From a virus (taxonomy: Duplodnaviria; Caudoviricetes): a stretch of 64,000 nt of DNA. The stretch spans positions 160,001-224,000 of IMG/VR virus record IMGVR_UViG_3300046522_000316. One strand, given 5' to 3'. Position numbers and translations under genes: made by a program. The notes beneath the pieces were generated by a model that ran no database searches, was not told the origin of the DNA, and worked only from the letters and a program-made list of their open reading frames with translations. Shown here piece after piece: positions 1-64,000 of the stretch; the first letter of the stretch is position 1, and the number at the start of each line of letters is the position of its first letter.

Positions 1-332
1 CCGCCGATAACCCACGCCCATTCCAGATTGGATGCTTCACACAAAACGATTGCGATTTGAATTGCTTCCGCAAGCGAACGTGCAACGTGGAAATCCGCAC
101 GGCCTTCAGGAACCACGAAGCTTTCACCGGGTGCAGAAGTGACCACGATATGCGGGCGACCGGGAAGCATACGCCCATCGAAAGATTCCCACGTCTTGCG
201 GCCCATGATCATTGGCAGGCCCATCGTCTGATCTTTGAACTGCTGCAAATCCCCCGGAAAGTGCCATGGCATTTTACCGTCTTTGCCGATACCGCCCTCT
301 TCGTCACACGCGAAAATAATACCGAGTTTCAT
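1..332 (-). CDS. folA: Dihydrofolate reductase, 5' part (runs off the left edge; absent from the ORF track)
   Basis: Manual translation from ATG at 332: MKLGIIFACDEEGGIGKDGKMPWHFPGDLQQFKDQTMGLPMIMGRKTWESFDGRMLPGRPHIVVTS...WVIGG. It has the DHFR motifs GIG-x3-PW, MGRKTWES, LPGR and IGG, and an ATGA overlap with the upstream gene. Confidence 0.96.
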   Translation of the reverse strand, partial: MKLGIIFACDEEGGIGKDGKMPWHFPGDLQQFKDQTMGLPMIMGRKTWESFDGRMLPGRPHIVVTSAPGESFVVPEGRADFHVARSLAEAIQIAIVLCEASNLEWAWVIG

Positions 333-616
333 TTCAGAATCTCCGGATTGAATTGACCCACGAAAATGTCACCGGCATGCTGATTGATCGGGCGCTTTAC
401 ACGCACGTGCAGCATACCGCGTTGGACATTGGCCGGTGTGGATTTTGGAACTTCGAAGTTATCCGAAATATTCTTCCGGAAATGTTCGACGTTCACAGGC
501 GCACCACTGACCTCGACCACGAAGTGTTTCGAATCACACATAGCGCGCAGGAAAGCGACAGATGCGTCGATTACTGGCTGCTTAGGATTCTTGAACGGGT
601 TGTGGTGGTCGCTCAT
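329..616 (-). CDS. Hypothetical protein (95 aa)
   Basis: Tightly packed in the minus-strand operon with 4-nt overlaps on both sides. Confidence 0.7.
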   Translation of the reverse strand: MSDHHNPFKNPKQPVIDASVAFLRAMCDSKHFVVEVSGAPVNVEHFRKNISDNFEVPKSTPANVQRGMLHVRVKRPINQHAGDIFVGQFNPEILK

Positions 617-921
617 GCCGCAGCCTGAACCTTACGGCGCTTGGACTTCGGCACCGTGATGTACGCAGTTTCCCAATAGCTGCTGATCTTTTTGTAATCT
701 TCCGGAACGTTTTCAGCAGTGAGGAAACGCATCGGATTATCGCCGCAGAAATGTTTGATTTCTTCGGTGTACGAAGTCTTCGCTTGGGCCAGACGTGGCG
801 CGCAGGTTTCGATCAACGTATCGAGTTGCATTGCTTCACCCGCGTCAGCACCTTCGAGCCAGTCAGTGTGGCCGATGGCTAAGGCACGTTTGGTTTTGTC
901 GCAGATAAGGTAAATTTTCAC
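613..921 (-). CDS. Hypothetical protein (102 aa), basic C-terminus ending in AAA
   Basis: GTG start and GTGA/ATGA overlaps with its neighbours. Confidence 0.7.
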   Translation of the reverse strand: MKIYLICDKTKRALAIGHTDWLEGADAGEAMQLDTLIETCAPRLAQAKTSYTEEIKHFCGDNPMRFLTAENVPEDYKKISSYWETAYITVPKSKRRKVQAAA

Positions 922-1250
922 TGGAATTTCTCCAAGATGTTCAGAGCTTGGCGATTCACGGCGGTGATCAGGCGAATCGGTGCGCCGGTTTTGAAAGCGA
1001 TGCTCGGATTGAAAACCGGCAGGCCTTTGAAGTAGCCGACGTGGCCTTCTTCCAGCGATTCAGCTTCGAAATAAACGTGGTTCTGCATTTCCTTGAACAG
1101 AGGAGAAATACGGCAAATCACGATTGCCTTCACCGGCATATCGGGCTTGTCCAATTGCTCGGCGTCGGGCAGTGCGTAGGCCTGTGTCCAACCGTTGGTG
1201 TGTTCGTAGAGACGGTCGGAAATGTGGCACGGCATCGCGTAATGTTTCAT
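918..1250 (-). CDS. Hypothetical protein (110 aa)
   Basis: Operon packing; RBS-like GGAG upstream. Confidence 0.7.
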   Translation of the reverse strand: MKHYAMPCHISDRLYEHTNGWTQAYALPDAEQLDKPDMPVKAIVICRISPLFKEMQNHVYFEAESLEEGHVGYFKGLPVFNPSIAFKTGAPIRLITAVNRQALNILEKFQ

Positions 1251-1253
1251 GAT

Positions 1254-1514
1254 TTACTCCAGTGTGATTTTGCGTTCGTTTTGAAACGTGATTGATGTTT
1301 TTGCACAGCCCGTAACGATCCGGGTTTTGCCGAGATTAAAACTGGGCTGTGACAGCATGTGCTTTTTCTGGATCAACTGAAAGCAGCCCTTGGGCCAGAC
1401 GTTCAGACTCAACAGGATTTCTTCGTAGTCCGCCGAAAGCTCAACTTCAAGCGGACAGAAAATATAGTGCAGCAGAAATTCTTTACGCTTTTTGTCGAAC
1501 AGTTCGGCGTCCAA
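1254..1514 (-). CDS. Hypothetical protein (86 aa)
   Basis: Fills the gap between operon genes; TTG start is uncertain. Confidence 0.5.
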   Translation of the reverse strand: MDAELFDKKRKEFLLHYIFCPLEVELSADYEEILLSLNVWPKGCFQLIQKKHMLSQPSFNLGKTRIVTGCAKTSITFQNERKITLE

Positions 1515-1515
1515 T

Positions 1516-2223
1516 TTATACGTCCTGTGGTTTTGGCGGTTGGGCCATCTGCCATTTGTAGTAAACGGCGATTTGGTCGGTGTGGTCGATCATGCGGCGG
1601 TGCATGAAAGAATCGGTATAAACCGGAATGCTTTTGTACCAGCCGAGGTGCCCATTGAAGTGCTTTTCAATGTCCGGCTCACGGCGCATTTCCCAAACTT
1701 CGTTGTTCATCGCCTCGTTAAATTCCGGCACCAAACGCGCAGGGATCAGGATAAGTTCCGGACGGCTTGCAGATTTGAACAGCAGTTCGCTCCACTGGTC
1801 GCCCTTCACTACGCAGTATTTCGCGCAGTCAACTTTCGCCGCGTAATACGGTGTGCGTTGGTATTCCAGTTGACGACTGAACTTGCCGCCCCACTGACCG
1901 AAAATGATTGGCGCACCGCGCACATAGGAGCGCTTCGGATCAGCGTAAACATCCGAAAAGATTTCAACCGAATTCACGGTGCCGATGAAACCACCTTCGC
2001 GGTTTTCGGGAGTCATTGGCGCCAGCTGAATGCAGGTTGTTTCCTTTTCCCACTTCACCAGCAAATCCATGTACGGCGCTGGCAGCAGAACGTAGGTTGC
2101 ATTCGACGACATGTCGAGAAACAGCCCCAAAGATTCGTGATTGTCTTTCGCGAAAAACGTTTGCCCATCACGTGGCAAATCCCAGTGGTTGAAAATATCT
2201 TCGACCGCTACATCATTATTCAC
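1516..2223 (-). CDS. Hypothetical protein (235 aa) with two similar internal segments
   Basis: Operon packing; RBS AAGGA; segments GFIGTVNSVEIFSDVY and GHLGWYKSIPVYTDSF. Confidence 0.75.
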   Translation of the reverse strand: MNNDVAVEDIFNHWDLPRDGQTFFAKDNHESLGLFLDMSSNATYVLLPAPYMDLLVKWEKETTCIQLAPMTPENREGGFIGTVNSVEIFSDVYADPKRSYVRGAPIIFGQWGGKFSRQLEYQRTPYYAAKVDCAKYCVVKGDQWSELLFKSASRPELILIPARLVPEFNEAMNNEVWEMRREPDIEKHFNGHLGWYKSIPVYTDSFMHRRMIDHTDQIAVYYKWQMAQPPKPQDV

Positions 2224-2235
2224 AGTATTTGTTCC

Positions 2236-2679
2236 TTACAGAAAGTAATCGGAAAGGCGGGCCTGTGACTGGCGCATTTCCACCTTGTGTGGCGTCGGGT
2301 CATTCCAACACGTTGTGAGAAATACATCCCACATTTTCATCATCGTGTCGATCATCGCTTGTGGGCTACCACGATCCGAATAACGCTTGTGGTAATCCGC
2401 TTTCAGGTCGGCACTCGGGTAGAACAAAACGAATGGGATTTGCTCACTCCACAAACCCACACGCAGGTTCAACCACGTAGGCAGCAGCACAGTGACACCC
2501 GGAATTTTCAGAGCCGTTCGAATCCGCTCAATGTATTGCGGAATATCGTCTTTCAACTCCGGCAAATCGAGGTCAACAAACGATAGGTTATTCTGCGTCA
2601 GTCTTGATTTACCAACGCCGGGAAAACCGCAGATAACGCGCACGCCTTCGGGCATCCTGTATTTGTCATGGGCTGTCAT
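2236..2679 (-). CDS. Small P-loop NTPase / nucleotide-kinase-like protein
   Basis: N-terminal strand followed by Walker A, VICGFPGVGKS, then FVDLD. Confidence 0.75.
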   Translation of the reverse strand: MTAHDKYRMPEGVRVICGFPGVGKSRLTQNNLSFVDLDLPELKDDIPQYIERIRTALKIPGVTVLLPTWLNLRVGLWSEQIPFVLFYPSADLKADYHKRYSDRGSPQAMIDTMMKMWDVFLTTCWNDPTPHKVEMRQSQARLSDYFL

Positions 2680-3200
2680 TCTTGCAGAGGCTCCCCGTCG
2701 TAATCTTGAAGTGGTGTTTTAGCAGCGACCGGTTGTGTCGGAATATCTTCGTCTGGCGCCATTTCACGCGCAAACAAATCCATGGCGTACCAAACCATCA
2801 TGTAATATTCGCTGTCTTTATATTCGTCGCCATCGTAAACGCGGCGGTGGGCGTCGTCGTGAACTTCTTTCCATTCATACAGGAAACGCCCGGTGGCCCC
2901 GGCAAACATTTCGTCGATGATTTGCGCCATCGTCCGCTGCATGTGGTATGCCTTCGGAATATTCGCAGTCAGCAGCTTTTTATCGAAGTTTGCGAACGCT
3001 ACAAACTCGGGCAATACGCGGTCGTAAAACTGCACGATCCAACCCATGCTTTCGAGCATTTCCTGCCATGCCCAAATGTCGTTGGTGAACTCGCCACAAT
3101 CACCGCGTGCCAGCCAACGCTTTTTAAAATCAGCGTTGAATTCATCCCGTGTTTTCTGTGCGCGCTCTTCCTCTGACGGGAATTCGGATACGTTGGTCAT
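2676..3200 (-). CDS. Hypothetical acidic protein (174 aa)
   Basis: ATGA overlaps on both sides. Confidence 0.7.
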   Translation of the reverse strand: MTNVSEFPSEEERAQKTRDEFNADFKKRWLARGDCGEFTNDIWAWQEMLESMGWIVQFYDRVLPEFVAFANFDKKLLTANIPKAYHMQRTMAQIIDEMFAGATGRFLYEWKEVHDDAHRRVYDGDEYKDSEYYMMVWYAMDLFAREMAPDEDIPTQPVAAKTPLQDYDGEPLQE

Positions 3201-3592
3201 GCAAGCACCGTCGCCGTTTGATTGGTTGGATAAATCACCGCGACTTTCTGGAACTTGTCCGGTGTGTATTGTGGGTCAGGCCGCATAACGGTGCCGGAAC
3301 AAATGCAGGCACACGCCGTTTTATCGTCAGGCATATTAACCATCATGCAATCGGGACTGCCCTGCTCACGCAATTGAAACAGCGTCATGTAACTGACTGC
3401 CAACAGGCGCCCGTTTTGCTGCGCAGTTTCGAACGCGGCGGGCCACAAAGTATCGTAGTCGAATTTCATGAAATGTTCTTTCATCGCACGCAATTCATCA
3501 CGTTTCATATCGTGACGACCGCACACCAGCGTCAGGCCCAACGCCAAGTGTTCCAGCGGAACTTCCCGTGGCATTTCTACGTGTGGAATCAT
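3197..3592 (-). CDS. Hypothetical protein (131 aa; start revised to MIPHVEM)
   Basis: The ORF-track start at 3922 lies inside thyA; the ATG at 3592 follows the thyA stop directly. Confidence 0.65.
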   Translation of the reverse strand: MIPHVEMPREVPLEHLALGLTLVCGRHDMKRDELRAMKEHFMKFDYDTLWPAAFETAQQNGRLLAVSYMTLFQLREQGSPDCMMVNMPDDKTACACICSGTVMRPDPQYTPDKFQKVAVIYPTNQTATVLA

Positions 3593-3597
3593 CGTGA

Positions 3598-4998
3598 TTA
3601 ATTTCCTGCAATTGGCGCTTTGATTGTGTCGTAGGATTCGTAACCGACCAGTTCGATATCTTCGACTTTGATACCACGAATCGAATCGACGGGGCCGCAA
3701 TTGATTTTCAGCTTCGGCGCCTTGTGGATAATCGGACGTTGCAACTGTTTTGCGACTGCATCCATGTGGTTCAGGTAAATGTGCGCATCGCCTTCCGTTA
3801 CGTGGAAGAAACGAGCGGTCAGGCCGTGCGCGTGCGCCAGCATTTCGGTAAGCATTGCGTACTGCGCAACGTTGAACGGCATGCCGAGGAAAATATCGTT
3901 CGAACGCATGAACAATTTGCAATCGAGGAAATGTTTCCCGTCTTTGTCAGTAACCGAACTGACGTTCCACTGGGCCAGCGTGTGGCATGGCGGCAATTGC
4001 ATTTCGTCCAACTGCGCAACGTTCCAGCCGGTCAGGATAATGCGACGACCTGCAATGTGTTTGTCGAGTTTCCCTTGGTGGAAAAGCACTTCGTTTTTGA
4101 TTGCTTCTTCAACCAGTTTAATCTGGTCGATTTCGCGGCGGATTGCTACGTGCCCACGACCGTTTTCAAAACCTGTATGAGAGAAACCACGCGAACCGTA
4201 TTTTTCCCACGCATTGTCGTAAAGTTCACTGGCCGGAATAAAACGAATGTCTTCCCATGCGCACCACTGCTTGCCGTACAGCGGCCCCAAATAACCGTCA
4301 CTCAACGCGTTTTCCGGAATGCCCCAGTTATTGAGTTTCATATCCAGTGCATCAAGCTGATCCGCAGTAGCTGCCGAGCTATCCAGCGTGAAATAGATTT
4401 CCGGATCTTTGAACGTGGACGGAACAGAAGGGACGCCCAAATCACGAAGGAATTGTCGAGCCGACAATAGCTGGCCTGACGTACAAAAATTCAAACGCTC
4501 CAACGTATCCAGTTTGCGACCTTCGTAAACCTCGGTGCCGGGCTTAACGTTGCCGTCCCAAATATTTACGTTCATTTCTTTCAGCGATTTCAGGTCGCAT
4601 TTGCCTTCGAGCATCCAGCGAATGGTTTCCTTTTTCATCGTAAGGAACATGAGACGCTTGCCGGTAATTGCCGGGAAATTTACACGCAAATCGAACTTCA
4701 GATTCACGTCACCGAATGCAGACATGGTTCCGATTTTGGTACGGTCTACGCGGCGCTCGCCGGTTTCCATAATGAAACGCAGCCAGTCGTTGTACTGATG
4801 GTCGAACGGGTTGTCTTCGAAGCTGACCTGTTCGCCACCGACGTACAGCAATTTTTCGATAGTGGTGTGTTTGATTTCACGCGGGCGACCGTCAGCCATC
4901 GTCTGATCACCAAAATCAATCGCATATTCTTTGCCTACGACGGTGTAGCCCTTTTGTTCGAAGGCTTCGACGGAGAGTTTCTGCTTACCGATGTTCAT
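3598..4998 (-). CDS. thyA: Thymidylate synthase (ThyA type) with N-terminal extension and large insertions
   Basis: Motifs LGPLYGKQW, RRII-x-TGWN, LPPCH (catalytic Cys), MRSNDIFLGMPFNVAQY and GDAHIYLNH; RBS AAGGAG. Confidence 0.97.
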   Translation of the reverse strand: MNIGKQKLSVEAFEQKGYTVVGKEYAIDFGDQTMADGRPREIKHTTIEKLLYVGGEQVSFEDNPFDHQYNDWLRFIMETGERRVDRTKIGTMSAFGDVNLKFDLRVNFPAITGKRLMFLTMKKETIRWMLEGKCDLKSLKEMNVNIWDGNVKPGTEVYEGRKLDTLERLNFCTSGQLLSARQFLRDLGVPSVPSTFKDPEIYFTLDSSAATADQLDALDMKLNNWGIPENALSDGYLGPLYGKQWCAWEDIRFIPASELYDNAWEKYGSRGFSHTGFENGRGHVAIRREIDQIKLVEEAIKNEVLFHQGKLDKHIAGRRIILTGWNVAQLDEMQLPPCHTLAQWNVSSVTDKDGKHFLDCKLFMRSNDIFLGMPFNVAQYAMLTEMLAHAHGLTARFFHVTEGDAHIYLNHMDAVAKQLQRPIIHKAPKLKINCGPVDSIRGIKVEDIELVGYESYDTIKAPIAGN

Positions 4999-5055
4999 AA
5001 CAACTCCTTTAAAAAGGCATTAATTGCCTGTTGTGCGTAATTTACTTATATACAT

Positions 5056-5065
5056 TATTTACAGT
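5056..5065 (-). promoter_or_regulatory. Candidate phage promoter motif ACTGTAAATA upstream of thyA
   Basis: Exact 10-mer also at 50826, 52703 and 63556; 58 nt upstream of the thyA ATG, in the AT-rich divergent gap. Confidence 0.6.
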
Positions 5066-5090
5066 ATTCCATGCACTGGGGGAACCACAC

Positions 5091-5384
5091 ATGGGCCAAC
5101 CTAACGTTCGTATCAATACTGACCTTTCCAGCGGTCACGGCTGCTGGCCTCCTACGTTGCCGATTCAGGCGTCAATGAACGTCTTCTGCAATGGGCTGGC
5201 TGAAGTGCGCGTAGGCGATGCGTACATGGTTCACCTTTGCCCCGGTAAAGGCGCACACCAAGGCAAGGCATTAACCGGCGCCACAAAAACATTCACCAAC
5301 GGCAAATTGGTTCACACCGTGGGCGGCGCTATTGATTGCGGCGACTTCGCGCAGAACGGTAGCCCTAACGTTTTCTCGGGATAA
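5091..5384 (+). CDS. PAAR-repeat spike tip protein (T4 gp5.4-like)
   Basis: SGHGCWPPT...VFCNG...RVGDAY..H-C...H.G...G..K.F.NGK....VG..IDCG....GSPNVF pattern; ATG at 5091. Confidence 0.92.
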   Translation: MGQPNVRINTDLSSGHGCWPPTLPIQASMNVFCNGLAEVRVGDAYMVHLCPGKGAHQGKALTGATKTFTNGKLVHTVGGAIDCGDFAQNGSPNVFSG

Positions 5385-5387
5385 ATC

Positions 5388-5774
5388 ATGGTTGATAAAA
5401 CATATCGGTTCTCGGACGTAAGTCTGTACGCCGAACAAATGCAAAACGCTTTGGTATTTGACGAAGATTCCGTCAACCAAAACATCCTGATGATTCTGGC
5501 TACACCGATTCGCAGCGCATGGTTTAACCCGTCGATTGGTTGCTTGATTCCTGAATACCTTTTTGATCCGGTGGACGAATTCACCGCTGACAAAATCAAA
5601 GACGAAATCATTAGCGTATTGCCGCGCAATTTTGAAACCCGTGTGATTGTTACCGGGTGCATTGTTGTGCCGATGCCTGATGATGGGCTGTTCTACGTCA
5701 CCATCCAATACGATGCGCCCGACCTGAACAAAACCAAAATCGTTTTCAACTTTAACTTGGGCCGGACATTATGA
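5388..5774 (+). CDS. Baseplate wedge protein, gp25-like
   Basis: SVNQNILMILATP...FNPSIGCLIPEYLFDP...ETRV pattern, expected size, position next to PAAR. Confidence 0.88.
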   Translation: MVDKTYRFSDVSLYAEQMQNALVFDEDSVNQNILMILATPIRSAWFNPSIGCLIPEYLFDPVDEFTADKIKDEIISVLPRNFETRVIVTGCIVVPMPDDGLFYVTIQYDAPDLNKTKIVFNFNLGRTL

Positions 5775-7234
5775 GTGAACGTGACGCTTTTCCTACATCG
5801 GTCGTTGACCTCGACGAATCTGCACTTTTCTTTGCAGAAAAATTGCGTGAAACAGGCGTGTGGGATGACATGCTGCCGACAAACGTTGGCGCATTCATTC
5901 AGCGTATTTTCGCGGGTTCTGCTGTCGGCCATCAACACGGTATCCACACCGCCGCACGTAACGCGTTTTTCGGAACTGCGCAGCGTGATTCCTCGATCTA
6001 TGCATTGACTCGCGGCCACGGTGTTTTCATGGAACGTCGGGCCGGTGCGTCGGTGACTGTGCGCATGCGTAACGGTTATCCGAACACAATGTTTGTGCCG
6101 CCATTCAGCCAGCACGTTGTGGACAGCACACCGTTTTATAATCCGGCGCAATATTACGTTGTTTCCGGACAGACCACCGATATCATCCTGACGCAGGGCG
6201 TTATCAAAACCAAAACGTTCGACCTCGACGCAATTCCAAATCTCGACCTGTTTGAATTCTTGATGGGTGAACCGGGTTTCAATGTCAGCACCGATCTTTA
6301 TGTGACGACCACTGATAAAAACACTGGCAACACCCGCACGTGGGAACCAACGGAACGCGGCCTGTACGAATACACGGCTGACGATTACGTTTATTTCCAT
6401 AGCACTACGGCCAGCGGCGACGTGTCGTTGATTTTCGGTACTGGTGAATACGGCGCGAAATTGCCGACTAAATCCACGCTGACAATTCGCTACGTTGTGA
6501 ACGAAGGCACGAAGCACAATGCGAAACTGCCGGGCATTCGTACCAGCTACATCGCCAGCCCAATGATTCAGGGCGAAACGCTGGAAACCACCAGTGGCGG
6601 CGCCGATCCGAAAACAGCAGCGTACTACCGCACTTATGCGCCGGTTCTTTACCGCGCAAAAGACAAGTGGATTTCCGTTGAAGAAATTGCGGCGGGTATT
6701 CGGAAATATCCGGGCGTTGCTGACTGCGCAGTTTTGGGCCAGCGCGATATTGCACCAGAAGATAAAACGTGGATGAACACAATCCGCGTTTGTGTGCTTC
6801 CGGAAAACACCGATAACTGGGGCGGATCGAATCCAAATCCTAAATCGGCAAGCTGGCAACAATTCGTCACGTGGCTGCAACCGAAACTGCATGGCTCGCT
6901 CGAAGTGCAGGCGTGGAACCCTAGCCAAGTGCTGGTGAAAGTTCAGGTGCAAATTGCGTTCTTCAGCTGGGCCGCACCGAACGTAGAAAACCTGATGCAA
7001 CAAATCGAAGAACGTATTTACGCACTGTTCAAAAAACGTCACGGAATTCTCAAACGTCGCGTGTCGAAATCCGACATTGAAAAGGCCTGCCGTCTGCCGA
7101 CCGGTGAAGTGGATTACATCGAAGTTCTGTCGCCAATTGAGCGGTCGATTGTTTTGGAAGATCCGACTTCCTATTGCGTGTTGGCTGAAAAGCCTTTGCT
7201 GATTCCTGTGATTTCGGAGCGTGTGGATGAATAA
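5771..7234 (+). CDS. Baseplate wedge protein, gp6/baseplate-J-like
   Basis: FGTGEYGAKLP, SGGADP-x6-R..AP..YRA.D..IS.E and YPGVAD motifs; synteny after gp25. Confidence 0.85.
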   Translation: MSERDAFPTSVVDLDESALFFAEKLRETGVWDDMLPTNVGAFIQRIFAGSAVGHQHGIHTAARNAFFGTAQRDSSIYALTRGHGVFMERRAGASVTVRMRNGYPNTMFVPPFSQHVVDSTPFYNPAQYYVVSGQTTDIILTQGVIKTKTFDLDAIPNLDLFEFLMGEPGFNVSTDLYVTTTDKNTGNTRTWEPTERGLYEYTADDYVYFHSTTASGDVSLIFGTGEYGAKLPTKSTLTIRYVVNEGTKHNAKLPGIRTSYIASPMIQGETLETTSGGADPKTAAYYRTYAPVLYRAKDKWISVEEIAAGIRKYPGVADCAVLGQRDIAPEDKTWMNTIRVCVLPENTDNWGGSNPNPKSASWQQFVTWLQPKLHGSLEVQAWNPSQVLVKVQVQIAFFSWAAPNVENLMQQIEERIYALFKKRHGILKRRVSKSDIEKACRLPTGEVDYIEVLSPIERSIVLEDPTSYCVLAEKPLLIPVISERVDE

Positions 7235-10200
7235 GATTGATTTTTCCGAATTGGATGTTGAATTCATCCGTTCGGAACCATTGTGGGGCGCCTTTCTCGA
7301 AGCCGTGCAGGAATTCCTGACGGCGCAAGTTCGTGACCCGTTGTCGCAGGTAATGGATATTCGCGATATCAAGGCCACGACGCCGCTTGTGTTTGTTAAA
7401 CAGGCGTTGAAAGACCTCGGAATTACCCTGCCGCCTGATATGATTGTTGACCCGGAACGTTTGTACAATTCCATGTACATGATTCCGCTTCTGCACCAAG
7501 TCACCGGCCTCGAATCTGCCACGCGAATGATTGCCTATATCTTGGGCCGTCGCGTGGTTTCGCGTGACCTCTACACCGAGGATTATATTTCGTTTTATGA
7601 GGAACCGTTGGGCGCGCTGCGTATCGACGGCGGCACGTGGTACAAAACAACGCACATCAATCTGGAAATGCAGAAAGTTCCTGCTGACCAGCGCATTACT
7701 TTGCCCACCGGCACAACGCTGAAGGATCGCTTCCTTTCGGCGTTTTTCTCGTTGGCGCCCGTGAACCTCGTTATCGACCAATTCTTTTTCAGTATTGAAA
7801 TCGAAAACATGGATGATTTCGCGATTCAGGGTGTGGTGTATCGCCAGCCAATGCGCCGCCTGATTTGTGATGCGGATTATTCGTTGGATAATGCTGTGTT
7901 TGCAATCGACGGCCCGGACACAGTGAACACCGGGGAATCGGCAAGCTATCGCCTGATCACCAAGGGTCAAGAATTCGAATCGAACGAATGGACTTCTACG
8001 CATCCCGGTTTGGTTTCGGTTAAACAGGGATTCGCTACGTTCTCCGGATTCCAACAGGATACTTTGATTACTTTGCAGGCCACCATTCGCGGCCAGATCG
8101 TCACCAAAAACGTGACAGTTAAAATGGGCATGCAAGATATTCGAATGCTGGTTATCGACGGCCCGGATGAAATCCTTTCGACACAATCCGGCGATTATCG
8201 TGTGGTGGTTTATCACTCGACGGGCAACGACGTTATTCCGGTTGACCTGAAAGTTTTGAGTCCCTACGCGTATTTCGTGGGCAGCACTTTGCACGGTCGC
8301 AACCTGACCGAGGATCAAGAAGTTTTGGTCAGTTGCAAAGTTGTAATCAATGGCATTTCTTACGCCGCTTCCAAACACGTGAAAATGCGTTTCGTTGATC
8401 CGAATGTGCATTTGGTTGGCCTCACTATTTCCGGTGCAAACCGTTTGAAAGAGGGATCAGCTTCGCAGCTTTATGCGACTGCGTTTTTCTCTGACGGTTC
8501 GAGCGCCGATGTATTGTCTAACTGGGGTTCGAGTTCGCCTGTCGTTGCAATTGATAACGGGCTAGCTTCGACGATGTTGGTAAACGGCGAAACCGATGTG
8601 GAAATCACCGCTGAATATGGTTTCCGTCAAATCGTAATGACCGCGCAGCACGAAGCCACGGTTTATCCGGAATTCCTGCAACAGGCGAGTCTTTCGATCA
8701 TTGGCCCAACGCTCGTTAGCGAAATGGAACGTGCGCAATATACCTGTCTGGCAATTATGTCTGACGGCACTTCGACCACCGTTGTTCCTGAATGGTTTGT
8801 AACGGAATTTCAAATCAGTCCTACCGGTGTTTTCACAGCCGGTTATGTTGACGATCAAATCAACATGGAAGTGCGCGCACAATACGGCGGAATGACTCAA
8901 GTTCTTCCGATCACCGTAGAGCGCCCACCGGTCACGCTGCAACAATTGCTGATCGTTGGCCCCGACACGGTGAAAGAAGGGAATATCAACCGCTACGAAG
9001 CCTACGCGCAATACACTGACGGCCACATTAAACCAATCGAACCTATTTGGGCACTCAATCCAGTAATCGAATGGGCTGATTTGATCGAAGGCGAATTGCT
9101 CATTGGCCCGCCTGAAGAACCGCTGATCAATATGCAGGTTTCGTATGCGGAAGGTTCGCGGATTTATCAGCAGACAAAAACAATTGTTTGCATCGGTGCA
9201 ACAAACAGCATTCAAGGCCTGATGATCACAGGCCCGAACGAAGTAAATGCACTGGATCGAATTGTTCTCACGGCAACCGCGATGTATGAGGATGGTTCTT
9301 TTGCAACGGTGCATCCGCAGTGGGAAGTTTTCACGCTCGACGTTAACGCGGAATTCGTTGCTGCTGACATTGCAGGTTATGGCGTCGTTACCGGGCGCAA
9401 TGTTGATTTCGATATGCCTGTGACAATCCGTGCGACCTATTTCCAAGAAACCGCAGAATATACGGTGCTGGTGAAATATGTTGCGGTGAAAGGCCCCGAC
9501 GTTCCGGTCAGCAGTCGCATTATCGGTAACGCAGTTATTTATTCGACGCAAATTGCATCGTTTAGTCAGGCAATTCTGTTTAAACAATGCACGAATGAAT
9601 TGCTCGTTTCTTCAGATTGGACTGTCGATAATACGAACGTCGTCGTTGATGAAAACGGATTCGTTACCTGCAAACTCAATCAGGATATGACGTTCACAAT
9701 TACTGCCGTTTGGTCGTGTGGTGGATACACCGTTACGGATTCCATGGCGGTGACAGTTGTCCCGGTTGATGCTGCATATATCGGCCTCGGAATTACTGGC
9801 CCCGACACGATTCAAATCGGGGTAAAAGAACGTTACTCGGCTGAAGCGTACACGCCTGATTCCGGTATCGTTGCGGGCCAAGGTGTGCCAGTCACGCCGA
9901 AATGGCAAATCATTACGGACGCGTTGAATATTCACATGTTCGATGATGGTCAGGTGATGGTGCAAAACGCCGTAGTGAATCAGACGTTCACAATCAGCGG
10001 TGAATTCCAGTTCGAAAACACGATTGTAACCGGAACAAAAACGGTGCGTGTGTTGGGCAGCGGGCCGATCTATTGCACAGGCCAAGAAGAAACCGTAGAT
10101 TTCTCTACGTTGTTCTCCAAATCTATCATGATTTCCGAACAAGCTTTCCGCGATGATTTCGTGGGTTACGGTTACATGATGGTGCCAACTGTTTTCGGTG

Positions 10201-10376
10201 CCGTGAAGTTTTACGACGCGGTGACAAATACCGAAGGCGGATGGGGCGGGCCTGATGGTTCGAATATTCCAGCCATTCACAAAGAAACAACCAATGGCGT
10301 CGAAGTCAGCTGGTACGTGTATCGCACAATCGGTCACGACCTCGGCCAGAAGTCCTACAGGATTACATTCGGATGA
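7227..10376 (+). CDS. Baseplate wedge gp7-like protein with about 8 tandem Ig-like repeats
   Basis: Follows the gp6-like gene; repeated (I/L)xGP(D/N)xV...Y.A.A.Y.DG units of about 90 aa. Confidence 0.7.
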   Translation: MNKIDFSELDVEFIRSEPLWGAFLEAVQEFLTAQVRDPLSQVMDIRDIKATTPLVFVKQALKDLGITLPPDMIVDPERLYNSMYMIPLLHQVTGLESATRMIAYILGRRVVSRDLYTEDYISFYEEPLGALRIDGGTWYKTTHINLEMQKVPADQRITLPTGTTLKDRFLSAFFSLAPVNLVIDQFFFSIEIENMDDFAIQGVVYRQPMRRLICDADYSLDNAVFAIDGPDTVNTGESASYRLITKGQEFESNEWTSTHPGLVSVKQGFATFSGFQQDTLITLQATIRGQIVTKNVTVKMGMQDIRMLVIDGPDEILSTQSGDYRVVVYHSTGNDVIPVDLKVLSPYAYFVGSTLHGRNLTEDQEVLVSCKVVINGISYAASKHVKMRFVDPNVHLVGLTISGANRLKEGSASQLYATAFFSDGSSADVLSNWGSSSPVVAIDNGLASTMLVNGETDVEITAEYGFRQIVMTAQHEATVYPEFLQQASLSIIGPTLVSEMERAQYTCLAIMSDGTSTTVVPEWFVTEFQISPTGVFTAGYVDDQINMEVRAQYGGMTQVLPITVERPPVTLQQLLIVGPDTVKEGNINRYEAYAQYTDGHIKPIEPIWALNPVIEWADLIEGELLIGPPEEPLINMQVSYAEGSRIYQQTKTIVCIGATNSIQGLMITGPNEVNALDRIVLTATAMYEDGSFATVHPQWEVFTLDVNAEFVAADIAGYGVVTGRNVDFDMPVTIRATYFQETAEYTVLVKYVAVKGPDVPVSSRIIGNAVIYSTQIASFSQAILFKQCTNELLVSSDWTVDNTNVVVDENGFVTCKLNQDMTFTITAVWSCGGYTVTDSMAVTVVPVDAAYIGLGITGPDTIQIGVKERYSAEAYTPDSGIVAGQGVPVTPKWQIITDALNIHMFDDGQVMVQNAVVNQTFTISGEFQFENTIVTGTKTVRVLGSGPIYCTGQEETVDFSTLFSKSIMISEQAFRDDFVGYGYMMVPTVFGAVKFYDAVTNTEGGWGGPDGSNIPAIHKETTNGVEVSWYVYRTIGHDLGQKSYRITFG

Positions 10377-11824
10377 TTGCAAATACTCCAAATCTTCGGT
10401 TTGTTAAACCGTTGTCGAAATATATGCAGCTGCGCATTCGAATGTTTGGGCGCCAGCGCTTCGCAAAAACCTATTCGGTAACGGGTTCTAACCTGAATAC
10501 CGTAACGCTGCCATTCACGCCGTGGTCTACGCAAACGCTTGAGATTTATTTGGATAGCGTGCGCGTTCTTTCCGGTTATAACGTAAACGGGGCGGTGGTT
10601 AGTTTCACACCGCCTTTGGCTGGTCGTCTCGAATTTATCGACGATGACGAATTTGTGGATATGGGCCTGAAATGGTTGCCCGTTCCATTGCCAAATCTTT
10701 TGCAATCGAATGACACTCAAAACACCGCATACGGCACGGATCGCCGCGAAGGTCAGCAGGTTGCAACGCACGCACAACCGGTATGCATTACACAGGGCGC
10801 ATTAGGTTTTGCGCGCCCCAGTCCGGATAATGATCAGCTGCTTTATTGCCCGTATTACGGGATGTATGGCCGCGATTCGATTACCTACGCAATTAAAACG
10901 GATCTTGGGCAGTTGTCCGATTTCCGTTGTATTGATATTCGCGTGCGTGACCCGAATTATATTCCGGTGTTGCGTCTGGCATGCATTAGTGCCGTGAGTA
11001 GTCCTGTGCAGGTCGATGGAAACCTAAAGGACATTGTGCCGAACGGGTTCTATCAAATCTACGCGGATATTCCTACAGGCAGTGGAATTCAATTGCCGAA
11101 CAAGGATGGCAATGGCCCACGCGAATATCATTTCGTTATTCAGGGCGCGGATGAAAACGGCGATTGGTTTGAGCCTGAAGAATACTTCGATCCGGGCACG
11201 TTTGAAATCATTGCAGAAACTCAAAAGGGATTCACTGTTACCTTTATCGGGAACGCAGAGGATTACGGGTTTCCAAACGCCACACGCGTCTCGGTAATGA
11301 CGGAATTCGACGGTGAAGAACTGCCGATTAAACTGAAATACATGGACACGGAATTGTTGTCGGTGAAAATCGCCAGCAATAAACCGATTCCAATTGAAAG
11401 CCTGCCAATCAGTGTGGCCGATCCGTTGATTGAACTGGATAATGGCGGGGCCGTGGACGCTGATTGGATTTACAACGACGATTGGATTTCTGATACCGGA
11501 ATTAACCTCGATATGTTGTGGGAAAACCCGGTGTTCGAAGAGCGTGACGTTTCTGTCACCATGTCGTTCGGCATTCAATTCAATAAATACAATCCGCAAA
11601 CGCAGCTGCCGACAATGCCCGTTCCGTATTCCAAGACTGTGACCGGGAAATTCATTACGGCAGAAACCGTTGCAAATAACGAAGTTGTCCAACCAGAAGA
11701 TACCCAAGAAACGCTGCTTACTGGCCTGTTTTGGGAAACCTCGAATCAGTTCTCTCCGGTGTACGAAGGAAATCTCGTATTGAATTCGACATTCGATTGG
11801 CAGATTGTGGTTGCGACTCCATAA
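10373..11824 (+). CDS. Virion structural protein (fibre-adaptor-like and Ig-like segments)
   Basis: Beta-rich; YxPxxGxYGxDSITY segment; lies in the baseplate operon. Confidence 0.6.
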   Translation: MIANTPNLRFVKPLSKYMQLRIRMFGRQRFAKTYSVTGSNLNTVTLPFTPWSTQTLEIYLDSVRVLSGYNVNGAVVSFTPPLAGRLEFIDDDEFVDMGLKWLPVPLPNLLQSNDTQNTAYGTDRREGQQVATHAQPVCITQGALGFARPSPDNDQLLYCPYYGMYGRDSITYAIKTDLGQLSDFRCIDIRVRDPNYIPVLRLACISAVSSPVQVDGNLKDIVPNGFYQIYADIPTGSGIQLPNKDGNGPREYHFVIQGADENGDWFEPEEYFDPGTFEIIAETQKGFTVTFIGNAEDYGFPNATRVSVMTEFDGEELPIKLKYMDTELLSVKIASNKPIPIESLPISVADPLIELDNGGAVDADWIYNDDWISDTGINLDMLWENPVFEERDVSVTMSFGIQFNKYNPQTQLPTMPVPYSKTVTGKFITAETVANNEVVQPEDTQETLLTGLFWETSNQFSPVYEGNLVLNSTFDWQIVVATP

Positions 11825-11884
11825 TTTAAAGGGAAAGGGCATTCTTAAACGGATGCCCAAACTCTTTATAAAGCGGGGAAACAA

Positions 11885-12127
11885 ATGACTGAATTCATCA
11901 ATCCGCTGACCGTATTGCGTCAGCAGAAAGAAGCCAAAGAACAACAAATCGCCGTCGCTTCTGCCGCAGAAATGGAAGCGCAGGAATTGGCTACGGCCAG
12001 CGCGTTGACGAACGTTGATCCGTCGATGTGCCCTAAATGCGGTCGTAGCATGGGGTTCGGTTTTTTGTTTGATCGTACCCGTGTTTACTACTGTGATGTT
12101 GATCGCGTTTCGCAGCCGATGGAATGA
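11885..12127 (+). CDS. Small protein with a C-terminal Zn-ribbon-like motif
   Basis: CPKC...YYCD; RBS GGGG; helical N-terminus. Confidence 0.65.
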   Translation: MTEFINPLTVLRQQKEAKEQQIAVASAAEMEAQELATASALTNVDPSMCPKCGRSMGFGFLFDRTRVYYCDVDRVSQPME

Positions 12128-12132
12128 ATTAA

Positions 12133-14448
12133 ATGACTGATAAGCTGGTTTTACTCGACGCCGGGGAGCAGGCGCTAAATAACGCTAGCGCCGGTGGCAT
12201 TCTGATCAAACCTGCATCGTTCCGTATGGGCGATTCGGATTTGTACGCCGCCAGTACCCAACACACTGATATCGTCGGCAACTTCATTTGTGGTGGAACA
12301 ATTCACCACGTAGAAACTTTGAGTGCCCGCGTTTGCCGTTTTGTTTTGACCATTGATACCCGGCTGCTGACTGCGCCGACCGAAGTAAAAGAAGTCGTTG
12401 TTTTCTTCGAAGGAAATGTCGCTTTTGGCCGTGCTGTTTTTGCCGAAGCTTATATCCTGAATCCAAACGAACCTACTCGCCTTTCTGTTGTGCTGGCAAC
12501 CAGCCGCGCAGACCTGACCACAATTAATGTGAGCGTCGGGGAATATGAGTCGATTCCAAGCACTGCATTTCTTTACCGCTTGCCATCCCCTGCACAAACG
12601 GATTTCGCCGCTATTTCTGTATTGAATGGCAAACGAAATCCTGACGGCACATCCAGCCCTGTAATCGCAACGCGGTACGGGGCAGGTTCGTTTCAGTGGG
12701 GTTTCACCGATCACAATCGGGTATTTAATGGCAAGCCAACTTCTGCCACCAGCACCACGTTTAAAATCAGTAGCTCGTTGCAATGGGCCGCTGACGAACA
12801 GGTAATTGTTCACGTTGTGGCTGGCAGTGGTGAAGGACAAACGCGGCGTTATCGCTGGAACGCAGGCGCGCAAGAATTCCGCGATCCCGATGCACAAGCG
12901 TTGCCGAATTTGGCGAATTCCACGATTGGTATTTGGAAACTGATCACCAGCACCACAAGTGGAAGCGGTGGCCCCGGTGATAGCAATCTGGTTATTCCGC
13001 CAACCACGGAAATTCCGCAAGATTGGGTACTCACTCCCGGTTCTGACGGAACGCTGGTTTGGCAACCGCCGAAAGCTGCTTCGCGTATTATTTCCACGCT
13101 TTACACCGGGCCTTCCAAGCTCGACGTAAACGCCCTGAACTTTATGGGCACTGGCGACATTGCGCGTTATACCACTGGTGAATTGGTCGCAGAAAACGCG
13201 AACTACATTTACCCGGCTGTTGGTTTGACCACGCAGCACCGTTCGGCTTTCCAATTGTCTGCGTCGGAACTGGAATTCGCGGAGAATATTCCGTCGAGTG
13301 TTCCAATTGATTTGCGTATTTTCACCAAGTCGCCTTCGACCGGTACGCGTGCAGTTTTCACCACGTTGGAATTCGTCGGTGACGGGTTGCAAGTTGAATA
13401 CGATCTTGGGCAAACGGTAGAAAGCAATTCGCACGTGTTTGCGTTCGTGCAATCTACGCTGCAACCGATCACCACTTACAGCATTGATCAAACGACCAAT
13501 AAGCTGCGCATGGTGGCCCCGGTTGAAGCCGGTTTGGATATTGAATTCAAACTGCTTTCGTACATTCAGGAAACCGGCTACAGCACGCGGATCGTCACGA
13601 AGACTTACAGCATTCAGGGCGAGACTTATTTCCTGAAATTGCCTACCAGTCCGCAGTCTATCGAACAGGTTTTTGTTAGCCAGTCCGGTGCGCACATTCA
13701 TGAGAAAAACTTCAGCCTGATCGACGATGCGTTGGTGTTTACCGCAACACTCGAACCTGACGTAGAAGTTGAAGTGATGGTATTCGAAAATATCCAAAGC
13801 CAAGGATCGGAACAGACCGGTTTGAACGGCATTGTGATTGACGGATATGTTTCGCACAAAAACCTCACGTTGTTGCGTCACAATGCGCCGCCTGTAGAGC
13901 TTCCAATTCCAGCGCCGAAAATCGCGGTTGGTGATGGCCTGACCATCGACAATTCGACCGGCACTGCAATGATTTCTTTGAACGAAGATGCATTTCCAGC
14001 GCTGCGCAAATCGCGTTCGTGGTCGGTCGAGCAATCGTTTAAAGTGGCGAGCGGTGCAGCCGCACAAACCATTACCCTGACGCAGGGCCAAGCGTCGATG
14101 TACGTTGTGCATGTGGATTTCAGCGCGAAACTCGGCCCCGGTTATCAGAGTGCAGAAGGAACAGAAAATATCGAGTTTGTTGTCGGTGTTCGTTCCACGC
14201 AATCTGTTGAACCTGATTTCGGTCGTCAGATTCGCGGTACAGGCACAGCCGGTGTGATTGCCAACAACGCGAAGGGCGGCACGGCTTACGCCAACTCCAG
14301 CTTTACGCAAATCTTTAAAATTGACCCGGCGAATCACAGCGCAGACACAATCGACCTCGTTGCAAAAATGCGCGTGAATAATGCGAACACTGCACAATTT
14401 GGTGTGCTGCTTTCGATCAACCTGAACATTATCGAGATTCCAATATGA
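12133..14448 (+). CDS. Tail fibre / fibre-attachment protein
   Basis: Tail-collar-like N-terminus; three repeats of about 62 aa resembling fibre adaptor modules (FxGxG...Y...V...Q...Y/F...L.F). Confidence 0.65.
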   Translation: MTDKLVLLDAGEQALNNASAGGILIKPASFRMGDSDLYAASTQHTDIVGNFICGGTIHHVETLSARVCRFVLTIDTRLLTAPTEVKEVVVFFEGNVAFGRAVFAEAYILNPNEPTRLSVVLATSRADLTTINVSVGEYESIPSTAFLYRLPSPAQTDFAAISVLNGKRNPDGTSSPVIATRYGAGSFQWGFTDHNRVFNGKPTSATSTTFKISSSLQWAADEQVIVHVVAGSGEGQTRRYRWNAGAQEFRDPDAQALPNLANSTIGIWKLITSTTSGSGGPGDSNLVIPPTTEIPQDWVLTPGSDGTLVWQPPKAASRIISTLYTGPSKLDVNALNFMGTGDIARYTTGELVAENANYIYPAVGLTTQHRSAFQLSASELEFAENIPSSVPIDLRIFTKSPSTGTRAVFTTLEFVGDGLQVEYDLGQTVESNSHVFAFVQSTLQPITTYSIDQTTNKLRMVAPVEAGLDIEFKLLSYIQETGYSTRIVTKTYSIQGETYFLKLPTSPQSIEQVFVSQSGAHIHEKNFSLIDDALVFTATLEPDVEVEVMVFENIQSQGSEQTGLNGIVIDGYVSHKNLTLLRHNAPPVELPIPAPKIAVGDGLTIDNSTGTAMISLNEDAFPALRKSRSWSVEQSFKVASGAAAQTITLTQGQASMYVVHVDFSAKLGPGYQSAEGTENIEFVVGVRSTQSVEPDFGRQIRGTGTAGVIANNAKGGTAYANSSFTQIFKIDPANHSADTIDLVAKMRVNNANTAQFGVLLSINLNIIEIPI

Positions 14449-14864
14449 GGCACTGGGTCGTCAACGGCGCTTTGCGAAAAGGTGATTGTGTAGAAGGTGG
14501 CGTGGAAATCAGCGAAGAAACATATCGTTATTTCCTCGACAATTATGAGCTTCTCACAATCGAAGTCGTAGACGGCAAGGTGCGCACCCGTGTTGATATG
14601 GTTGCGTATCGGCGGGCCGCGCTTGCGAAGCTTGAAAACGTGAATTACATCGTCGTGGACAACCGGAAATATTTCGACGATGAACTTCCGTATTTGAGTG
14701 GGGATTATTTCCTGCGCAGCGGTGGCCCTTGCCTACTCACAAAGGAACAGATGATTAAAAAGGTGACGGAAAGGAATCGTGATTACACCATGCGGCGTTC
14801 GGGCATCCAAACTGCTAAAACGCCTGAAGAGGTGGATGGGTATCTGATATGTCGAATGAATTAA
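14445..14864 (+). CDS. Putative tail fibre assembly/chaperone protein
   Basis: Small gene overlapping the fibre gene stop; size and position are typical. Confidence 0.4.
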   Translation: MRHWVVNGALRKGDCVEGGVEISEETYRYFLDNYELLTIEVVDGKVRTRVDMVAYRRAALAKLENVNYIVVDNRKYFDDELPYLSGDYFLRSGGPCLLTKEQMIKKVTERNRDYTMRRSGIQTAKTPEEVDGYLICRMN

Positions 14865-15649
14865 CGATTGCGGTACTGGATAATAAATCGGTAGCGGTTC
14901 CAATCGGTAGAACAGTCCTGACGAACATCAAACGTCAGAACTCGCTGAAAGTTCAAAGTGCAATGACCGGCACTGAAGTTGTGGCCCCGAATTACACGGG
15001 CATCGACGCACCCGGTTACGACGGCGAACAGGCATACCGAACCGATGCCGATGTGGTTTATTTCGATACACCGGTTGACCGTGACGCGCTGCGTGTTGCG
15101 GAAATTGTCTTCGATGACAAAACTGGCGTGCTGACTTTTTATCGCAAAAACGGATCGCATTTCGAAGTAACTTCTTTTCTGCGTCAAATTGATTTCGGTG
15201 TTGGCCCATCGGGCACGCGTGGTGATCCGGGGAAAGACGGCACTATTGGCGACGACGGAATTGATGGAAAAGATGGTGATGCGGGATGCGCCGGATTGCA
15301 GGGAATTGAAGGGCGCCCCGGCCCTATCGGTGATCCGGGGAAAGAGGGCGAAGTGGGCAGCGCCGGGCCGTATGGTGCATTAGGCCCCACTGGCCCACGC
15401 GGTGATATTGGCGCAATGGGTGTGCCCGGTTTCGAAGGTAAACGCGGATTGTGTGGATTCAGTTGTCCAACTACTTCGCGTGGCCCGTGCGGCCCTCAAG
15501 GTAAAACCATGAACGGTTATGTTCAGACCGGCCCTTATCCGAAAAATAACGATTTGATTTGGGCTGCTGCTGAAGACTGCATGGAACCACGTTGCCCCGC
15601 AACCTTTGACCTGACCGACGTAGGCACCCGACCAGTGTCGTATGTGTAA
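14849..15649 (+). CDS. Collagen-like (Gly-X-Y) fibre protein 1
   Basis: About 100 aa of GXY triplets; shares the N-terminal TGxLTFxRxNG module with the other collagen-like genes. Confidence 0.85.
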   Translation: MSNELTIAVLDNKSVAVPIGRTVLTNIKRQNSLKVQSAMTGTEVVAPNYTGIDAPGYDGEQAYRTDADVVYFDTPVDRDALRVAEIVFDDKTGVLTFYRKNGSHFEVTSFLRQIDFGVGPSGTRGDPGKDGTIGDDGIDGKDGDAGCAGLQGIEGRPGPIGDPGKEGEVGSAGPYGALGPTGPRGDIGAMGVPGFEGKRGLCGFSCPTTSRGPCGPQGKTMNGYVQTGPYPKNNDLIWAAAEDCMEPRCPATFDLTDVGTRPVSYV

Positions 15650-15668
15650 CGAATTGAAGGGATAAAAA

Positions 15669-18167
15669 ATGAAAGATTGCAGTTCGTTACCGGTCATTGC
15701 GCCCCAGTCGGTTCCCGTGCGAAAAATCATCGCACAGTGCGGCGAATGGATTACGCTTTGTGGTAAAGGAAAACACCAGATTTCCTATTTCCTCGGATTG
15801 CTGCAAGGGCCAGTAACCATCTGGTTTCAACGCGAAAGTATCGAGGATGAAATCTACGTTTATCAGAACGGGGAAATCATTGCAGCGGCGCCACTGAAAA
15901 CCGAAAGCGGTTCGTTCACGTTTGATTATTCGCCACTCGACGAAAAGCCGGGTAACGATGAAATCATTCTGACCCACGAAGGTGCAACAGTCGGCGCACG
16001 GGCGCATATCCATTTTCTGTGCCCTGTTGATCCATGCTTGCCGCCAGTTGTGGCCGAACCGAACCCGGTTGAAACTACGCTGATTTGCGGCAAGTCGTGG
16101 CACCAAGCGGGATACGTTAAACGCAACACAATTTTGCTCGGTGATAAACCGGGGCGCGTCGATATTATTTGGTCGGTTGTAGGTAATGGATTGGTGCAGG
16201 TTTTCCAAGACAAAACTTTGCTGCTGACCATGACGCCGGATCGCGAAGCTTTGACCAGTTTCGAATACGATCCTGAACTCGGTGACGTTTATGTGTTGAC
16301 CCAAGGAACGGGCGCAGTGGATTACATTTTCACGTGTCCTTTCAAAGAAGAAACACCAGAAATTCCGAGTTTCGAATTCGTTTGTGATGCGACCGAAGAC
16401 TACGTTTTCAACGCACCGCAATTAACCGAATTGAAGCTGCCTGTCTTGATCGGCACCATTGATTTTCGTGTGCTGCTGGTGGAAACGGCGCAGCTAACGT
16501 TCTCGCAAAACAACGTTCCGTTTTATGTTGTGAGCGGGCACGCGGGGGAAGTAAATTTCTCCTACGATTACAATCCGGATAAAGGCAAAGTCACGGTTAA
16601 CGCCGAGGGCTACGGACAAATCGCGATGTTTGCGAAATGCCCATACAACGCGCCCGATCCTGACCCGGTTGATATCGACGCAGAATGTGGAACCACGCTG
16701 AACACGTATCCCGGTTATTCGAATATCACGATGGATATGGACGCAATTAGCGGCCAAACAATTCTCGACCTGATCGTCACGGAAACAACGATTGAAGTTA
16801 TTCACACGGGCACCAGTCGATTCATCACAGAATCCGGCAGCTATCCGATGCAGTATGACCGTTCGGTTCCCCTGATTATCAAAGCACGCGGAAACGATTT
16901 CCAAATGCGCTTGAGTTGCCCGGTTCGCACGCCTGTTACAGGCACCATTGATTGCGGCGTAATTCGCAACTTCGATTCCTATTCGAATATCACTGTTCGT
17001 TACGGATCGACCGCAGGCAATACCACGATTACCACCAGCCAAGATGTGTCAGTTTATCGCGATAATGTTTTGGTCGGATTTGGGCGTGACGTTACGTTCT
17101 TTTATCCGGGCACTGGTACGGTTCTCGTTAAGTGCGATGTTCTCGACGAATACCTGACGATTTCCGCAACGTGTCCAGCGGTGAAAACCCTGCCGTGTGG
17201 TGATCAGTTTGTGCAGTTCAACGCGGGTGACATTATCGACCTCGCATTTAATACGCCGCTTATTCGTGGGCATGTTGATGTGTCGATTCAAGTCACCGGT
17301 AACGTGAGCGCGGTTTTCCGTCTCGGTTCGACTGACGTTCACACCAGCACCGTGACCGAAACGTTTACGAATATCTGGAACACTGCAAACGGCCTTCGGG
17401 TTGTCAGCAGCGGCACCGGGACATTCAAACTTTTCGTGAAGTGTGCGGTTCCGATTTATATCGTGAGCGAAGAAACGAAAACCGAGAAAGTTGATTGCCA
17501 GCCGGGCGAGACTGCCGGTGGTGTTCCGGGCGGTAATACGTTCGTGACCGCAACGTGGAAAGTAATCACTTATTCAGACGGTTCGGTTGTGACAACGACC
17601 AAAACTTACGACGGTGTTTGTATGCCTCAAACAGCAGTTCCAATTCGTGCCCCGCGCTGGGGTGTGGCGATGTTTGCAAACCGTTTGTTTACCGGTGGCC
17701 CTATCGCCGCAGAAATCACGACAGAAGAGCAATCGTATGGCGTGGTCGCAAATCCAAGTCCTAGCGGGCGCAATTACACGCATTGGACGGGCATTCAACA
17801 ATTCGCTGATCAGGTGATGACCAACACGTTCGCGATTACTCCGGAAACTCCGGGGATTATCGAACCGACAATTACCGTAGACGATTTCGTTTACGTGATG
17901 TGGGATAAACGCGCAGGCACCAAGCTGAAAATCATCAACCTCGGCAACAATTTCGAGGTGGAATTCGAAGGCATCTTGTGGCGCAACGATCTTCTCGGTA
18001 ACTACGAAGGATTGCCCGGATATAATCCAAATCTTCCGATCTATTTGACCGTGCAGTATGACGACGGAACGGGTGTTCGCGACTGGATTATTGTTCGGCA
18101 GGAAACCACGACGCTGCCTGAATTCAGCCCACGGACTGATCGCTATTCCATTCAATACGTGCCGTAG
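15669..18167 (+). CDS. Cys-rich repeat structural/adhesin protein (832 aa)
   Basis: About 6-7 repeats of roughly 90-100 aa, each starting near CG/CD and ending in CP/CA. Confidence 0.7.
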
Positions 18168-18175
18168 GAATTCAC

Positions 18176-19201
18176 ATGACAGGATTAACAAGAATCCCGA
18201 CGTACATGATTCGTGCGAAGGGCGAGAAAGATTCCAGTATTCTCGAAGTAAAAAACGAAAGGCTTTCGGCAACTGCGCCATCCGATGCAGACGTAACAGA
18301 AATCGAATCCGCGATTTACGATGAAACTCAGGGCACGCTTACTTTTCGTTTTTATAACGGACAGGAAATGCGTGTTCCGGGTTTCCCGGTTCCTTCGAAA
18401 ATTCCAGCTGGCCCAACAGGCCCGCAGGGACTCGCAGGCATTGACGGAAAGAACGGAAAAGATGGGCGCGATGGTGCAGTGGGCAGCGCAGGTTGTGCAG
18501 GGCCTCAAGGTGTAATTGGTCAAACGGGGCCAAAAGGTGAAACCGGTCGTACTGGTCAACCCGGCCCCGCTGGCCCAACTGGCCCGCAAGGCCCACAGGG
18601 ATTGCAAGGCCCATTAGGCCCCACCGGCCCGCAAGGCCCACAGGGGCCACAAGGCCCACGCGGTGAACAAGGCCCGCAAGGTCGCCCCGGCCCGAAAGGC
18701 CCTGAAGGTTTTATGCACATTGTGGTTTCTACCGCAGAACCGGAAGAAAAAGATCGCGTCGATGGTTTGTTGTGGGTGAATCCTGCAATTGATTATTTGT
18801 GCGGTGTTTATAATCCTCCGGTTTGTCCGGAACCAGAACCGTGCCCGCCGCTCGCATTTAAAGAGCAAACTTTCCAACTGAATGCGACTGTCGGAAAATC
18901 CAGCAACGTGCATTATCTCGGCCCGAATCCCGGTGTTGTGAAAATCACGTATGCAACTGCAAACGCAGATGCGCCGGGTGATCCAGCTGGTGGTTATGTT
19001 GGCAATCGGATTGATGTTCGCCATCGCGGAATCGTGGTCGCAACGAACGGTGCAAACGAAATTGTTTTCCGCAATACTCCGAAAACTTTCGAGTTTGCCT
19101 ACGAGCCGTCGAACGGTAACGAATTCATCACGGTGGAAATGTCGCACAGCGATTCGAATTCCGATTGGTGGTCGTACAAAATCAGCGGCCCTACTTTGTA
19201 A
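18176..19201 (+). CDS. Collagen-like fibre protein 2 with C-terminal beta domain
   Basis: GXY run, LWVNP junction motif, and one copy of the repeat domain found in 15669 and 19832. Confidence 0.85.
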
Positions 19202-19219
19202 AAATATTCAGGGTGATTT

Positions 19220-19735
19220 ATGACCGAGCTTACGCGGATGCCCGTTTCGATGTTGCACGCCCGTGGAAAAACTGGCGGCAATCTCAAAAACACGGGCACG
19301 AAAGTTCAAGTCGCAACAGAAGCTGAAAATGCGGTTCCTTCCCTTGTGGCGGGTACGCTGAATCAGAACGGTTTGTTGCGCTTGAGAATGTCGGACGGAA
19401 CCTACGTCGAAGTTGATGGTTTTTATACAGCGAATTCAATCATTCAAGGCCCTGCTGGCCCGCGTGGTTTCGGTGGTGAAAACGGTCGTGACGGAACGAA
19501 CGGACGCGATGGGGAACAAGGCGCAACAGGTTGCCAAGGGCCAGCTGGCCCACGCGGTGATACTGGCCCGGAAGGCCCACGCGGCCCACAAGGTATTCAA
19601 GGCCCACCGGGGCCGAAAGGTGAACCGGGGCCACGTGGTTCTGACGGTTTTGTTCAGGTGTTTATCCAATCCGCCGATCCATCGGCAATGGAAGGTACGA
19701 CTGTGAAAGCTGGCGCACTTTGGGTGAAACCTTAA
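19220..19735 (+). CDS. Collagen-like fibre protein 3 (short stalk)
   Basis: GXY run; ends in GALWVKP. Confidence 0.85.
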
Positions 19736-19752
19736 TCGGAAATATGCAGTAA

Positions 19753-19782
19753 AAAGGCTCCTTTAATGGGGCCTTTATTGTT
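19753..19782 (+). terminator. Intrinsic terminator-like hairpin
   Basis: AAAGGCTCC-TTTAAT-GGGGCCTTT followed by ATTGTTT. Confidence 0.55.
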
Positions 19783-19831
19783 TCTAAGTAATTTAAATAC
19801 AGAAACTAAAATTGATGGTGGAACTGTTACT

Positions 19832-22800
19832 ATGAGCGAATTAACCATCAGGTCGCCAAATGGCGCGTGGGTTGACATTTGCGCCAGCGAATGGAAAGTT
19901 CTGCAAGACGACGGTACGTGGAAAGAAATTGATCCCGTGAATGATTTGCGCGTTCGTCACGGTTCAAACGATTATTGGCTGCAAATCAATTGTGATCAGG
20001 ACGCGGCTTATTGCCCACCAGAACAATTGGCTGATTGCTGGCCCGGTTACAGCGGCAATTTCGACAGTTCCGAATTCAAACCCGGTGGCCCGACTGGTTA
20101 TTTGGTTTGCGATTGCGACGGACTCAATTGCAAAACGTACACCGGCCACACACCGAGTTATAACGTAAAAGGCGGTCGGTTTATTTCGACCAGTCCTGTC
20201 GTTGAAAAAACAATTGCACAATCGTTGCCGACTACCCTGTTTGGTTCGGAAGCAGAAATCACTGAAGTTTTGGTTTACGCCGGTACACGCAGCGGTCATA
20301 TCGAAGTGTCGCTGCTTGAACTTGATACAGGTGTTCGTGTCCGCGTTTACAACGATTGCATTTTGCTCGGAGATTCCGACGTAAGCGGCGATTATTTCAA
20401 CGTCTTTTTCAACACTGAGCCACCAGAAACAAATGAGGATGATTGCGGCGATCCAATTCCTGCAAACAATTTCCTCACGGTTCGCGTTGACGCACCAGCC
20501 GGTTCGCGCTGGCGTGTAAAACTTGGCGATGTAAACGTCGATCAAATCACAAGTTTTCAACGGCCTGCCCCGTGCTTCGGTACGTTTGGCCCTAACCTGC
20601 CTTGCTTCGTCAACGATGAAAACTATTTGTTGCCGGGTGAAGCTGTTTACGAAAACGTGCATTATTTGCCAACCACTGGCCGCGTCGATATCGACCTGAC
20701 TGTGAACGGTATTGATCCGGTTCATTTCCAAGTGTTTTACAACGGCGGCCTGATCGGTGATTTGGTTACGAATAACACGCCGCAATTAACGCAGGTTGCA
20801 GCAACCCTGACGTTCAACCATAACGTGGTTGGTGGCGATAACTTCGTGGTCATTCGCTACACGGCACCGCGTCAATACAACGATTGGCATTATTCGATTT
20901 TCTGCCCCGGTATGCGCGGCTCGCGAATCAACATGATGGAATGCATGGGTGTACCTGATCCCGTGCCTTACGACGTTCTCTGTCGGCCCCTGAATGATTC
21001 GCTTGATCCATACCACGCAATCGTCAGCCGTGGCGCCCACACCGCAGATATTTATTACAACTACGCGGGTAAAGCTCGCGGCGATATCGTGGTGGAATAT
21101 TTCGCGACGGATGCTGTGCAATTGTTGTTTTATCAAGGCAGTTATCCGAACGAAACTTTGCTGGCTGGTACGGTTTCCACGATCAGCGGACACAATCGTT
21201 TTTACTTCCGTTTCGAACCACAAAACGGATCGGTTGTTCACGTTCGCGTTATCGGCCCGTGCTGCCCGGATTGGGCGTTCACAATGTCGTGCCCGGTTCC
21301 GCCTCCTGTTCTCAATATTCAGGATGCAGAAATTGTTCGCGGATCGAAAGGCCAAACTTCGTATCTGTGTTTTGACGTAGTTTTGGAGAATAAAACTCCG
21401 CGTCGTACCACGTTCAATTGGGACACAACGCCACTCACTGCAATCGTTTCGAATGACGGATCTTGCAGCGTTACCGAAACCGTTCCGAATTCGCCGTTCT
21501 GCAATATCTTGGCGACAGGTTCCGGCGTCGAAGCAGGTTCCACAAACGATACGTGGATTGGTTATTCGTGCTACCGAATTCGTTCGAGTTTGCATAGCCC
21601 GAACTGCGCGGTTGGCGGTCAGTATTACGTTGTCGAAACCGAAATTGAATTGCCGTATTCGGGCACGTACACAATGGTCGGATGTGCGGACGATAACATG
21701 GTCGTTTATCTCGATTGTGTTCCGAAAATGTCTGCGCCTTCGTGGGAATATCCGGTATCGGCTGCAATCTCGGCAAACGCTGGATGGCAAACGCTTTCCA
21801 TCATGTATCAAAACGTCCCGAACTGCACACCGGGTTGGGCGAAACTGGTAATCCTGAATAGCGCGGGTCAGGTTGTTTTTGCGACCAGTCCTTATACGCA
21901 TTTGTGGCGTTCGAAAGTCGGCGGCATCACTGCGAACCCGCCACCGTTGAGCATTACTTACGGCGCGGACTACAACAAAGTTTTGGGCAGCGGTGCAATC
22001 GAAGCCTGTAATCTTTCGACACGTATTTGTGTTCCAGTTTGCGGCACGGATCTAATGGGGCCAGACGTAACCTTTTTGCTTTCGTTGAAAGATTTGACGA
22101 CCGCAGAGCCGGGGAAAATGTCTGCAATCGGCACCATTAAAAACCCGAACCATTTTGAGTGCAGTCAGAATCCGTTGGATGCGGTTTCTGGATATGGCCT
22201 GAACACTTATATCAACCGTGGCGCATACAACATGTACACGGGCGACCTGCTGACCTACGGATCGGGTCAGAAAATCATGGAAGCCGATATCAACATTCCG
22301 GCGTCTGGACTTTATACGTTTTTCTTCCACGGAATGGACAACGCAGTTCTGACAATGGATTGCCAAACCATCGCTACGGTTAGCGGTGCGAATGGTGGTG
22401 TTCGTGCATGGGCGCCAGCGAATAAAGGTTTCCGGAAATTCGCAATTCAGTACGCCATGAACGCATCGAATAGTGCGCGTGCAGGTTACGCAGCACTTGT
22501 GATTATGGATACGCAAAATCGCGTTGTTTACGCGTCGAATCCTGCACACTGGCGCGGCAAAGTTTTGAGCGCAGGCACTCCACCAAGCTGCAACCAATTC
22601 CCGAATACCTGCAACATGACGCCAGCCGGTGGTGCTGCACAATTCGGTGGCGATGCTGGTGTGGGTTATGGAGCGGTTGCAATTTATTCGACGTTGCACG
22701 CTCCACGCTGTGCAGTTGCGAACACGTTCTACACATTGGAACAGCGACTGACATTCCCGGTATCCGGCAATTATATTTTCCGTGGTACGGGCGACGACAC

Positions 22801-23419
22801 GATTGATATTTATGTTGATTGTGCGCTGGCGTTTAGCGGCACGCTCTCAGGTGTTTCGCAAGCTGGTTTTTATGTCGCAGCCGGTAGCCATCTGGTAACA
22901 GTGTCGTACAAAAACATTCCGAACTGCACACCGGGTTATGTGATTTTCGCGATCATTAAACCGGACGGAAATGCAATGTACGCATCGACTCCGGGCGGTT
23001 GGACTTCTGCTGTCGGTTCGTTGAATGGTTTGGGTGTGCCGCTATACAACACGGTTTATCAAGGCCGTTTGATGACGCACATTTCGCCTTCCATTGCATC
23101 GGGCGGGCCTAACTACAATTGGTGGTCGGCTGAACGGGATATCACAATTCCGGCAGACGGAAACTATTACATTGTGGGCGCAGCGGATGATCAGCTAGGC
23201 GTTTATATCGGTTGCCAAGGGCGTGGCATCGGCGGGCAGATTTTCCCGTTGAAAGCAGGCCCGCAAAAAATGCAAATCCGTTGCTACAACTTGAAATCGA
23301 AGAATCCGAACTATTTCTGGTTCACGCTTTATAACTCGGCGGGGCAAGTTGTCTACGACAGCAGCGCAGCCGGTTGGAAAGGCAAATGGACGGATCTGGA
23401 TTTCTCTGGATTGAGCTAA
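19832..23419 (+). CDS. Multidomain adhesin: three Cys-capped repeats, a split Calx-beta domain and four PA14/GLEYA-like domains
   Basis: Four units of the pattern I.(I/L)P.SG.Y......(D)(D/N)...(Y)..C; Calx-beta halves PPVLNIQDAEIV..G and DY....G.....C..VPV.G.D. Confidence 0.75.
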   Translation: MSELTIRSPNGAWVDICASEWKVLQDDGTWKEIDPVNDLRVRHGSNDYWLQINCDQDAAYCPPEQLADCWPGYSGNFDSSEFKPGGPTGYLVCDCDGLNCKTYTGHTPSYNVKGGRFISTSPVVEKTIAQSLPTTLFGSEAEITEVLVYAGTRSGHIEVSLLELDTGVRVRVYNDCILLGDSDVSGDYFNVFFNTEPPETNEDDCGDPIPANNFLTVRVDAPAGSRWRVKLGDVNVDQITSFQRPAPCFGTFGPNLPCFVNDENYLLPGEAVYENVHYLPTTGRVDIDLTVNGIDPVHFQVFYNGGLIGDLVTNNTPQLTQVAATLTFNHNVVGGDNFVVIRYTAPRQYNDWHYSIFCPGMRGSRINMMECMGVPDPVPYDVLCRPLNDSLDPYHAIVSRGAHTADIYYNYAGKARGDIVVEYFATDAVQLLFYQGSYPNETLLAGTVSTISGHNRFYFRFEPQNGSVVHVRVIGPCCPDWAFTMSCPVPPPVLNIQDAEIVRGSKGQTSYLCFDVVLENKTPRRTTFNWDTTPLTAIVSNDGSCSVTETVPNSPFCNILATGSGVEAGSTNDTWIGYSCYRIRSSLHSPNCAVGGQYYVVETEIELPYSGTYTMVGCADDNMVVYLDCVPKMSAPSWEYPVSAAISANAGWQTLSIMYQNVPNCTPGWAKLVILNSAGQVVFATSPYTHLWRSKVGGITANPPPLSITYGADYNKVLGSGAIEACNLSTRICVPVCGTDLMGPDVTFLLSLKDLTTAEPGKMSAIGTIKNPNHFECSQNPLDAVSGYGLNTYINRGAYNMYTGDLLTYGSGQKIMEADINIPASGLYTFFFHGMDNAVLTMDCQTIATVSGANGGVRAWAPANKGFRKFAIQYAMNASNSARAGYAALVIMDTQNRVVYASNPAHWRGKVLSAGTPPSCNQFPNTCNMTPAGGAAQFGGDAGVGYGAVAIYSTLHAPRCAVANTFYTLEQRLTFPVSGNYIFRGTGDDTIDIYVDCALAFSGTLSGVSQAGFYVAAGSHLVTVSYKNIPNCTPGYVIFAIIKPDGNAMYASTPGGWTSAVGSLNGLGVPLYNTVYQGRLMTHISPSIASGGPNYNWWSAERDITIPADGNYYIVGAADDQLGVYIGCQGRGIGGQIFPLKAGPQKMQIRCYNLKSKNPNYFWFTLYNSAGQVVYDSSAAGWKGKWTDLDFSGLS

Positions 23420-23430
23420 GGTGAAAATAC

Positions 23431-25467
<2,037 letters not shown>

Positions 25468-25472
25468 TGACG

Positions 25473-25502
25473 AAAAGGGGCCTATTTTTTGGCCCCTTTT
25501 TT
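25473..25502 (+). terminator. Intrinsic terminator
   Basis: AAAAGGGGCC-TATTTTTT-GGCCCCTTTTTT. Confidence 0.8.
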
Positions 25503-25512
25503 GGAGTTTTTT

Positions 25513-28500
25513 ATGGCAGTGATTAAACTAAACGGCACGGCGCTCGCCTCTTCGCAATGGAACGATTTCGGAACCATTGCAGCAATTAACGACGGCAACA
25601 ACGCAACCGGTTGGTCTGGTGGTGGCGTTGGTGTTACGACCGACTGGGCCGCAATTCAATTTGCAGGCGCAGAAAAAGCAAAACAAGTAGACGCCTATTT
25701 CTATTCGTGGGGCAACACGATTGTAATCGGCTATTCGAATACTGCACCAACTTCGAAAGCAAGTTTTACCGTCGTCAGAACAATTGATGTTCGCGTAGAT
25801 CAGAATGATGACCTCGGTGTACCGTGGGCGCGACTGACAAAAAACACGATTATTTTGCCGGGTGATTCTGCTGGTGTGTATTGGGGTATTTATACCAACG
25901 ACGTAGGGCCGGGCAGACTCGGATTTAACGGCGGTGGCCTCGACCGCGCACGCATCATGGAATTGAATTTCTACAAAGATGACGTGATTGTTCCAGCACT
26001 GCCAGCCGGGCCAAATCCGAAACCACCGGTCACAACACCGACCAGCCCATTTGCAACAACGCCCGGTGGTTGGACACGAACTGAAATTGCTGCAAATGGA
26101 ACTGGCACGTTCACACCGGGCATTGATACGACGCTTATTGTTGTCGGCCTACAGGGCGCGGGTGCGGGCGGTCGGCCAAACGTTTCTGTAACCGGTCAAA
26201 CAACGCTGAATGATTCCACATTAAACGGCGGCGATACTTTTATTTCCAATGCAAATGGAGTTATTGCAAATGCTCCGGGCGCTATCGGAAATGTTCTTCC
26301 TTTTCCTGCGAAATTTGCGGGAAATTTGGGAACGCCTTGTGATTGGTTGCGGGCAATTGATAACAGCGCTCGCGCAGGTGGAACAACGGCAGTCGGATCT
26401 AACACCGGCACAGGCGGTGGGCAATCCTTAACAAGCGGCGTGGCGGGTGCAGCACTTACGCTCGCTGTGCAATATACAAACGGCCCGGTTACAGCGACCA
26501 CGACATTTACGGGAGCCGCTGCACTTCCGTTTACGCCGACTTATGTAAATGCGAGCCGCGTTTCCGGAACAGGTTTAACGACCTCGAACGGCTTGGCGCC
26601 ATCCGCTGGAAATCCAACAACGGGTTCCATCGAATTCGCATTTAAAGCGTATGCAGGCCAACAATTCACCGTCAACACCATTGCAATTGCGCCAGCGGGA
26701 GCCTGTACGCTCACGTATTATTTGAACGGCGTCGCAAAAGGAACAATTGTACAATCGGTGGGTAACGCAGTTCCTGTAGTTTTCACGGCTGAAGTTGACG
26801 GCACGCAAACCGTTAAATTCGAACTGATTATTACCGCAACAACAGGCACCGTTCCATTCCTCCGCATTTCGACTATGACGGTGGTTGGCGTAGGTCAGGC
26901 GGGTGCGCAGTCTGGTGCATCTGGTCGCGCATCGACGTTTATGTTTTTGCCGGAAACTTTCACTTATACCGTTGGTAAAGGCGGTGTAGGTCAACCCGGT
27001 GGTCAGGCTGTAAACGCAACGCATAACGGCACGCGTGGTTCTGGTGGCGGCGTGGGCGGTAACGGCGGCGATGGTGTAATCGTTATTTACGAATACAAAT
27101 CTCCATTGCCTTTGGAAAAAGCACCCCAACCGCTTTTCCCGAATTACAACGTAGCACTGGCCTCTGAAGTTTTGGCAGCATACCGCACAAACTATTTCGG
27201 TAGCTCTTCGAACGCTGCGGGTTTGGGTTGGAAAACTGCCACTTCTTTTACGCATAAACTTCGACCGCGCACGAAAAACGTTATTGCTCTTTTAACTGGC
27301 CCCGGTGGTCAGTGGCGCAGTCCGACACCTATTCTTTCTCCCGATCAATCGTTGCATACGGTTCTTACCAGCGGCACGCTCGTTAATACGGCGGAATCTG
27401 GCTGGACTGGTCAAACGTTTGGTGGTTCCACTGCGAATGGCGGCGTCGGCGGAATTATGCAGGACGGCGACAACGTTCTGTTTGCGGGACGCGGTACAAC
27501 GGGTCAGGGTACAGGCGGTTCTGATCAAAACCCCTCGGTTATTGCTGGCGGTTATGGTACTGGTGCGCAATCCAGTTATTTGTCGTTGGGCGGTGGCGGT
27601 TGTGGTGGTTACGGTCTGGTAATTATTCCAGCCTCACAATTTCCTGCTGATCGCACGTTGCAATTGCAGGTCGGTAACACCAACACGTCGGCGGGTGCAG
27701 GTGCAATTTTCCTGTACGAAACTGAATCGGATAACACGCCGTTTATTACGCAATTGGCGGAAGAAATTCTGTTCCAAAGCGGAATTGCAGCAACCGTAAC
27801 AACGCAGACCGCTGAACAGGTTTTGCTGAAGCAAACTAGCGCCGGTTCGAACATTTCGCAAACGTCGGAAAATATTCTCTACAAAGAATCCGACAGCACG
27901 AACAATATGCAAGTTTCGCACGCGCATATGGCGTTTGTTGTTGATGCCGACGATCCTGCCACGACCGTTACGCAGAACTCCGAAAACATTCTGTACCGTC
28001 AAGGCCCTGCATCGACATTTGTTTCGGTTGCAGCAGAAAACGTATTTATGCGCACGGGCACCCTGCCGTTTCGCATTAGCAGCACAGTGGAAATGGTTTT
28101 CGCCGCTGAATTGCCTTCCGTTTTCTGGTTGAATTTCGGCACCATTCAATATCCGTTGATTCGTAAATCCTACGATTCACAAATTGGCCGTGCAACCTCG
28201 GTTCAACCGGGCGCGTATATTCAATTGGAATCGCCGCACATGGATGGCACGACGCTGGTTGTTAACGGCGTGGAAGTGGGATTGAGTTCACCGGTTTCGA
28301 ATAACGATCAAATCCTTGTTCGCGGCGGCGTTACCAACTTTTTCCAAACGGAAATGAACGTCTACACCTACTACACGAAGAACGGACAAATCGCCCGTGA
28401 ATTGGTAGGTCAATGGAAATTCACACGTGAGCCGCTGACGCCAACAATCAGCCGCAAATACAGCGTGCCTTACACGAATACACAATGGATTAAAACCGGC

Positions 28501-29649
28501 GCCAATTATGGATTCGGCAATAATATTCCGTTGTGGACGCGTGCCCTTTCTGCAATCGGTGCAACATTGTCCGCGTTGTTTAGCAAAGCAATGACCAGCA
28601 TTTTCAGCGGAAATGGTGCGGTGGTTAGTCAGAATAATCACGATACATTCGCCGGGCCGACAGCAGAATTTACACAGGCTGATGCTGCCTATGCTGAAGG
28701 CGCAAAATCCATGATCACAAAAGCTCAAGAAGTTTTGGGCGAACAGATTGGTGGTGCTGGCGCAGCTGCCCCGCATGTAAATCTTCAGGCGTGGGATGGA
28801 TACACTCAAATGATTCCGGGCGCAGAGCCTGTAACCATGCTCGAATTTGAGCGAGTGCAGCAACACATTGACCATTACGAAAACACAGATTTCGTTGGCG
28901 ATATGCACGCAGGTTTCGGCGTGTGGACAGCCATTGATTATCTGACCGGCAACCCTGTCGGATTCGGAAAGGTCGCAAAAGAATACGAATATAACGCTGT
29001 CGGAAAATCCTATTCTTCTGAACAGGAATATACCGCGATCTATAACAGCGGCACGGGCAAACCGTTCTCGATGGGCTTCATTGGAACAATTGCCTATTCG
29101 GTTCTGGCTGGCGTTTCGTACACCAAAAACTCCGGCATTGGCACCGGCAATTGGTTGATGCCCGAAGGACAGGCTGATATTGCGCGGGCCGGTTTCGGTT
29201 TCGTGACAATGAATAGTGCAGAGCGTGCAATTGCGCATCCGCATTTGGCTGATCGTGGTGTTGAACGAAACGGCGAAATGAATCAGGGGTATTTTGAAAC
29301 CAGTCCGATTATGCACATTGTTGGGTTTGGATCGTTTGAACAATCGGTTGTAAAATCTTCGGTTAATTCCGGAACGTTTGTTCAGGGCGTTATCCACACA
29401 CGGCAATATTCGGCACTGGCAAACCTGACTGCCTATCGACCGGCAGAAGCAATTAGTGGGCGCGACAAAGCATCGTTGTACATGGGCTTCGATACGTTGC
29501 AGGATGTTCAAGATTTCACCGAACAGTATTCCGGCGTAACGACTCTGGCCGCGTACAATGGCTATGTCTACAACCTTGCAGTAGATAAATCGTTTGTTTG
29601 CGAAATCTATTTCAACGGCCCTATTTCCGGTCTTATTCAAGGTGGTTAA
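25513..29649 (+). CDS. Large fibre/structural protein (about 1378 aa) with a discoidin-like N-terminus, Gly-rich domains and 19-aa repeats
   Basis: ASSQW...INDGN..TGW...W..I.F pattern (F5/8C-like); LQGAGAGG and VGKGG Gly-rich blocks; repeated (I/V)(T/S)Q..E.IL units. Confidence 0.65.
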   Translation: MAVIKLNGTALASSQWNDFGTIAAINDGNNATGWSGGGVGVTTDWAAIQFAGAEKAKQVDAYFYSWGNTIVIGYSNTAPTSKASFTVVRTIDVRVDQNDDLGVPWARLTKNTIILPGDSAGVYWGIYTNDVGPGRLGFNGGGLDRARIMELNFYKDDVIVPALPAGPNPKPPVTTPTSPFATTPGGWTRTEIAANGTGTFTPGIDTTLIVVGLQGAGAGGRPNVSVTGQTTLNDSTLNGGDTFISNANGVIANAPGAIGNVLPFPAKFAGNLGTPCDWLRAIDNSARAGGTTAVGSNTGTGGGQSLTSGVAGAALTLAVQYTNGPVTATTTFTGAAALPFTPTYVNASRVSGTGLTTSNGLAPSAGNPTTGSIEFAFKAYAGQQFTVNTIAIAPAGACTLTYYLNGVAKGTIVQSVGNAVPVVFTAEVDGTQTVKFELIITATTGTVPFLRISTMTVVGVGQAGAQSGASGRASTFMFLPETFTYTVGKGGVGQPGGQAVNATHNGTRGSGGGVGGNGGDGVIVIYEYKSPLPLEKAPQPLFPNYNVALASEVLAAYRTNYFGSSSNAAGLGWKTATSFTHKLRPRTKNVIALLTGPGGQWRSPTPILSPDQSLHTVLTSGTLVNTAESGWTGQTFGGSTANGGVGGIMQDGDNVLFAGRGTTGQGTGGSDQNPSVIAGGYGTGAQSSYLSLGGGGCGGYGLVIIPASQFPADRTLQLQVGNTNTSAGAGAIFLYETESDNTPFITQLAEEILFQSGIAATVTTQTAEQVLLKQTSAGSNISQTSENILYKESDSTNNMQVSHAHMAFVVDADDPATTVTQNSENILYRQGPASTFVSVAAENVFMRTGTLPFRISSTVEMVFAAELPSVFWLNFGTIQYPLIRKSYDSQIGRATSVQPGAYIQLESPHMDGTTLVVNGVEVGLSSPVSNNDQILVRGGVTNFFQTEMNVYTYYTKNGQIARELVGQWKFTREPLTPTISRKYSVPYTNTQWIKTGANYGFGNNIPLWTRALSAIGATLSALFSKAMTSIFSGNGAVVSQNNHDTFAGPTAEFTQADAAYAEGAKSMITKAQEVLGEQIGGAGAAAPHVNLQAWDGYTQMIPGAEPVTMLEFERVQQHIDHYENTDFVGDMHAGFGVWTAIDYLTGNPVGFGKVAKEYEYNAVGKSYSSEQEYTAIYNSGTGKPFSMGFIGTIAYSVLAGVSYTKNSGIGTGNWLMPEGQADIARAGFGFVTMNSAERAIAHPHLADRGVERNGEMNQGYFETSPIMHIVGFGSFEQSVVKSSVNSGTFVQGVIHTRQYSALANLTAYRPAEAISGRDKASLYMGFDTLQDVQDFTEQYSGVTTLAAYNGYVYNLAVDKSFVCEIYFNGPISGLIQGG

Positions 29650-29675
29650 TTTAATAGAAACGTTGGAGAACTCAC

Positions 29676-30098
29676 ATGGCGCTTACACCAGTAAAAAAGC
29701 TAAGTGAAGTCGGCAACCGAGTACGCAAGAATTTCGAATTGAAAACCTTGCTACTCGCCCCCAACGCTTCTGAATCTTTTGTGATTGATAGCGGTTCGTC
29801 CGCTATCGTCCAAAGGCTGGAAGTTAGTGGGCCGTGCGTGGTTGAAGTTTTCGGAACAGAAACACACAATCCGATCATTGATAAAACCCCGTATAAGTTT
29901 GTCGCCGTCGCTGGCCATCTTGTGGATGATGGCTCAACAACCCTTCGGGATGGAACCGTAATCAAATCGCGGCAATATTCGATTTTTGTGAATTTGGAAA
30001 ACCCGATCCGCCCGCAGGTGTACGGTCAAATCACGAACTCGCAGCCGGTCGCAGCCAGTATCACAATTAAACTTATGTACCTGACCGTCGAGGATTAA
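29676..30098 (+). CDS. Putative virion structural protein (140 aa)
   Basis: Good RBS (GGAG), beta-rich, in the structural operon. Confidence 0.6.
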   Translation: MALTPVKKLSEVGNRVRKNFELKTLLLAPNASESFVIDSGSSAIVQRLEVSGPCVVEVFGTETHNPIIDKTPYKFVAVAGHLVDDGSTTLRDGTVIKSRQYSIFVNLENPIRPQVYGQITNSQPVAASITIKLMYLTVED

Positions 30099-30100
30099 AA

Positions 30101-31261
30101 ATGGGTATCGCACTTCTGAAAGAAGGATTCACCACGTCGGGCGCTGTCACGCTCGAAGTGATTGATAAAATGCTGGCGAATGGTTTTAAACCCATTTTCC
30201 CAGTTGATGGAACGAATGCCTACGTCAAACCAACCGGCGCAACCGCCGAGAAATTCATCGTGATTTTGGAAGCCGGGCCGACTGTTGACCCGTTGAATCC
30301 ATTGGTTCCGGTACAGGGCGTTCCTAACCAACCGTGGCGCGTTGCTTTCCACGTAACCGATAACGCAACGATGGGTGTTTTTGTCGGTTCTGCGCCTGCA
30401 CTTCCTGCAAGCGGCCAGCTGCCATTTACCACGGCTTCCGTAACCGAAACCACTACCACCACAACCCGCATCGTCGGCGCGAAAGGTATTGTTGGTGCGG
30501 ATTACACGCCGCCGAAAGTAAGCCAGCAAGCAAACCTGCCGTACTTCGTTGACGCCGCAGCTTTCGCCCCACACTGGAACCAAAAAACGGAAGGTTTCAT
30601 TAACCGCCGTACAAAAGTTTGGGTAGGTGCTGTCACCAATAGCGCAGTCGCACAAACTGAAACCGCGCCGGTTTATCCAGCCGATCCAGCGAAAGACGTT
30701 TCCGCAACTTTCCCGATGACGTATTACCTCGCGATTACTGATCGCGGTTTCTACCTGTCGATTTGGGAAGGTTCGGCTGCTGACATGAACGGTTCCAACT
30801 TTTCGTGGGTTCTGGTTCAGCGTCCGGTCAAGCGTGACACTGGTCTGGTTGTCACCGAAGGTAAAGCACCGGTTTTCTGCGTTAGTTCCGTGGGCAACGA
30901 AATCAATCGTTTCATCGTTCGCGAAGTTGACGTAACCGATGCGTCCGCGATTATCAGTGCCACCGAAGATTCGAAAGACGGCACCGCAATTATCAACGAC
31001 AAAAAACAAGTCGGTGTTTCCGAAAATAACCAGTACATCGTTAACTATCCGTCGCGCCTGAATACTCCGCGCTACGCATACACCTACGAACTAGACATGA
31101 TCGGTTACGCATCGGCTACCGTGATTTCCGGCACCACGGAAGTTCCGCAAACCCTGTACGGTGAAGCAACGCCGCGTACTTACATCGGCATGCATTCCAA
31201 CCTGCCAGCAAACAACGGCATGCGCATTGTCGCCCTGAAGAAAGGCGCGGGCATCGCGTAA
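30101..31261 (+). CDS. Putative virion structural protein, paralog A
   Basis: Co-linear with 31274: FPMTY, QRPV, GKAPVFCV, INRF.VRE.DV, SRLNT.RYAYTYELDM.GY, N.GMRIV. Confidence 0.7.
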   Translation: MGIALLKEGFTTSGAVTLEVIDKMLANGFKPIFPVDGTNAYVKPTGATAEKFIVILEAGPTVDPLNPLVPVQGVPNQPWRVAFHVTDNATMGVFVGSAPALPASGQLPFTTASVTETTTTTTRIVGAKGIVGADYTPPKVSQQANLPYFVDAAAFAPHWNQKTEGFINRRTKVWVGAVTNSAVAQTETAPVYPADPAKDVSATFPMTYYLAITDRGFYLSIWEGSAADMNGSNFSWVLVQRPVKRDTGLVVTEGKAPVFCVSSVGNEINRFIVREVDVTDASAIISATEDSKDGTAIINDKKQVGVSENNQYIVNYPSRLNTPRYAYTYELDMIGYASATVISGTTEVPQTLYGEATPRTYIGMHSNLPANNGMRIVALKKGAGIA

Positions 31262-31273
31262 GGAGAGAAATAA

Positions 31274-32326
31274 ATGGCAGTTTCCGGATTTTATGTTCGC
31301 CGCAGCGGTTACACGCACGTTGGCGAATTGATGTTGGCAGTAATCAACGACCTGACCACGAATGGTTTTGTCGCACGTTTTCCAGCCGCTTGGGTTCCAC
31401 CAGTTGACGTGCCGGGCCGTTCCGCTTTCAAAGTTACTTTGGAAGCAAGCGAAACCGTTGACCCGCTGAATGCTACCGCGTTGCAAAATAAACAACCGTG
31501 GCGCGTTCAGATTCAGGTTTTCGACAAACACACCGCAGGCTTTACCGCAGGTTCGCAGCAATCTTTGCGCACCGATGGTTCGGCCAGCTACGGCACCCAA
31601 GGCACCACCACGAAAACCCTGAAAGGCCCGCTCGGTGCGGTCGGCGGTTACTACACGAAAAACCCTGCTGATATCGCGACGTTTGCACCAGACCCAACCA
31701 AACCGGCAGAAGGTTTTATCAACCGTAGTTCCCGCGTGCTGTTGGGCGCTGTCGATTTGTCCGATAGTTTCCCAATGACTTATTCGCTTTCGATCACTCC
31801 GCGTGGCGTGTCGTTGTGCATTTGGGAAGACTACGTTTCTGACAGCGGCGCCACCGCCGTTTCGTGGGTTGTGATTCAGCGCCCGGTTGCACGTGAAAAC
31901 GGCCAAATCGTTATCACAGGTAAAGCGCCGGTCTTCTGCGTTTACAGCACGAACGGAACCATTAACCGTTTTGTCGTGCGTGAAGCTGACGTGCTGCGCC
32001 CTTCGGATTCCGTTGACGCAACCAAAGACACGGATTACAACAACGCTATTATCAACGCCTTGGAGCAAGTTGCAATTTCCGAGGGTAATAAATACGTTGT
32101 TTCTTTCATGTCGCGTCTGAACACCACGCGTTACGCCTACACCTACGAACTGGATATGGTCGGCTACACTTCGGCAGACGTTGTGTCGGAAAACACCGAT
32201 ATTCCTCTTCGTGTTTACGGCGAAACTGCTGACCGTAAATATGTTTCGCTTCTGGCGAACGGTGCGAATAACACCGGCATGCGTATCGTGACCATCAAGG
32301 AAGGCGGCGGTATTTCGCTGACCTAA
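31274..32326 (+). CDS. Putative virion structural protein, paralog B
   Basis: Shares the same motif series with 30101. Confidence 0.7.
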   Translation: MAVSGFYVRRSGYTHVGELMLAVINDLTTNGFVARFPAAWVPPVDVPGRSAFKVTLEASETVDPLNATALQNKQPWRVQIQVFDKHTAGFTAGSQQSLRTDGSASYGTQGTTTKTLKGPLGAVGGYYTKNPADIATFAPDPTKPAEGFINRSSRVLLGAVDLSDSFPMTYSLSITPRGVSLCIWEDYVSDSGATAVSWVVIQRPVARENGQIVITGKAPVFCVYSTNGTINRFVVREADVLRPSDSVDATKDTDYNNAIINALEQVAISEGNKYVVSFMSRLNTTRYAYTYELDMVGYTSADVVSENTDIPLRVYGETADRKYVSLLANGANNTGMRIVTIKEGGGISLT

Positions 32327-32347
32327 CAAAGGGATTAATTTCCCTCG

Positions 32348-32377
32348 AAAGGGGGCCTTGTGTCCCCTTTTCTTTTT
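32348..32377 (+). terminator. Intrinsic terminator, preceded by a second small hairpin AGGGA-TTAATT-TCCCT at 32330-32345
   Basis: AAAGGGG-GCCTTGTGT-CCCCTTTTCTTTTT. Confidence 0.6.
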
Positions 32378-32389
32378 GGAGAATTTTCT

Positions 32390-33457
32390 ATGTCCCTTTT
32401 GCAACACGACGGATTTGATAACTACGGCACGACTACGCTGAACGGCGTGGGCACCGTCGCAAATATCCAGTGGTTGAGTCGCGGTTATGTGCAGCCTACG
32501 GGCGCCTGTTCCTGCTCGACCGCCTACGGTAAAAACAGTGGTTCGCTTGGCGTTGGTTTGAACGCTGCAACCACCGATCAGGTTTGGATTAAACGTCCGA
32601 TTAAACCTGAATCTTTTTTCTCTACCGGCGTCGCTTACACTCCGACCGTCCGCGTAGTTAAAGGATTTGCTGCACGTTTCGTTCTGCAACCAACGGGCAA
32701 CCTTGTGTTTGCGCGAATCGCGGGCGTGAACGTTTCGGTTGGTTCCGATTGGTACATTTACGTCGATGGCGTGAACACCAATTACCAAATCGAATTGAAC
32801 ATCTGGAACTTTGTTGAACTGGTGGTAGATATCGCCAACAACAAATTCGAGTTGTGGATGAGTGAAGTGAAGATCCTTGAAAAAGCGATCACCGGATACA
32901 CTCTCGATTTTTGGGAGATTCGTTCGCACTTCACCAGCGGCGGTAACACCAGCATTTATCTGCACGTTGACGATCATTATTTGGTGGATGGCGTGGGTTC
33001 GTACAACAACCAACGTATCGGCAAATGCACAACGTTGACCCGTTATCCGACCGCAGATTTTTCGGTGCAAATGACGCCACTGACAGGCACCACGAACTTT
33101 CCGCAGGTCAACCAAGCAACACCAGACGGCGATTCGTCCTACGTGAGTTCGGCCACACCAAACGCGACGGATTTGTACACCAACGTTTCCGCAATTCCAA
33201 CAATCGACGACGCTGCAATCCGTGCAATTTCGATTGCCCCTTCTGTGCGTATGTTGGAACCGGATTCGCTGTCGGTTACTGCCGTTATTAACGTGGGTGG
33301 AACCGAAGCAGTTGGCTACCGGATGAAATTGAAAGCTGCGTCGTACACCAGCGCCGCACACATTTTCGAAGTAAGTCCTGCAACGTCTTTGCCGTGGACA
33401 CCGACAGAAGCACAGAACGTTCGTTTCGGTCAGCGTATTTTGCCGAAACTTCCTTGA
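32390..33457 (+). CDS. Concanavalin-A-like beta-sandwich virion protein
   Basis: MSLLQHDGFDNY start, WNFVELVVD..NNKFELW, HVDDHYL, QRIG; related to the N-terminus of 33472. Confidence 0.6.
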   Translation: MSLLQHDGFDNYGTTTLNGVGTVANIQWLSRGYVQPTGACSCSTAYGKNSGSLGVGLNAATTDQVWIKRPIKPESFFSTGVAYTPTVRVVKGFAARFVLQPTGNLVFARIAGVNVSVGSDWYIYVDGVNTNYQIELNIWNFVELVVDIANNKFELWMSEVKILEKAITGYTLDFWEIRSHFTSGGNTSIYLHVDDHYLVDGVGSYNNQRIGKCTTLTRYPTADFSVQMTPLTGTTNFPQVNQATPDGDSSYVSSATPNATDLYTNVSAIPTIDDAAIRAISIAPSVRMLEPDSLSVTAVINVGGTEAVGYRMKLKAASYTSAAHIFEVSPATSLPWTPTEAQNVRFGQRILPKLP

Positions 33458-33471
33458 TGTAGGGGAAATTT

Positions 33472-35352
33472 ATGGCACTCATTTATGCTGACGATTATCA
33501 GCAGTGGGCGACGGCGGCGAGTGACAATATTCGGGCAGCGGGATTGTATCCGCAATTCTTGGGCCAGAACGTTCCGGGTTATCAGGGCGAAATGCAAGGC
33601 CTCGGAATTTACCAGCCGTCTTACGCGCAAGGGTACGGCGGCGCTAACTCGATTTTGTATTCGCTTTTGTACGACACAACACGTGGCGCATTAATGGCGG
33701 TGCAGCCTCGTTCCCCTGCCGATGGTCAAGCTGCATTGGCCTCGGGCTTGCGCCGGAAATTTGAATACGACGGCGACACGCTTTATTTCGGAACCACGAT
33801 TGAATTCGGTGGCGTTACTCCAATGTACAGCGGCGATTTTCTGATTTTCGGAAATAACCCGGACGGCGTAACGTTCACAGGTTCCGATCAGGTTGGCACC
33901 TACTTGTATGGTGTGGGAATTGATGCGGATGGTTTTTTCACATTCAACGGAATTTCCACAACTGTTCCCGTGTATTACAAACCGGCGACCACGTTGGTTT
34001 ATATCGACGTGGTTTTCACACCAACCACAATGGAACTCTGGATTAACGATGCGAAGGCCGCGACACAATCGCGTCAAAACCTGAAGCTGAAAGAATTCGG
34101 ATTGACTGCCGGGAAATTGGTAAAGGTAACTGCTGCGAATTTCTGTATATGGATTCACAGCGTAATCATTGCCGACAACACGCCGGGATTCGGCCAGCGT
34201 ATCGGGCGCAAGCGTGCAAAGACTGAACAAGTACAAACCACGCCCACAATCGAAACCGGATTAATACCAGTAGCAGGACAAACGGCGTTGGCGATCATCC
34301 GCAAATTCGCCTCGGGGCCGACAAACGAATCCGATGGGAATATGCTCGGCAGCTTGGCGTCACCGTTGCCTTTTGTGCGAAATGATTTCGGTGGTACGCG
34401 CACGGCCACGAAAAAACCGTATGCGACTGCTATGAATATTCAGGTTAAACGTCTATTTCCGTCACCTGACGGGATGGCGGTTCACCCGTATGTGACGATT
34501 GCAGGAACCAAGGTTTACGGGGATAAAGTTTTACCAAGCTCGACATGGAAAATGTTTCACGTGCCGTTTCCAATTGCTGCTGACCAGACGTTTTCCGCTT
34601 TTAACTTCGGTTATGAACACGACTACAAAGACCTCAACAAAGTCTACGCAGTTGATCGACAAAATACCGAAGTATACGGCGACTCTGGTTTGGTTTCCGG
34701 CAATTGGTACAAGGCTACGGATTTGATCGCGTATGACTCCGCACGTTTCACCACTGGCGGGTTCACCGATTACAACAACAAATTCATAGCGCCGCTTTCG
34801 GACACTGCGACACTTCCATACAAAGCCGGGCAGTCGTTTAAATACGGCGAAGGTATTCACCTCGGTGAAGGCGGCGGGCTTTATACGGCGGTTGGTGCGT
34901 TGGCTCCATCCGTGTTTGCGAATCCGTGGACGCTGGATTTTTGGGCTAAAGAAACAGTGGATAACGCAATCACTTCTCTTTGGTTCATGTGTACAGCAAT
35001 CCCTGTCAATTTGAATGACCGTATTTTGATCGGGGTACACGACGTTAGCACCACGAAAATGTCGTTGTGGAATAACACGTCTAACGCACGTTTTATTTCC
35101 ACATGGAACGCCCCGCTTTCCAGCACCGCTTGGCGTCATTGGGCGTTTGTTTTCGACGGTGCAAAAACATCGGTTTATGTTAACGGTGTTTTGGTGGGCA
35201 CACTGGATTACCCTGTCGCGGCTTTCACTTCGCGCCTCGGTATTCAGAACCGCACGTTGCAGACCACCAGCCGCGCAATCATTGAGCGTTATCGTTTGCG
35301 TGCCGGTACTGCGTGGACAGCCAACTTCGATCCGGAAACAATCTACAATTGA
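33472..35352 (+). CDS. Virion protein with a ConA-like N-terminus and a C-terminal LamG-like domain
   Basis: WTLDFW...WRHWAFVFDGAKTSVYVNGVLVG...IERYRL. Confidence 0.7.
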   Translation: MALIYADDYQQWATAASDNIRAAGLYPQFLGQNVPGYQGEMQGLGIYQPSYAQGYGGANSILYSLLYDTTRGALMAVQPRSPADGQAALASGLRRKFEYDGDTLYFGTTIEFGGVTPMYSGDFLIFGNNPDGVTFTGSDQVGTYLYGVGIDADGFFTFNGISTTVPVYYKPATTLVYIDVVFTPTTMELWINDAKAATQSRQNLKLKEFGLTAGKLVKVTAANFCIWIHSVIIADNTPGFGQRIGRKRAKTEQVQTTPTIETGLIPVAGQTALAIIRKFASGPTNESDGNMLGSLASPLPFVRNDFGGTRTATKKPYATAMNIQVKRLFPSPDGMAVHPYVTIAGTKVYGDKVLPSSTWKMFHVPFPIAADQTFSAFNFGYEHDYKDLNKVYAVDRQNTEVYGDSGLVSGNWYKATDLIAYDSARFTTGGFTDYNNKFIAPLSDTATLPYKAGQSFKYGEGIHLGEGGGLYTAVGALAPSVFANPWTLDFWAKETVDNAITSLWFMCTAIPVNLNDRILIGVHDVSTTKMSLWNNTSNARFISTWNAPLSSTAWRHWAFVFDGAKTSVYVNGVLVGTLDYPVAAFTSRLGIQNRTLQTTSRAIIERYRLRAGTAWTANFDPETIYN

Positions 35353-35358
35353 TGCACC

Positions 35359-35388
35359 AAATGCCCTGAGTAAAATCGGGGCATTTTT
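35359..35388 (+). terminator. Intrinsic terminator
   Basis: AAATGCCCTGA-GTAAAA-TCGGGGCATTTTT. Confidence 0.7.
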
Positions 35389-35401
35389 CTAAGGAGTGGC
35401 T

Positions 35402-37522
35402 ATGAAGTTACTGAATACCATCGTGTTGCCAAATCAATTGGCAGCGCAGGGAATTAACCACGTCGCCATTTATCAGAATGGTGCGGTTTCTACTTACCTG
35501 AAAGACAAAATAAATTCCAAACTCACGGCTACAGGGCCAACGACCGCTGTGCCAAATGCACGCACCGTCAGAATCAGTCCGAGCGGTGAATATATCGGTG
35601 TACAGAGCGACACCAAAACCGTGCGCATTCGTAACGGTGTGCAGGAATCTTTCGACAATAACGTTGGTTCTTTCGGCATTGCGGACACGGGCCATATCGT
35701 AATGATCGCGCTGGCGTCTGGCGCCGTGCAGGTTATTGATTCGTCGGTAACGAACCTGACGGTGGCTGTGACCGATGACGACCGTGTGGTGTGTGCGAAA
35801 GGCCGCTACATGGTTTACAACCGGGCACGAACCATCACGGCCAATTACACCGACCTCGTTTTGACGCCGGTTGCGTCTGCAAAAGAAATCGTTTATGTGA
35901 CGCACGATCACAACGGAAAATTCGTTGTGTTTTATTCTGATAATACCTTCAGCTACGACGGCGCAGCGGCCAAGACATTTAACGCTCCGGCCCAAGGCTT
36001 CCGCGATGTAGGCGATCAGATTCTCTGCACCGATATGAAAAACGATTGGGCGCTAAACCATTCCAAACCGCAGGCATTTCCTGAACTGGTGCGCAAATTT
36101 AAATGGACTGTTCCGGCTGATCAGAACACCGATTTTGCCAGCCTTCGTTTGATGGCGCCGGGTTCTGGATTCACCACTGCCAATTTCGATTTGAAAAATG
36201 GTGTGGTTGTACAGGACGCCACCGACGTAACTTCCGTATCTGATTCGCCTTATGGTGTGACGGGCAAAAGCCTTTCGTTCAATGGCACCACGTCCAACCT
36301 GCGCACAGCTGATAGCGCGAATATCACGTTGGGCGCCGCAGATTTCACAATTGAATTGTTTGTAAAAATCAATTCGGGAACCACATCAATTACGACCCTT
36401 GTGCAAAAAGGCGGCGGGGCAACCATCGCTTGGCCTAGCTTTTTGCTTCAGGCGGTTGTTGCATCAAAAGCATTCTGCTTCGCTGCATCTTTCAACAATA
36501 CCGGCGCAGACGTTGGCACATTTGATGGCCCCGGTGCTTGGGGCGCATTTGAATTCGATGTGTGGACTCACATTGCAATCACGCGGAAAGGGAATACTTG
36601 GCGCTGTTTCCAAGACGGTAAACTGCGTGCGAAATATACCGGCAACGGAACGCTGTTCCCTAACACCGGACGCGGTATTACCATCGGCGGCTCGCGTGGC
36701 ACCAACTACACTTCCGGCGCCCTGTACGGCCAGCTGAAAGGTAATGTCAACGGATTCCAAATTCTGAATTATGCGAAATATACGCATGATTTTTATGCGG
36801 AAACTCTTTCCACAACACCGGCCCTGCCATCGAATGGCGTACCGGGTGCAGGTTCTCCGATTGCTGGTGATACCACGTTGGGTTATTACGGCACCGCGAC
36901 TGGCACCGCACTTATTACGGGCGATGCTTTGGCGACCGCAGTTGGATTGTCGGCGGGCGTTTCTGTCAACTCTGATACTCCGTGGTTTAAGTTCGCATCG
37001 AATGGGAAAATTCTGTTCATTCCGAAACTACCGATCCGTTCGAATATCAGTTGGCCGCAGCTTTATGCAGCCGGTTTGGTTTACGGTTTGAATTCTGGTA
37101 TTGGCCCGTTCCCATTGCCAACCGACGCAACTGTGCAGCAAACAAAACGCGTAACAATTAACGGAAACGTTTACAAAGTTCGTTTGATGACTGGCGGTAA
37201 TGCTGACCCGTATCCGAGCGGTGAATTCAACGTGAGCAACCCGGCAAATGCATTGAATTCCGAATATACGCAATTGGTACAGCGTTGCTGGGCACTCGAT
37301 CCAAACGGTGCGCCGTGGGATAACCTTTCCATGGAAGAAATGGGTATTGATGGCGTTCACATTATGTGGTGCCAAGAATCGCATCCGAACGGCCCATTCA
37401 GCCGCGTACATCGTGGTATTTCTGGCCCGGCTGGATTTGGTACGACTGACGGCAATTACACCGACGTTGGCGGTTATACATTCATGTGGCGCCCGGTATT
37501 GGAATTGGTTGGGCCTGCCTAA
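35402..37522 (+). CDS. Fibre/adhesin with a LamG-like domain and a C-terminal jumbo-phage virion-protein-type domain
   Basis: SLSFNG...DFTIELFVK...WTHIAITRKGNTWR.FQDGKL; C-terminal GYYG...LITGDALATAVGL.AG...W.KF..NGKILFIPK.PIR..ISW..LYAAG.VYG. Confidence 0.7.
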   Translation: MKLLNTIVLPNQLAAQGINHVAIYQNGAVSTYLKDKINSKLTATGPTTAVPNARTVRISPSGEYIGVQSDTKTVRIRNGVQESFDNNVGSFGIADTGHIVMIALASGAVQVIDSSVTNLTVAVTDDDRVVCAKGRYMVYNRARTITANYTDLVLTPVASAKEIVYVTHDHNGKFVVFYSDNTFSYDGAAAKTFNAPAQGFRDVGDQILCTDMKNDWALNHSKPQAFPELVRKFKWTVPADQNTDFASLRLMAPGSGFTTANFDLKNGVVVQDATDVTSVSDSPYGVTGKSLSFNGTTSNLRTADSANITLGAADFTIELFVKINSGTTSITTLVQKGGGATIAWPSFLLQAVVASKAFCFAASFNNTGADVGTFDGPGAWGAFEFDVWTHIAITRKGNTWRCFQDGKLRAKYTGNGTLFPNTGRGITIGGSRGTNYTSGALYGQLKGNVNGFQILNYAKYTHDFYAETLSTTPALPSNGVPGAGSPIAGDTTLGYYGTATGTALITGDALATAVGLSAGVSVNSDTPWFKFASNGKILFIPKLPIRSNISWPQLYAAGLVYGLNSGIGPFPLPTDATVQQTKRVTINGNVYKVRLMTGGNADPYPSGEFNVSNPANALNSEYTQLVQRCWALDPNGAPWDNLSMEEMGIDGVHIMWCQESHPNGPFSRVHRGISGPAGFGTTDGNYTDVGGYTFMWRPVLELVGPA

Positions 37523-37554
37523 TCATTAAATGGATTTTAAATAAAGGGGTTCCA

Positions 37555-38316
37555 ATGCGTTTTATTCTAGCCACCGTAATTTATCTATATAGTTCGATGC
37601 TTTGGTGCCAAGAACTGTACGTGCAATCTCAGACGATCACCGATCTTTACGGCTCAGTTTTTCTCGATAAACTGGACGCAAAAAACGTGATATTTCTGGA
37701 ACGGCAAGCGAAACCTCCCGAGGTCAAACACGCCGTAACGCAATACGCCTTGGCGCACAAGTTCGACAAGATAGTGGTACTCGGACAAAAGCAGGATTTG
37801 GAAGGCGATTACTTCCCGATCCTGACGCAATTCGAAGTGCCAGCAATCCTAACCGGATCGCCAGTCTATCTGCTGCAAGGGACGGGCCGTCTCGCGCAAG
37901 AACGAAAGAAAATGTTTGAGAGTTTGAAGCCCGAAGAATTCGAAATCAAAACCGATTACGATCTGCGAAAAGCACTTGTTGCTCTCCAGAAAAAGCCGAA
38001 AGGTTTTATCGTGATCAACGTTTTTACGATGGCGGATTCGTGGGGCGACAAACGCAACTATCAGACAATTGAAGAAACTGTAATCCTGCACAGGACTGGT
38101 CACGTTGAGGTCGGTGTGTGTTACGCCGGATTTAAAACGGCGCTTGCGGTTGGCCCTACAGCCGATCCCATAGACGTAAAAACGGTCTTGGCCTCCGGTA
38201 AATCCGGAAGCTTGTGTGCAAACCTCGACCGTCTGCGTCTACTGGATAGATTGGATCTATATTCGCAGTCGGCAGGGAAATTCTACCGTGTCAATTCTCA
38301 CGCGTTCGACGATTAG
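37555..38316 (+). CDS. Secreted/periplasmic protein, weakly like a periplasmic binding protein
   Basis: Signal-peptide-like MRFILATVIYLYSSMLWC; alternating alpha/beta pattern. Confidence 0.5.
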   Translation: MRFILATVIYLYSSMLWCQELYVQSQTITDLYGSVFLDKLDAKNVIFLERQAKPPEVKHAVTQYALAHKFDKIVVLGQKQDLEGDYFPILTQFEVPAILTGSPVYLLQGTGRLAQERKKMFESLKPEEFEIKTDYDLRKALVALQKKPKGFIVINVFTMADSWGDKRNYQTIEETVILHRTGHVEVGVCYAGFKTALAVGPTADPIDVKTVLASGKSGSLCANLDRLRLLDRLDLYSQSAGKFYRVNSHAFDD

Positions 38317-38572
38317 CAAAGGCATAATCTTGAGCATCGTGGTTGTACTTGTCTGGACAGTGTTCTCATTTAATTGGAACAGGCCGGGCAAACCCACGGT
38401 GCGAGAGAGTTACGAATGCATTGTAAAAATATGCAGTGATCTTCCGGGGGCTGGGGACGCTTGCTTGGTGCAAAAACCTAAAATAACGAAAATAATAATC
38501 AGCGAATTTGATGGCGCTGTGACGGTGCAATTCACCCCAACCACAGATAGGTGCGCCGATGGGAGCGATTGA
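38288..38572 (+). CDS. Small membrane-anchored protein with 4 Cys
   Basis: GTG start at 38288; hydrophobic IILSIVVVLVWTVFSF; overlaps both neighbours. Confidence 0.45.
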   Translation: MSILTRSTISKGIILSIVVVLVWTVFSFNWNRPGKPTVRESYECIVKICSDLPGAGDACLVQKPKITKIIISEFDGAVTVQFTPTTDRCADGSD

Positions 38573-39041
38573 CGTTCTTTACTCCAGTCCGATCCCGGTA
38601 TCATTGGCGATTGGATTCAATCTGATATTGCTGGCTGTCGGCTGGTTGTTTGTTCTGCCATTGCATGAGGAAGTAAAATCCCTTCGTAAGCGGGCTGAAA
38701 ATTTCGACAACAGCTACATTCAGAGTGTTGATGCAATTAAAAAAATGCAGGACGATTTGGACGAAATTCTTGGTGTGGTAAAACACCCGGACACACAGGC
38801 CTTAACGTCTTTGGCAGTTGTTTGCGATTCTTTAATGTCACAGGTAAATGACATTCGCAACAATTTAGGTAAGGAAGACCCGAGGGAACGTGCCGAGCTT
38901 TTGAATTTGCTTGAATCACTTGAACGTAATTCGGAACGTATTCTGCGCACGGTTTCTGATGTAAGCGATAAACAAAGTCAAGTTACGGGCTTAATGCTCG
39001 GATTAGGCATGCAGCGCGGCAACCCGCCACGCGGCGTTTGA
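38559..39041 (+). CDS. Membrane-anchored coiled-coil protein
   Basis: N-terminal TM (LAIGFNLILLAVGWLFVL) followed by heptad helices. Confidence 0.65.
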   Translation: MGAIDVLYSSPIPVSLAIGFNLILLAVGWLFVLPLHEEVKSLRKRAENFDNSYIQSVDAIKKMQDDLDEILGVVKHPDTQALTSLAVVCDSLMSQVNDIRNNLGKEDPRERAELLNLLESLERNSERILRTVSDVSDKQSQVTGLMLGLGMQRGNPPRGV

Positions 39042-39048
39042 GGCTCAT

Positions 39049-39840
39049 ATGGCACCTTTCACTCCTAACAATATCCGTTTTCGTTCCGTCGCCGCGTACA
39101 CTCTTGAGCATTTCTATAGCACGAAAGCTTACATGCTCGACGTGGTGATCAACGAGCAAAACCAATTCAGCGAAGCAGCGAAAGAAACGCTGCTTTTGCT
39201 TTTCAATTCGTACAGTAAATGGGCCACGGATATCGAACAGATATTCCTGAACCGCCCGACGCTGACACGACAGGAAATTGAAGCGACACTGGAAGCCGAA
39301 GCAGAAGTGCAGGCACGCCACCGTCAAATCTTCGAAGAAAATACGCATTTGTTTTTGCCGAAGTTCATCGAGATTTGGTACAGCGTAAACGCCCACACTC
39401 GCAAAGCTTTTCAGACGCTCATTCGCAGCGCAGAAGGACAATCGCATCTTGAGGCCTACCCCATTATCATGGCGGCACTCGGATCGAATCTGCAAAACTG
39501 CATGTACGAACTTTATGAAATTGATTGCTTGCTAGGCGGCGATTTTGTTGAAGACCGTTGCAGTACCAACCGTTCGAACAGTAATCGGATGGTTATTTAC
39601 GTGGACAATTTTGCCCTTGATTATTTTTACAAAACGGGCGTGTTCATGTGTGAAGAAAGGATTCGATACTACAACACAATTGCATGTCGTCGATTACCCA
39701 CCCTCGTTAAAAATCATTCCACCTGTAACCTCAGTTACTCCGGTGTAATCGAAGGGGACGAACCGCTGGCAACCCTTTTGAAGCGGTGCGCAGAATATGT
39801 CGATATTATTGATGTAGAGACGCCGCGAAATCCAGCATAA
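39049..39840 (+). CDS. Hypothetical helical protein (263 aa)
   Basis: RBS GAGG; operon continuity. Confidence 0.65.
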   Translation: MAPFTPNNIRFRSVAAYTLEHFYSTKAYMLDVVINEQNQFSEAAKETLLLLFNSYSKWATDIEQIFLNRPTLTRQEIEATLEAEAEVQARHRQIFEENTHLFLPKFIEIWYSVNAHTRKAFQTLIRSAEGQSHLEAYPIIMAALGSNLQNCMYELYEIDCLLGGDFVEDRCSTNRSNSNRMVIYVDNFALDYFYKTGVFMCEERIRYYNTIACRRLPTLVKNHSTCNLSYSGVIEGDEPLATLLKRCAEYVDIIDVETPRNPA

Positions 39841-39856
39841 GGAAGAGGATTTTCAA

Positions 39857-41524
39857 ATGGCTGCAAATATTAATGGTAGCTTGCGCGTAGCCGGTCAGGT
39901 TCTGAACCTGAAACCGGAAAACCTTGGCGTTGACCCAACGGGCGGCGGTTTGGTTGAATCGCGTCTTTGGTACAACACTGTTTCGAAAGCATTCAAGTTT
40001 TACAACGGCACGGCTGTTGTTGATTTGGCTGCTGGCGGTATTTCGCAAGAAGACCTCGAAACCGCACTTCTGCCGTATGCAGAAACCACCGATGTAAACT
40101 CTGCAATTACCGCCGCCATTACCGATTTGGTTTCTGGCACGGAAATGCAGAACGCAATCGACAACGCGCTGGCTGGTCTGGATTTCCAAGCCGACGTGCT
40201 GGGCCTCGAAGGCGATTACGTTGCAACTCCGGGCCGTTACATTTTTGTTGACGGTGCGAAATTCACTTCTGGCGTTGCTGCCGCTGCTGGCGATATCGTC
40301 ACTGTCGATGCAGCCGGTGTAATTCTGACCGTTGCCTACGATGTTTCCGCTGCTGGCCCCGGTGCTTTGGCGTGGAATCGTGCAGGCGTTGAATGGCTGC
40401 GCTGGAACGGAACCGACTGGGCTGAATTTGGTGGCCTGACTGGTTTCACCGCTGGCGACGGTATCGAAAAAACTGGCGATGTTGTTTCCGTGAAATTGGA
40501 CGGCGCTTCGCTGACCAAATCAGGCGCCGGTTTGAAAGTTGGCGATCTTTCCGCCACCTACGTTACCCCTGCTGCTCAAACCACTGCGATTAACACCGCA
40601 GTTTCTGGCCTGCAATCTGCTGCACAAGTTGCGGCTGCAATCACTGCTGCTGTTGCGGATTTCCAAGACGCGGACGAAGTGAACACCGCTGTTCTGGCGC
40701 TGCTGGTTGATTACGCAAAAAGCGCTGACGTAACTACCGAAATTTCCACCGCAGTTACCGGTTTGGCTTCGACCGTTTCCGTTAACAACGCGATTGCGAA
40801 CGCGCTTTCTGGTCTGGATTTCCAAGCTGACGTTTTGGGTTTGGAAACTGACTACGCTGGCGTTGCTGGTCGTTACATCATGGTCAACGGTTTGTCGGGC
40901 ATTACCGCCGTTGCAAGTAACACCAACGATATCGTGACCGCAGACGGCGCGGGTCAGGAAGTTTCGTTGGATTACGACGTTTCCGATAAAGGGCCGGGCG
41001 CTCTGGTTTGGAACCGTGCGGCTTCGATGTTCATGCGTTGGAACGGCACCACTTGGGCCGAGTTCGGTGGTCTGACTGGTTTTACTGCCGGTGACGGTAT
41101 CGAAAAAACCGGTGACGTTGTTTCGGTTAAAGCCGATGGCGCTTCTATCACTGTTGGAACCAACGGTATTAAAGTCGGTGATTTGTCGGCCACTTATGTG
41201 ACCCCGGCTGCACTGGCAACTGCTACCGCTGATTTCCTTGTGGAAGCAGACGTAACGCCGCTGGCAACTGCCGTTAACAACGTGCAAACGCAATTGGGCG
41301 CGAGTTTCTTTGCGTTCAGTTCGGGCGCCACTTCGGCAACCACTCACACCATCACGCACAACCTGAATTACCAGTGGCCGATTGTGCAACTGGTAGATCC
41401 GACCACCAACCAAATCATCACCGCCGATAGTGTTGAATTTACTTCGGCAAATGAACTGGTTGTAACTCTGTCCGTGGCCGCGACTCTGCGCGCTTCGATC
41501 AGCTGGTTGAACACCACGCCGTAA
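39857..41524 (+). CDS. Fibre/decoration protein with a large internal duplication
   Basis: Two near-identical blocks offset by about 212 aa (LDFQADVLGL...WNG..WAEFGGLTGFTAGDGIEKTGDVVSVK); C-terminal HTITHNLN..PIVQLVD motif. Confidence 0.75.
   Translation: MAANINGSLRVAGQVLNLKPENLGVDPTGGGLVESRLWYNTVSKAFKFYNGTAVVDLAAGGISQEDLETALLPYAETTDVNSAITAAITDLVSGTEMQNAIDNALAGLDFQADVLGLEGDYVATPGRYIFVDGAKFTSGVAAAAGDIVTVDAAGVILTVAYDVSAAGPGALAWNRAGVEWLRWNGTDWAEFGGLTGFTAGDGIEKTGDVVSVKLDGASLTKSGAGLKVGDLSATYVTPAAQTTAINTAVSGLQSAAQVAAAITAAVADFQDADEVNTAVLALLVDYAKSADVTTEISTAVTGLASTVSVNNAIANALSGLDFQADVLGLETDYAGVAGRYIMVNGLSGITAVASNTNDIVTADGAGQEVSLDYDVSDKGPGALVWNRAASMFMRWNGTTWAEFGGLTGFTAGDGIEKTGDVVSVKADGASITVGTNGIKVGDLSATYVTPAALATATADFLVEADVTPLATAVNNVQTQLGASFFAFSSGATSATTHTITHNLNYQWPIVQLVDPTTNQIITADSVEFTSANELVVTLSVAATLRASISWLNTTP
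40153..41212 (+). repeat. In-frame direct repeat pair (about 40153-40577 and 40790-41212) within the 39857 gene
   Basis: DNA-level similarity with mostly synonymous differences. Confidence 0.85.
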
Positions 41525-41541
41525 TTGCTACAAACTAGATC

Positions 41542-41571
41542 GGGGGCCATGTGCCCCCTTTCTTTTCTTTT
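41542..41571 (+). terminator. Intrinsic terminator
   Basis: GGGGGC-CATGT-GCCCCC followed by TTTCTTTTCTTTT. Confidence 0.8.
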
Positions 41572-41591
41572 GTTTCGGGGGAGGATTTTTT

Positions 41592-41762
41592 ATGCTGGTC
41601 TGGATTGATGCAAAACCTGTGAAAAATGAAGCGATGAAACGCAAAATGAAACGCCTGACAAAACGTAAAGTTCTGAACCGTCAAGATACTATCGACGACG
41701 AAGGCCTTACTGCTGGTCAGGGACGCGGGCCGGAAACTCCATTCAATAAACAGGGGCTGTAA
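41592..41762 (+). CDS. Small basic protein (56 aa, below the ORF-track cutoff)
   Basis: Strong RBS GGAGG; MLVWIDAKPVKNEAMKRKMKRLTKRK...; its stop abuts the next start. Confidence 0.6.
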   Translation: MLVWIDAKPVKNEAMKRKMKRLTKRKVLNRQDTIDDEGLTAGQGRGPETPFNKQGL

Positions 41763-41763
41763 A

Positions 41764-42027
41764 ATGGAAACAATCAAAAAATACGGGGGTTATTTTCTGG
41801 CGGGGATTATCTTCGTGCTGTCGATTGCAGCCGTAGTTTTTCAACGCAAAGAAAAACCACAACCCGAGTCCGACACTTTCAAAGGCGACCGACTGGAAGA
41901 CAAGGTGCAGACCGCACCGATTCAGGAAGCGCACGAACACATCATAGAAACCTTGAAGCCCGTTCCAAAGACGGAATCCAAGGATATGGCGAGCGCGATT
42001 GACGCGTGGAAAAAAGCAGGAGATTAG
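41764..42027 (+). CDS. N-terminally anchored membrane protein (i-spanin-like candidate)
   Basis: KKYGG followed by a TM (YFLAGIIFVLSIAAVVF), then a charged helical tail; in the lysis cassette. Confidence 0.5.
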   Translation: METIKKYGGYFLAGIIFVLSIAAVVFQRKEKPQPESDTFKGDRLEDKVQTAPIQEAHEHIIETLKPVPKTESKDMASAIDAWKKAGD

Positions 42028-42030
42028 ATT

Positions 42031-42528
42031 GTGGAATTTCTCATAAAGAGTATCGAGAAAGTCATTGAAGTTCCGCTCGACGATGCGGTCGGATACTTCT
42101 TCTGCACCCTTTGCGGTGTGCTGATTAGCTGGATCTACAAATGCCGTCGTGAAGGCATTAAAATGGGCAGCTATTGGCTGGAAAACATCGGGGCTTCCCT
42201 CGGTGTGATCGGTGGTGCAATCGCTGTGTTTCTGTTGACCATTATCAGTGAGCCGGGCGTAGGGAAAATAACCTATCTGGCAATCGGTATGGCCGCAGAT
42301 TCCATGCTGAATAAACCGCCGCTGCCGATGGCTGTACGGGTAGCGATGGAAAAGATTGAGGCCGCACAAAATGAATTGGGTAATTCTCCTTCTATTATTG
42401 TTCCTCCCGGCCTGCTCAAGCCAGACACCGCAAGTGCCGCCGTCGAACATGCAACTGAAAAAGTTGGAAAAAATTACGTTGCAGGCGTCACTACCGGAAA
42501 GGCCGACGCCCCTAGCGATCCAGTCTGA
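42031..42528 (+). CDS. Holin-like protein (2-3 TM)
   Basis: Hydrophobic segments GYFFCTLCGVLISWIY, IGASLGVIGGAIAVFLLTII and ITYLAIGMAA; next to the spanin- and endolysin-like genes. Confidence 0.55.
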   Translation: MEFLIKSIEKVIEVPLDDAVGYFFCTLCGVLISWIYKCRREGIKMGSYWLENIGASLGVIGGAIAVFLLTIISEPGVGKITYLAIGMAADSMLNKPPLPMAVRVAMEKIEAAQNELGNSPSIIVPPGLLKPDTASAAVEHATEKVGKNYVAGVTTGKADAPSDPV

Positions 42529-42817
42529 CGGCAAGGAATACGCGGGCTTCACGTTAACGCAATTGGATCAGTTGAGCGATTACGCAAAACAATCCAAGAA
42601 AAACACCGATGGCCTAAACCTTCTGGCCGGTGCGCATAACCAGACAATTGAACAATATAATTTGATGGTAGATATTGCGAAACAGCAGGAGGCCCGCGCC
42701 AACGAGAACTACGCTCGCTACGTGCAGGAATTTGACGACCACCAAAACGATAAGCGCTGGTGGTCTGTTGAGAAGATTTTTTGGCAGGCGATAGCAATTA
42801 TCGGCCTAGCACTTTAA
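42371..42817 (+). CDS. Lipoprotein, spanin-like, overlapping the holin-like gene
   Basis: MNWVILLLLLFLPAC|SSQ lipobox-like signal, Pro-rich linker, coiled coil and hydrophobic C-terminus. Confidence 0.65.
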   Translation: MNWVILLLLLFLPACSSQTPQVPPSNMQLKKLEKITLQASLPERPTPLAIQSDGKEYAGFTLTQLDQLSDYAKQSKKNTDGLNLLAGAHNQTIEQYNLMVDIAKQQEARANENYARYVQEFDDHQNDKRWWSVEKIFWQAIAIIGLAL

Positions 42818-42830
42818 ACCGGGGACGATT

Positions 42831-43274
42831 ATGCGTATCAGCGAAAACTACACCGACCTTGATGTTGGCTTCGATCTTGTAGCGGTAAAAAACAGGATCA
42901 ACAACACGCCGCCCGTTGAGGCGCTGCGTGCTGCTGAAAAGGTTGCGGAAAATATTCTTGAACCACTGCGACTTGAATTCGATTTTCGAATCGTGAGTTG
43001 GTACAGGAGTCCGGTGCTGGAACGTGAGTATTGCAAGGCCAGTTATTACGATTGGTTGCGTGCGAATGGCCTGCCGTTCAACGAAACGAATTGGGTCAAA
43101 TATCTCAACGAAAAACAGCACGTGTTGGGCGTTGCCGTGTCGCTGATTTCCAACGATGCACAAGCGATCTTCGACTACCTGCAAAACCAAACGTTTGACC
43201 TGCTGCAAATGCGCGACGGTTACATTCACGTTTCGTATGTAGAAAATGCCAACCGCAAAATGGTTCTGGCCTAA
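42831..43274 (+). CDS. Peptidase M15A-like protein (endolysin-like; the Zn-ligand Asp is replaced by Ser)
   Basis: ISENYT...NNTP...ILEPLR...IVSWYRS...QHVLGVAVS...FDLL...YIHVSY. Confidence 0.7.
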   Translation: MRISENYTDLDVGFDLVAVKNRINNTPPVEALRAAEKVAENILEPLRLEFDFRIVSWYRSPVLEREYCKASYYDWLRANGLPFNETNWVKYLNEKQHVLGVAVSLISNDAQAIFDYLQNQTFDLLQMRDGYIHVSYVENANRKMVLA

Positions 43275-43302
43275 TAAAACTTCCCACATAAGAGGAATCA
43301 CA

Positions 43303-43737
43303 ATGTTTGAAATGATCGTTCCAAAACGCACGATGTTTTTCATGGGGCCGCAACGCTCGGGTAAAACTTGTGCAATGCAGCAACTGGTGAAAATGAGCGC
43401 TGAACTGCGCCAACGTATCCTGTTGGTGGGCGAGCCGAACAACCTGCATGCGTTCATGTCGGACGCTGACCTGTACCAGTCCGGGGCGCACATCGACCAC
43501 CTGCCCATGGTGGCCCGTGAGGCGACCGCGCAGCACCTCCGCGCATCGGACTATGACCTTGTGGCGTTCGTCGGTTCTACGGTGTTTGTAGAGCCGGGTA
43601 AGGTGCTTATGTACGGCGAGCCACCGGCTGGCATCGTGGCGTTCTTCGGGCGCCTGTGTGAGCCTACCGCCATGCTGCCGCGTGTGTTCTTTGAGACGCA
43701 TTACAACGGCCACGACCGCGACGTTGCAGTCGGTTAA
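43303..43737 (+). CDS. Small P-loop protein
   Basis: FFMGPQRSGKT Walker A; RBS AGAGGA. Confidence 0.6.
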   Translation: MFEMIVPKRTMFFMGPQRSGKTCAMQQLVKMSAELRQRILLVGEPNNLHAFMSDADLYQSGAHIDHLPMVAREATAQHLRASDYDLVAFVGSTVFVEPGKVLMYGEPPAGIVAFFGRLCEPTAMLPRVFFETHYNGHDRDVAVG

Positions 43738-43745
43738 TTTGAAGC

Positions 43746-43786
43746 AAAAAAAGCCCCGAATCCAATTAAGGAAACGGGGCTTTTTT
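43746..43786. terminator. Bidirectional intrinsic terminator between the convergent blocks
   Basis: AAAAAAAGCCCCG...CGGGGCTTTTTT. Confidence 0.85.
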
Positions 43787-43798
43787 CGTTTCAGGACA

Positions 43799-44374
43799 CT
43801 AGATCCACTTTTCGCGCAGCATGTTGAAAAGCGTTACGGTCGTGAGGTTGTGCGTCTGCATGTACGTCTTCAGCTTGTCGGTATTGAAACCGGTTTGCTG
43901 TACCAGATCCGCGACGATGGAAATGTTGTTGTTCTGCAAATCCAAATAAAACATCGCGTCGATCTTTTCGCTGGTGCCTTCGCCGGGCAACATGAACTGC
44001 TGCTGTTTGGTCAGTGGCGACATAATCACGCCACGATGAATTGCCTTGAGCAAAGTCATGTAGAAGCGATCAAGTTTTCCGAACATCATGTGGTCGATGT
44101 CGGAATAGAAATACGACGGATAAAAATCCACCGGTTCCAGCGCGTCGATTTTCTTGATGTACGGGGCGATACGAACTTCCGGCAACACGTGGCCGTAATA
44201 TTCCACGTCACCACTTTTGCCATCCTGCCCAACATGAATGCGGGCGAATGGTTCACCGACGCATGCGTGCGTGTAGCGTGGCGATCCGTCTTCCGTGTGG
44301 CTTGGGTACAGCTGAAGCACACCGTCAACTTTCAGCAATCGGTTCAATTGCTCTTTAGATAAAATCAAGGCCAC
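43799..44374 (-). CDS. Hypothetical protein (191 aa)
   Basis: RBS AAGGAGG; last gene of the minus-strand block. Confidence 0.7.
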   Translation of the reverse strand: MALILSKEQLNRLLKVDGVLQLYPSHTEDGSPRYTHACVGEPFARIHVGQDGKSGDVEYYGHVLPEVRIAPYIKKIDALEPVDFYPSYFYSDIDHMMFGKLDRFYMTLLKAIHRGVIMSPLTKQQQFMLPGEGTSEKIDAMFYLDLQNNNISIVADLVQQTGFNTDKLKTYMQTHNLTTVTLFNMLREKWI

Positions 44375-44675
44375 TTTTTGACACCTCCTTGGGTTTCATT
44401 TTCTTGATAATGCGCCGCTTGCGCAATTCTTTCAGAACGGCGTCCCGCGTAGGCATCACGATTTCGATCAGCATGTAATCCTGCATTTTGTCAGGAACAT
44501 AAATCGAAGTCATAGCGCCTTCACGCCGTGTGTATTTCACACCAGATTCCGACATGGTTTCCGATGCGATAACCGTGAAAGGTTCGTCAACCAAATCGTC
44601 TTCCTTCGACACAACCCAGTAATGTTTGCCGGGCAGGCCTTCACGCGGAAATAACAGATTTAATTTCTGGCTCAT
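44355..44675 (-). CDS. Hypothetical protein (106 aa)
   Basis: ATGA overlap with the upstream gene. Confidence 0.65.
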   Translation of the reverse strand: MSQKLNLLFPREGLPGKHYWVVSKEDDLVDEPFTVIASETMSESGVKYTRREGAMTSIYVPDKMQDYMLIEIVMPTRDAVLKELRKRRIIKKMKPKEVSKSGLDFI

Positions 44676-44926
44676 ACGGGCCTCAGTTGGAATTTCTCCA
44701 CGTCCATCCACAGCCAGCCTTCGGTGCCACTTTCTTCGAACTTTGCAGTCTTTCCGAAGTGTGCAACAACCGCCCGCAGAACCTCTTCGTTTTCCACACG
44801 CACGGCCCGGCGTTCGTAGGCGTTATGATTCAGCTGTTCCCAAATCATTCCGACTTCCATGCCGTGCGAAAAAGCAGGGTCTTGGTTTGGAAACGGGATA
44901 ATGCATTTAAATTCCGATTCGCTCAT
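44672..44926 (-). CDS. Small hypothetical protein, paralog of 44923, ends in LRPV
   Basis: GMEVGMIWEQL matches GFELGMVWCDM. Confidence 0.65.
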   Translation of the reverse strand: MSESEFKCIIPFPNQDPAFSHGMEVGMIWEQLNHNAYERRAVRVENEEVLRAVVAHFGKTAKFEESGTEGWLWMDVEKFQLRPV

Positions 44927-45183
44927 ACCAGCCTCAAGCCGATTTTCTCGGCGCTGACAACCACCAACGGAACTCCGCAATTGTCCTGATCGTCGTATTC
45001 CGCGAATGCCGGACGGTATCCGAATTTCTTCACAGCCTTTTCGTAAACATCGCGATAACCATCACGAACAATCCACGGGCCTTGACCACCGCCAAGCATG
45101 TCACACCAGACCATGCCGAGTTCGAAACCAATGCGCATTTCCAGCGACATATCTTCGAGTTGACCAAACGGATCTTCCATCAC
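44923..45183 (-). CDS. Small hypothetical protein, paralog of 44672, ends in LRLV
   Basis: Shared motif and operon overlaps. Confidence 0.65.
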   Translation of the reverse strand: MMEDPFGQLEDMSLEMRIGFELGMVWCDMLGGGQGPWIVRDGYRDVYEKAVKKFGYRPAFAEYDDQDNCGVPLVVVSAEKIGLRLV

Positions 45184-45833
45184 TTTCTCCGCTTTTTCAT
45201 TTTGCCCGCTTGGGCCTTGGCTTGTTCGCTTGCGCGTTGGGCCAGACGATCATGCAACTGCGCTTGCAGTTCGACAACGTTCCACGGCGGATTGAAAGGT
45301 TCGGGTTCTTCGCCTTCGCCTAATTCGGGATCGTTCCAGCCGTGATCCGGACAATCCAGCGGATCGCGATATTCACCGGGCAGCGAATACGCGTAGCCTT
45401 CACGTGTCAGGAATGCATCTTTTTCCCGGTCGAAATAAACGACGCGTTCCGCAATCTGCATTTCGAAAAGTTCACGGTAGAAAATATCACCGTGATCGAA
45501 AACCATGAACGGACGCAGGCCTTCGAGAAATGCGAACAGGGATTCAATCGACGTGTAGCGACTCGACGAATATGTCAGCAATTCCCACACGCCGTTTTCA
45601 TCTTGTTTCAGGCTGCGCGAATTCCAGTGAGAAAAAGAACTGCTGGAACCGTGCATTAGGCCCCACGCCCCGACAACACCAGACGCGCTCAGGCCAATTA
45701 GTTCGCCACCGTGGCACGGCGGTTTACTTCCGTCTTTTGGCTTGTCGCACAGCATACGCAACCAATCCAAAATGTTTTGTGGAGTGTTCGCGTTTAAACG
45801 TAACCGAACAGCATGGGCCGTGTAGTGTCCCAT
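45180..45833 (-). CDS. Hypothetical protein (217 aa)
   Basis: Operon packing; MGHYT...P..I...L pattern seen in phage hypothetical proteins. Confidence 0.7.
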   Translation of the reverse strand: MGHYTAHAVRLRLNANTPQNILDWLRMLCDKPKDGSKPPCHGGELIGLSASGVVGAWGLMHGSSSSFSHWNSRSLKQDENGVWELLTYSSSRYTSIESLFAFLEGLRPFMVFDHGDIFYRELFEMQIAERVVYFDREKDAFLTREGYAYSLPGEYRDPLDCPDHGWNDPELGEGEEPEPFNPPWNVVELQAQLHDRLAQRASEQAKAQAGKMKKRRK

Positions 45834-45834
45834 A

Positions 45835-46626
45835 TCAGTCGTCGCTCAAGGTTGTCATCAGCGCTTTGAATGCGCGGAATTTGCCGAGTGCTTTGGTTTC
45901 GTGATCGCGCAGTTCTTCGACTTCCAGCGCCACCATCGACATGCGTTCGCGTAGAGCGTTCATGCGTGCGCCGAATTCGTTGTTGAGGGTTTCCATTTCC
46001 TGCGACAATTCGTTGAGTGCTTCGAGTGCGATATCAGCAGCAGTCGGTGCATTGTCGGCGGCGGTTTTGGCGATGGCATTCATTTCAACGGTTTCCTTAA
46101 CAACAATTGGTTCGGGTTCTGGTTTGATTTGTGCTGCATTCTGCGTAGATTTTTCTGCGATTGCTTTTTCCACGGATTCCACACTCACCGGACGGCCCAT
46201 CGCGGAGTCACGCAGAATACTCATGGATTCATCGCTGATTCCGGCAATGCTTTCTGCAATTTCCAAAACGGGCTTCGGTGGAACGTAGGGCACTGCGATT
46301 TTACGCAAAGCTTTCGCGTCCATGAAATCGCCAAGCTTCGGCGGCGTCACGATATCGGAAACAGCTTCACGCAGTTCGCGAATTTTCACAGGCTCACGCT
46401 GGAAAGCATCGCGCTTCACTTCTTTGATCAGGCCGCGATCTTTCAGACCGCCAAGCGCGGCGCGTACCCGCTTGTGTTCGGCGCCAGATTTCCCCGCCGT
46501 TTGCATTTGGCGGTTGATTTGTTCTGCTGACCAGACTTCTTGTATCGGTACAAATTCGAACAGCTTCGCTTCGAGGCTGTTGCATCCTGCCAATAACTGC
46601 TGCTGCCTTGCTTCAGAAATCGCCAT
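45835..46626 (-). CDS. Winged-helix-like N-terminus plus C-terminal coiled coil
   Basis: KLFEFVPIQEVW..EQI...VRAALGGLKDRGLIKE; heptads at the C-terminus. Confidence 0.6.
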   Translation of the reverse strand: MAISEARQQQLLAGCNSLEAKLFEFVPIQEVWSAEQINRQMQTAGKSGAEHKRVRAALGGLKDRGLIKEVKRDAFQREPVKIRELREAVSDIVTPPKLGDFMDAKALRKIAVPYVPPKPVLEIAESIAGISDESMSILRDSAMGRPVSVESVEKAIAEKSTQNAAQIKPEPEPIVVKETVEMNAIAKTAADNAPTAADIALEALNELSQEMETLNNEFGARMNALRERMSMVALEVEELRDHETKALGKFRAFKALMTTLSDD

Positions 46627-46630
46627 ACTT

Positions 46631-47305
46631 TTATTCGTCTTCTGTCCGGTTGTAGGTCGGTAGCCACTCACATTCGTTTAGTGGTACATCCATGATGAAC
46701 GCGTAGAAAGCACGCGAAGGGGGAACGCCCAAACGGATATATTCGATCAACCCGCCCGGCCATTTCCAGCCCTTGTACTTGTATTCACAGTTTCCGCGAT
46801 TCTCGCCCGTGATGCGGCAAATGCTGAAACCGCGATAGCGCGCTACTTCCGCTACGTCTTCAATGTCGGCCAATTTGTTGATGAAAAGTTGAATATCAAA
46901 TTCCGGAATGTGCCAGATGTACGGCCACGGCAATTCGGCATCTTGGCGGTCGATGAAATTCGCAACGTGGTGGCCGGGGCCTACGTGTTCGACCATCTTT
47001 TCACGGGTGCGCCAATAGCCCTCAACGTGGAACGGGAACGTCCGGAAACCGTGGCCGTTGTCACGCTGGTAATTCAAAAAGCCTTCCTGATATTGGCTAG
47101 GCACAGGCAGCTTTGGCGGTTCAGCTTTCACGAATTTATAACCGGCGTGTTCTTCGGAACTGAACACGAATTCATCGTCGATTCCGATGTAGGTGAAAAC
47201 ACCGTTGACCGCGACGTTGATGATTTCGATATCGCCGTTAGGCAGATAAACCCAGTACAGGCCCTTATCTTTAATTTCCCACCAATCCAAAACTTTCATT
47301 GTCAC
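46631..47305 (-). CDS. Hypothetical protein with shared N-terminal W-x-E-x4-G-x-YW module
   Basis: DWWEIKDKGLYW...YKFVKAEPPKLP. Confidence 0.7.
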   Translation of the reverse strand: MTMKVLDWWEIKDKGLYWVYLPNGDIEIINVAVNGVFTYIGIDDEFVFSSEEHAGYKFVKAEPPKLPVPSQYQEGFLNYQRDNGHGFRTFPFHVEGYWRTREKMVEHVGPGHHVANFIDRQDAELPWPYIWHIPEFDIQLFINKLADIEDVAEVARYRGFSICRITGENRGNCEYKYKGWKWPGGLIEYIRLGVPPSRAFYAFIMDVPLNECEWLPTYNRTEDE

Positions 47306-47592
47306 TACCCTGAAAAATATTCGAGTTCTTTCGGAAGCTGCGGCGGCAAATCAATCGCCACAAACACGTGCGTATTTTCGCGGAAACGCCAATGCACCGA
47401 GTCGTTCATTTGAATGCACAGATACGTCGGATCTTCTCCTTTACGGAAAGACGTACTCTTCACACGAACTTCGATAATGTTCCGATCATCCGGATCAGCC
47501 CGGCAAATCATCCAGTACGAAACGCCAACCTCAAGCTGGCGCCAGTCCGTGATAAATTTCGTGAGCAAACGACCTTCGTAGGGTTCGCTCAT
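47305..47592 (-). CDS. Stand-alone W-x-Q-x4-YW module protein
   Basis: DWRQLEVGVSYW...HVFVAIDLPPQLP. Confidence 0.7.
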   Translation of the reverse strand: MSEPYEGRLLTKFITDWRQLEVGVSYWMICRADPDDRNIIEVRVKSTSFRKGEDPTYLCIQMNDSVHWRFRENTHVFVAIDLPPQLPKELEYFSG

Positions 47593-48152
47593 GCCTTGGC
47601 CTGCTTGGACGCAGCGCTCAGAATTTTGCGCTCGATGATATTGCGGAAATCGGCAGTGTCAGAATCGTGATAACGGATGCCAACCCACTGAAAACTCCAA
47701 CCGCCATTTCCAGCCAGACGGATAATCAACGCGCCTTCACCGGCCAAGCCCGTATAGATTTCCAGCATGCAATTCACGTGGCGCCCACCGATCAAAGGGA
47801 AGCCCGGAACGGGAGTGTTTTCTTGCGCAGGAATTTTCAACATGATGCCGGGGCTTTCCAGAATGCCGGAAGCTTCGAGAACATCGGTCAACATTTTGCT
47901 GTGTACTTCAGCGTCGAAAACTTCTGGCTCGACTTTGAGTTGCGGCCACAGGAAATCAGGCACCGCAACCTTCACGAAGAAATATTCGTCTTGGAAATTG
48001 TTGTGTACCAAATCTTCCCACACTTCGGCACCGATAACGCCGAGGGTGCCACCGTCGTACTCGACCACGGAATAAATCTGCGTATCGCTTTTGAGGACTT
48101 TCCAGTACAGACCGTTTTCGATCAGTTCGTGCCACTCAAGATACTTAGCCAT
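47589..48152 (-). CDS. Hypothetical protein with the same N-terminal module (start revised to MAKYLEW)
   Basis: EWHELIENGLYW...YFFVKVAVP; TAATG overlap. Confidence 0.7.
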   Translation of the reverse strand: MAKYLEWHELIENGLYWKVLKSDTQIYSVVEYDGGTLGVIGAEVWEDLVHNNFQDEYFFVKVAVPDFLWPQLKVEPEVFDAEVHSKMLTDVLEASGILESPGIMLKIPAQENTPVPGFPLIGGRHVNCMLEIYTGLAGEGALIIRLAGNGGWSFQWVGIRYHDSDTADFRNIIERKILSAASKQAKA

Positions 48153-48481
48153 TAATCTGCCCTCATGATCATTCGTCGGACTGTCTGCGCGTGGCATTGT
48201 TTGGGCCAGCAATGGCAAGTCAGTCTCAGGTTTTCGCCGCGCAAATATCTGGTGCGCAATTCCATAATCCGCTTCCAATATTTTCCTTTCTTCTGCATAC
48301 GTCTTTCTGCGTAGGCATCATAAAGCGCACAGCTTTTCTTTCGTGAGCCGGTTTCGCTAATCGGGTATTTGTTCCCGAATATCGTTTTGCGATCCACGCG
48401 CACATCACTGTAACCGGGTTTAGGCGGATCGTTGACCCGCCCCACAATCACGGTGCCTGTTGAACCAAACAAACCCGCCAT
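48152..48481 (-). CDS. DUF4326-family protein
   Basis: VDRKTIFGNKY...R...C..Y...LRG..L.LTCHCWPKQCHA. Confidence 0.8.
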   Translation of the reverse strand: MAGLFGSTGTVIVGRVNDPPKPGYSDVRVDRKTIFGNKYPISETGSRKKSCALYDAYAERRMQKKGKYWKRIMELRTRYLRGENLRLTCHCWPKQCHAQTVRRMIMRAD

Positions 48482-49084
48482 TTATTCCTCGGATTTGCAG
48501 ACTTCATTCCGCTCGACACGCCGCAAAGATTCCGCCAGCATTTTTGCCATCGGGTGCGCTTTGCAACCGGGGCCGTAGGACACGTCAAACGAATCGTTGT
48601 CCAGATCGACGGTGACGGCCAGCTTCGGAAGTTCCGGATGGCGAATGGTGAAGAACGCTTTTTCTTCCGTGTCCTGCATCATATGCACATCGGAAAATTC
48701 CAGCTTCTGGATATCGGCAATCAGTGCAGCCTTCCACTTTTCCAGATGCGTAATCAGCGGATTGGATTCGGTCGGAATTACTTCACGAAAAGCGCGAACT
48801 GCTTCGTCACGCAGGTAGCCGTAGTCGCCATTTTTCGGCACCACGAAATAATTGCCGTCGAGGTCGATCATCAGGTTAATGCGCAGAGTGCCCGACCACT
48901 TTTGCACATAACCGCGAACCGTGGTGCCGATGCATTTCTTCCCTTCGTGACTACTCCACCACGTAGGGCCGTTGGCTTCCCACGTAACGGCGCGGCCACC
49001 TTCTGCGGTATCGACCGGCAGTTTTTTCGAAGCGGCTTTGCACCATTTGCGCAGACGATCTTTCAGCAGATTGTTATCCATCAC
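48482..49084 (-). CDS. Hypothetical protein (200 aa)
   Basis: Operon packing. Confidence 0.7.
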   Translation of the reverse strand: MMDNNLLKDRLRKWCKAASKKLPVDTAEGGRAVTWEANGPTWWSSHEGKKCIGTTVRGYVQKWSGTLRINLMIDLDGNYFVVPKNGDYGYLRDEAVRAFREVIPTESNPLITHLEKWKAALIADIQKLEFSDVHMMQDTEEKAFFTIRHPELPKLAVTVDLDNDSFDVSYGPGCKAHPMAKMLAESLRRVERNEVCKSEE

Positions 49085-49803
49085 ACAACCTCAAATTCGA
49101 TGAAAGTATATTCCTGACGTTGGGTCAGGCGGTCGTAAACTTCGTTGTCGGGCATGCCGGAACCGGTCGGGTCATCGTGGTACATAACTTCAGGAAGGAT
49201 CGTGAATTTACGCACGGAAACGCCTGCAATTTCATGCCGCAAAATATCTGCGAGCGCATTACGATTTCCACGGCCCCAGTGGATCTTCCACTTGTTATCA
49301 ACTTCACGGCATTCGACAGGATGAATTCCCGGCTCTACCTTGGCGTCGTTCAAATACCACAGACGCTTTGTGCGATTGTTGATAATCGGATCGCCGCATT
49401 CTTCGGTGGTGATGTACACCAGTTCGATATCTATTCCCGGTGCGTAACCGACGTAGCCCGGTTTCTGGTCACGGGCTTGAGGCACGAAATTCATTTTAAA
49501 CTTCGTGCGTTCTTCGAATTCTTTGAGCGCTTTATCGGCCTGTTCCTGATAGATCGGCCAATCAACGTTAACGCGTTCGTGTGCCTGTTGAATCCGGCGG
49601 AACGAGTCCGCCAGATTCTCACCGGTAGGCTGAATTACTCCAGCCCCCGGATAGCACAGAAAAACATCCGCGCCGCCCAAGAATAGTTTATTGATACCAA
49701 CCGAAAGACGGTCATTACTGATATCAAAATTCAGCGCGTTTTCCTGAACGCATTTAGCGCCCAAAAGATTTTCAACTGCTGAAACAAATTCTCGGAATTC
49801 CAT
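49081..49803 (-). CDS. Hypothetical protein (240 aa)
   Basis: Operon packing. Confidence 0.7.
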   Translation of the reverse strand: MEFREFVSAVENLLGAKCVQENALNFDISNDRLSVGINKLFLGGADVFLCYPGAGVIQPTGENLADSFRRIQQAHERVNVDWPIYQEQADKALKEFEERTKFKMNFVPQARDQKPGYVGYAPGIDIELVYITTEECGDPIINNRTKRLWYLNDAKVEPGIHPVECREVDNKWKIHWGRGNRNALADILRHEIAGVSVRKFTILPEVMYHDDPTGSGMPDNEVYDRLTQRQEYTFIEFEVV

Positions 49804-49809
49804 TTGCGA

Positions 49810-50769
49810 TTACCCGCGATTGGTTGGCGTGAATTTCATTTTGCCAAGCGGCAATTTTTCGAAGGTGCCAGTGGTGTGCAGAATGCCTGCGCCGAGGCGC
49901 CACATAGCTTGCGGGAAACCTTCGATTTTTTGCATGATTGGTGCGGTTTCGATTTCAGCAGGATTGGTGATGGTCACATACTCACCATCACGCCACATTT
50001 TGAAACCTTCGTGCGTAACGCGCAGCAAACAAACGTCAGGGAAATCCTTCAGCACGATATCGCAGAACGGGAAATCATACTGATACGACGGACGCTCCTG
50101 TACTTGATGGCGGAACGAACGAACCGGAACGAGGTTCAAATAATCTTGAACAATGTCCGAGGCGCCGCGATGCCAAACCTTCGAAACACCAGCAGCTTTT
50201 TCGATGGTTTTGATGTAATTTTCACCATGTTCAAAATCGACCATGTTGATAATGTCATCACGCTTGGCGGGGCCGGAACGGTAGTTGATCCGGAACTCCC
50301 ATTTTTTCGTGTCACGGGTAATAACGATGCGACCGCCCGCGCCATACGCCTTGTACGAGTAGTACGGACGTTTGTCGTTTGGCTCGGCTTCCTTGAAACC
50401 GTTTTGCGCGCCGATGGTTTCGGCAAGCCGATTCAGGAACTCATGAGTTTCAATCGAGATTCCCGGTTCGTCAGGTTTCAGCTGGGCTTGATGCAGACGA
50501 TGGGAAACACTCAAAAGCATTTCCTTGTCGTAGTCGTGCCCGGCAGGAATGTTGCAGTTGACAGTCAATTGGCCATCGGAATCAATGCTGATTTCCAACG
50601 GGAAATATTCGCCAGTGCAGCGGTTGTAGATATCGTATACAACGCCCTCGGAAATCGGACTGTTAGCTCCACCACTTGCAATGCGGGCGAAGGTCTTTTT
50701 CGAGAGCGGCAAACCAGCAGGGAAAGCTTGGTTTACCATTGCACGTAATTGGTCATGCAAAGTTTGCAT
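49810..50769 (-). CDS. Hypothetical protein (319 aa)
   Basis: RBS AAAGGA; promoter-like motif 57 nt upstream. Confidence 0.75.
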   Translation of the reverse strand: MQTLHDQLRAMVNQAFPAGLPLSKKTFARIASGGANSPISEGVVYDIYNRCTGEYFPLEISIDSDGQLTVNCNIPAGHDYDKEMLLSVSHRLHQAQLKPDEPGISIETHEFLNRLAETIGAQNGFKEAEPNDKRPYYSYKAYGAGGRIVITRDTKKWEFRINYRSGPAKRDDIINMVDFEHGENYIKTIEKAAGVSKVWHRGASDIVQDYLNLVPVRSFRHQVQERPSYQYDFPFCDIVLKDFPDVCLLRVTHEGFKMWRDGEYVTITNPAEIETAPIMQKIEGFPQAMWRLGAGILHTTGTFEKLPLGKMKFTPTNRG

Positions 50770-50824
50770 CGTGTATTTCCTTTAGGTTGGTGTTGCGGTT
50801 GGTACAGCGTTGGTGTTGCCCTTT

Positions 50825-50839
50825 ATATTTACAGTTTTT
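50825..50839 (-). promoter_or_regulatory. Candidate phage promoter AAAAACTGTAAATAT
   Basis: Exact 15-mer also at 52702 and 63555; intergenic. Confidence 0.65.
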
Positions 50840-50842
50840 AAA

Positions 50843-51829
50843 TCACTCGGCCAGCTGGATAGGCCGCATGTAATCCTCGACGATTTGAACGGCCTTGCGG
50901 CTGTCATCGTTCAGGCTACAGGTGCAGGTTACACGTGCATTGTCGTATACGCGGAACCACACTTTGAAATCTTTGTTCGTTTTGGAATGAAGCGTTACGC
51001 CCGCCGATTCGATCAGGCCTTTCAGTGGCCCTGTCTTATGCACTTCGGCCCGAACGCTACCAAAGACGAACATGTCAAGGTCTGCGAAGTCCGGATGCTG
51101 ATCAATGGCCTGCGTTAGGTCACACAGAATCTTTTCCGGGCGGATGCGTTTGGTTGGACAAATGAAGTCAGGATCACCGATCACAATCCAACCCAAATCC
51201 TCTTCGTCTTCACGTTCATAGCGAACGTTTTCAGACACGAACACATCCATGCGGCGACTGCCGCAACGACGCTCGGAAATCTTCGAATAATCGGTAATCG
51301 GAACGGCTGCAATTTCCTGCACATCTTGCGCCGTGAGTTCATGTTTTACGTGACGAAACAAACCGCCATGGGCCGTGCGCGATGGCTGGTACTTGATACC
51401 GGAACCGAACACGCTGAACAGCACAATTTCGGTGCCTTCCAGAATCACATCCACACGCGGGCGCAGGTTATGTTCCCATTTGTAAAACACTTCAGCTTTA
51501 CGGATTGTTTCCAGCTGCGCAACCAGTTCTTCGATGCGCAGGATTTCTTTTTTGCGCGCTTCGTAACGGGTGATGATCGCGAACGCCAGATGCATCAGCA
51601 CATGGTCATAATCAAACTCACCACCGGCCCCACGCAGAGGACGCATATTGAGGTCGATGCCCGGCGCGGTGAACGTCACTTTGTCCACATGCTTTTCGCC
51701 GTACATGCTGTATTCAATACGCAGTTTGCCACGGTCGGTTTCGACAAAATCATCGCCGCATTTCAACCGGTCGAATTCACCGTTAATGTGTTCCTGACAT
51801 TTGACAACAAACGTTTCGAGATTCATCAA
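50843..51829 (-). CDS. Hypothetical protein (328 aa)
   Basis: Long ORF with an ATGA overlap. Confidence 0.75.
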   Translation of the reverse strand: MMNLETFVVKCQEHINGEFDRLKCGDDFVETDRGKLRIEYSMYGEKHVDKVTFTAPGIDLNMRPLRGAGGEFDYDHVLMHLAFAIITRYEARKKEILRIEELVAQLETIRKAEVFYKWEHNLRPRVDVILEGTEIVLFSVFGSGIKYQPSRTAHGGLFRHVKHELTAQDVQEIAAVPITDYSKISERRCGSRRMDVFVSENVRYEREDEEDLGWIVIGDPDFICPTKRIRPEKILCDLTQAIDQHPDFADLDMFVFGSVRAEVHKTGPLKGLIESAGVTLHSKTNKDFKVWFRVYDNARVTCTCSLNDDSRKAVQIVEDYMRPIQLAE

Positions 51830-52068
51830 ACGATCCTTAGCCGTGGTCGGCAGATATTTTTAACCATCTGGATTAACCGGTCATTCTCTTCGAACACGAC
51901 GCCGGTTGCTTCCACTTCGTGCGGGTTTTCCCACACTTTAATAATTCCGAGGCTCACACCGCATACGGTGATCATCCAACCGCTGAAGTCGCGGTCGTTG
52001 TGACAGCCACAAATGTCATTCAGATGCAGACGAAAAATGTCCTGAAGTTCTTCTTTCTGATCGGCCAT
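51826..52068 (-). CDS. Small protein ending in RPRLRIV (SspB-tail-like)
   Basis: RBS TAGGA; C-terminal motif. Confidence 0.65.
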   Translation of the reverse strand: MADQKEELQDIFRLHLNDICGCHNDRDFSGWMITVCGVSLGIIKVWENPHEVEATGVVFEENDRLIQMVKNICRPRLRIV

Positions 52069-52091
52069 ATTTTCCTACCCTAGAAAGAGCG

Positions 52092-52113
52092 ATGGCGCCC
52101 CGGAGGACGCCAT
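52092..52113 (-). terminator. Terminator-like hairpin after the Nudix gene
   Basis: Minus strand ATGGCGTCC-TCCG-GGGCGCCAT, then CGCTCTTTCT. Confidence 0.55.
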
Positions 52114-52119
52114 TTGCTT

Positions 52120-52638
52120 TTACGCGGCTTTCTTCAATTTTGCAGGCTTCAATTTCTTGATCGCCTCTTTGTCTTTCTTCGGCAGCTTCTTGATTTCATC
52201 AAGGAACTTGTGGTGTTCCCGGCTCAGCTTATCGCGGGCTTCTGGAATGGTGAACCACTTGCGTTTCCGCATGTGCTTTTCCTGCCAGTCGTCCAGCTGC
52301 GTGTGAAACTCCATCGCGTACATCACGACGTTTTGTTTCATGCCGTCTTTTTCGTATTGGAACTTGCCGATCTTTTTGGTAACGGTGCCAGAAACTCCCG
52401 CCTCTTCCCAACATTCTTTCGCCGCGTTTTCACGGGCGTCCAAATGCTTTTCCTGACCGCCTTTGGTAAAGCCCCACCAAGCGCCTTTCTTCAATTTCTT
52501 GACCAGACAAACTTGGCGGATACCGTCCTTGTCCCGGTAAGGAATGCAGCCCGATTGTTCACGGACTTTCATTTTCTTTTTCTTTTCCGGTTTTTTGGAT
52601 TTGGCTACTGCGATTTGGAGTTCAACCTGCATTTTCAT
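52120..52638 (-). CDS. Nudix hydrolase (DIPP/Ap6A/Ap4A-hydrolase-like) with Lys-rich termini
   Basis: SGCIPYR...WGFTKGGQE...AAKECWEEAGV Nudix box; W.E...RKRKWFT..EA. Confidence 0.88.
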   Translation of the reverse strand: MKMQVELQIAVAKSKKPEKKKKMKVREQSGCIPYRDKDGIRQVCLVKKLKKGAWWGFTKGGQEKHLDARENAAKECWEEAGVSGTVTKKIGKFQYEKDGMKQNVVMYAMEFHTQLDDWQEKHMRKRKWFTIPEARDKLSREHHKFLDEIKKLPKKDKEAIKKLKPAKLKKAA

Positions 52639-52701
52639 ACAGCCCCTTGTTAGTTAATGGAACGGGGTAAACCCCATCCCTATTAAATTACTGCTCACTG
52701 T

Positions 52702-52716
52702 ATATTTACAGTTTTT
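52702..52716 (-). promoter_or_regulatory. Candidate phage promoter AAAAACTGTAAATAT, overlapping the upstream stop codon
   Basis: Exact 15-mer; about 65 nt upstream of the Nudix ATG. Confidence 0.55.
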
Positions 52717-53548
52717 CGGGGGCTGCTTTAAAGCCTAGTGCGTACAGCGTTACCGTCTGCTTATCACCATCCAACAGTCGGTCAGTGGTTGCGCAATGTG
52801 CGGTGCGGAAAGTACCCACGTCTTTCGACGATATCCACGTCAGGCCGTATTCAAACGCCGCGTCGAGGAACGCGCCGGGATTCAACAAGGTTGCAACTTC
52901 GTTGCCGATTACTTCGCATTTTCGCTTCGGTATTTCCTGCGAAAACATTTCTTCGATACGGACTAGGAATTGCACCATGGCCGAAAAATAGAAATAATTC
53001 TTCGGCCCTTGCCATGCGAAATCTTCTTCCAGATCGTCGCAATCCACATCGTCACAGCCGTACATATCAGGCACAACGAATTTGAAGACGCCTTCGCCTG
53101 CGTAAGCACCGTTGGTTTTCTTCAGATGCGCCACAAGGTAAGGGCCGATGTAGAAGTTTGCCAGATGGCCTCTAGGCAGGTCATCGGTTTTAACTTCCAT
53201 CGGTGTACCACGCGCCCGGAAAGCCTCAAGCACCATACCGATGGCCCTTGTGGTTTTCTGTTTGAAATCCCGATTGTATTTCGCACCCTTGATCAACAGG
53301 TTAATGCATTCCTGCTGATTGCGAACGGGCGTCGGGAAACGGCGGTGCGTAATGCCTCGGTATTCAGCCGTGTATTTTGTGCCGGGAATGTTTTTGCTCA
53401 GGGCAACTTTTACCCCGTCTTTTTCCAGAAGAATTAAGGCAGCTTCGTCGTCTTCTGCGTGAAAGCGATGTACGCCATCCGCCACAAAACCAGCGGCCAG
53501 CAATTGGTCGGTGAATTCTTTCGCGTCAACCGGATTAAATCTTGGCAT
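52706..53548 (-). CDS. Hypothetical protein (280 aa)
   Basis: Long ORF overlapping the upstream gene end. Confidence 0.7.
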   Translation of the reverse strand: MPRFNPVDAKEFTDQLLAAGFVADGVHRFHAEDDEAALILLEKDGVKVALSKNIPGTKYTAEYRGITHRRFPTPVRNQQECINLLIKGAKYNRDFKQKTTRAIGMVLEAFRARGTPMEVKTDDLPRGHLANFYIGPYLVAHLKKTNGAYAGEGVFKFVVPDMYGCDDVDCDDLEEDFAWQGPKNYFYFSAMVQFLVRIEEMFSQEIPKRKCEVIGNEVATLLNPGAFLDAAFEYGLTWISSKDVGTFRTAHCATTDRLLDGDKQTVTLYALGFKAAPEKL

Positions 53549-53867
53549 CTGGATTCGCCTTAACGCGAGTGTGGCCGTAGGTGCTGACCTGTTGGAAAAG
53601 CGCTTCGTCGATTTCTTTGCGCGATTCCAGCTTCAGCGTTTCGGAATAACCACGGCAGAAAACTTTGCCGTTCTGGCCGTAGTTACAGAACCCGGCGCTG
53701 ATCGCTTTGCCCGGAATGTGACCGTTGCCCGAACGACGAATTGCCCGATGGGTCATTTCGTACATTTCGTTGTGGTTGATCGACTTCGGAAACATGATCG
53801 GCACGTTGTGAGTGTCGCCGGATTCGTCACGGGTTTCGATTACGATATATTTGAATGCTTCGCTCAT
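53535..53867 (-). CDS. Conserved phage hypothetical protein (KYIV...PIMFP...H...SAGF...C.GYSETL...R)
   Basis: Motif series shared with 62133. Confidence 0.7.
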   Translation of the reverse strand: MSEAFKYIVIETRDESGDTHNVPIMFPKSINHNEMYEMTHRAIRRSGNGHIPGKAISAGFCNYGQNGKVFCRGYSETLKLESRKEIDEALFQQVSTYGHTRVKANPDAKI

Positions 53868-54181
53868 TGTTCTGGATTCCTTGCCACGATGCTGATCGTT
53901 TCGCGATTGAGGTGTACCAGACTTTTTTCCAGTACGCCGATTTCGGTGTTCAGTAGGGCCACGCGTTGTTTGGTTTTTTCGACTTTGTTTTTCACGAAAT
54001 CAATCAACCACAACTGCGCTTCACGTTCGGTGGCAAACGACACCATAGGCTTAGACGCAGTGGCCCAACTTGCCCACGCGCCCTGCATGTAATATTGCGG
54101 GATATAAAGCTCGTTGAGTTTGATACCCGGCGCCGGTACGCGACAGAAAACGCGAAACGGAATTTGGTCAGGGCTATTCAT
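53864..54181 (-). CDS. Hypothetical protein with a C-terminal coiled coil
   Basis: ATGA overlaps. Confidence 0.65.
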   Translation of the reverse strand: MNSPDQIPFRVFCRVPAPGIKLNELYIPQYYMQGAWASWATASKPMVSFATEREAQLWLIDFVKNKVEKTKQRVALLNTEIGVLEKSLVHLNRETISIVARNPEQ

Positions 54182-54393
54182 GGTTTCAAATCCTTGGCCG
54201 CTTCTTTGTAGGACGCCACCGCGCCGTCACGAATGTGCGAAGCCAGAATGTAGAAACCGCATACAACACGTGCCACAAAATCCAACACACGGGATTCACT
54301 TTCCCACGACTGGTCTTCACGCTTATGGTTCACGGCAAACATGACGCCATAAACCAAGAAAACCAGAACTACCAACAGCACTAAATATTTCAT
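54178..54393 (-). CDS. Small membrane protein (71 aa)
   Basis: MKYLVLLVVLVFLVYGVMFAV TM; RBS GGAG. Confidence 0.65.
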   Translation of the reverse strand: MKYLVLLVVLVFLVYGVMFAVNHKREDQSWESESRVLDFVARVVCGFYILASHIRDGAVASYKEAAKDLKP

Positions 54394-54407
54394 TGTCCAT
54401 TGCTCCA

Positions 54408-54437
54408 AAGGTGCCCACCCGAAGGCAGGCCCCTTTT
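54408..54437 (-). terminator. C(UUCG)G tetraloop hairpin (weak terminator or mRNA stabiliser) closing the ligase operon
   Basis: Minus strand AAAGGGGCCTGCC-TTCG-GGTGGGCACCTTT, paired with G-U wobbles and one mismatch. Confidence 0.55.
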
Positions 54438-54442
54438 TTCAG

Positions 54443-54697
54443 TTATTGTTCGCCTTTCTCGGCACGGGCTGCATCACGCTTGCGTTTATCCCGTTCGTTG
54501 AGTGCGTTGGCTGCTTGGTGCATGGAATCTTCTATAAATTCCACTACGATCATGATCGCCGCAAACACACCGACCACAAAGTAGAAAATCGGATTCCACC
54601 ATTTGCGATCATCGCCCGTCTGCTCCTTGGATAGGTCGTAGCTAAACCACGACGCGTAACCGATCCACACCAGCAAAATCAGATAGATGAAAAACAT
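54443..54697 (-). CDS. Two-TM membrane protein (84 aa)
   Basis: TAATG coupling to the ligase; MFFIYLILLVWIGYASWF and WNPIFYFVVGVFAAIMIVV. Confidence 0.7.
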   Translation of the reverse strand: MFFIYLILLVWIGYASWFSYDLSKEQTGDDRKWWNPIFYFVVGVFAAIMIVVEFIEDSMHQAANALNERDKRKRDAARAEKGEQ

Positions 54698-56067
54698 TAT
54701 TCGTCTTCCCCTTCGCCGTAATATTCCGGGTTGTCGTTGATCAACACGTGCGGGATAAATCGCTCGTTCTTCCACGACAACGTTGGCGATTCGAATTCAC
54801 GAATGCACATCGTGGCCGCTGTCGATTCACGCATGGAATTGTAATCGGAAGCAACGTCGGGAACCATGAACATTCCGATGATGAAATTGTTCCGGCCTTC
54901 GACTTTGTGCGGTGCGTGGTACGCCTGATAAACGCAGTCGTCGCCTTTGTACGGGCCATCGGTGACGTGAGTTGTTGTACCCTGCGCGTCAAAGATTTCG
55001 ACGTTGCTGCTCATGCGACCAACACGTGGTTTTTTCACGTAAGAAACTTTATCGGTTTCGAATTTACGCTCATGCACGTAGGTTGGAATCACTGGCAAAT
55101 CGCCGTAACGCTCTGCGAACGCTGCGTCGTTTTCCAGCAGACGCCAGATGTAGGCCCAAATACCTTTGTTGCTGGTAAACCAACGCCACGCCGGTTCGAG
55201 CATGGTGGTATAGGACGCCCAGTTCTGCCATTCCTTGTACGCCTGCGGGAATGCCTCGACCATTTCTTCCCACGGCACCAACGCGAAAATAACCGTCAGC
55301 GGATTTTCACCGATGTGGAACGGGTTGGTTTTGTTGTTGAAGTCGTAGTCGATTTCCGTAACGTCTGCGAAAAGGCACACGTTGTTTTCGCCAAGAATTT
55401 GCGCGATAACTTCGGAGGTCGCAGTGTCCTCGAACGAATTGCTTTCGTGAATCACGGCAGCGTTGCCCGGAATCTCGCCCATGTCGCCAATCATGGTTTG
55501 CAGCAGCGGGTAAAAGCTATTCAGCTGCAATTCGTTGTCGCCGGTTACGGTTTCGCAAACCTGATTCTGGAACGAAACAGATTCGAAAAGCATGGTCGGC
55601 GTGTCGCCGTTGAATTCGTAGATCCCGGTCACTTCCTCGGTCACAGGATCAAACGCGGCGTCAAAGCGACCGTAGATCGCCTGACGGGCAGACCCATGGT
55701 CACGATAGGAGAACTTCGCGTAGTCGATGAAATACGGATGTTTGCGGAGGAAATCACAGCCCATAAAATACATGAGCGTTTCATTCGATTCGTTGAAGAG
55801 TTTCCCGACCGCCTCAACCAGCATTGCGTATGCGCGTTCGAAAGTGGTTTCGATTTTCGCGCAGGAACTCAGATGCAGATTGTAAACCGGCATGTGGGAA
55901 CTGTGTTCGAGGGGGAACGCAAAATATTCTTTTACGTCCGAGTAGAATTCCGCATCTGCTTCGGATTCCGGTTTCGGCATTTCGCGGTAGAAGGCTTGAG
56001 TCCACGGCAATTCCTCGACCATCAATTTGTTCAGGTCGAAGCCGATATTGTGATACGTGCAATGCAT
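54697..56067 (-). CDS. Glutathionylspermidine-synthase-like ATP-grasp ligase (YgiC/YjfC family)
   Basis: YGRFD, YEFNGDTPT.L.ES, F.LVPWEEM, EPAW.WF.SNKG, YVKKP.VGR.SSNVEI, YQ.Y. Confidence 0.9.
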   Translation of the reverse strand: MHCTYHNIGFDLNKLMVEELPWTQAFYREMPKPESEADAEFYSDVKEYFAFPLEHSSHMPVYNLHLSSCAKIETTFERAYAMLVEAVGKLFNESNETLMYFMGCDFLRKHPYFIDYAKFSYRDHGSARQAIYGRFDAAFDPVTEEVTGIYEFNGDTPTMLFESVSFQNQVCETVTGDNELQLNSFYPLLQTMIGDMGEIPGNAAVIHESNSFEDTATSEVIAQILGENNVCLFADVTEIDYDFNNKTNPFHIGENPLTVIFALVPWEEMVEAFPQAYKEWQNWASYTTMLEPAWRWFTSNKGIWAYIWRLLENDAAFAERYGDLPVIPTYVHERKFETDKVSYVKKPRVGRMSSNVEIFDAQGTTTHVTDGPYKGDDCVYQAYHAPHKVEGRNNFIIGMFMVPDVASDYNSMRESTAATMCIREFESPTLSWKNERFIPHVLINDNPEYYGEGEDE

Positions 56068-56097
56068 GAATAACTTCCTTGGAAAAATGCGAAAAGA

Positions 56098-56760
56098 TTA
56101 CGAGCCAGAACCGTGGGATGCTGCACGGGCACCGCCACCACCGGACATTACGCCAGACGCACGCGATGCAGCAGCCGCTTTATACGTGGCCGGGGCACTC
56201 GACGGGCTTGCACGCCATTGCGAAACGCGGTTGTTCATGTTCGAACGATACGACGGGCTAGACGTGACGGCAGCGCGGTTATTATTCATCAGCATCGACG
56301 TGTAGGCCGACGATCCGCTGTTACGGCATTTACGGCGATCTTGTTCGTTGCATTGCGTAGATTGCAACGGCTGGTGTTGCTGCTGATATTGCTGCATGCC
56401 GCCGTTCTGGTTCATCATTTTCGCCAACGCGTAACCACCGATGGCAGCAGCGCCAGCACCGGCCACCAACGGCCACACGGAATCGCTGCTTTGGCCGTTC
56501 GCTTCTTCACGCACAATATGCAATTGTTTTTCGCCGTTTGCACCGACGCCGTAATACGCATCTTTTACAGACGGATCTTTCGTTTGCAATTCCTTCACGG
56601 TTGCTTGCAAATCTTTTTCGTCTTCTGCGAGTTGTGCGCGGGTTGCCTGACCAGCCTCTTCGTCAACGTAGGCCTGTTCTTCGGCGTAGTCCGGGCTATC
56701 GTCACAGCCAGCGAGAATTACCAAACTTGCTGCTGCCAAAGCAATGACTTTTTTGTTCAC
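56098..56760 (-). CDS. YgiB/DUF1190-like lipoprotein
   Basis: GTG start; lipobox LAGC; QSSDSVWPLVAG...GGYALAKMM resembles YgiB [20 protein letters not shown] (recalled); Gly/Ser/Ala-rich tail. Confidence 0.7.
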   Translation of the reverse strand: MNKKVIALAAASLVILAGCDDSPDYAEEQAYVDEEAGQATRAQLAEDEKDLQATVKELQTKDPSVKDAYYGVGANGEKQLHIVREEANGQSSDSVWPLVAGAGAAAIGGYALAKMMNQNGGMQQYQQQHQPLQSTQCNEQDRRKCRNSGSSAYTSMLMNNNRAAVTSSPSYRSNMNNRVSQWRASPSSAPATYKAAAASRASGVMSGGGGARAASHGSGS

Positions 56761-56817
56761 TTCATTTGTTTCCTTAATGGGGGTGATGTGGGCCAGTCGT
56801 AACAACCTGACCCCTGA

Positions 56818-56825
56818 TATTTACA
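56818..56825 (-). promoter_or_regulatory. Candidate promoter core TGTAAATA
   Basis: 58 nt upstream of the lipoprotein GTG, the same spacing as at thyA and 50769. Confidence 0.5.
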
Positions 56826-57929
56826 TTATTCGGCGGTGGCGAGTTGCGGCAAACGCTTGTACAGGAAAGCCAGCAGGTTATCTTCGTGGGATTCGTCACG
56901 TGGAATCGTGAGGCCGTTATTGGTTTCCGTGTTGCGCCGTTCCATCCAGTACGTGACGGTTACGCCAGCATAAAATGCCATCGAAACATACGTGTCTTTC
57001 GGATCTTTATTGTCCGGCCACAGGAAAGCCACAATGCCCTCATGATCGAGCGTTACTTCCGGCGACGGCAAACCGTGTTCTTTCAACGTGGCGAAAAATT
57101 CACCTGCGTTGTTCAGACTGGCAGCAATCGGTTTTTCTTCACCGTCGCCTCCCCAGTTGAATTCGAGTTCGGCGTAAGTGTTTAGGGATTGTTCGGCCAC
57201 GGCGTAAAGCGCATTCGCTTTTTGCCGGGCTTCCTCTTCCTCCTTTTCGATTTCATTCAAAACCGCAACTTGTTCGTCGGTGTACGGCGGAATAACGCAC
57301 TCGGAATCTTCGCCAATTTCTTTGCGGTCGATACGCCCTTGCACCTGTTCGTAATCGGGTTCCGACCACGCCGGGGCGTCAGGATCGTTTGCTTCGGCTT
57401 GTTCCTGCGCGTGCATTTCTTCGTACATCGCTTTATCAGGATGTGGCAGACCGGCGACCACCATTTCCATGCACTGCGGGCAATGGTACATACCCATCGG
57501 CGCACCACACCACATTTCCGGATGTTCGATGCATTCGCCGTTGTTTTTGTACACACGGAAAATAACGGTGCGGATGTTGCCGGTTTCTTCGTTTTTCAGC
57601 ACGCGGAACGCAGTGTGAAATTCTTCCCAGTCGTATTTGAGCGCGTGCGTAAAAGCACCGATCAATTTCATCTGGTCTTCTTGTACGAGATTGCTACCCG
57701 CCAGTCCGAAAACGAAAGTCAGGCACTGCGTGGTTGCTTCGCCTTTTCCTTCGATGAAATAGTTCACGCCGTCTTTGTAGCGGAAGGGCACGATGCTGGC
57801 TGGCCCTGCGATGGAATCGAAAGAAATGCCCAGTTCTTTACCGTCGAACGGCGGCAGTTCCACATCCCACAAAACGTCACGCTGTGTGCCGTTGAAAACT
57901 ACGACGACTTCACCTTTAACCCACGACAT
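56826..57929 (-). CDS. Multidomain hypothetical protein with a CxxC Zn-finger-like segment and an acidic C-terminus
   Basis: CIEHPEMWCGAPMGMYHCPQC. Confidence 0.7.
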   Translation of the reverse strand: MSWVKGEVVVVFNGTQRDVLWDVELPPFDGKELGISFDSIAGPASIVPFRYKDGVNYFIEGKGEATTQCLTFVFGLAGSNLVQEDQMKLIGAFTHALKYDWEEFHTAFRVLKNEETGNIRTVIFRVYKNNGECIEHPEMWCGAPMGMYHCPQCMEMVVAGLPHPDKAMYEEMHAQEQAEANDPDAPAWSEPDYEQVQGRIDRKEIGEDSECVIPPYTDEQVAVLNEIEKEEEEARQKANALYAVAEQSLNTYAELEFNWGGDGEEKPIAASLNNAGEFFATLKEHGLPSPEVTLDHEGIVAFLWPDNKDPKDTYVSMAFYAGVTVTYWMERRNTETNNGLTIPRDESHEDNLLAFLYKRLPQLATAE

Positions 57930-58314
57930 AAAACACCTCAGTAAATGATTGAATTGTTCGTGCGATCAAAGCCTGCACAATCGAATCGTCAGACTGGTAC
58001 GGGCCACACGGATCATGCCAAACGTCAGGCAACGAATAATCGCCGTCGTAGTTTGGTTCGAGCCACAGCAGGCCCTCTTCTTCCCGGTGGCCTTGTGGGC
58101 AGCAGCTGATAACGCATTCGCGCATTTCCACACCGTACAGGCGCATCAACTGGTGTTCGCTAATGTAATGCTGCTGGCCGTCGTTTTTGCTGATCACATA
58201 ATTGGGAACGATCAGGAAATGTTTTTCATTCCGTGAACGGTTTACCCTGCGTAGCATTTCGTCGATTACTTCCTGTTGATGCGGCGGAAGGTCAACGCCT
58301 TTGTATTTGGTCAT
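57916..58314 (-). CDS. Hypothetical protein (132 aa; start revised to MTKYKG)
   Basis: ATGA overlap with the Arc gene stop. Confidence 0.65.
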   Translation of the reverse strand: MTKYKGVDLPPHQQEVIDEMLRRVNRSRNEKHFLIVPNYVISKNDGQQHYISEHQLMRLYGVEMRECVISCCPQGHREEEGLLWLEPNYDGDYSLPDVWHDPCGPYQSDDSIVQALIARTIQSFTEVFYVVG

Positions 58315-58973
58315 GGTTTCGGTGCTTCCAGATCCGTCGCCAAAACTTCTACGCAACCGCCGCCTTGCATTTCCACACGGGCCATAGTTCTTTGCTGTGT
58401 GAGACTCCCACCAATCCACATGTGGCGCACGATGCCGTTACGCCGTGCAGTGCTGACGTAAACCGGCATGCCTTCCTGCGCGATAAATTGCCGCTTCGGT
58501 GGCAAATAATCAGGGCCGTAGGGTTTCGGCAACGTCTTGATCAACGCTTCCAGTTTTTCGAAGGTCGTACTGTTGTGTTCGGAAACATCAGCAGCCTTGA
58601 GTCCCTGCACGTTTACCGGTTTAGCCATAGCCAGAACTTCTTTGATTTCTTCTTCGAATTTCTCGCCGTTGACATGCTGTTCAAATTCGACCGCGCTGTA
58701 GTGCCAGCTACCGGCTTCGAGCAAACGCAAAAACAGCGCACGCATCACCCGGTTCTGTGCTTCCAGTTCGGCGGAGCTACGCAGCGAATCCAGACTCGGA
58801 ATGACGCCGGTTTGTTTGTGGATTTCCAACATCATTTCGATCCACGAAACGATTTCGCTGTTCATGCTGCGATGCTGGCTGTCTGCGATGGATTTGATTT
58901 CTTCGCGCATGCCGTCCAAAAGACGCAACACGAATTTATCTGCGGTACGGCTGCTGTATGTTTTTGCACTCAC
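58311..58973 (-). CDS. Arc/ribbon-helix-helix transcription factor, AmrZ-like N-terminus with an unrelated C-terminal region
   Basis: [33 protein letters not shown]. Confidence 0.88.
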   Translation of the reverse strand: [220 protein letters not shown]

Positions 58974-59752
58974 GATACTTTCCCCACCAAAGCCATTGCC
59001 AGCTGATCGTTCAGCGATGGCTTATTGCGCAAATTGATTTTGAAATATTTGCGAGTCAATTGCTCAAGGCTCGCCAGTTCCCGCGCCACCGGATCACTCG
59101 AAGTTTGTTGCACGATGCATTCCACTTCTTTGATGGTGGTGATTCCGTATTTGAAAATGTACGGCAGGAAAAGTTTGTACGGGCCGAAGGTGCAAATCGC
59201 TTTCTTGCAAACGGTGCCGGGCACACGTTTTTCCGGCCACGTTTCTTGCAGAACTTTGATCACATCGTCAACGGTTTTTACCTGCTTGTATTCGTGCAGA
59301 TAATCCATTTCGATTACGCCTTCGTCTTCATAGTGCAAACTGAACAGACGATCACCGTTCAACTTCAGCGAAAACGCAGCAGTCCACGGGCTGTCGAAGA
59401 AACGCTTTTTGACAGGGCGGCGATTTTTACGCGGGGGCATCTTTGAGGGCTGCACCGTGTGTACGCCCATTTCGTACAAACGAATTTCAATGGCTTCACA
59501 CAGCGCACCAAACGCAGCAATATCTGCTTTGATTTTATCTGCGTAGGTCAGAACCTGTTTAAGGATTGTGGTGTCCATTGTGCGCGACGTGTACGTGTGT
59601 TCTTTGTCGTTGCATACGACACGCACCCGGCCATCGAAAGTCAGCAACGACACGTCGATGTGATGGAACGCCAAACGATCCCCACGCTGGCGGTGAAAGC
59701 CATACTCAAGCAACTGCGCGATCAGACCGGCGCGTTTTTCTTCCTGACTCAT
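58970..59752 (-). CDS. Hypothetical protein, paralog of 59749
   Basis: VKTVDDVIKVLQ and KAICTF...FLPYIFKYGITTI shared with 59749. Confidence 0.7.
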   Translation of the reverse strand: MSQEEKRAGLIAQLLEYGFHRQRGDRLAFHHIDVSLLTFDGRVRVVCNDKEHTYTSRTMDTTILKQVLTYADKIKADIAAFGALCEAIEIRLYEMGVHTVQPSKMPPRKNRRPVKKRFFDSPWTAAFSLKLNGDRLFSLHYEDEGVIEMDYLHEYKQVKTVDDVIKVLQETWPEKRVPGTVCKKAICTFGPYKLFLPYIFKYGITTIKEVECIVQQTSSDPVARELASLEQLTRKYFKINLRNKPSLNDQLAMALVGKVS

Positions 59753-60597
59753 GCAAACTCCCCTGTACCCGCCATTTTCAATTCAGCAGTTTTCTTTTTG
59801 ATGTATTCGAAGAATTCTTCGGTGGTGATTGCACGACGCAGCTTGATTTCCGTGTAATGCATCGGTTCCGGATAATCCTTCACCAGTTCGTTCAGGTCGG
59901 CGTTTTCCGTCGAGAACCGTTGCACGTTTGCCACGCGGTCGATAACGCTGGTCACGCCATGGGTGAACATGAACGGCACGAAATCTTCGTGAGATTTGAA
60001 CGTGATAATGGATTTGCCTTTGAACACAATGCGTTCGTCGTTGCTCGGCCAGAACTGGTGCGACCGCGAACCTTGCAGAATTTTGATTACTTCGTCAGCG
60101 GTTTCTACGTCGTAATCTTCGAACTGGAGGTTCAACGAGGTTTTGTTTGCTGCCCCGGCATACGCCAGATAAAACAGCGGCTCGGCCTTGTATGCATTCG
60201 TGTAGAAATTGCAGACGTGCGTATCAACTTCGTCGCGTTTCCAGAAACCGATTACGCCGAGTTGTTTTGCACGCGCCAACACATCAGCACGCAGACTGTC
60301 GTAGGCCACCACGGACGCAGCACGCAGCGCCATTTCTTGTTCGATATAGGCCACAATTTCTTCAGCTGGCGTTTCTTGTGGCACCATCGAAAAGTTTTTG
60401 TAAGTGACGATATCAACCGTGATTTCATCGGCTGCAATTCGCACGCATGCGTTGTCGTCGTTTTTCACTTCGTAAAGCATGTCGTCATCGTCAGACCATT
60501 CGGCGCGGACGAACTTGTTTTTCTTCAGGCACGCAGTGAGTGCAGGACGACGGAGGGGTTTCAATTTCTTAGCCATTTTTCTTGCACTCACTTGCAC
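59749..60597 (-). CDS. Hypothetical protein, paralog of 58970
   Basis: VETADEVIKILQ and KSIITF...FVPFMFTHGVTSV. Confidence 0.7.
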   Translation of the reverse strand: MQVSARKMAKKLKPLRRPALTACLKKNKFVRAEWSDDDDMLYEVKNDDNACVRIAADEITVDIVTYKNFSMVPQETPAEEIVAYIEQEMALRAASVVAYDSLRADVLARAKQLGVIGFWKRDEVDTHVCNFYTNAYKAEPLFYLAYAGAANKTSLNLQFEDYDVETADEVIKILQGSRSHQFWPSNDERIVFKGKSIITFKSHEDFVPFMFTHGVTSVIDRVANVQRFSTENADLNELVKDYPEPMHYTEIKLRRAITTEEFFEYIKKKTAELKMAGTGEFA

Positions 60598-61139
60598 ATG
60601 GTTTTGTAGGAAACGGTAGCGGCGTTTTTGCCGTTATCCATAAAGAACGAATACGATTCTGCACTTTCGATACGCGGATTCCAGCGCTTGCTGTCTCCCA
60701 TTTCTTGTTTCTTGCTGGTGCCATCCGGCATGTGGGCCAGAATGGTGATATCGGAATCGGAAGGGTCGATACGCGTTTCTTCTTTTTGCTCAGCAGTATC
60801 GTAAAACTTCCAACCGAGAACCGTGTAGTAGCGATAGGAATAATCGCGGGTGCCTTTCACCGTCCGTTCACCGACTTTGAAAATGCATTGCGACTGGTGC
60901 GAACCGTAGCGATCCCAATCCTGCACAATGTTCGCCCGGTACGTCCAACCCACGGCGCCCGCCAGACCAATTAACCCAAGCAACGCCAGCAGAAAATACA
61001 GACGGAAAACCCATTTCGACCAACGCGCTTTGCGGTCGTACTTCGCTTTGTCTTCGCGATCATTCTGGATAATTTCATCAAGCGCTTGCTCTGCGCGCTC
61101 GGCTGCTTCTGCGTTCAGGTTTTCGTTCAATTGAGTCAT
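60588..61139 (-). CDS. Single-pass membrane protein with a C-terminal soluble domain
   Basis: TM LYFLLALLGLIGLAGAVGWTY; RBS GGGGAAG. Confidence 0.7.
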   Translation of the reverse strand: MTQLNENLNAEAAERAEQALDEIIQNDREDKAKYDRKARWSKWVFRLYFLLALLGLIGLAGAVGWTYRANIVQDWDRYGSHQSQCIFKVGERTVKGTRDYSYRYYTVLGWKFYDTAEQKEETRIDPSDSDITILAHMPDGTSKKQEMGDSKRWNPRIESAESYSFFMDNGKNAATVSYKTMCK

Positions 61140-61181
61140 GTCGATTTCTTCCCCTGTAAAATGAGTGTTCACGGTTAGCCC

Positions 61182-61727
61182 TTAATACTTTTCTGCAAAG
61201 AATGCGATCTTTGCACGGTGCTTTTCGAACAACACCGGGTCAACCGTGTGAACCAGATCCGTGTCCTGAAAAACTTGGGTCTTATCGCATACGAACTTGC
61301 AGCGATTCACCGCCGCAACGTCAGCTGCGCGTGCCCAGTTCAACATCATTTGCACCCGCGTCAAATTCATCAGCGGATGCGTGTACGCCACGTGATAAAC
61401 ATTTCGTACATCGCGTGGAATATGGTTGTAGAGAATCGCCTGACTGGTTCCCTCTACCCAAAACAAATTCGTGGGTTGTTCCATGAATACACGTTGCGTC
61501 AACCACTTCTGTTTTAACACCAGAATTTTCTTGCGCAATTTATGGGTGTATTCCACCACCGCACTGTCACGACCGATAGTAGCCCCATCGACCAACTTTC
61601 TAAGTATCATGCTGGTTTCAGTCATGATAACCCCTTTGCGCGCACAGGCCTTTGCGGTCTTTTTGTTTTCACGCAGGCCGTTAAGCTCCACGGTGAACAA
61701 CAGTGCGCTATCAGTGGTTTCGAACAT
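61182..61727 (-). CDS. Hypothetical protein (181 aa)
   Basis: RBS AAGGA; long ORF. Confidence 0.65.
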   Translation of the reverse strand: MFETTDSALLFTVELNGLRENKKTAKACARKGVIMTETSMILRKLVDGATIGRDSAVVEYTHKLRKKILVLKQKWLTQRVFMEQPTNLFWVEGTSQAILYNHIPRDVRNVYHVAYTHPLMNLTRVQMMLNWARAADVAAVNRCKFVCDKTQVFQDTDLVHTVDPVLFEKHRAKIAFFAEKY

Positions 61728-61750
61728 CGGGATTTTCCTTGTACCCTTGA

Positions 61751-62128
61751 TTATATTTTGCGGCCCACAGTCGTCGGGTCTACGTCATCAGTCAAATACT
61801 GATAAGGCCCCTTCGAATAATGTGGCGCAATACGCTTTTTCTTTTTCTCGGTTTCTTCTTGTGCAATCCGTTCACGCGCCTCCCAGTCGTGCCCCTCTTC
61901 GAGAAAAATTCCTTCCTCGGTCACGGTGATCGACGGCGCGCTCGGGATATGTTTTACATCGCTGGTTCGGTAGTTAACCAAAAGGGATGATCCGTCATCC
62001 TTTTTCTTTTTGTCTTTCGGTAACGAACCATCAGGCAGACGGCCCACTTGTTTTGCAAGCTTCGCCAATTCTGCCTGTTCCCGCGCTTGCTTTTGTTTTC
62101 GCTGCTGTTGCTGTTTGCGGGTCAGCAT
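61751..62128 (-). CDS. Basic phage protein with a conserved-looking C-terminal APxYxKGxYQY...TTVGRK motif
   Basis: Start revised to MLTRKQQQ; the motif resembles tails of T4-like hypothetical proteins. Confidence 0.65.
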   Translation of the reverse strand: MLTRKQQQQRKQKQAREQAELAKLAKQVGRLPDGSLPKDKKKKDDGSSLLVNYRTSDVKHIPSAPSITVTEEGIFLEEGHDWEARERIAQEETEKKKKRIAPHYSKGPYQYLTDDVDPTTVGRKI

Positions 62129-62132
62129 CGGA

Positions 62133-62516
62133 TTATTCCTCTTTCTGTTCCTGTTCCGATTCAGGCTCAACGACAGCGGGTTCACCGACTGGAACACTGG
62201 CGAAAGAATCTTTCACCGCTTCCATTTGTTCCGGTTCGATTTCCTGCGGGGCGCTCAGGTTGTTGAAACCGATTTGCGGATTTTCTTCACCGATGTAATC
62301 GGCGGCGCGCATCAGGATTTCATCCTTCAGGCCACGGCTACCGTATTCACGACCGTTGATGATTTGGGTCAGCTGGCAGGACAGAAACATGTTCTGCACT
62401 ACGCCCACACCAGCAGCAACAATCGGCCACGGGAATTGAACCTGATTCAGATCCACGTCGTTACCGAACATCATCGGCACTTCGGTTTCGTTGATTTTTA
62501 CGATTACATATTTCAT
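62133..62516 (-). CDS. Paralog of 53535 with an acidic tail
   Basis: MKYVIV...VPMMF...IVAAG...C...GSRG.KDE.L. Confidence 0.7.
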   Translation of the reverse strand: MKYVIVKINETEVPMMFGNDVDLNQVQFPWPIVAAGVGVVQNMFLSCQLTQIINGREYGSRGLKDEILMRAADYIGEENPQIGFNNLSAPQEIEPEQMEAVKDSFASVPVGEPAVVEPESEQEQKEE

Positions 62517-62525
62517 GATTTGTTC

Positions 62526-62756
62526 TCAGTGGTGAACTGCGTTTTCCAGAAGATCAGTAATGTCGTCGTAACTGATCAGTGCTTTGTTTTGTTCGATGTT
62601 GAAAGATCCTTCGCTAACCGTTGCGACAATTTCGAAATCGCCGGAAAGTTCGCGTGGAACTGCTGCAACATAGAACTGGCCGTAGCGATGGATATCGCTG
62701 GCTCGCACAGCGGCAAAGCTGTCTTTGTTTCGTGATGCGTAAACCCGAAGGGACAT
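62526..62756 (-). CDS. Hypothetical protein (76 aa)
   Basis: RBS GGAG. Confidence 0.65.
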   Translation of the reverse strand: MSLRVYASRNKDSFAAVRASDIHRYGQFYVAAVPRELSGDFEIVATVSEGSFNIEQNKALISYDDITDLLENAVHH

Positions 62757-62840
62757 AGCAATTTCTCCAAACTAGATCGTCGTCTCATAGATTCCCCTTT
62801 TTTGTTGTGGCTCGGTAAATGTCCCGTGCCGAATGTTGTG

Positions 62841-63293
62841 TTACACGGCTTTCGCTTTTTTGATTTTAGGCAACGGTGCCTGCGTGTCGCTGATCCGGGT
62901 GTACAAATTCCCCTTGGCCGTGCGCTCACAAATAAATTCGTTGTGGTCGCGTACCCACTGCGCAAACGCAGAATGCCAAGCACTGGAAATTTTCAGGGAC
63001 GATAGGCCTTTGTGCGAATGCAGACGGATCATCAAATCGTACAGGTTAAACCGTATACCGATTTTCAGTTTGCGTGCATAAGGAACCAGCGCATCCCACG
63101 TCAAGCTGGCAGTATCAACCGGCTGGCGTTCCTCTTCGCAACAAACGTTCAGGTGCTGTTGCAAAATGCATTCAACGACCTGTTCCAAAGAACGCCCGGA
63201 ACTTTCCGCACATTCGTGAAGCGAACGTACCACACGCGGATCAAGATCCAACGACAGATTTACCGACGTTAATTCCATTTCTTGCCCACTCAT
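62841..63293 (-). CDS. Second ribbon-helix-helix-like DNA-binding protein
   Basis: VNLSLDLDPRVVRSLHECAESSGRSLEQVVECILQQHL. Confidence 0.65.
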   Translation of the reverse strand: MSGQEMELTSVNLSLDLDPRVVRSLHECAESSGRSLEQVVECILQQHLNVCCEEERQPVDTASLTWDALVPYARKLKIGIRFNLYDLMIRLHSHKGLSSLKISSAWHSAFAQWVRDHNEFICERTAKGNLYTRISDTQAPLPKIKKAKAV

Positions 63294-63386
63294 TTTTATT
63301 GCCCCGTTTTTACAGCTGATCCCACTGTGCAAACAGCCGATCCATTTCACCGTTGTGGTTGCCCATGGGCACAGCGGCGCGTTGTT

Positions 63387-63578
63387 TTACGGTTCCTGCT
63401 GCCAATCGGCTTCGATCAGCTGCACTTTGAAGTTGCGCGCCAGTATTCGGCTTTCCGCCAAGGTGAATTGTCGGGCGCGTAGTCTGCTTTTGCATGTGTA
63501 AACCTTGTCTTCGGTAATCTTGAAAATGTAGGAGCCTTCTGAAAGCCTCGCTACATATTTACAGTTTTTGTTGTCCAT
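63387..63578 (-). CDS. Small hypothetical protein (63 aa)
   Basis: RBS AAGGTG; contains the 15-mer motif at 63555-63569 in its first codons. Confidence 0.45.
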   Translation of the reverse strand: MDNKNCKYVARLSEGSYIFKITEDKVYTCKSRLRARQFTLAESRILARNFKVQLIEADWQQEP

Positions 63579-63837
63579 GTTTGCGCACCTTGTGTGCCCA
63601 CAACAACAGCCCCAGCAACGCCACTTGACCGGCCACTGAAATAATCTGAATCATCACGACCAGCCAGCGCTGCGTTGAACCTGCAATCGACAGGTCGTAG
63701 GCCTTGCCGAAAAAGAAATTGCACAGGCCCAAGCACACAACCATGATCGCAATTGCCAGTCGGTTAGACCAGACGGCCCGCGCTTTGCTCTGACGTTCTT
63801 TTTCACGGCGTTGAAGTTCACGATTTAAATCAACCAT
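63559..63837 (-). CDS. Two-TM membrane protein (92 aa)
   Basis: Two hydrophobic segments after a basic N-terminus. Confidence 0.6.
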   Translation of the reverse strand: MVDLNRELQRREKERQSKARAVWSNRLAIAIMVVCLGLCNFFFGKAYDLSIAGSTQRWLVVMIQIISVAGQVALLGLLLWAHKVRKHGQQKL

Positions 63838-64000
63838 TCTTCAGAGCCTCGATGCATGCGATACGTGCGTCAAGCGTGCGCTGCCAGATATGTTCCCCGG
63901 CCTGCGAATGCATAACGGAACTTTTCAGAAAATCAATTTGCATCGGAATGGCATCAATCGGAATGACGCCCATTTCTTCGCACAGGTCGAACATCACATA
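63830..64000 (-). CDS. 3' end of a hypothetical gene (truncated by the right edge)
   Basis: Open frame YVMFDLCEEMGVIPIDA...IEALKNG-stop, overlapping the 63837 start. Confidence 0.55.
   Translation of the reverse strand, partial: YVMFDLCEEMGVIPIDAIPMQIDFLKSSVMHSQAGEHIWQRTLDARIACIEALKNG

What the first reader, a model, noticed from the sequence alone, without database searches (positions are those of the whole stretch)
54178..56825. Phage-encoded YgiB-YgiC-like module: lipoprotein, glutathionylspermidine-synthase-like ligase and small membrane proteins under a phage promoter
Seen in sequence: a discrete unit of promoter motif (56818), lipoprotein (LAGC lipobox, QSSDSVWPLVAG..GGY..AKMM, Gly/Ser/Ala tail), ATP-grasp ligase with intact GRFD, E-x-N-x-DTP, NKG and KKP..GR motifs, a translationally coupled 2-TM protein and a UUCG hairpin; a further TM protein follows. 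Established: bacteria keep ygiB-ygiC (next to tolC) and yjfM-yjfC (in a PspA-paralog cluster) as conserved pairs. These ligases are Gsp-synthetase homologs whose physiological substrate is unknown. Inference: the phage has captured the whole envelope-associated pair, with a remodelled lipoprotein lacking the Cys-containing YgiB N-domain. It may ligate an amine or peptide to the lipoprotein tail, or consume polyamines or thiols, to stabilise the infected envelope, exclude superinfection or counter defence. A phage context offers a tractable route to the unknown function of this family.
Basis: partly seen in the sequence, partly recalled or inferred. Interest (0 to 1): 0.8.

Follow-up and report, generated by a model that had tools for sequence, protein, structure and literature searches.

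The report
Phage lipoprotein plus peptide-polyamine ligase pair
A giant Pseudomonas-type phage carries its own copy of a bacterial gene pair, a membrane lipoprotein and an enzyme that joins polyamines to peptide ends, and comparison across phages suggests the lipoprotein's own tail end is the enzyme's unknown target.

Summary
On the minus strand lie a lipoprotein (56760-56098), a YgiC/YjfC-like ATP-grasp ligase (56067-54697), a translationally coupled 2-TM protein, a UUCG hairpin and a further TM protein. A Lu11-type phage promoter motif precedes them. The window is a Lu11/HRDY3-like jumbo phage.

The ligase is a clear GSP_synth member. Its nearest solved structures are YgiC and YjfC, and all shared motif residues are intact.

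The lipoprotein fails the Pfam DUF1190 test. It belongs to phrog_13808 and has a different, Cys-free N-domain. Its architecture matches DUF1190, and bacterial members of its family occupy the YjfM slot of yjfI-J-K-L-M-C-like operons, next to a phage-type long ligase.

The pair is adjacent in at least six lineages. The tail carries a motif registered to the C-terminus: Gly at -2 in 93 of 96, and G/S/A at -1. Variants ending in RRR lack the ligase in three phage lineages, including a phiPMW-syntenic phage and three near-complete or complete genomes, and at one short bacterial-like contig.

My best reading, at about 40%, is that the ligase amidates the tail's C-terminus with a polyamine. A complex prediction gave only weak support, and membrane topology is unresolved.

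The scan noted this stretch once before, in an overlapping window (e1-5370589).

The parts
56817..56825 (-). Phage promoter-like motif TGTAAATAT, directly after the stop codon of the upstream gene and about 57 nt before the lipoprotein start
   Evidence: 4 exact copies in the window, all on the minus strand, against 0.26 expected. It aligns with the annotated Lu11 middle/late promoter.
56098..56760 (-). Lipoprotein of 220 aa with five parts: signal peptide and lipobox (Cys19, Asp at +2), acidic helix plus 3-strand domain, Gly/Ala-rich hydrophobic segment starting W-P (residues 96-116), basic Ser/Gly/Arg-rich tail, and a C-terminal R-x3-H-G-S-G-S end
   Evidence: phrog_13808 E 6e-41. No Pfam DUF1190 hit. 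Family profile and architecture statistics. AF2 model with pLDDT 78.
54697..56067 (-). ATP-grasp acid-amine ligase of the GSP_synth / YgiC-YjfC kind, long phage-type form (456 aa), with no amidase domain and no signal peptide
   Evidence: PF03738 153.8 bits. Best PDB hits YgiC 7uk8 at 1.3e-14 and YjfC 7uk6 at 3e-12. 37 columns are invariant across phage ligases, YgiC and YjfC, including R134, D136, E151, N153, D155-T-P, K301, K346-P, R351, N355 and R423-E.
54443..54697 (-). 84-aa protein with two predicted TM helices, translationally coupled to the ligase (TAATG overlap)
   Evidence: 32% identical to the HRDY3 counterpart, E 4e-16. An overlapping small TM ORF follows the ligase only in Lu11-like loci.
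54407..54435 (-). GC-rich RNA hairpin with a UUCG loop and no U-tract. It may be a transcript-stabilising or attenuating element.
   Evidence: MFE -18.4 kcal/mol, z -2.55, 3 of 200 shuffles fold as well. The consensus terminator scan did not call it.
54178..54393 (-). 71-aa small membrane protein, not conserved in HRDY3

Best explanation
This is the phage version of the bacterial lipoprotein plus peptide-polyamine ligase pair (YgiB-YgiC, YjfM-YjfC). It was taken from a variant of the yjf-type membrane-stress operon and is expressed from a phage promoter.

Shown here:
- The ligase is an intact cytoplasmic ATP-grasp enzyme of the YgiC/YjfC kind.
- The lipoprotein belongs to a family that replaces DUF1190 in the same operon slot and always sits directly upstream of the ligase.

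Inferred mechanism:
- The lipoprotein is held in the inner membrane by its lipid anchor (Asp at +2) and its Gly-rich hydrophobic segment. Its acidic domain faces the periplasm and its basic tail faces the cytoplasm.
- The ligase phosphorylates the free C-terminal carboxylate of the tail (penultimate Gly, tiny last residue). This is what glutathionylspermidine synthetase does to the Gly of glutathione.
- The ligase then couples the activated end to spermidine or putrescine. The result is a polycationic tail end at the inner face of the membrane.
- Lineages that lost the ligase hard-code a similar charge as a C-terminal RRR.

The likely benefit to the phage is conditioning of the inner membrane during infection, through membrane-stress tolerance or ion homeostasis, or exclusion of other phages. 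That last step is speculative.
For: Identity of the pair: for the ligase; for the lipoprotein family.

Pair adjacency in every locus where the lipoprotein ends in G, S, A, T or M and where flank is available (29 loci):
- Lu11-like phages, phiPMW, PhiW-14 and Vibrio phage VPMCC14.
- Pseudomonas syringae and Neptuniibacter contigs.
- Bacterial yjf-like operons.

Co-variation of the two partners: the long ligase goes with this lipoprotein type and the short YgiC/YjfC with DUF1190.

Motif registered to the C-terminus in 96 non-RR representatives:
- Gly at -2 in 93.
- G, S or A at -1 in all 96.
- Tyr at -5 in 49.
- Arg at -9 in 56.
- YgiB orthologues end in SMGG in 116 of 120, and YjfM ends in HWGG.

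RRR/KRR-ending variants:
- No ligase lies within 5 kb in three phage lineages. A short (3.7 kb) bacterial-like contig with an RRR-ending variant also shows no adjacent ligase.
- One of these lineages is syntenic with phiPMW (PRPP synthetase, NAPRTase, lipoprotein ... DNA ligase).
- Three near-complete or complete (98-100% by CheckV) RRR-type phage genomes have no PF03738 at all.

Charge split fits an N-out, C-in topology: the N-part carries about -4 to -21 net charge and the tail about +4 to +30 in nearly all of the 114 representatives.

Complex prediction of ligase with tail 118-220, ATP and Mg:
- ipSAE 0.56 against a best control of 0.22, rated weak support.
- That mark was reached by 58 of 80 solved complexes and 2 of 110 mismatched pairs. 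At 0.60 or under it was reached by only 7 of those 80 and by both mismatches.
- The runs agree in at least 24% of contacts, and partner pLDDT is at least 32.

Peptide-spermidine ligase activity of YgiC and YjfC is reported in PMC11762307, citing Pederick et al. 2023.
Against: - The hydrophobic segment is weak for a TM helix. Mean Kyte-Doolittle score is 1.46 over 19 residues, it is rich in Gly and Ala, and it contains Pro. AF2 does not model it as one continuous helix. In YgiB and YjfM the matching segment contains an Arg.
- If the tail is periplasmic, a cytoplasmic ATP enzyme cannot reach it after export.
- YgiB is described as a predicted outer-membrane lipoprotein (PMC11762307).
- The complex prediction is only weak and gives no interface.
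- In the Lu11-like clade the last residues vary (GS, SS, GG, GM), although -2 Gly and -9 Arg are kept.
- The RRR versus ligase correlation rests on about four independent losses, and relatives share ancestry.
- The representatives were gathered with a profile that contains the tail motif, which inflates its apparent conservation.
- No mass-spectrometric or enzymatic data exist for any member.
Confidence: 0.4

Rival explanations
1. The ligase makes a soluble peptide-polyamine or other acid-amine conjugate, analogous to glutathionylspermidine. The lipoprotein is a partner, acting as membrane scaffold, sensor or regulator, or as a binder of the exported product. It is not the substrate. The phage uses the pair to alter polyamine or thiol pools, or envelope stress signalling.
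For: YgiC and YjfC act on free peptides in vitro, and their physiological substrate is unknown (PMC11762307). The hydrophobic segment is weak and AF2 does not model it as a TM helix, so the tail may not be cytoplasmic. The complex prediction is only weak. The E. coli pair is co-transcribed with the exporter TolC (PMC11762307).
Against: It does not explain why a motif is registered to the extreme C-terminus with near-invariant Gly at -2. It does not explain why RRR-ending variants are the ones without a ligase. It does not explain why ligase subtype co-varies with lipoprotein type.
Confidence: 0.35
2. The ligase serves polyamine-linked DNA hypermodification or polyamine supply for DNA packaging, as suspected for PhiW-14 (putrescinylthymine) and for restriction-resistant Lu11 DNA. 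The lipoprotein is an unrelated neighbour.
For: PhiW-14 carries a homologue. PMC5977210 notes it as the only PhiW-14 protein related to polyamine metabolism, and says that Lu11 DNA resists many restriction enzymes. Homologues occur in PhiW-14, phiPMW and Lu11.
Against: The ligase is always paired with the lipoprotein, in PhiW-14 as well. The same pair sits in bacterial membrane-stress operons with DUF350, DUF2491 and a K+ channel. Its closest solved relatives are peptide-spermidine ligases, not nucleotide enzymes. No link to DNA-modification genes was seen in the neighbourhoods examined.
Confidence: 0.07
3. The lipoprotein acts on its own as a superinfection-exclusion or envelope-remodelling factor, like other phage lipoproteins. 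The ligase is a passenger kept by linkage, with no functional coupling to it.
For: Phage-encoded lipoproteins are often exclusion factors (established knowledge: T5 Llp, Cor). RRR-type lipoproteins persist in phages without any ligase, so the lipoprotein has a ligase-independent role.
Against: Pair adjacency, often with overlapping or abutting ORFs, is kept across lineages whose lipoproteins share only about 20-40% identity. All catalytic motif residues of the ligase are conserved, which argues for selection on activity.
Confidence: 0.1

Closest known systems
E. coli YjfM-YjfC within the yjfIJKLMC cluster (DUF2170, PspA paralogue, DUF2491, DUF350, DUF1190, ligase)
   Same: The gene order is lipoprotein then ATP-grasp ligase. 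Bacterial members of the phage lipoprotein family occupy exactly the YjfM slot after DUF350 and before a GSP_synth gene. The lipoprotein plan is the same: lipobox, acidic N-part, W-P hydrophobic segment, and a basic tail ending G-G.
   Different: The N-domain is a Cys-free helix plus 3-strand unit, not the 4-Cys DUF1190 domain. The Pfam DUF1190 model does not match. The ligase is about 60-70 residues longer, with characteristic insertions, and is only 25% identical. The phage carries only the pair, without PspA, DUF350 or DUF2491.
E. coli YgiB-YgiC (tolC-ygiBC operon)
   Same: YgiC is the best solved-structure match of the ligase (7uk8, E 1.3e-14). YgiB and the phage lipoprotein align weakly over the signal peptide and the SS-x-S-x-W-x-PL-x-AG segment (pairwise E 4e-6). 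Both end in small residues.
   Different: There is no TolC link in phages. Once the signal peptide is removed, the similarity to YgiB is no better than to shuffled sequences. The phage protein has Asp at +2 after the lipid-modified Cys, where YgiB has Glu.
Glutathionylspermidine synthetase/amidase (GspSA) and trypanothione synthetase
   Same: They share the Pfam family and the ATP-grasp chemistry, in which a C-terminal Gly carboxylate is activated and joined to a polyamine amine. Trypanothione synthetase is a PDB hit at 1.1e-7.
   Different: There is no amidase (CHAP) domain. The bifunctional NCBIfam model scores 31.7 bits against a cut-off of 882. The annotation 'glutathionylspermidine synthase' in phage records is probably wrong about the substrate.
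Lu11 gp278-gp277, HRDY3 XDJ14995-XDJ14996, phiPMW gp104-gp102, PhiW-14 gp90-gp92 and VPMCC14 094-095
   Same: These are direct homologues of both genes in the same order. The ligase has been noted in the literature as an unusual phage gene (PMC5587285, PMC5977210).
   Different: Those records annotate the lipoprotein as hypothetical, and nobody linked it to the ligase or to DUF1190. The window phage is a new relative, with 65% amino-acid identity to the Lu11 ligase.
C-terminal Gly-Gly conjugation to spermidine by ubiquitin-like proteins
   Same: A protein C-terminal Gly carboxylate is joined to spermidine as an amide (topic of PMC12270671, which cites the YgiC/YjfC work).
   Different: That chemistry runs through E1-type adenylation and thioesters in eukaryotes. 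Here it would be a one-step ATP-grasp acyl-phosphate mechanism, and it has not been demonstrated.

Membership tests
GSP_synth (PF03738), YgiC/YjfC-type stand-alone acid-amine ligases | Match to the family model above the curated cut-off | tested here: met
   153.8 bits against a cut-off of 29.3, covering residues 61-416.
GSP_synth (PF03738), YgiC/YjfC-type stand-alone acid-amine ligases | Conserved ATP-grasp and Mg-binding motif residues (R-x-D, E-x-N-x-DTP, SNK, K-P, R, N, R-E) shared with YgiC and YjfC | tested here: met
   37 columns are invariant across 7 phage-type ligases plus YgiC and YjfC, and they include all of these residues. Assigning each residue to ATP, Mg or substrate binding rests on recalled GspS structural work and was not tested here.
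GSP_synth (PF03738), YgiC/YjfC-type stand-alone acid-amine ligases | Stand-alone synthetase without the N-terminal amidase domain of GspSA | tested here: met
   The protein is 456 aa. The bifunctional model NF007801 scores 31.7 bits against a cut-off of 882 and matches only residues 289-400.
GSP_synth (PF03738), YgiC/YjfC-type stand-alone acid-amine ligases | ATP-dependent ligation of a carboxylate to a polyamine | not testable with these tools
   This needs an enzyme assay.
DUF1190 (PF06693; YgiB, YjfM) | Match to the Pfam model (cut-off 22 bits) | tested here: not met
   The window protein has no hit at E up to 10. Five related phage genomes have no hit in any of six frames. 17 of 114 family representatives hit weakly (best E 1.5e-5), more often than they hit any other family.
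DUF1190 (PF06693; YgiB, YjfM) | Cys-rich (4 Cys) periplasmic N-domain | tested here: not met
   The N-part has no Cys. It is modelled as a long helix plus a three-stranded sheet. YgiB and YjfM keep 4 invariant Cys.
DUF1190 (PF06693; YgiB, YjfM) | Profile-level sequence homology of the mature protein | tested here: inconclusive
   hhalign aligns only the signal peptide and lipobox. My HMM of the mature part does not score YgiB orthologues above shuffled controls. The DUF1190 alignment I had was shallow.
DUF1190 (PF06693; YgiB, YjfM) | Architecture (lipobox, acidic N-part, W-P hydrophobic segment, basic tail ending G-G) and position directly upstream of a YgiC-type ligase | tested here: met
phrog_13808 (phage proteins of unknown function) | Match to the family profile over its full length | tested here: met
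   E 6.2e-41, covering profile positions 4-203 of 206.
Lu11-type middle/late promoter | Consensus AAAAACTGTAAATATA in an intergenic position upstream of a gene | tested here: inconclusive
   The core TGTAAATAT is present and enriched, but the upstream AAAAAC part is degenerate at this copy. Promoter activity itself is only an annotation in the Lu11 record.

The most novel reading that the evidence does not exclude
The membrane lipoproteins encoded next to YgiC/YjfC-type ligases (DUF1190 in enterobacteria, the phrog_13808 family in phages and other bacteria) are the unknown physiological substrates of these enzymes. Their Gly-Gly-type C-terminus would be amidated with spermidine or putrescine. 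That would be a previously undescribed ribosomal-protein C-terminal polyamination in bacteria and phages, with RRR-ending variants as genetically encoded mimics.
Probability: 0.35. Interest if true: 0.85.

Novelty: new variant of a known kind. Interest (0 to 1): 0.66.

Why it matters
YgiC and YjfC are conserved bacterial enzymes. They have solved structures and a demonstrated in vitro peptide-spermidine ligase activity, but their physiological substrate is still unknown (PMC11762307).

The comparison started from this phage gives a concrete candidate that can be tested cheaply: the C-terminus of the neighbouring lipoprotein. It also supplies a natural control set, the RRR-ending and ligase-less variants, and a minimal two-gene system free of the other operon members.

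If the hypothesis is confirmed, three things follow:
- It would define a new post-translational modification.
- It would explain the ygiBC and yjfMC pairs.
- It would show what jumbo phages and phiPMW-, PhiW-14- and VPMCC14-like phages gain from this module.

If it is refuted, the finding remains a well-documented case of a phage-borne envelope and polyamine module. It would also correct the 'glutathionylspermidine synthase' annotation in phage records.

Tried and rejected
- DUF1190 membership by HMM was rejected. Direct Pfam scans and a six-frame search of five phage genomes found nothing.
- Profile-profile comparison with a YgiB/YjfM alignment matched only the signal peptide.
- A home-made HMM of the mature part scored YgiB no better than shuffles. 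The earlier full-length run ranked YgiB above all decoys only because of the lipobox.
- I guessed which representatives carry the weak DUF1190 hits and guessed wrong, wasting a scan.
- P0256 is not similar to YjfM by BLASTP. Its link to YjfM is positional, not by sequence.
- The AFDB fold search of the lipoprotein model found only family members at high rmsd and no known fold.
- Complex prediction gave 'weak support' only: ipSAE 0.56 against a best control of 0.22, partner pLDDT at least 32, contact agreement at least 24%, and no interface reported. It cannot settle binding.
- The Lu11 gene annotated as a Cor exclusion protein has no counterpart among the genes after the ligase here.
- The second small TM protein is not conserved in HRDY3.
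- The downstream 2-TM protein shows no DUF350 relationship.
- The alignment of the whole family (A2) was too diverse for a locus scan, and the scan with P0192 found nothing.
- The Pederick et al. 2023 paper is not held in the library, so its peptide specificities could not be compared with the tail motif.
- No whole genome is held for the window.


Full report
**What is in the sequence**

The region 54178-56825 carries a run of minus-strand genes.
- A lipoprotein gene starts with GTG at 56760 behind an AAGGAA ribosome-binding site and ends at 56098. It encodes 220 aa with lipobox L-A-G-C and Asp at +2 after the Cys.
- Thirty bases downstream is a 456-aa ORF (56067-54697).
- An 84-aa ORF with two hydrophobic helices starts inside the stop codon of that ORF (TAATG).
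- A GC-rich hairpin with a UUCG loop follows (54435-54407, -18.4 kcal/mol, z -2.55, no U-tract).
- A 71-aa membrane protein comes next (54393-54178).
- The next gene overlaps it by ATGA, so the gene run continues.

The motif TGTAAATAT at 56825-56817 lies directly after the stop codon of the upstream gene. It occurs four times in the window, always on the minus strand and between genes, against 0.26 expected. It aligns with the 16-nt element annotated as a middle/late promoter in phage Lu11. The next copy on this strand is at 52710, before a NUDIX gene. The transcription unit therefore probably runs from 56760 to about 52706 and holds seven genes, not four.

**What the window is**

The DNA matches Pseudomonas phage HRDY3 (314 kb) at 72% nucleotide identity. 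The proteins are about 65% identical to those of HRDY3 and Lu11 (280 kb), with the same local gene order, including the NUDIX gene. It is a new Lu11-like jumbo phage. No whole genome is held for it.

**The ligase**

- Pfam GSP_synth scores 153.8 bits against a cut-off of 29.3, and phrog_6215 gives E 6e-104.
- The best solved structures are E. coli YgiC (7uk8, 1.3e-14) and YjfC (7uk6, 3e-12), ahead of trypanothione synthetase (1.1e-7).
- The bifunctional synthetase/amidase model is far below its cut-off, and no amidase domain is present.
- In an alignment of seven phage-type ligases with YgiC and YjfC, 37 columns are invariant. They include R134, D136, E151, N153, D155-T156-P157, K301, K346-P347, R351, N355 and R423-E424.
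- The enzyme therefore looks active. It has no signal peptide, so it should be cytoplasmic.
- Phage-type ligases form their own long subfamily of about 420-460 aa with specific insertions, and are 25% identical to YgiC.
- YgiC and YjfC do not make glutathionylspermidine. They have reported peptide-spermidine ligase activity, with the physiological substrate still unknown (PMC11762307, citing Sui 2012 and Pederick 2023; RefSeq now names them peptide--spermidine ligases).

**The lipoprotein and the DUF1190 question**

The protein matches phrog_13808 (E 6e-41) but not Pfam DUF1190.
- The window protein has no hit at E up to 10.
- Six-frame searches of five related phage genomes found nothing.
- Profile-profile comparison with YgiB/YjfM aligns only the signal peptide.
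- An HMM of the mature part scores YgiB orthologues no better than shuffled sequences.
- The pairwise BLASTP hit to YgiB (E 4e-6) is largely carried by the signal peptide plus a short W-x-PL-x-AG stretch.
- DUF1190 is nonetheless the Pfam family that representatives of this family hit most often, though weakly: 17 of 114, best 1.5e-5, with the next family at 2.

Membership in DUF1190 therefore cannot be claimed, and remote homology remains open.

Functional equivalence is better supported. A profile of the phage family finds 124 cluster representatives. Across 114 of them the plan is constant:
- a lipobox Cys, usually followed by Asp or Glu;
- an N-part with net charge of about -4 to -21 in nearly all of them;
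- a Gly/Ala-rich hydrophobic segment that often starts W-P;
- a tail with net charge of about +4 to +30 in nearly all of them.

YgiB and YjfM show the same plan by inspection.

Bacterial members of the family (P0234, P0270, P0256) lie in operons ordered DUF2170, a 228-aa gene, a K+ channel, DUF2491, DUF350, lipoprotein, GSP_synth. That is the E. coli yjfI-J-K-L-M-C order, with this family in the YjfM slot. The ligase in that operon is the long type. It is 32% identical to the phage enzyme (E 5e-64) and 24% identical to YjfC.

Two co-varying versions of the pair therefore exist: DUF1190 with the short ligase, and the phrog_13808 type with the long ligase. The phage pair derives from the second.

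**Conservation of the pair**

The lipoprotein gene lies directly upstream of the ligase, often abutting or overlapping it, in the following:
- Lu11, HRDY3 and about 20 IMG/VR jumbo contigs;
- phiPMW-like phages, where a 46-aa ORF lies between the two genes;
- PhiW-14, where a 64-aa TM ORF lies between them;
- Vibrio phage VPMCC14;
- a phage-like region of a Pseudomonas syringae assembly;
- a Neptuniibacter replicon.

The small TM protein coupled to the ligase is found only in the Lu11-like group. In VPMCC14 the downstream gene carries a K+ channel signature, echoing the bacterial operon.

**A clue to the substrate**

Counted from the C-terminus, the 96 representatives that do not end in basic residues show the following:
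- Gly at -2 in 93;
- G (69), S (23) or A (4) at -1;
- Tyr at -5 in 49;
- Arg at -9 in 56.

The window protein keeps this register: R at -9, H at -5, G at -2, S at -1. YgiB orthologues end in SMGG in 116 of 120, and YjfM ends in HWGG. A motif registered to the free end, with a tiny last residue, is what an enzyme acting on a terminal carboxylate needs. Glutathionylspermidine synthetase acts on the Gly carboxylate of glutathione in this way (established knowledge).

Fifteen or sixteen representatives end instead in RR(R), KR or a similar basic end. Every such locus examined lacks a ligase within 5 kb, or within the shorter flank available:
- T4-like contigs (L011, L037-L040);
- a 437-kb jumbo phage (L012/L036);
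- a 3.7-kb bacterial-like contig (L046);
- L047, which shares the phiPMW synteny (PRPP synthetase, NAPRTase, small ORF, lipoprotein ... DNA ligase) but has an RRR end and no ligase.

Three near-complete or complete (98-100% by CheckV) RRR-type phage genomes contain no PF03738 gene anywhere, while a GG-type control does. All 29 loci with small-residue ends and enough flank have the ligase.

An RRR end carries about the same net charge as a spermidine amide. I therefore read the RRR end as a hard-coded substitute, which is an inference.

**Tests of the model and its weak points**

A complex prediction used the ligase, tail residues 118-220, ATP and Mg. It gave ipSAE 0.56 against a best control of 0.22, which the tool rates as weak support. 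That mark was reached by 58 of 80 solved complexes and 2 of 110 mismatched pairs. At 0.60 or under it was reached by only 7 of the 80 and by both mismatches. Contact agreement was at least 24%, partner pLDDT at least 32, and no interface was given.

The main weakness is topology.
- The hydrophobic segment is only moderately hydrophobic (mean Kyte-Doolittle 1.46 over 19 residues).
- AF2 (pLDDT 78, pTM 0.66) does not model it as one continuous helix. It folds the tail into confident helices.
- The model matches no known fold.
- YgiB is described as a predicted outer-membrane lipoprotein (PMC11762307).

If the tail is periplasmic, direct modification by a cytoplasmic ATP enzyme fails. The lipoprotein would then be a partner rather than the substrate.

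**Rivals**

- The ligase may make a soluble conjugate, with the lipoprotein as scaffold or sensor. I give this about 35%.
- A published suggestion links the PhiW-14 and Lu11 enzyme to polyamine-modified or restriction-resistant DNA (PMC5977210). The obligatory pairing with a lipoprotein and the origin in a bacterial membrane-stress operon argue against it. I give it about 7%.
- The lipoprotein may act alone, for instance in exclusion, with the ligase as a passenger. The conserved catalytic residues and the adjacency across lineages with lipoproteins only about 20-40% identical argue against this. I give it about 10%.

**Novelty**

The phage ligase is already annotated, as glutathionylspermidine synthase, and has been remarked on in the literature (PMC5587285, PMC5977210). 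Its link to the neighbouring lipoprotein, to the YjfM slot and to a C-terminal motif was not found in the library searches. The PSP comparative study notes the ATP-grasp and DUF1190 association in bacteria and calls DUF1190 a metal-chelating lipoprotein (PMC11237479).

I rate this a new variant of a known kind. It yields a testable hypothesis for an open question. The scan flagged the same stretch once before in an overlapping window.

Noticed in passing
window 50825-50833, 52702-52710, 63555-63563 (minus strand): There are three further copies of the Lu11-type promoter core, with a fuller AAAAACTGTAAATAT consensus. Each lies in an intergenic position upstream of a minus-strand gene. Together they mark out the transcription units of this gene block.
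   Followed up: partly
window 52120-52638 (minus strand): A NUDIX hydrolase (PF00293 E 5e-10, phrog_10313 E 3e-53) lies a few genes downstream of the pair and has its own promoter motif. A NUDIX gene is also near the pair in Lu11, HRDY3 and the Pseudomonas syringae contig L008.
   Followed up: no
L006:4736-5392 (Vibrio phage VPMCC14 gene 096): The gene directly after the ligase encodes a membrane protein with a K+ channel selectivity-filter-like signature (T-V-G-F-G-D). Bacterial yjf-like operons with this lipoprotein family also carry an Ion_trans_2 channel (L043, L009).
   Followed up: partly
L009:9447-10406 (Neptuniibacter replicon): A second lipoprotein lies downstream of the ligase. It has a Cys-containing acidic N-part, a Gly-rich hydrophobic segment and a tail of about 17 tandem P-T-V-I-K-P-A-x-x-P-V-K repeats, and it ends in YRRK. 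Here a basic-ended paralogue and a small-residue-ended one flank a single ligase.
   Followed up: no
L047:2340-8356 compared with L004 (phiPMW): A phiPMW-syntenic phage contig keeps the PRPP synthetase, NAPRTase, lipoprotein and DNA ligase genes. It has lost the ligase and carries a Macro-domain gene nearby, and its lipoprotein ends in RRR.
   Followed up: partly
L008 (Pseudomonas syringae pv. actinidiae assembly, 938-kb contig, record positions 77-95 kb): The region around the pair looks like phage DNA (thymidine kinase, NUDIX, Bax1-I, RNase H, UDG-like, IS605 transposase). The bacterial hits of the phage-type ligase may therefore be prophage or co-assembled phage DNA.
   Followed up: no
window 56331-56351 (residues 137-145 of the lipoprotein): Two Cys residues in the tail (C-N-E-Q-D-R-R-K-C) are present only in the closest relatives of the window phage. 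Other clades have Tyr or Phe at these positions.
   Followed up: no

Follow-up and report, generated by a model that had tools for sequence, protein, structure and literature searches.

The gene at 58311..58973 (minus strand) of the window, by which we mean the whole 64-kb stretch of phage DNA that was analyzed, encodes a protein that begins with an Arc domain resembling that of the Pseudomonas regulator AmrZ, and thereby raises the question whether a phage uses this protein to act on the targets of a host master regulator, or whether the resemblance has another origin. In Pseudomonas, AmrZ governs motility, exopolysaccharides, c-di-GMP and the expression of CRISPR-Cas; these traits plausibly shape phage adsorption, and they include one immune system. 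The original prediction had read the gene as an AmrZ mimic. Its product, here called P0001, is 220 aa long and is read from a GTG start to a TGA stop at 58311-58313; the N-terminus that had been quoted for it is exactly the translation of this open reading frame (ORF), and the AmrZ string given beside it is the one printed in the alignment with the AmrZ structure 3QOQ.

Judged by sequence, the window stems from a Lu11/HRDY3-like Pseudomonas jumbo phage of about 314 kb. A protein identical to P0001 is carried by a metagenomic contig of 314,289 bp, and a large structural protein encoded in the window has counterparts in Pseudomonas phage HRDY3 (313.7 kb; 79% identity) and in the P. putida phage Lu11 (69% identity); these relatives back the Pseudomonas host that had been proposed. 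A near-identity DNA search with the 57-61 kb region of the window against 50,697 phage records returned no match. At the protein level, P0001 has a close family of 18 full-length homologs (45-100% identical, the longest of their contigs measuring 316 kb) and about 8 further distant homologs, including one in HRDY3, a cultured relative with the gene, where XDJ14992 is a full-length ortholog that is 34% identical and lies in the same gene order. The search for a P0001 homolog in Lu11 gave no match. Additional proteins of about 200 aa with the same three-part architecture (an Arc-type head, a middle module and a C-terminal barrel) were found by a profile search with residues 50-220. The neighborhoods of two distant orthologs are alike, each consisting of an HD/phosphodiesterase-like gene, two paralogs of about 270 aa, the Arc gene, a small gene and a gene of about 320-360 aa, and one of the two adds a lipoprotein-sized gene and a glutathionylspermidine-synthase-like ligase. 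Considering the 18-member family, the synteny with HRDY3 and these shared neighborhoods, we regard the P0001 gene as a stable component of the jumbo phage lineage.

Within the window, the GTG of the gene overlaps the stop codon of the gene upstream (GTGA) and its TGA overlaps the ATG of the gene downstream (ATGA), and the gene is thus coupled translationally to both of its neighbors. Directly upstream lie two tandem paralogous genes of 260 and 282 aa (58970..60597, minus strand), the nearer of which is the one coupled to the Arc gene; located at 58970-59752 and 59749-60597 (both minus strand), they are alike with a BLASTP E-value of 4e-10 over about 84 aa, and a similar pair of 275 and 271 aa is found upstream of a distant P0001 ortholog. 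The coupled downstream gene (57916..58314, minus strand; 132 aa from the ATG at 58314) matches phrog_7644 (E 4e-17), and a downstream gene at 56826-57929 (minus strand) matches phrog_34602 (E 2e-18). Elsewhere in the same array, a 169-aa ORF at 62841-63350 (minus strand) has a weak match, under the 27-bit cut-off, to the FitA-like ribbon-helix-helix (RHH) family PF22513 (residues 35-66, E 2.9e-4, 21.2 bits), and may encode a second RHH protein.

The head of P0001 comprises residues 1-50 (58824..58973, minus strand) and consists of an N-terminal loop (T5-D12), a reading strand (K13/V15/R17) and a helix-2 N-cap (H34-I41). Pfam Arc (PF03869) is the single Pfam domain in P0001, covering residues 8-46 with 50.4 bits against a curated cut-off of 20.4 (E 2e-13), which assigns the protein to the Arc/MetJ ribbon-helix-helix superfamily, and it is the only Arc domain in the whole window. 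The PHROG matches of P0001 are Arc-like regulator families, and AmrZ (3QOQ) is its sole sequence match in the PDB (E 5.3e-13, residues 3-49). The match to AmrZ at roughly three quarters of N-terminal positions, as originally claimed, amounts to 28 of 37 identical residues (76%) in the quoted stretch; over a fixed 45-residue core, 29 positions are identical (64%). The shared N-terminal arm and K-x-V-x-R strand could likewise be confirmed: AmrZ residues 10-22 and P0001 residues 5-17 are identical at 12 of 13 positions, with K18/V20/R22 corresponding to K13/V15/R17 and the inward-facing pair V21/L16 as the sole difference. In AmrZ, two GGC half-sites are read from the beta-sheet by K18, V20 and R22; an ordered loop of residues 10-17, propped by Y11, brings S13 and R14 into the groove, and R28 and N43 support DNA binding (Pryor et al., PMC3325190). 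All eight of these contacts (Y11/S13/R14/K18/V20/R22/R28/N43) are identical in P0001 (Y6/S8/R9/K13/V15/R17/R23/N38), and the eight counterparts are invariant across the 18-member close family. On this alignment, residues 1-50 are an Arc/RHH domain that keeps every reported AmrZ DNA contact, and the head belongs to the AmrZ-type subfamily rather than being a generic Arc domain. The proline of the AmrZ R-L-P motif is replaced by an invariant leucine in the P0001 subclade and is retained in the HRDY3 ortholog. Outside the family, the matches examined among those listed in a word-seeded homology search were mostly AmrZ-type proteins, many of them starting with M-R-P-L-K-Q-A, and a genome scan gave matches in Pseudomonadaceae only, at 50-69% identity. 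A distant syntenic ortholog (P0128; L072 6001-6585) has K-F-N-V-R, not K-F-V-x-R, and lacks the Y-S-S-R-T-A-D arm; since its reading residues are changed, the DNA-reading head is not fixed within the lineage, and the change possibly tracks a different host.

For the relation between this head and host AmrZ, we compared P0001 with the AmrZ-type proteins of five Pseudomonadaceae genomes, each of which has 1-5 Arc-domain genes, taking the best-scoring one (108-114 aa) as the amrZ ortholog. P0001 is identical to these orthologs at 27-30 of the 45 core positions and to the closer plasmid and prophage paralogs at 24-29, and the orthologs themselves match P. aeruginosa AmrZ at 37-43. Other phage copies are nearer to AmrZ than P0001 is, with 35/45 for Noxifer and PaBG and 34/45 for phi3. 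In a maximum-likelihood tree on 60 alignment columns, the jumbo phage family, including HRDY3, forms one clade with support of 95/96, while the AmrZ orthologs, the plasmid and prophage paralogs and the other phage copies form a polytomy, and the phage family is not nested among the AmrZ orthologs. The K-F-V-L-R variant of the reading strand is common to P0001 and the plasmid and prophage paralogs and is not found in the AmrZ orthologs. Nothing points to a recent acquisition of the P0001 gene from host amrZ, and in this tree the phage family is a separate, older clade that meets the orthologs and the plasmid and prophage paralogs in the polytomy. The mimic proposal stands in part, the AmrZ-specific head and its contacts being kept. 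The caution that came with it, about a motif common to mobile Arc proteins in Pseudomonas, was correct. One apparent phage homolog, in Pseudomonas phage Y12 (OQ572413), was dropped, being identical to P. aeruginosa AmrZ and coming from an UNVERIFIED record without annotation. The identity of this Y12 stretch (L066, 1428-1800) spans the roughly 63 residues compared; either host DNA entered the assembly, or the phage may have acquired the stretch very recently.

That phage AmrZ homologs act on AmrZ targets is already known. Borges et al. (bioRxiv 10.1101/673095) described 14 Pseudomonas phages and plasmids with AmrZ homologs whose DNA-contact residues are conserved; 5 of 6 tested phage or plasmid homologs complemented a delta-amrZ strain, and the PaBG, phi3 and JBD68 copies acted as repressors of type I-F CRISPR-Cas. 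More recently (2026, PMC13650114), Gp53, a 126-aa RHH protein of the 94-kb P. aeruginosa phage PhiPA1019, was reported to bind the fleQ, pslA, amrZ and ftsZ promoters, for which it needs R15, R21, M35 and N36. These residues align with R17, R23, M37 and N38 of P0001. Given the work of Borges et al. and that on Gp53, we consider the idea of a phage AmrZ mimic established, and both studies make it more likely that P0001 is able to bind at sites of the AmrZ type. The PaBG, phi3 and JBD68 proteins share with P0001 a phage-borne AmrZ-type head with conserved contacts, and PaBG and Noxifer are also jumbo phages. Unlike P0001, the mobile homologs are 81-146 aa long and match AmrZ at 34-35 of 45 positions; P0001 is more diverged and has two extra domains, and the functionally tested phage homologs are 76-78% identical to AmrZ, compared with 64% for P0001. 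SM1 gp115, which we presume to be the Gp53 equivalent from its 126-aa length and its similar genome of about 93 kb, is less similar to AmrZ (25/45) than P0001 is; Gp53 and SM1 gp115 resemble P0001 in being phage RHH proteins with an AmrZ-like head, but have 21/45 identity to P0001, a short unrelated tail and, as the source of Gp53, a 94-kb non-jumbo phage.

Chromosomal AmrZ itself (AlgZ; PA3385, 3QOQ) has in common with P0001 the Arc/RHH fold, the R28/N43 equivalents and the H-R-S-M-N-S-E-I helix cap. It differs in being 108 aa long, in having nine rather than five residues before the loop, and in the R-L-P proline, and P0001 is phage-encoded. A more distant comparison is with Arc and Mnt of P22, the founders of PF03869, which belong to the same superfamily, read DNA with the beta-sheet, bind cooperatively as a dimer of dimers and regulate phage operators. 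P22 Arc is 53 aa long, tetramerizes through the RHH domain itself, and has a different reading head that serves phage operators only.

The larger difference between P0001 and AmrZ lies in the remainder of the protein. As had been predicted, the C-terminus is unrelated to the AmrZ oligomerization domain: residues 48-220 gave no BLASTP alignment with it at E ≤ 100, and P0001 lacks the homologous C-terminal tetramerization domain expected of an AmrZ ortholog. An Atlas feature search with residues 50-220 returned no usable match. The head is followed by a conserved linker (residues 51-65; 58779..58823, minus strand), in which T55, G56, P59, L61 and R65 do not vary among the close homologs, and by a helix-loop-helix module of about 55 aa (residues 66-124; 58602..58778, minus strand), whose conservation is second only to that of the head and whose consensus is L-x-K-L-L-x-x-G-x-W/F-x-S-A-I-E-x-D...D-G-E-x-L-x-x-E-I. 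A search for a Pfam family covering the module found none, and tblastn of the module alone against phages gave no match. A profile search against 1.8 billion representatives resulted in 35 matches, including proteins of about 60-160 aa that match the module alone. Some of these small proteins (P0135-P0159) hardly exceed the module, and several have it after coiled-coil-like or other sequence; P0142, one of those that match the module alone, belongs to phrog_1273 and is related over its full length to proteins in 63 records of Vibrio and Pseudoalteromonas phages (including H30-H44).

The AlphaFold2 model of the module consists of a helix, a long loop and a helix (pLDDT 85). No structural relative was found: the best VIA-align Z was 5.5, and the Atlas rows were all weak. 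An EF-hand reading, suggested by the best PDB sequence match (calsensin, a non-significant E of 0.048), was rejected on account of a loop spacing unlike the canonical 12-residue pattern. Modeled as a homodimer, the module scored 0.44, compared with 0.02 for the best control; this score is the model's own confidence, from an alignment built in this analysis, rather than a measurement. Of 30 proteins solved as homodimers, 20 reached this mark, as did 1 of 23 that were solved as single chains. Three homodimer runs had at least 25% of contacts in common, with a partner pLDDT of at least 57, and the predicted dimer is symmetric, with helix 1 and the loop segment S-A-V-E-F making the contact. The module is thus predicted to homodimerize. 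The AmrZ tail is required for tetramerization and function, according to Xu et al. as they are cited in PMC13650114, and since AmrZ needs its tail to tetramerize, a self-pairing module would be a sensible functional replacement. Beyond the module, residues 125-160 (58494..58601, minus strand) form a variable linker with indels in the family alignment and low model confidence (pLDDT < 50).

The protein ends in a predicted SH3-like beta-barrel of the Tudor/KOW/chromo type (residues 161-220; 58314..58493, minus strand; AlphaFold2 pLDDT 76-87), which in the model has the five strands of this small barrel fold. In VIA-align, the SMN Tudor domain (4qq6) scored highest (Z 8.3, rmsd 1.8 Å over 52 residues), with NusG/Spt5 KOW, UvrD C-terminal domain, CarD, chromo and HspQ-type barrels scoring close to it and many Tudor/KOW/chromo entries at Z 6.5-8. 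Considering that these scores are near the search background, we claim the fold only. Matches to AFDB clusters were weak, the top ones being YccV/HspQ-type 'hemimethylated DNA-binding' barrels at E about 1e-3, and were taken at fold level; Pfam had no match to the barrel. A Foldseek search of the full P0001 model against the PDB gave nothing at E ≤ 0.001. Outside the barrel the full model is poor (pLDDT 59), which is due in part to the inability of RHH domains to fold as single chains.

Bringing these domains together, our preferred reading, to which we assign about an even chance, is that P0001 is a mobile AmrZ-type RHH transcription factor of a Lu11/HRDY3-like jumbo phage that acts at host AmrZ-type sites. 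Two chains would form an RHH dimer whose two-stranded sheet reads GGC-type half-sites through K13/V15/R17, as in AmrZ. The helix-loop-helix module would pair with itself, standing in for the AmrZ tetramerization domain, and would link RHH dimers so that they bind paired half-sites cooperatively. In the infected cell, P0001 would then occupy AmrZ-type sites of the host, at promoters for motility, exopolysaccharide, c-di-GMP and, where present, CRISPR-Cas, and reprogram the host as the shorter phage AmrZ homologs do; it may bind phage DNA too. The barrel would serve as an added effector or partner-binding domain. Going by the characterized homologs, binding of P0001 to host AmrZ sites is plausible. 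Weighing against this reading are the separate clade of the phage family, an identity to AmrZ below that of the functionally tested phage homologs, the leucine in place of the R-L-P proline, the altered head of P0128, and the lack of enrichment of the amrZ1-type palindrome in the window, although the last point has no bearing on host sites. A bolder version, which we think improbable as a whole, holds that the AmrZ-type head brings P0001 to host promoters, where the barrel makes contact with host machinery, for example RNA polymerase, like the barrels of CarD, UvrD and NusG, turning AmrZ sites into phage-controlled on/off switches, and that the module is a hitherto undescribed self-pairing element reused in small proteins by unrelated phages of Vibrio and Pseudoalteromonas.

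The main competitor is that P0001 mainly regulates phage genes, as an autorepressor or temporal switch of the minus-strand array, with a head that goes back to shared mobile-Arc ancestry rather than mimicry. This is a possible, somewhat unlikely account. The translational coupling of the gene within a long conserved phage array fits it, as do the old monophyletic clade, which is not nested among AmrZ orthologs, the K-F-V-L-R variant shared with plasmid and prophage paralogs, the changed reading residues of P0128, and the role of the classical Arc and Mnt proteins at phage operators. We searched the window for operators; this search covers one fifth of the genome, uses a weak motif and bears on phage DNA rather than on host sites. 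The amrZ1-type palindrome GGC-N5-GCC was not enriched in the 64 kb (20 sites, compared with 18.4 ± 4.1 expected, in agreement with a separate simulation), and neither was the A/T-GCC-A/T ChIP motif (W-rich-GCC-W-rich). An excess of GGC-N7-GCC (32 compared with 18) was rejected as a sign of operators, as it derives mainly from collagen-like Gly-Pro-X repeats in structural genes; runs of a GGCCCN-type 9-nt repeat at 18410-19590 and 23779-24095 (plus strand) encode collagen-like Gly-Pro-X in large ORFs, presumably of fiber proteins. A scan for promoters and terminators near the gene gave nothing exceeding shuffled sequences, and the gene lies inside a tightly packed array that has no intergenic region or operator-like repeat adjoining it. 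With neither motif enrichment nor an adjoining intergenic region or repeat, there is no positive evidence for phage operators in the window, which counts against a phage-internal role, and so does the behavior of the precedents: every tested phage protein with an AmrZ-type head acted on host promoters. Elsewhere in the window, a perfect 13-bp palindrome, GGCATTAATTGCC (5016-5028), preceded by an A/T run and located in a stretch without long ORFs (about 4999-5692), might serve as an operator or belong to a terminator.

The dominant negative envisaged in the original prediction, in which mixed RHH dimers or oligomers with host AmrZ would inactivate AmrZ, draws on the 64% identity of the RHH cores, in which hydrophobic positions are mostly conserved, and on the fact that RHH domains are obligate intertwined dimers. 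However, P0001 keeps the full DNA-reading surface, a feature that would be superfluous in a pure poison subunit, and mixed tetramers via the AmrZ tail are not expected, since the C-terminal regions of the two proteins are unrelated; we consider this mode of action very unlikely. Scarcely any credence is given to P0001 as a DNA-organizing or partition-type RHH protein (ParG/CopG-like), or as a barrel adaptor tethering a host protein to DNA, in either case with no promoter-specific role. The two domains that P0001 has besides the RHH would suit such a function, and two PHROGs labeled as partition proteins (2685 and 795) match the head and part of the next helix. Their 'partition protein ATPase' labels are probably misapplied, because the match is to the Arc domain and no ATPase is present. 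No ParA-like gene was found among the eight neighboring ORFs scanned, and lytic jumbo phages are not known to require partition.

What is new is the three-domain architecture conserved across a jumbo phage lineage, together with a module that is predicted to pair with itself. A whole lineage of phages of about 300 kb keeps the AmrZ-type head, while two other domains take the place of the assembly domain. Should this head still locate AmrZ sites, the family would be an experiment of nature on how a master regulator of the host can be rewired. In addition, the family offers a way to study a domain found repeatedly in small proteins, some of which at least are phage-encoded.
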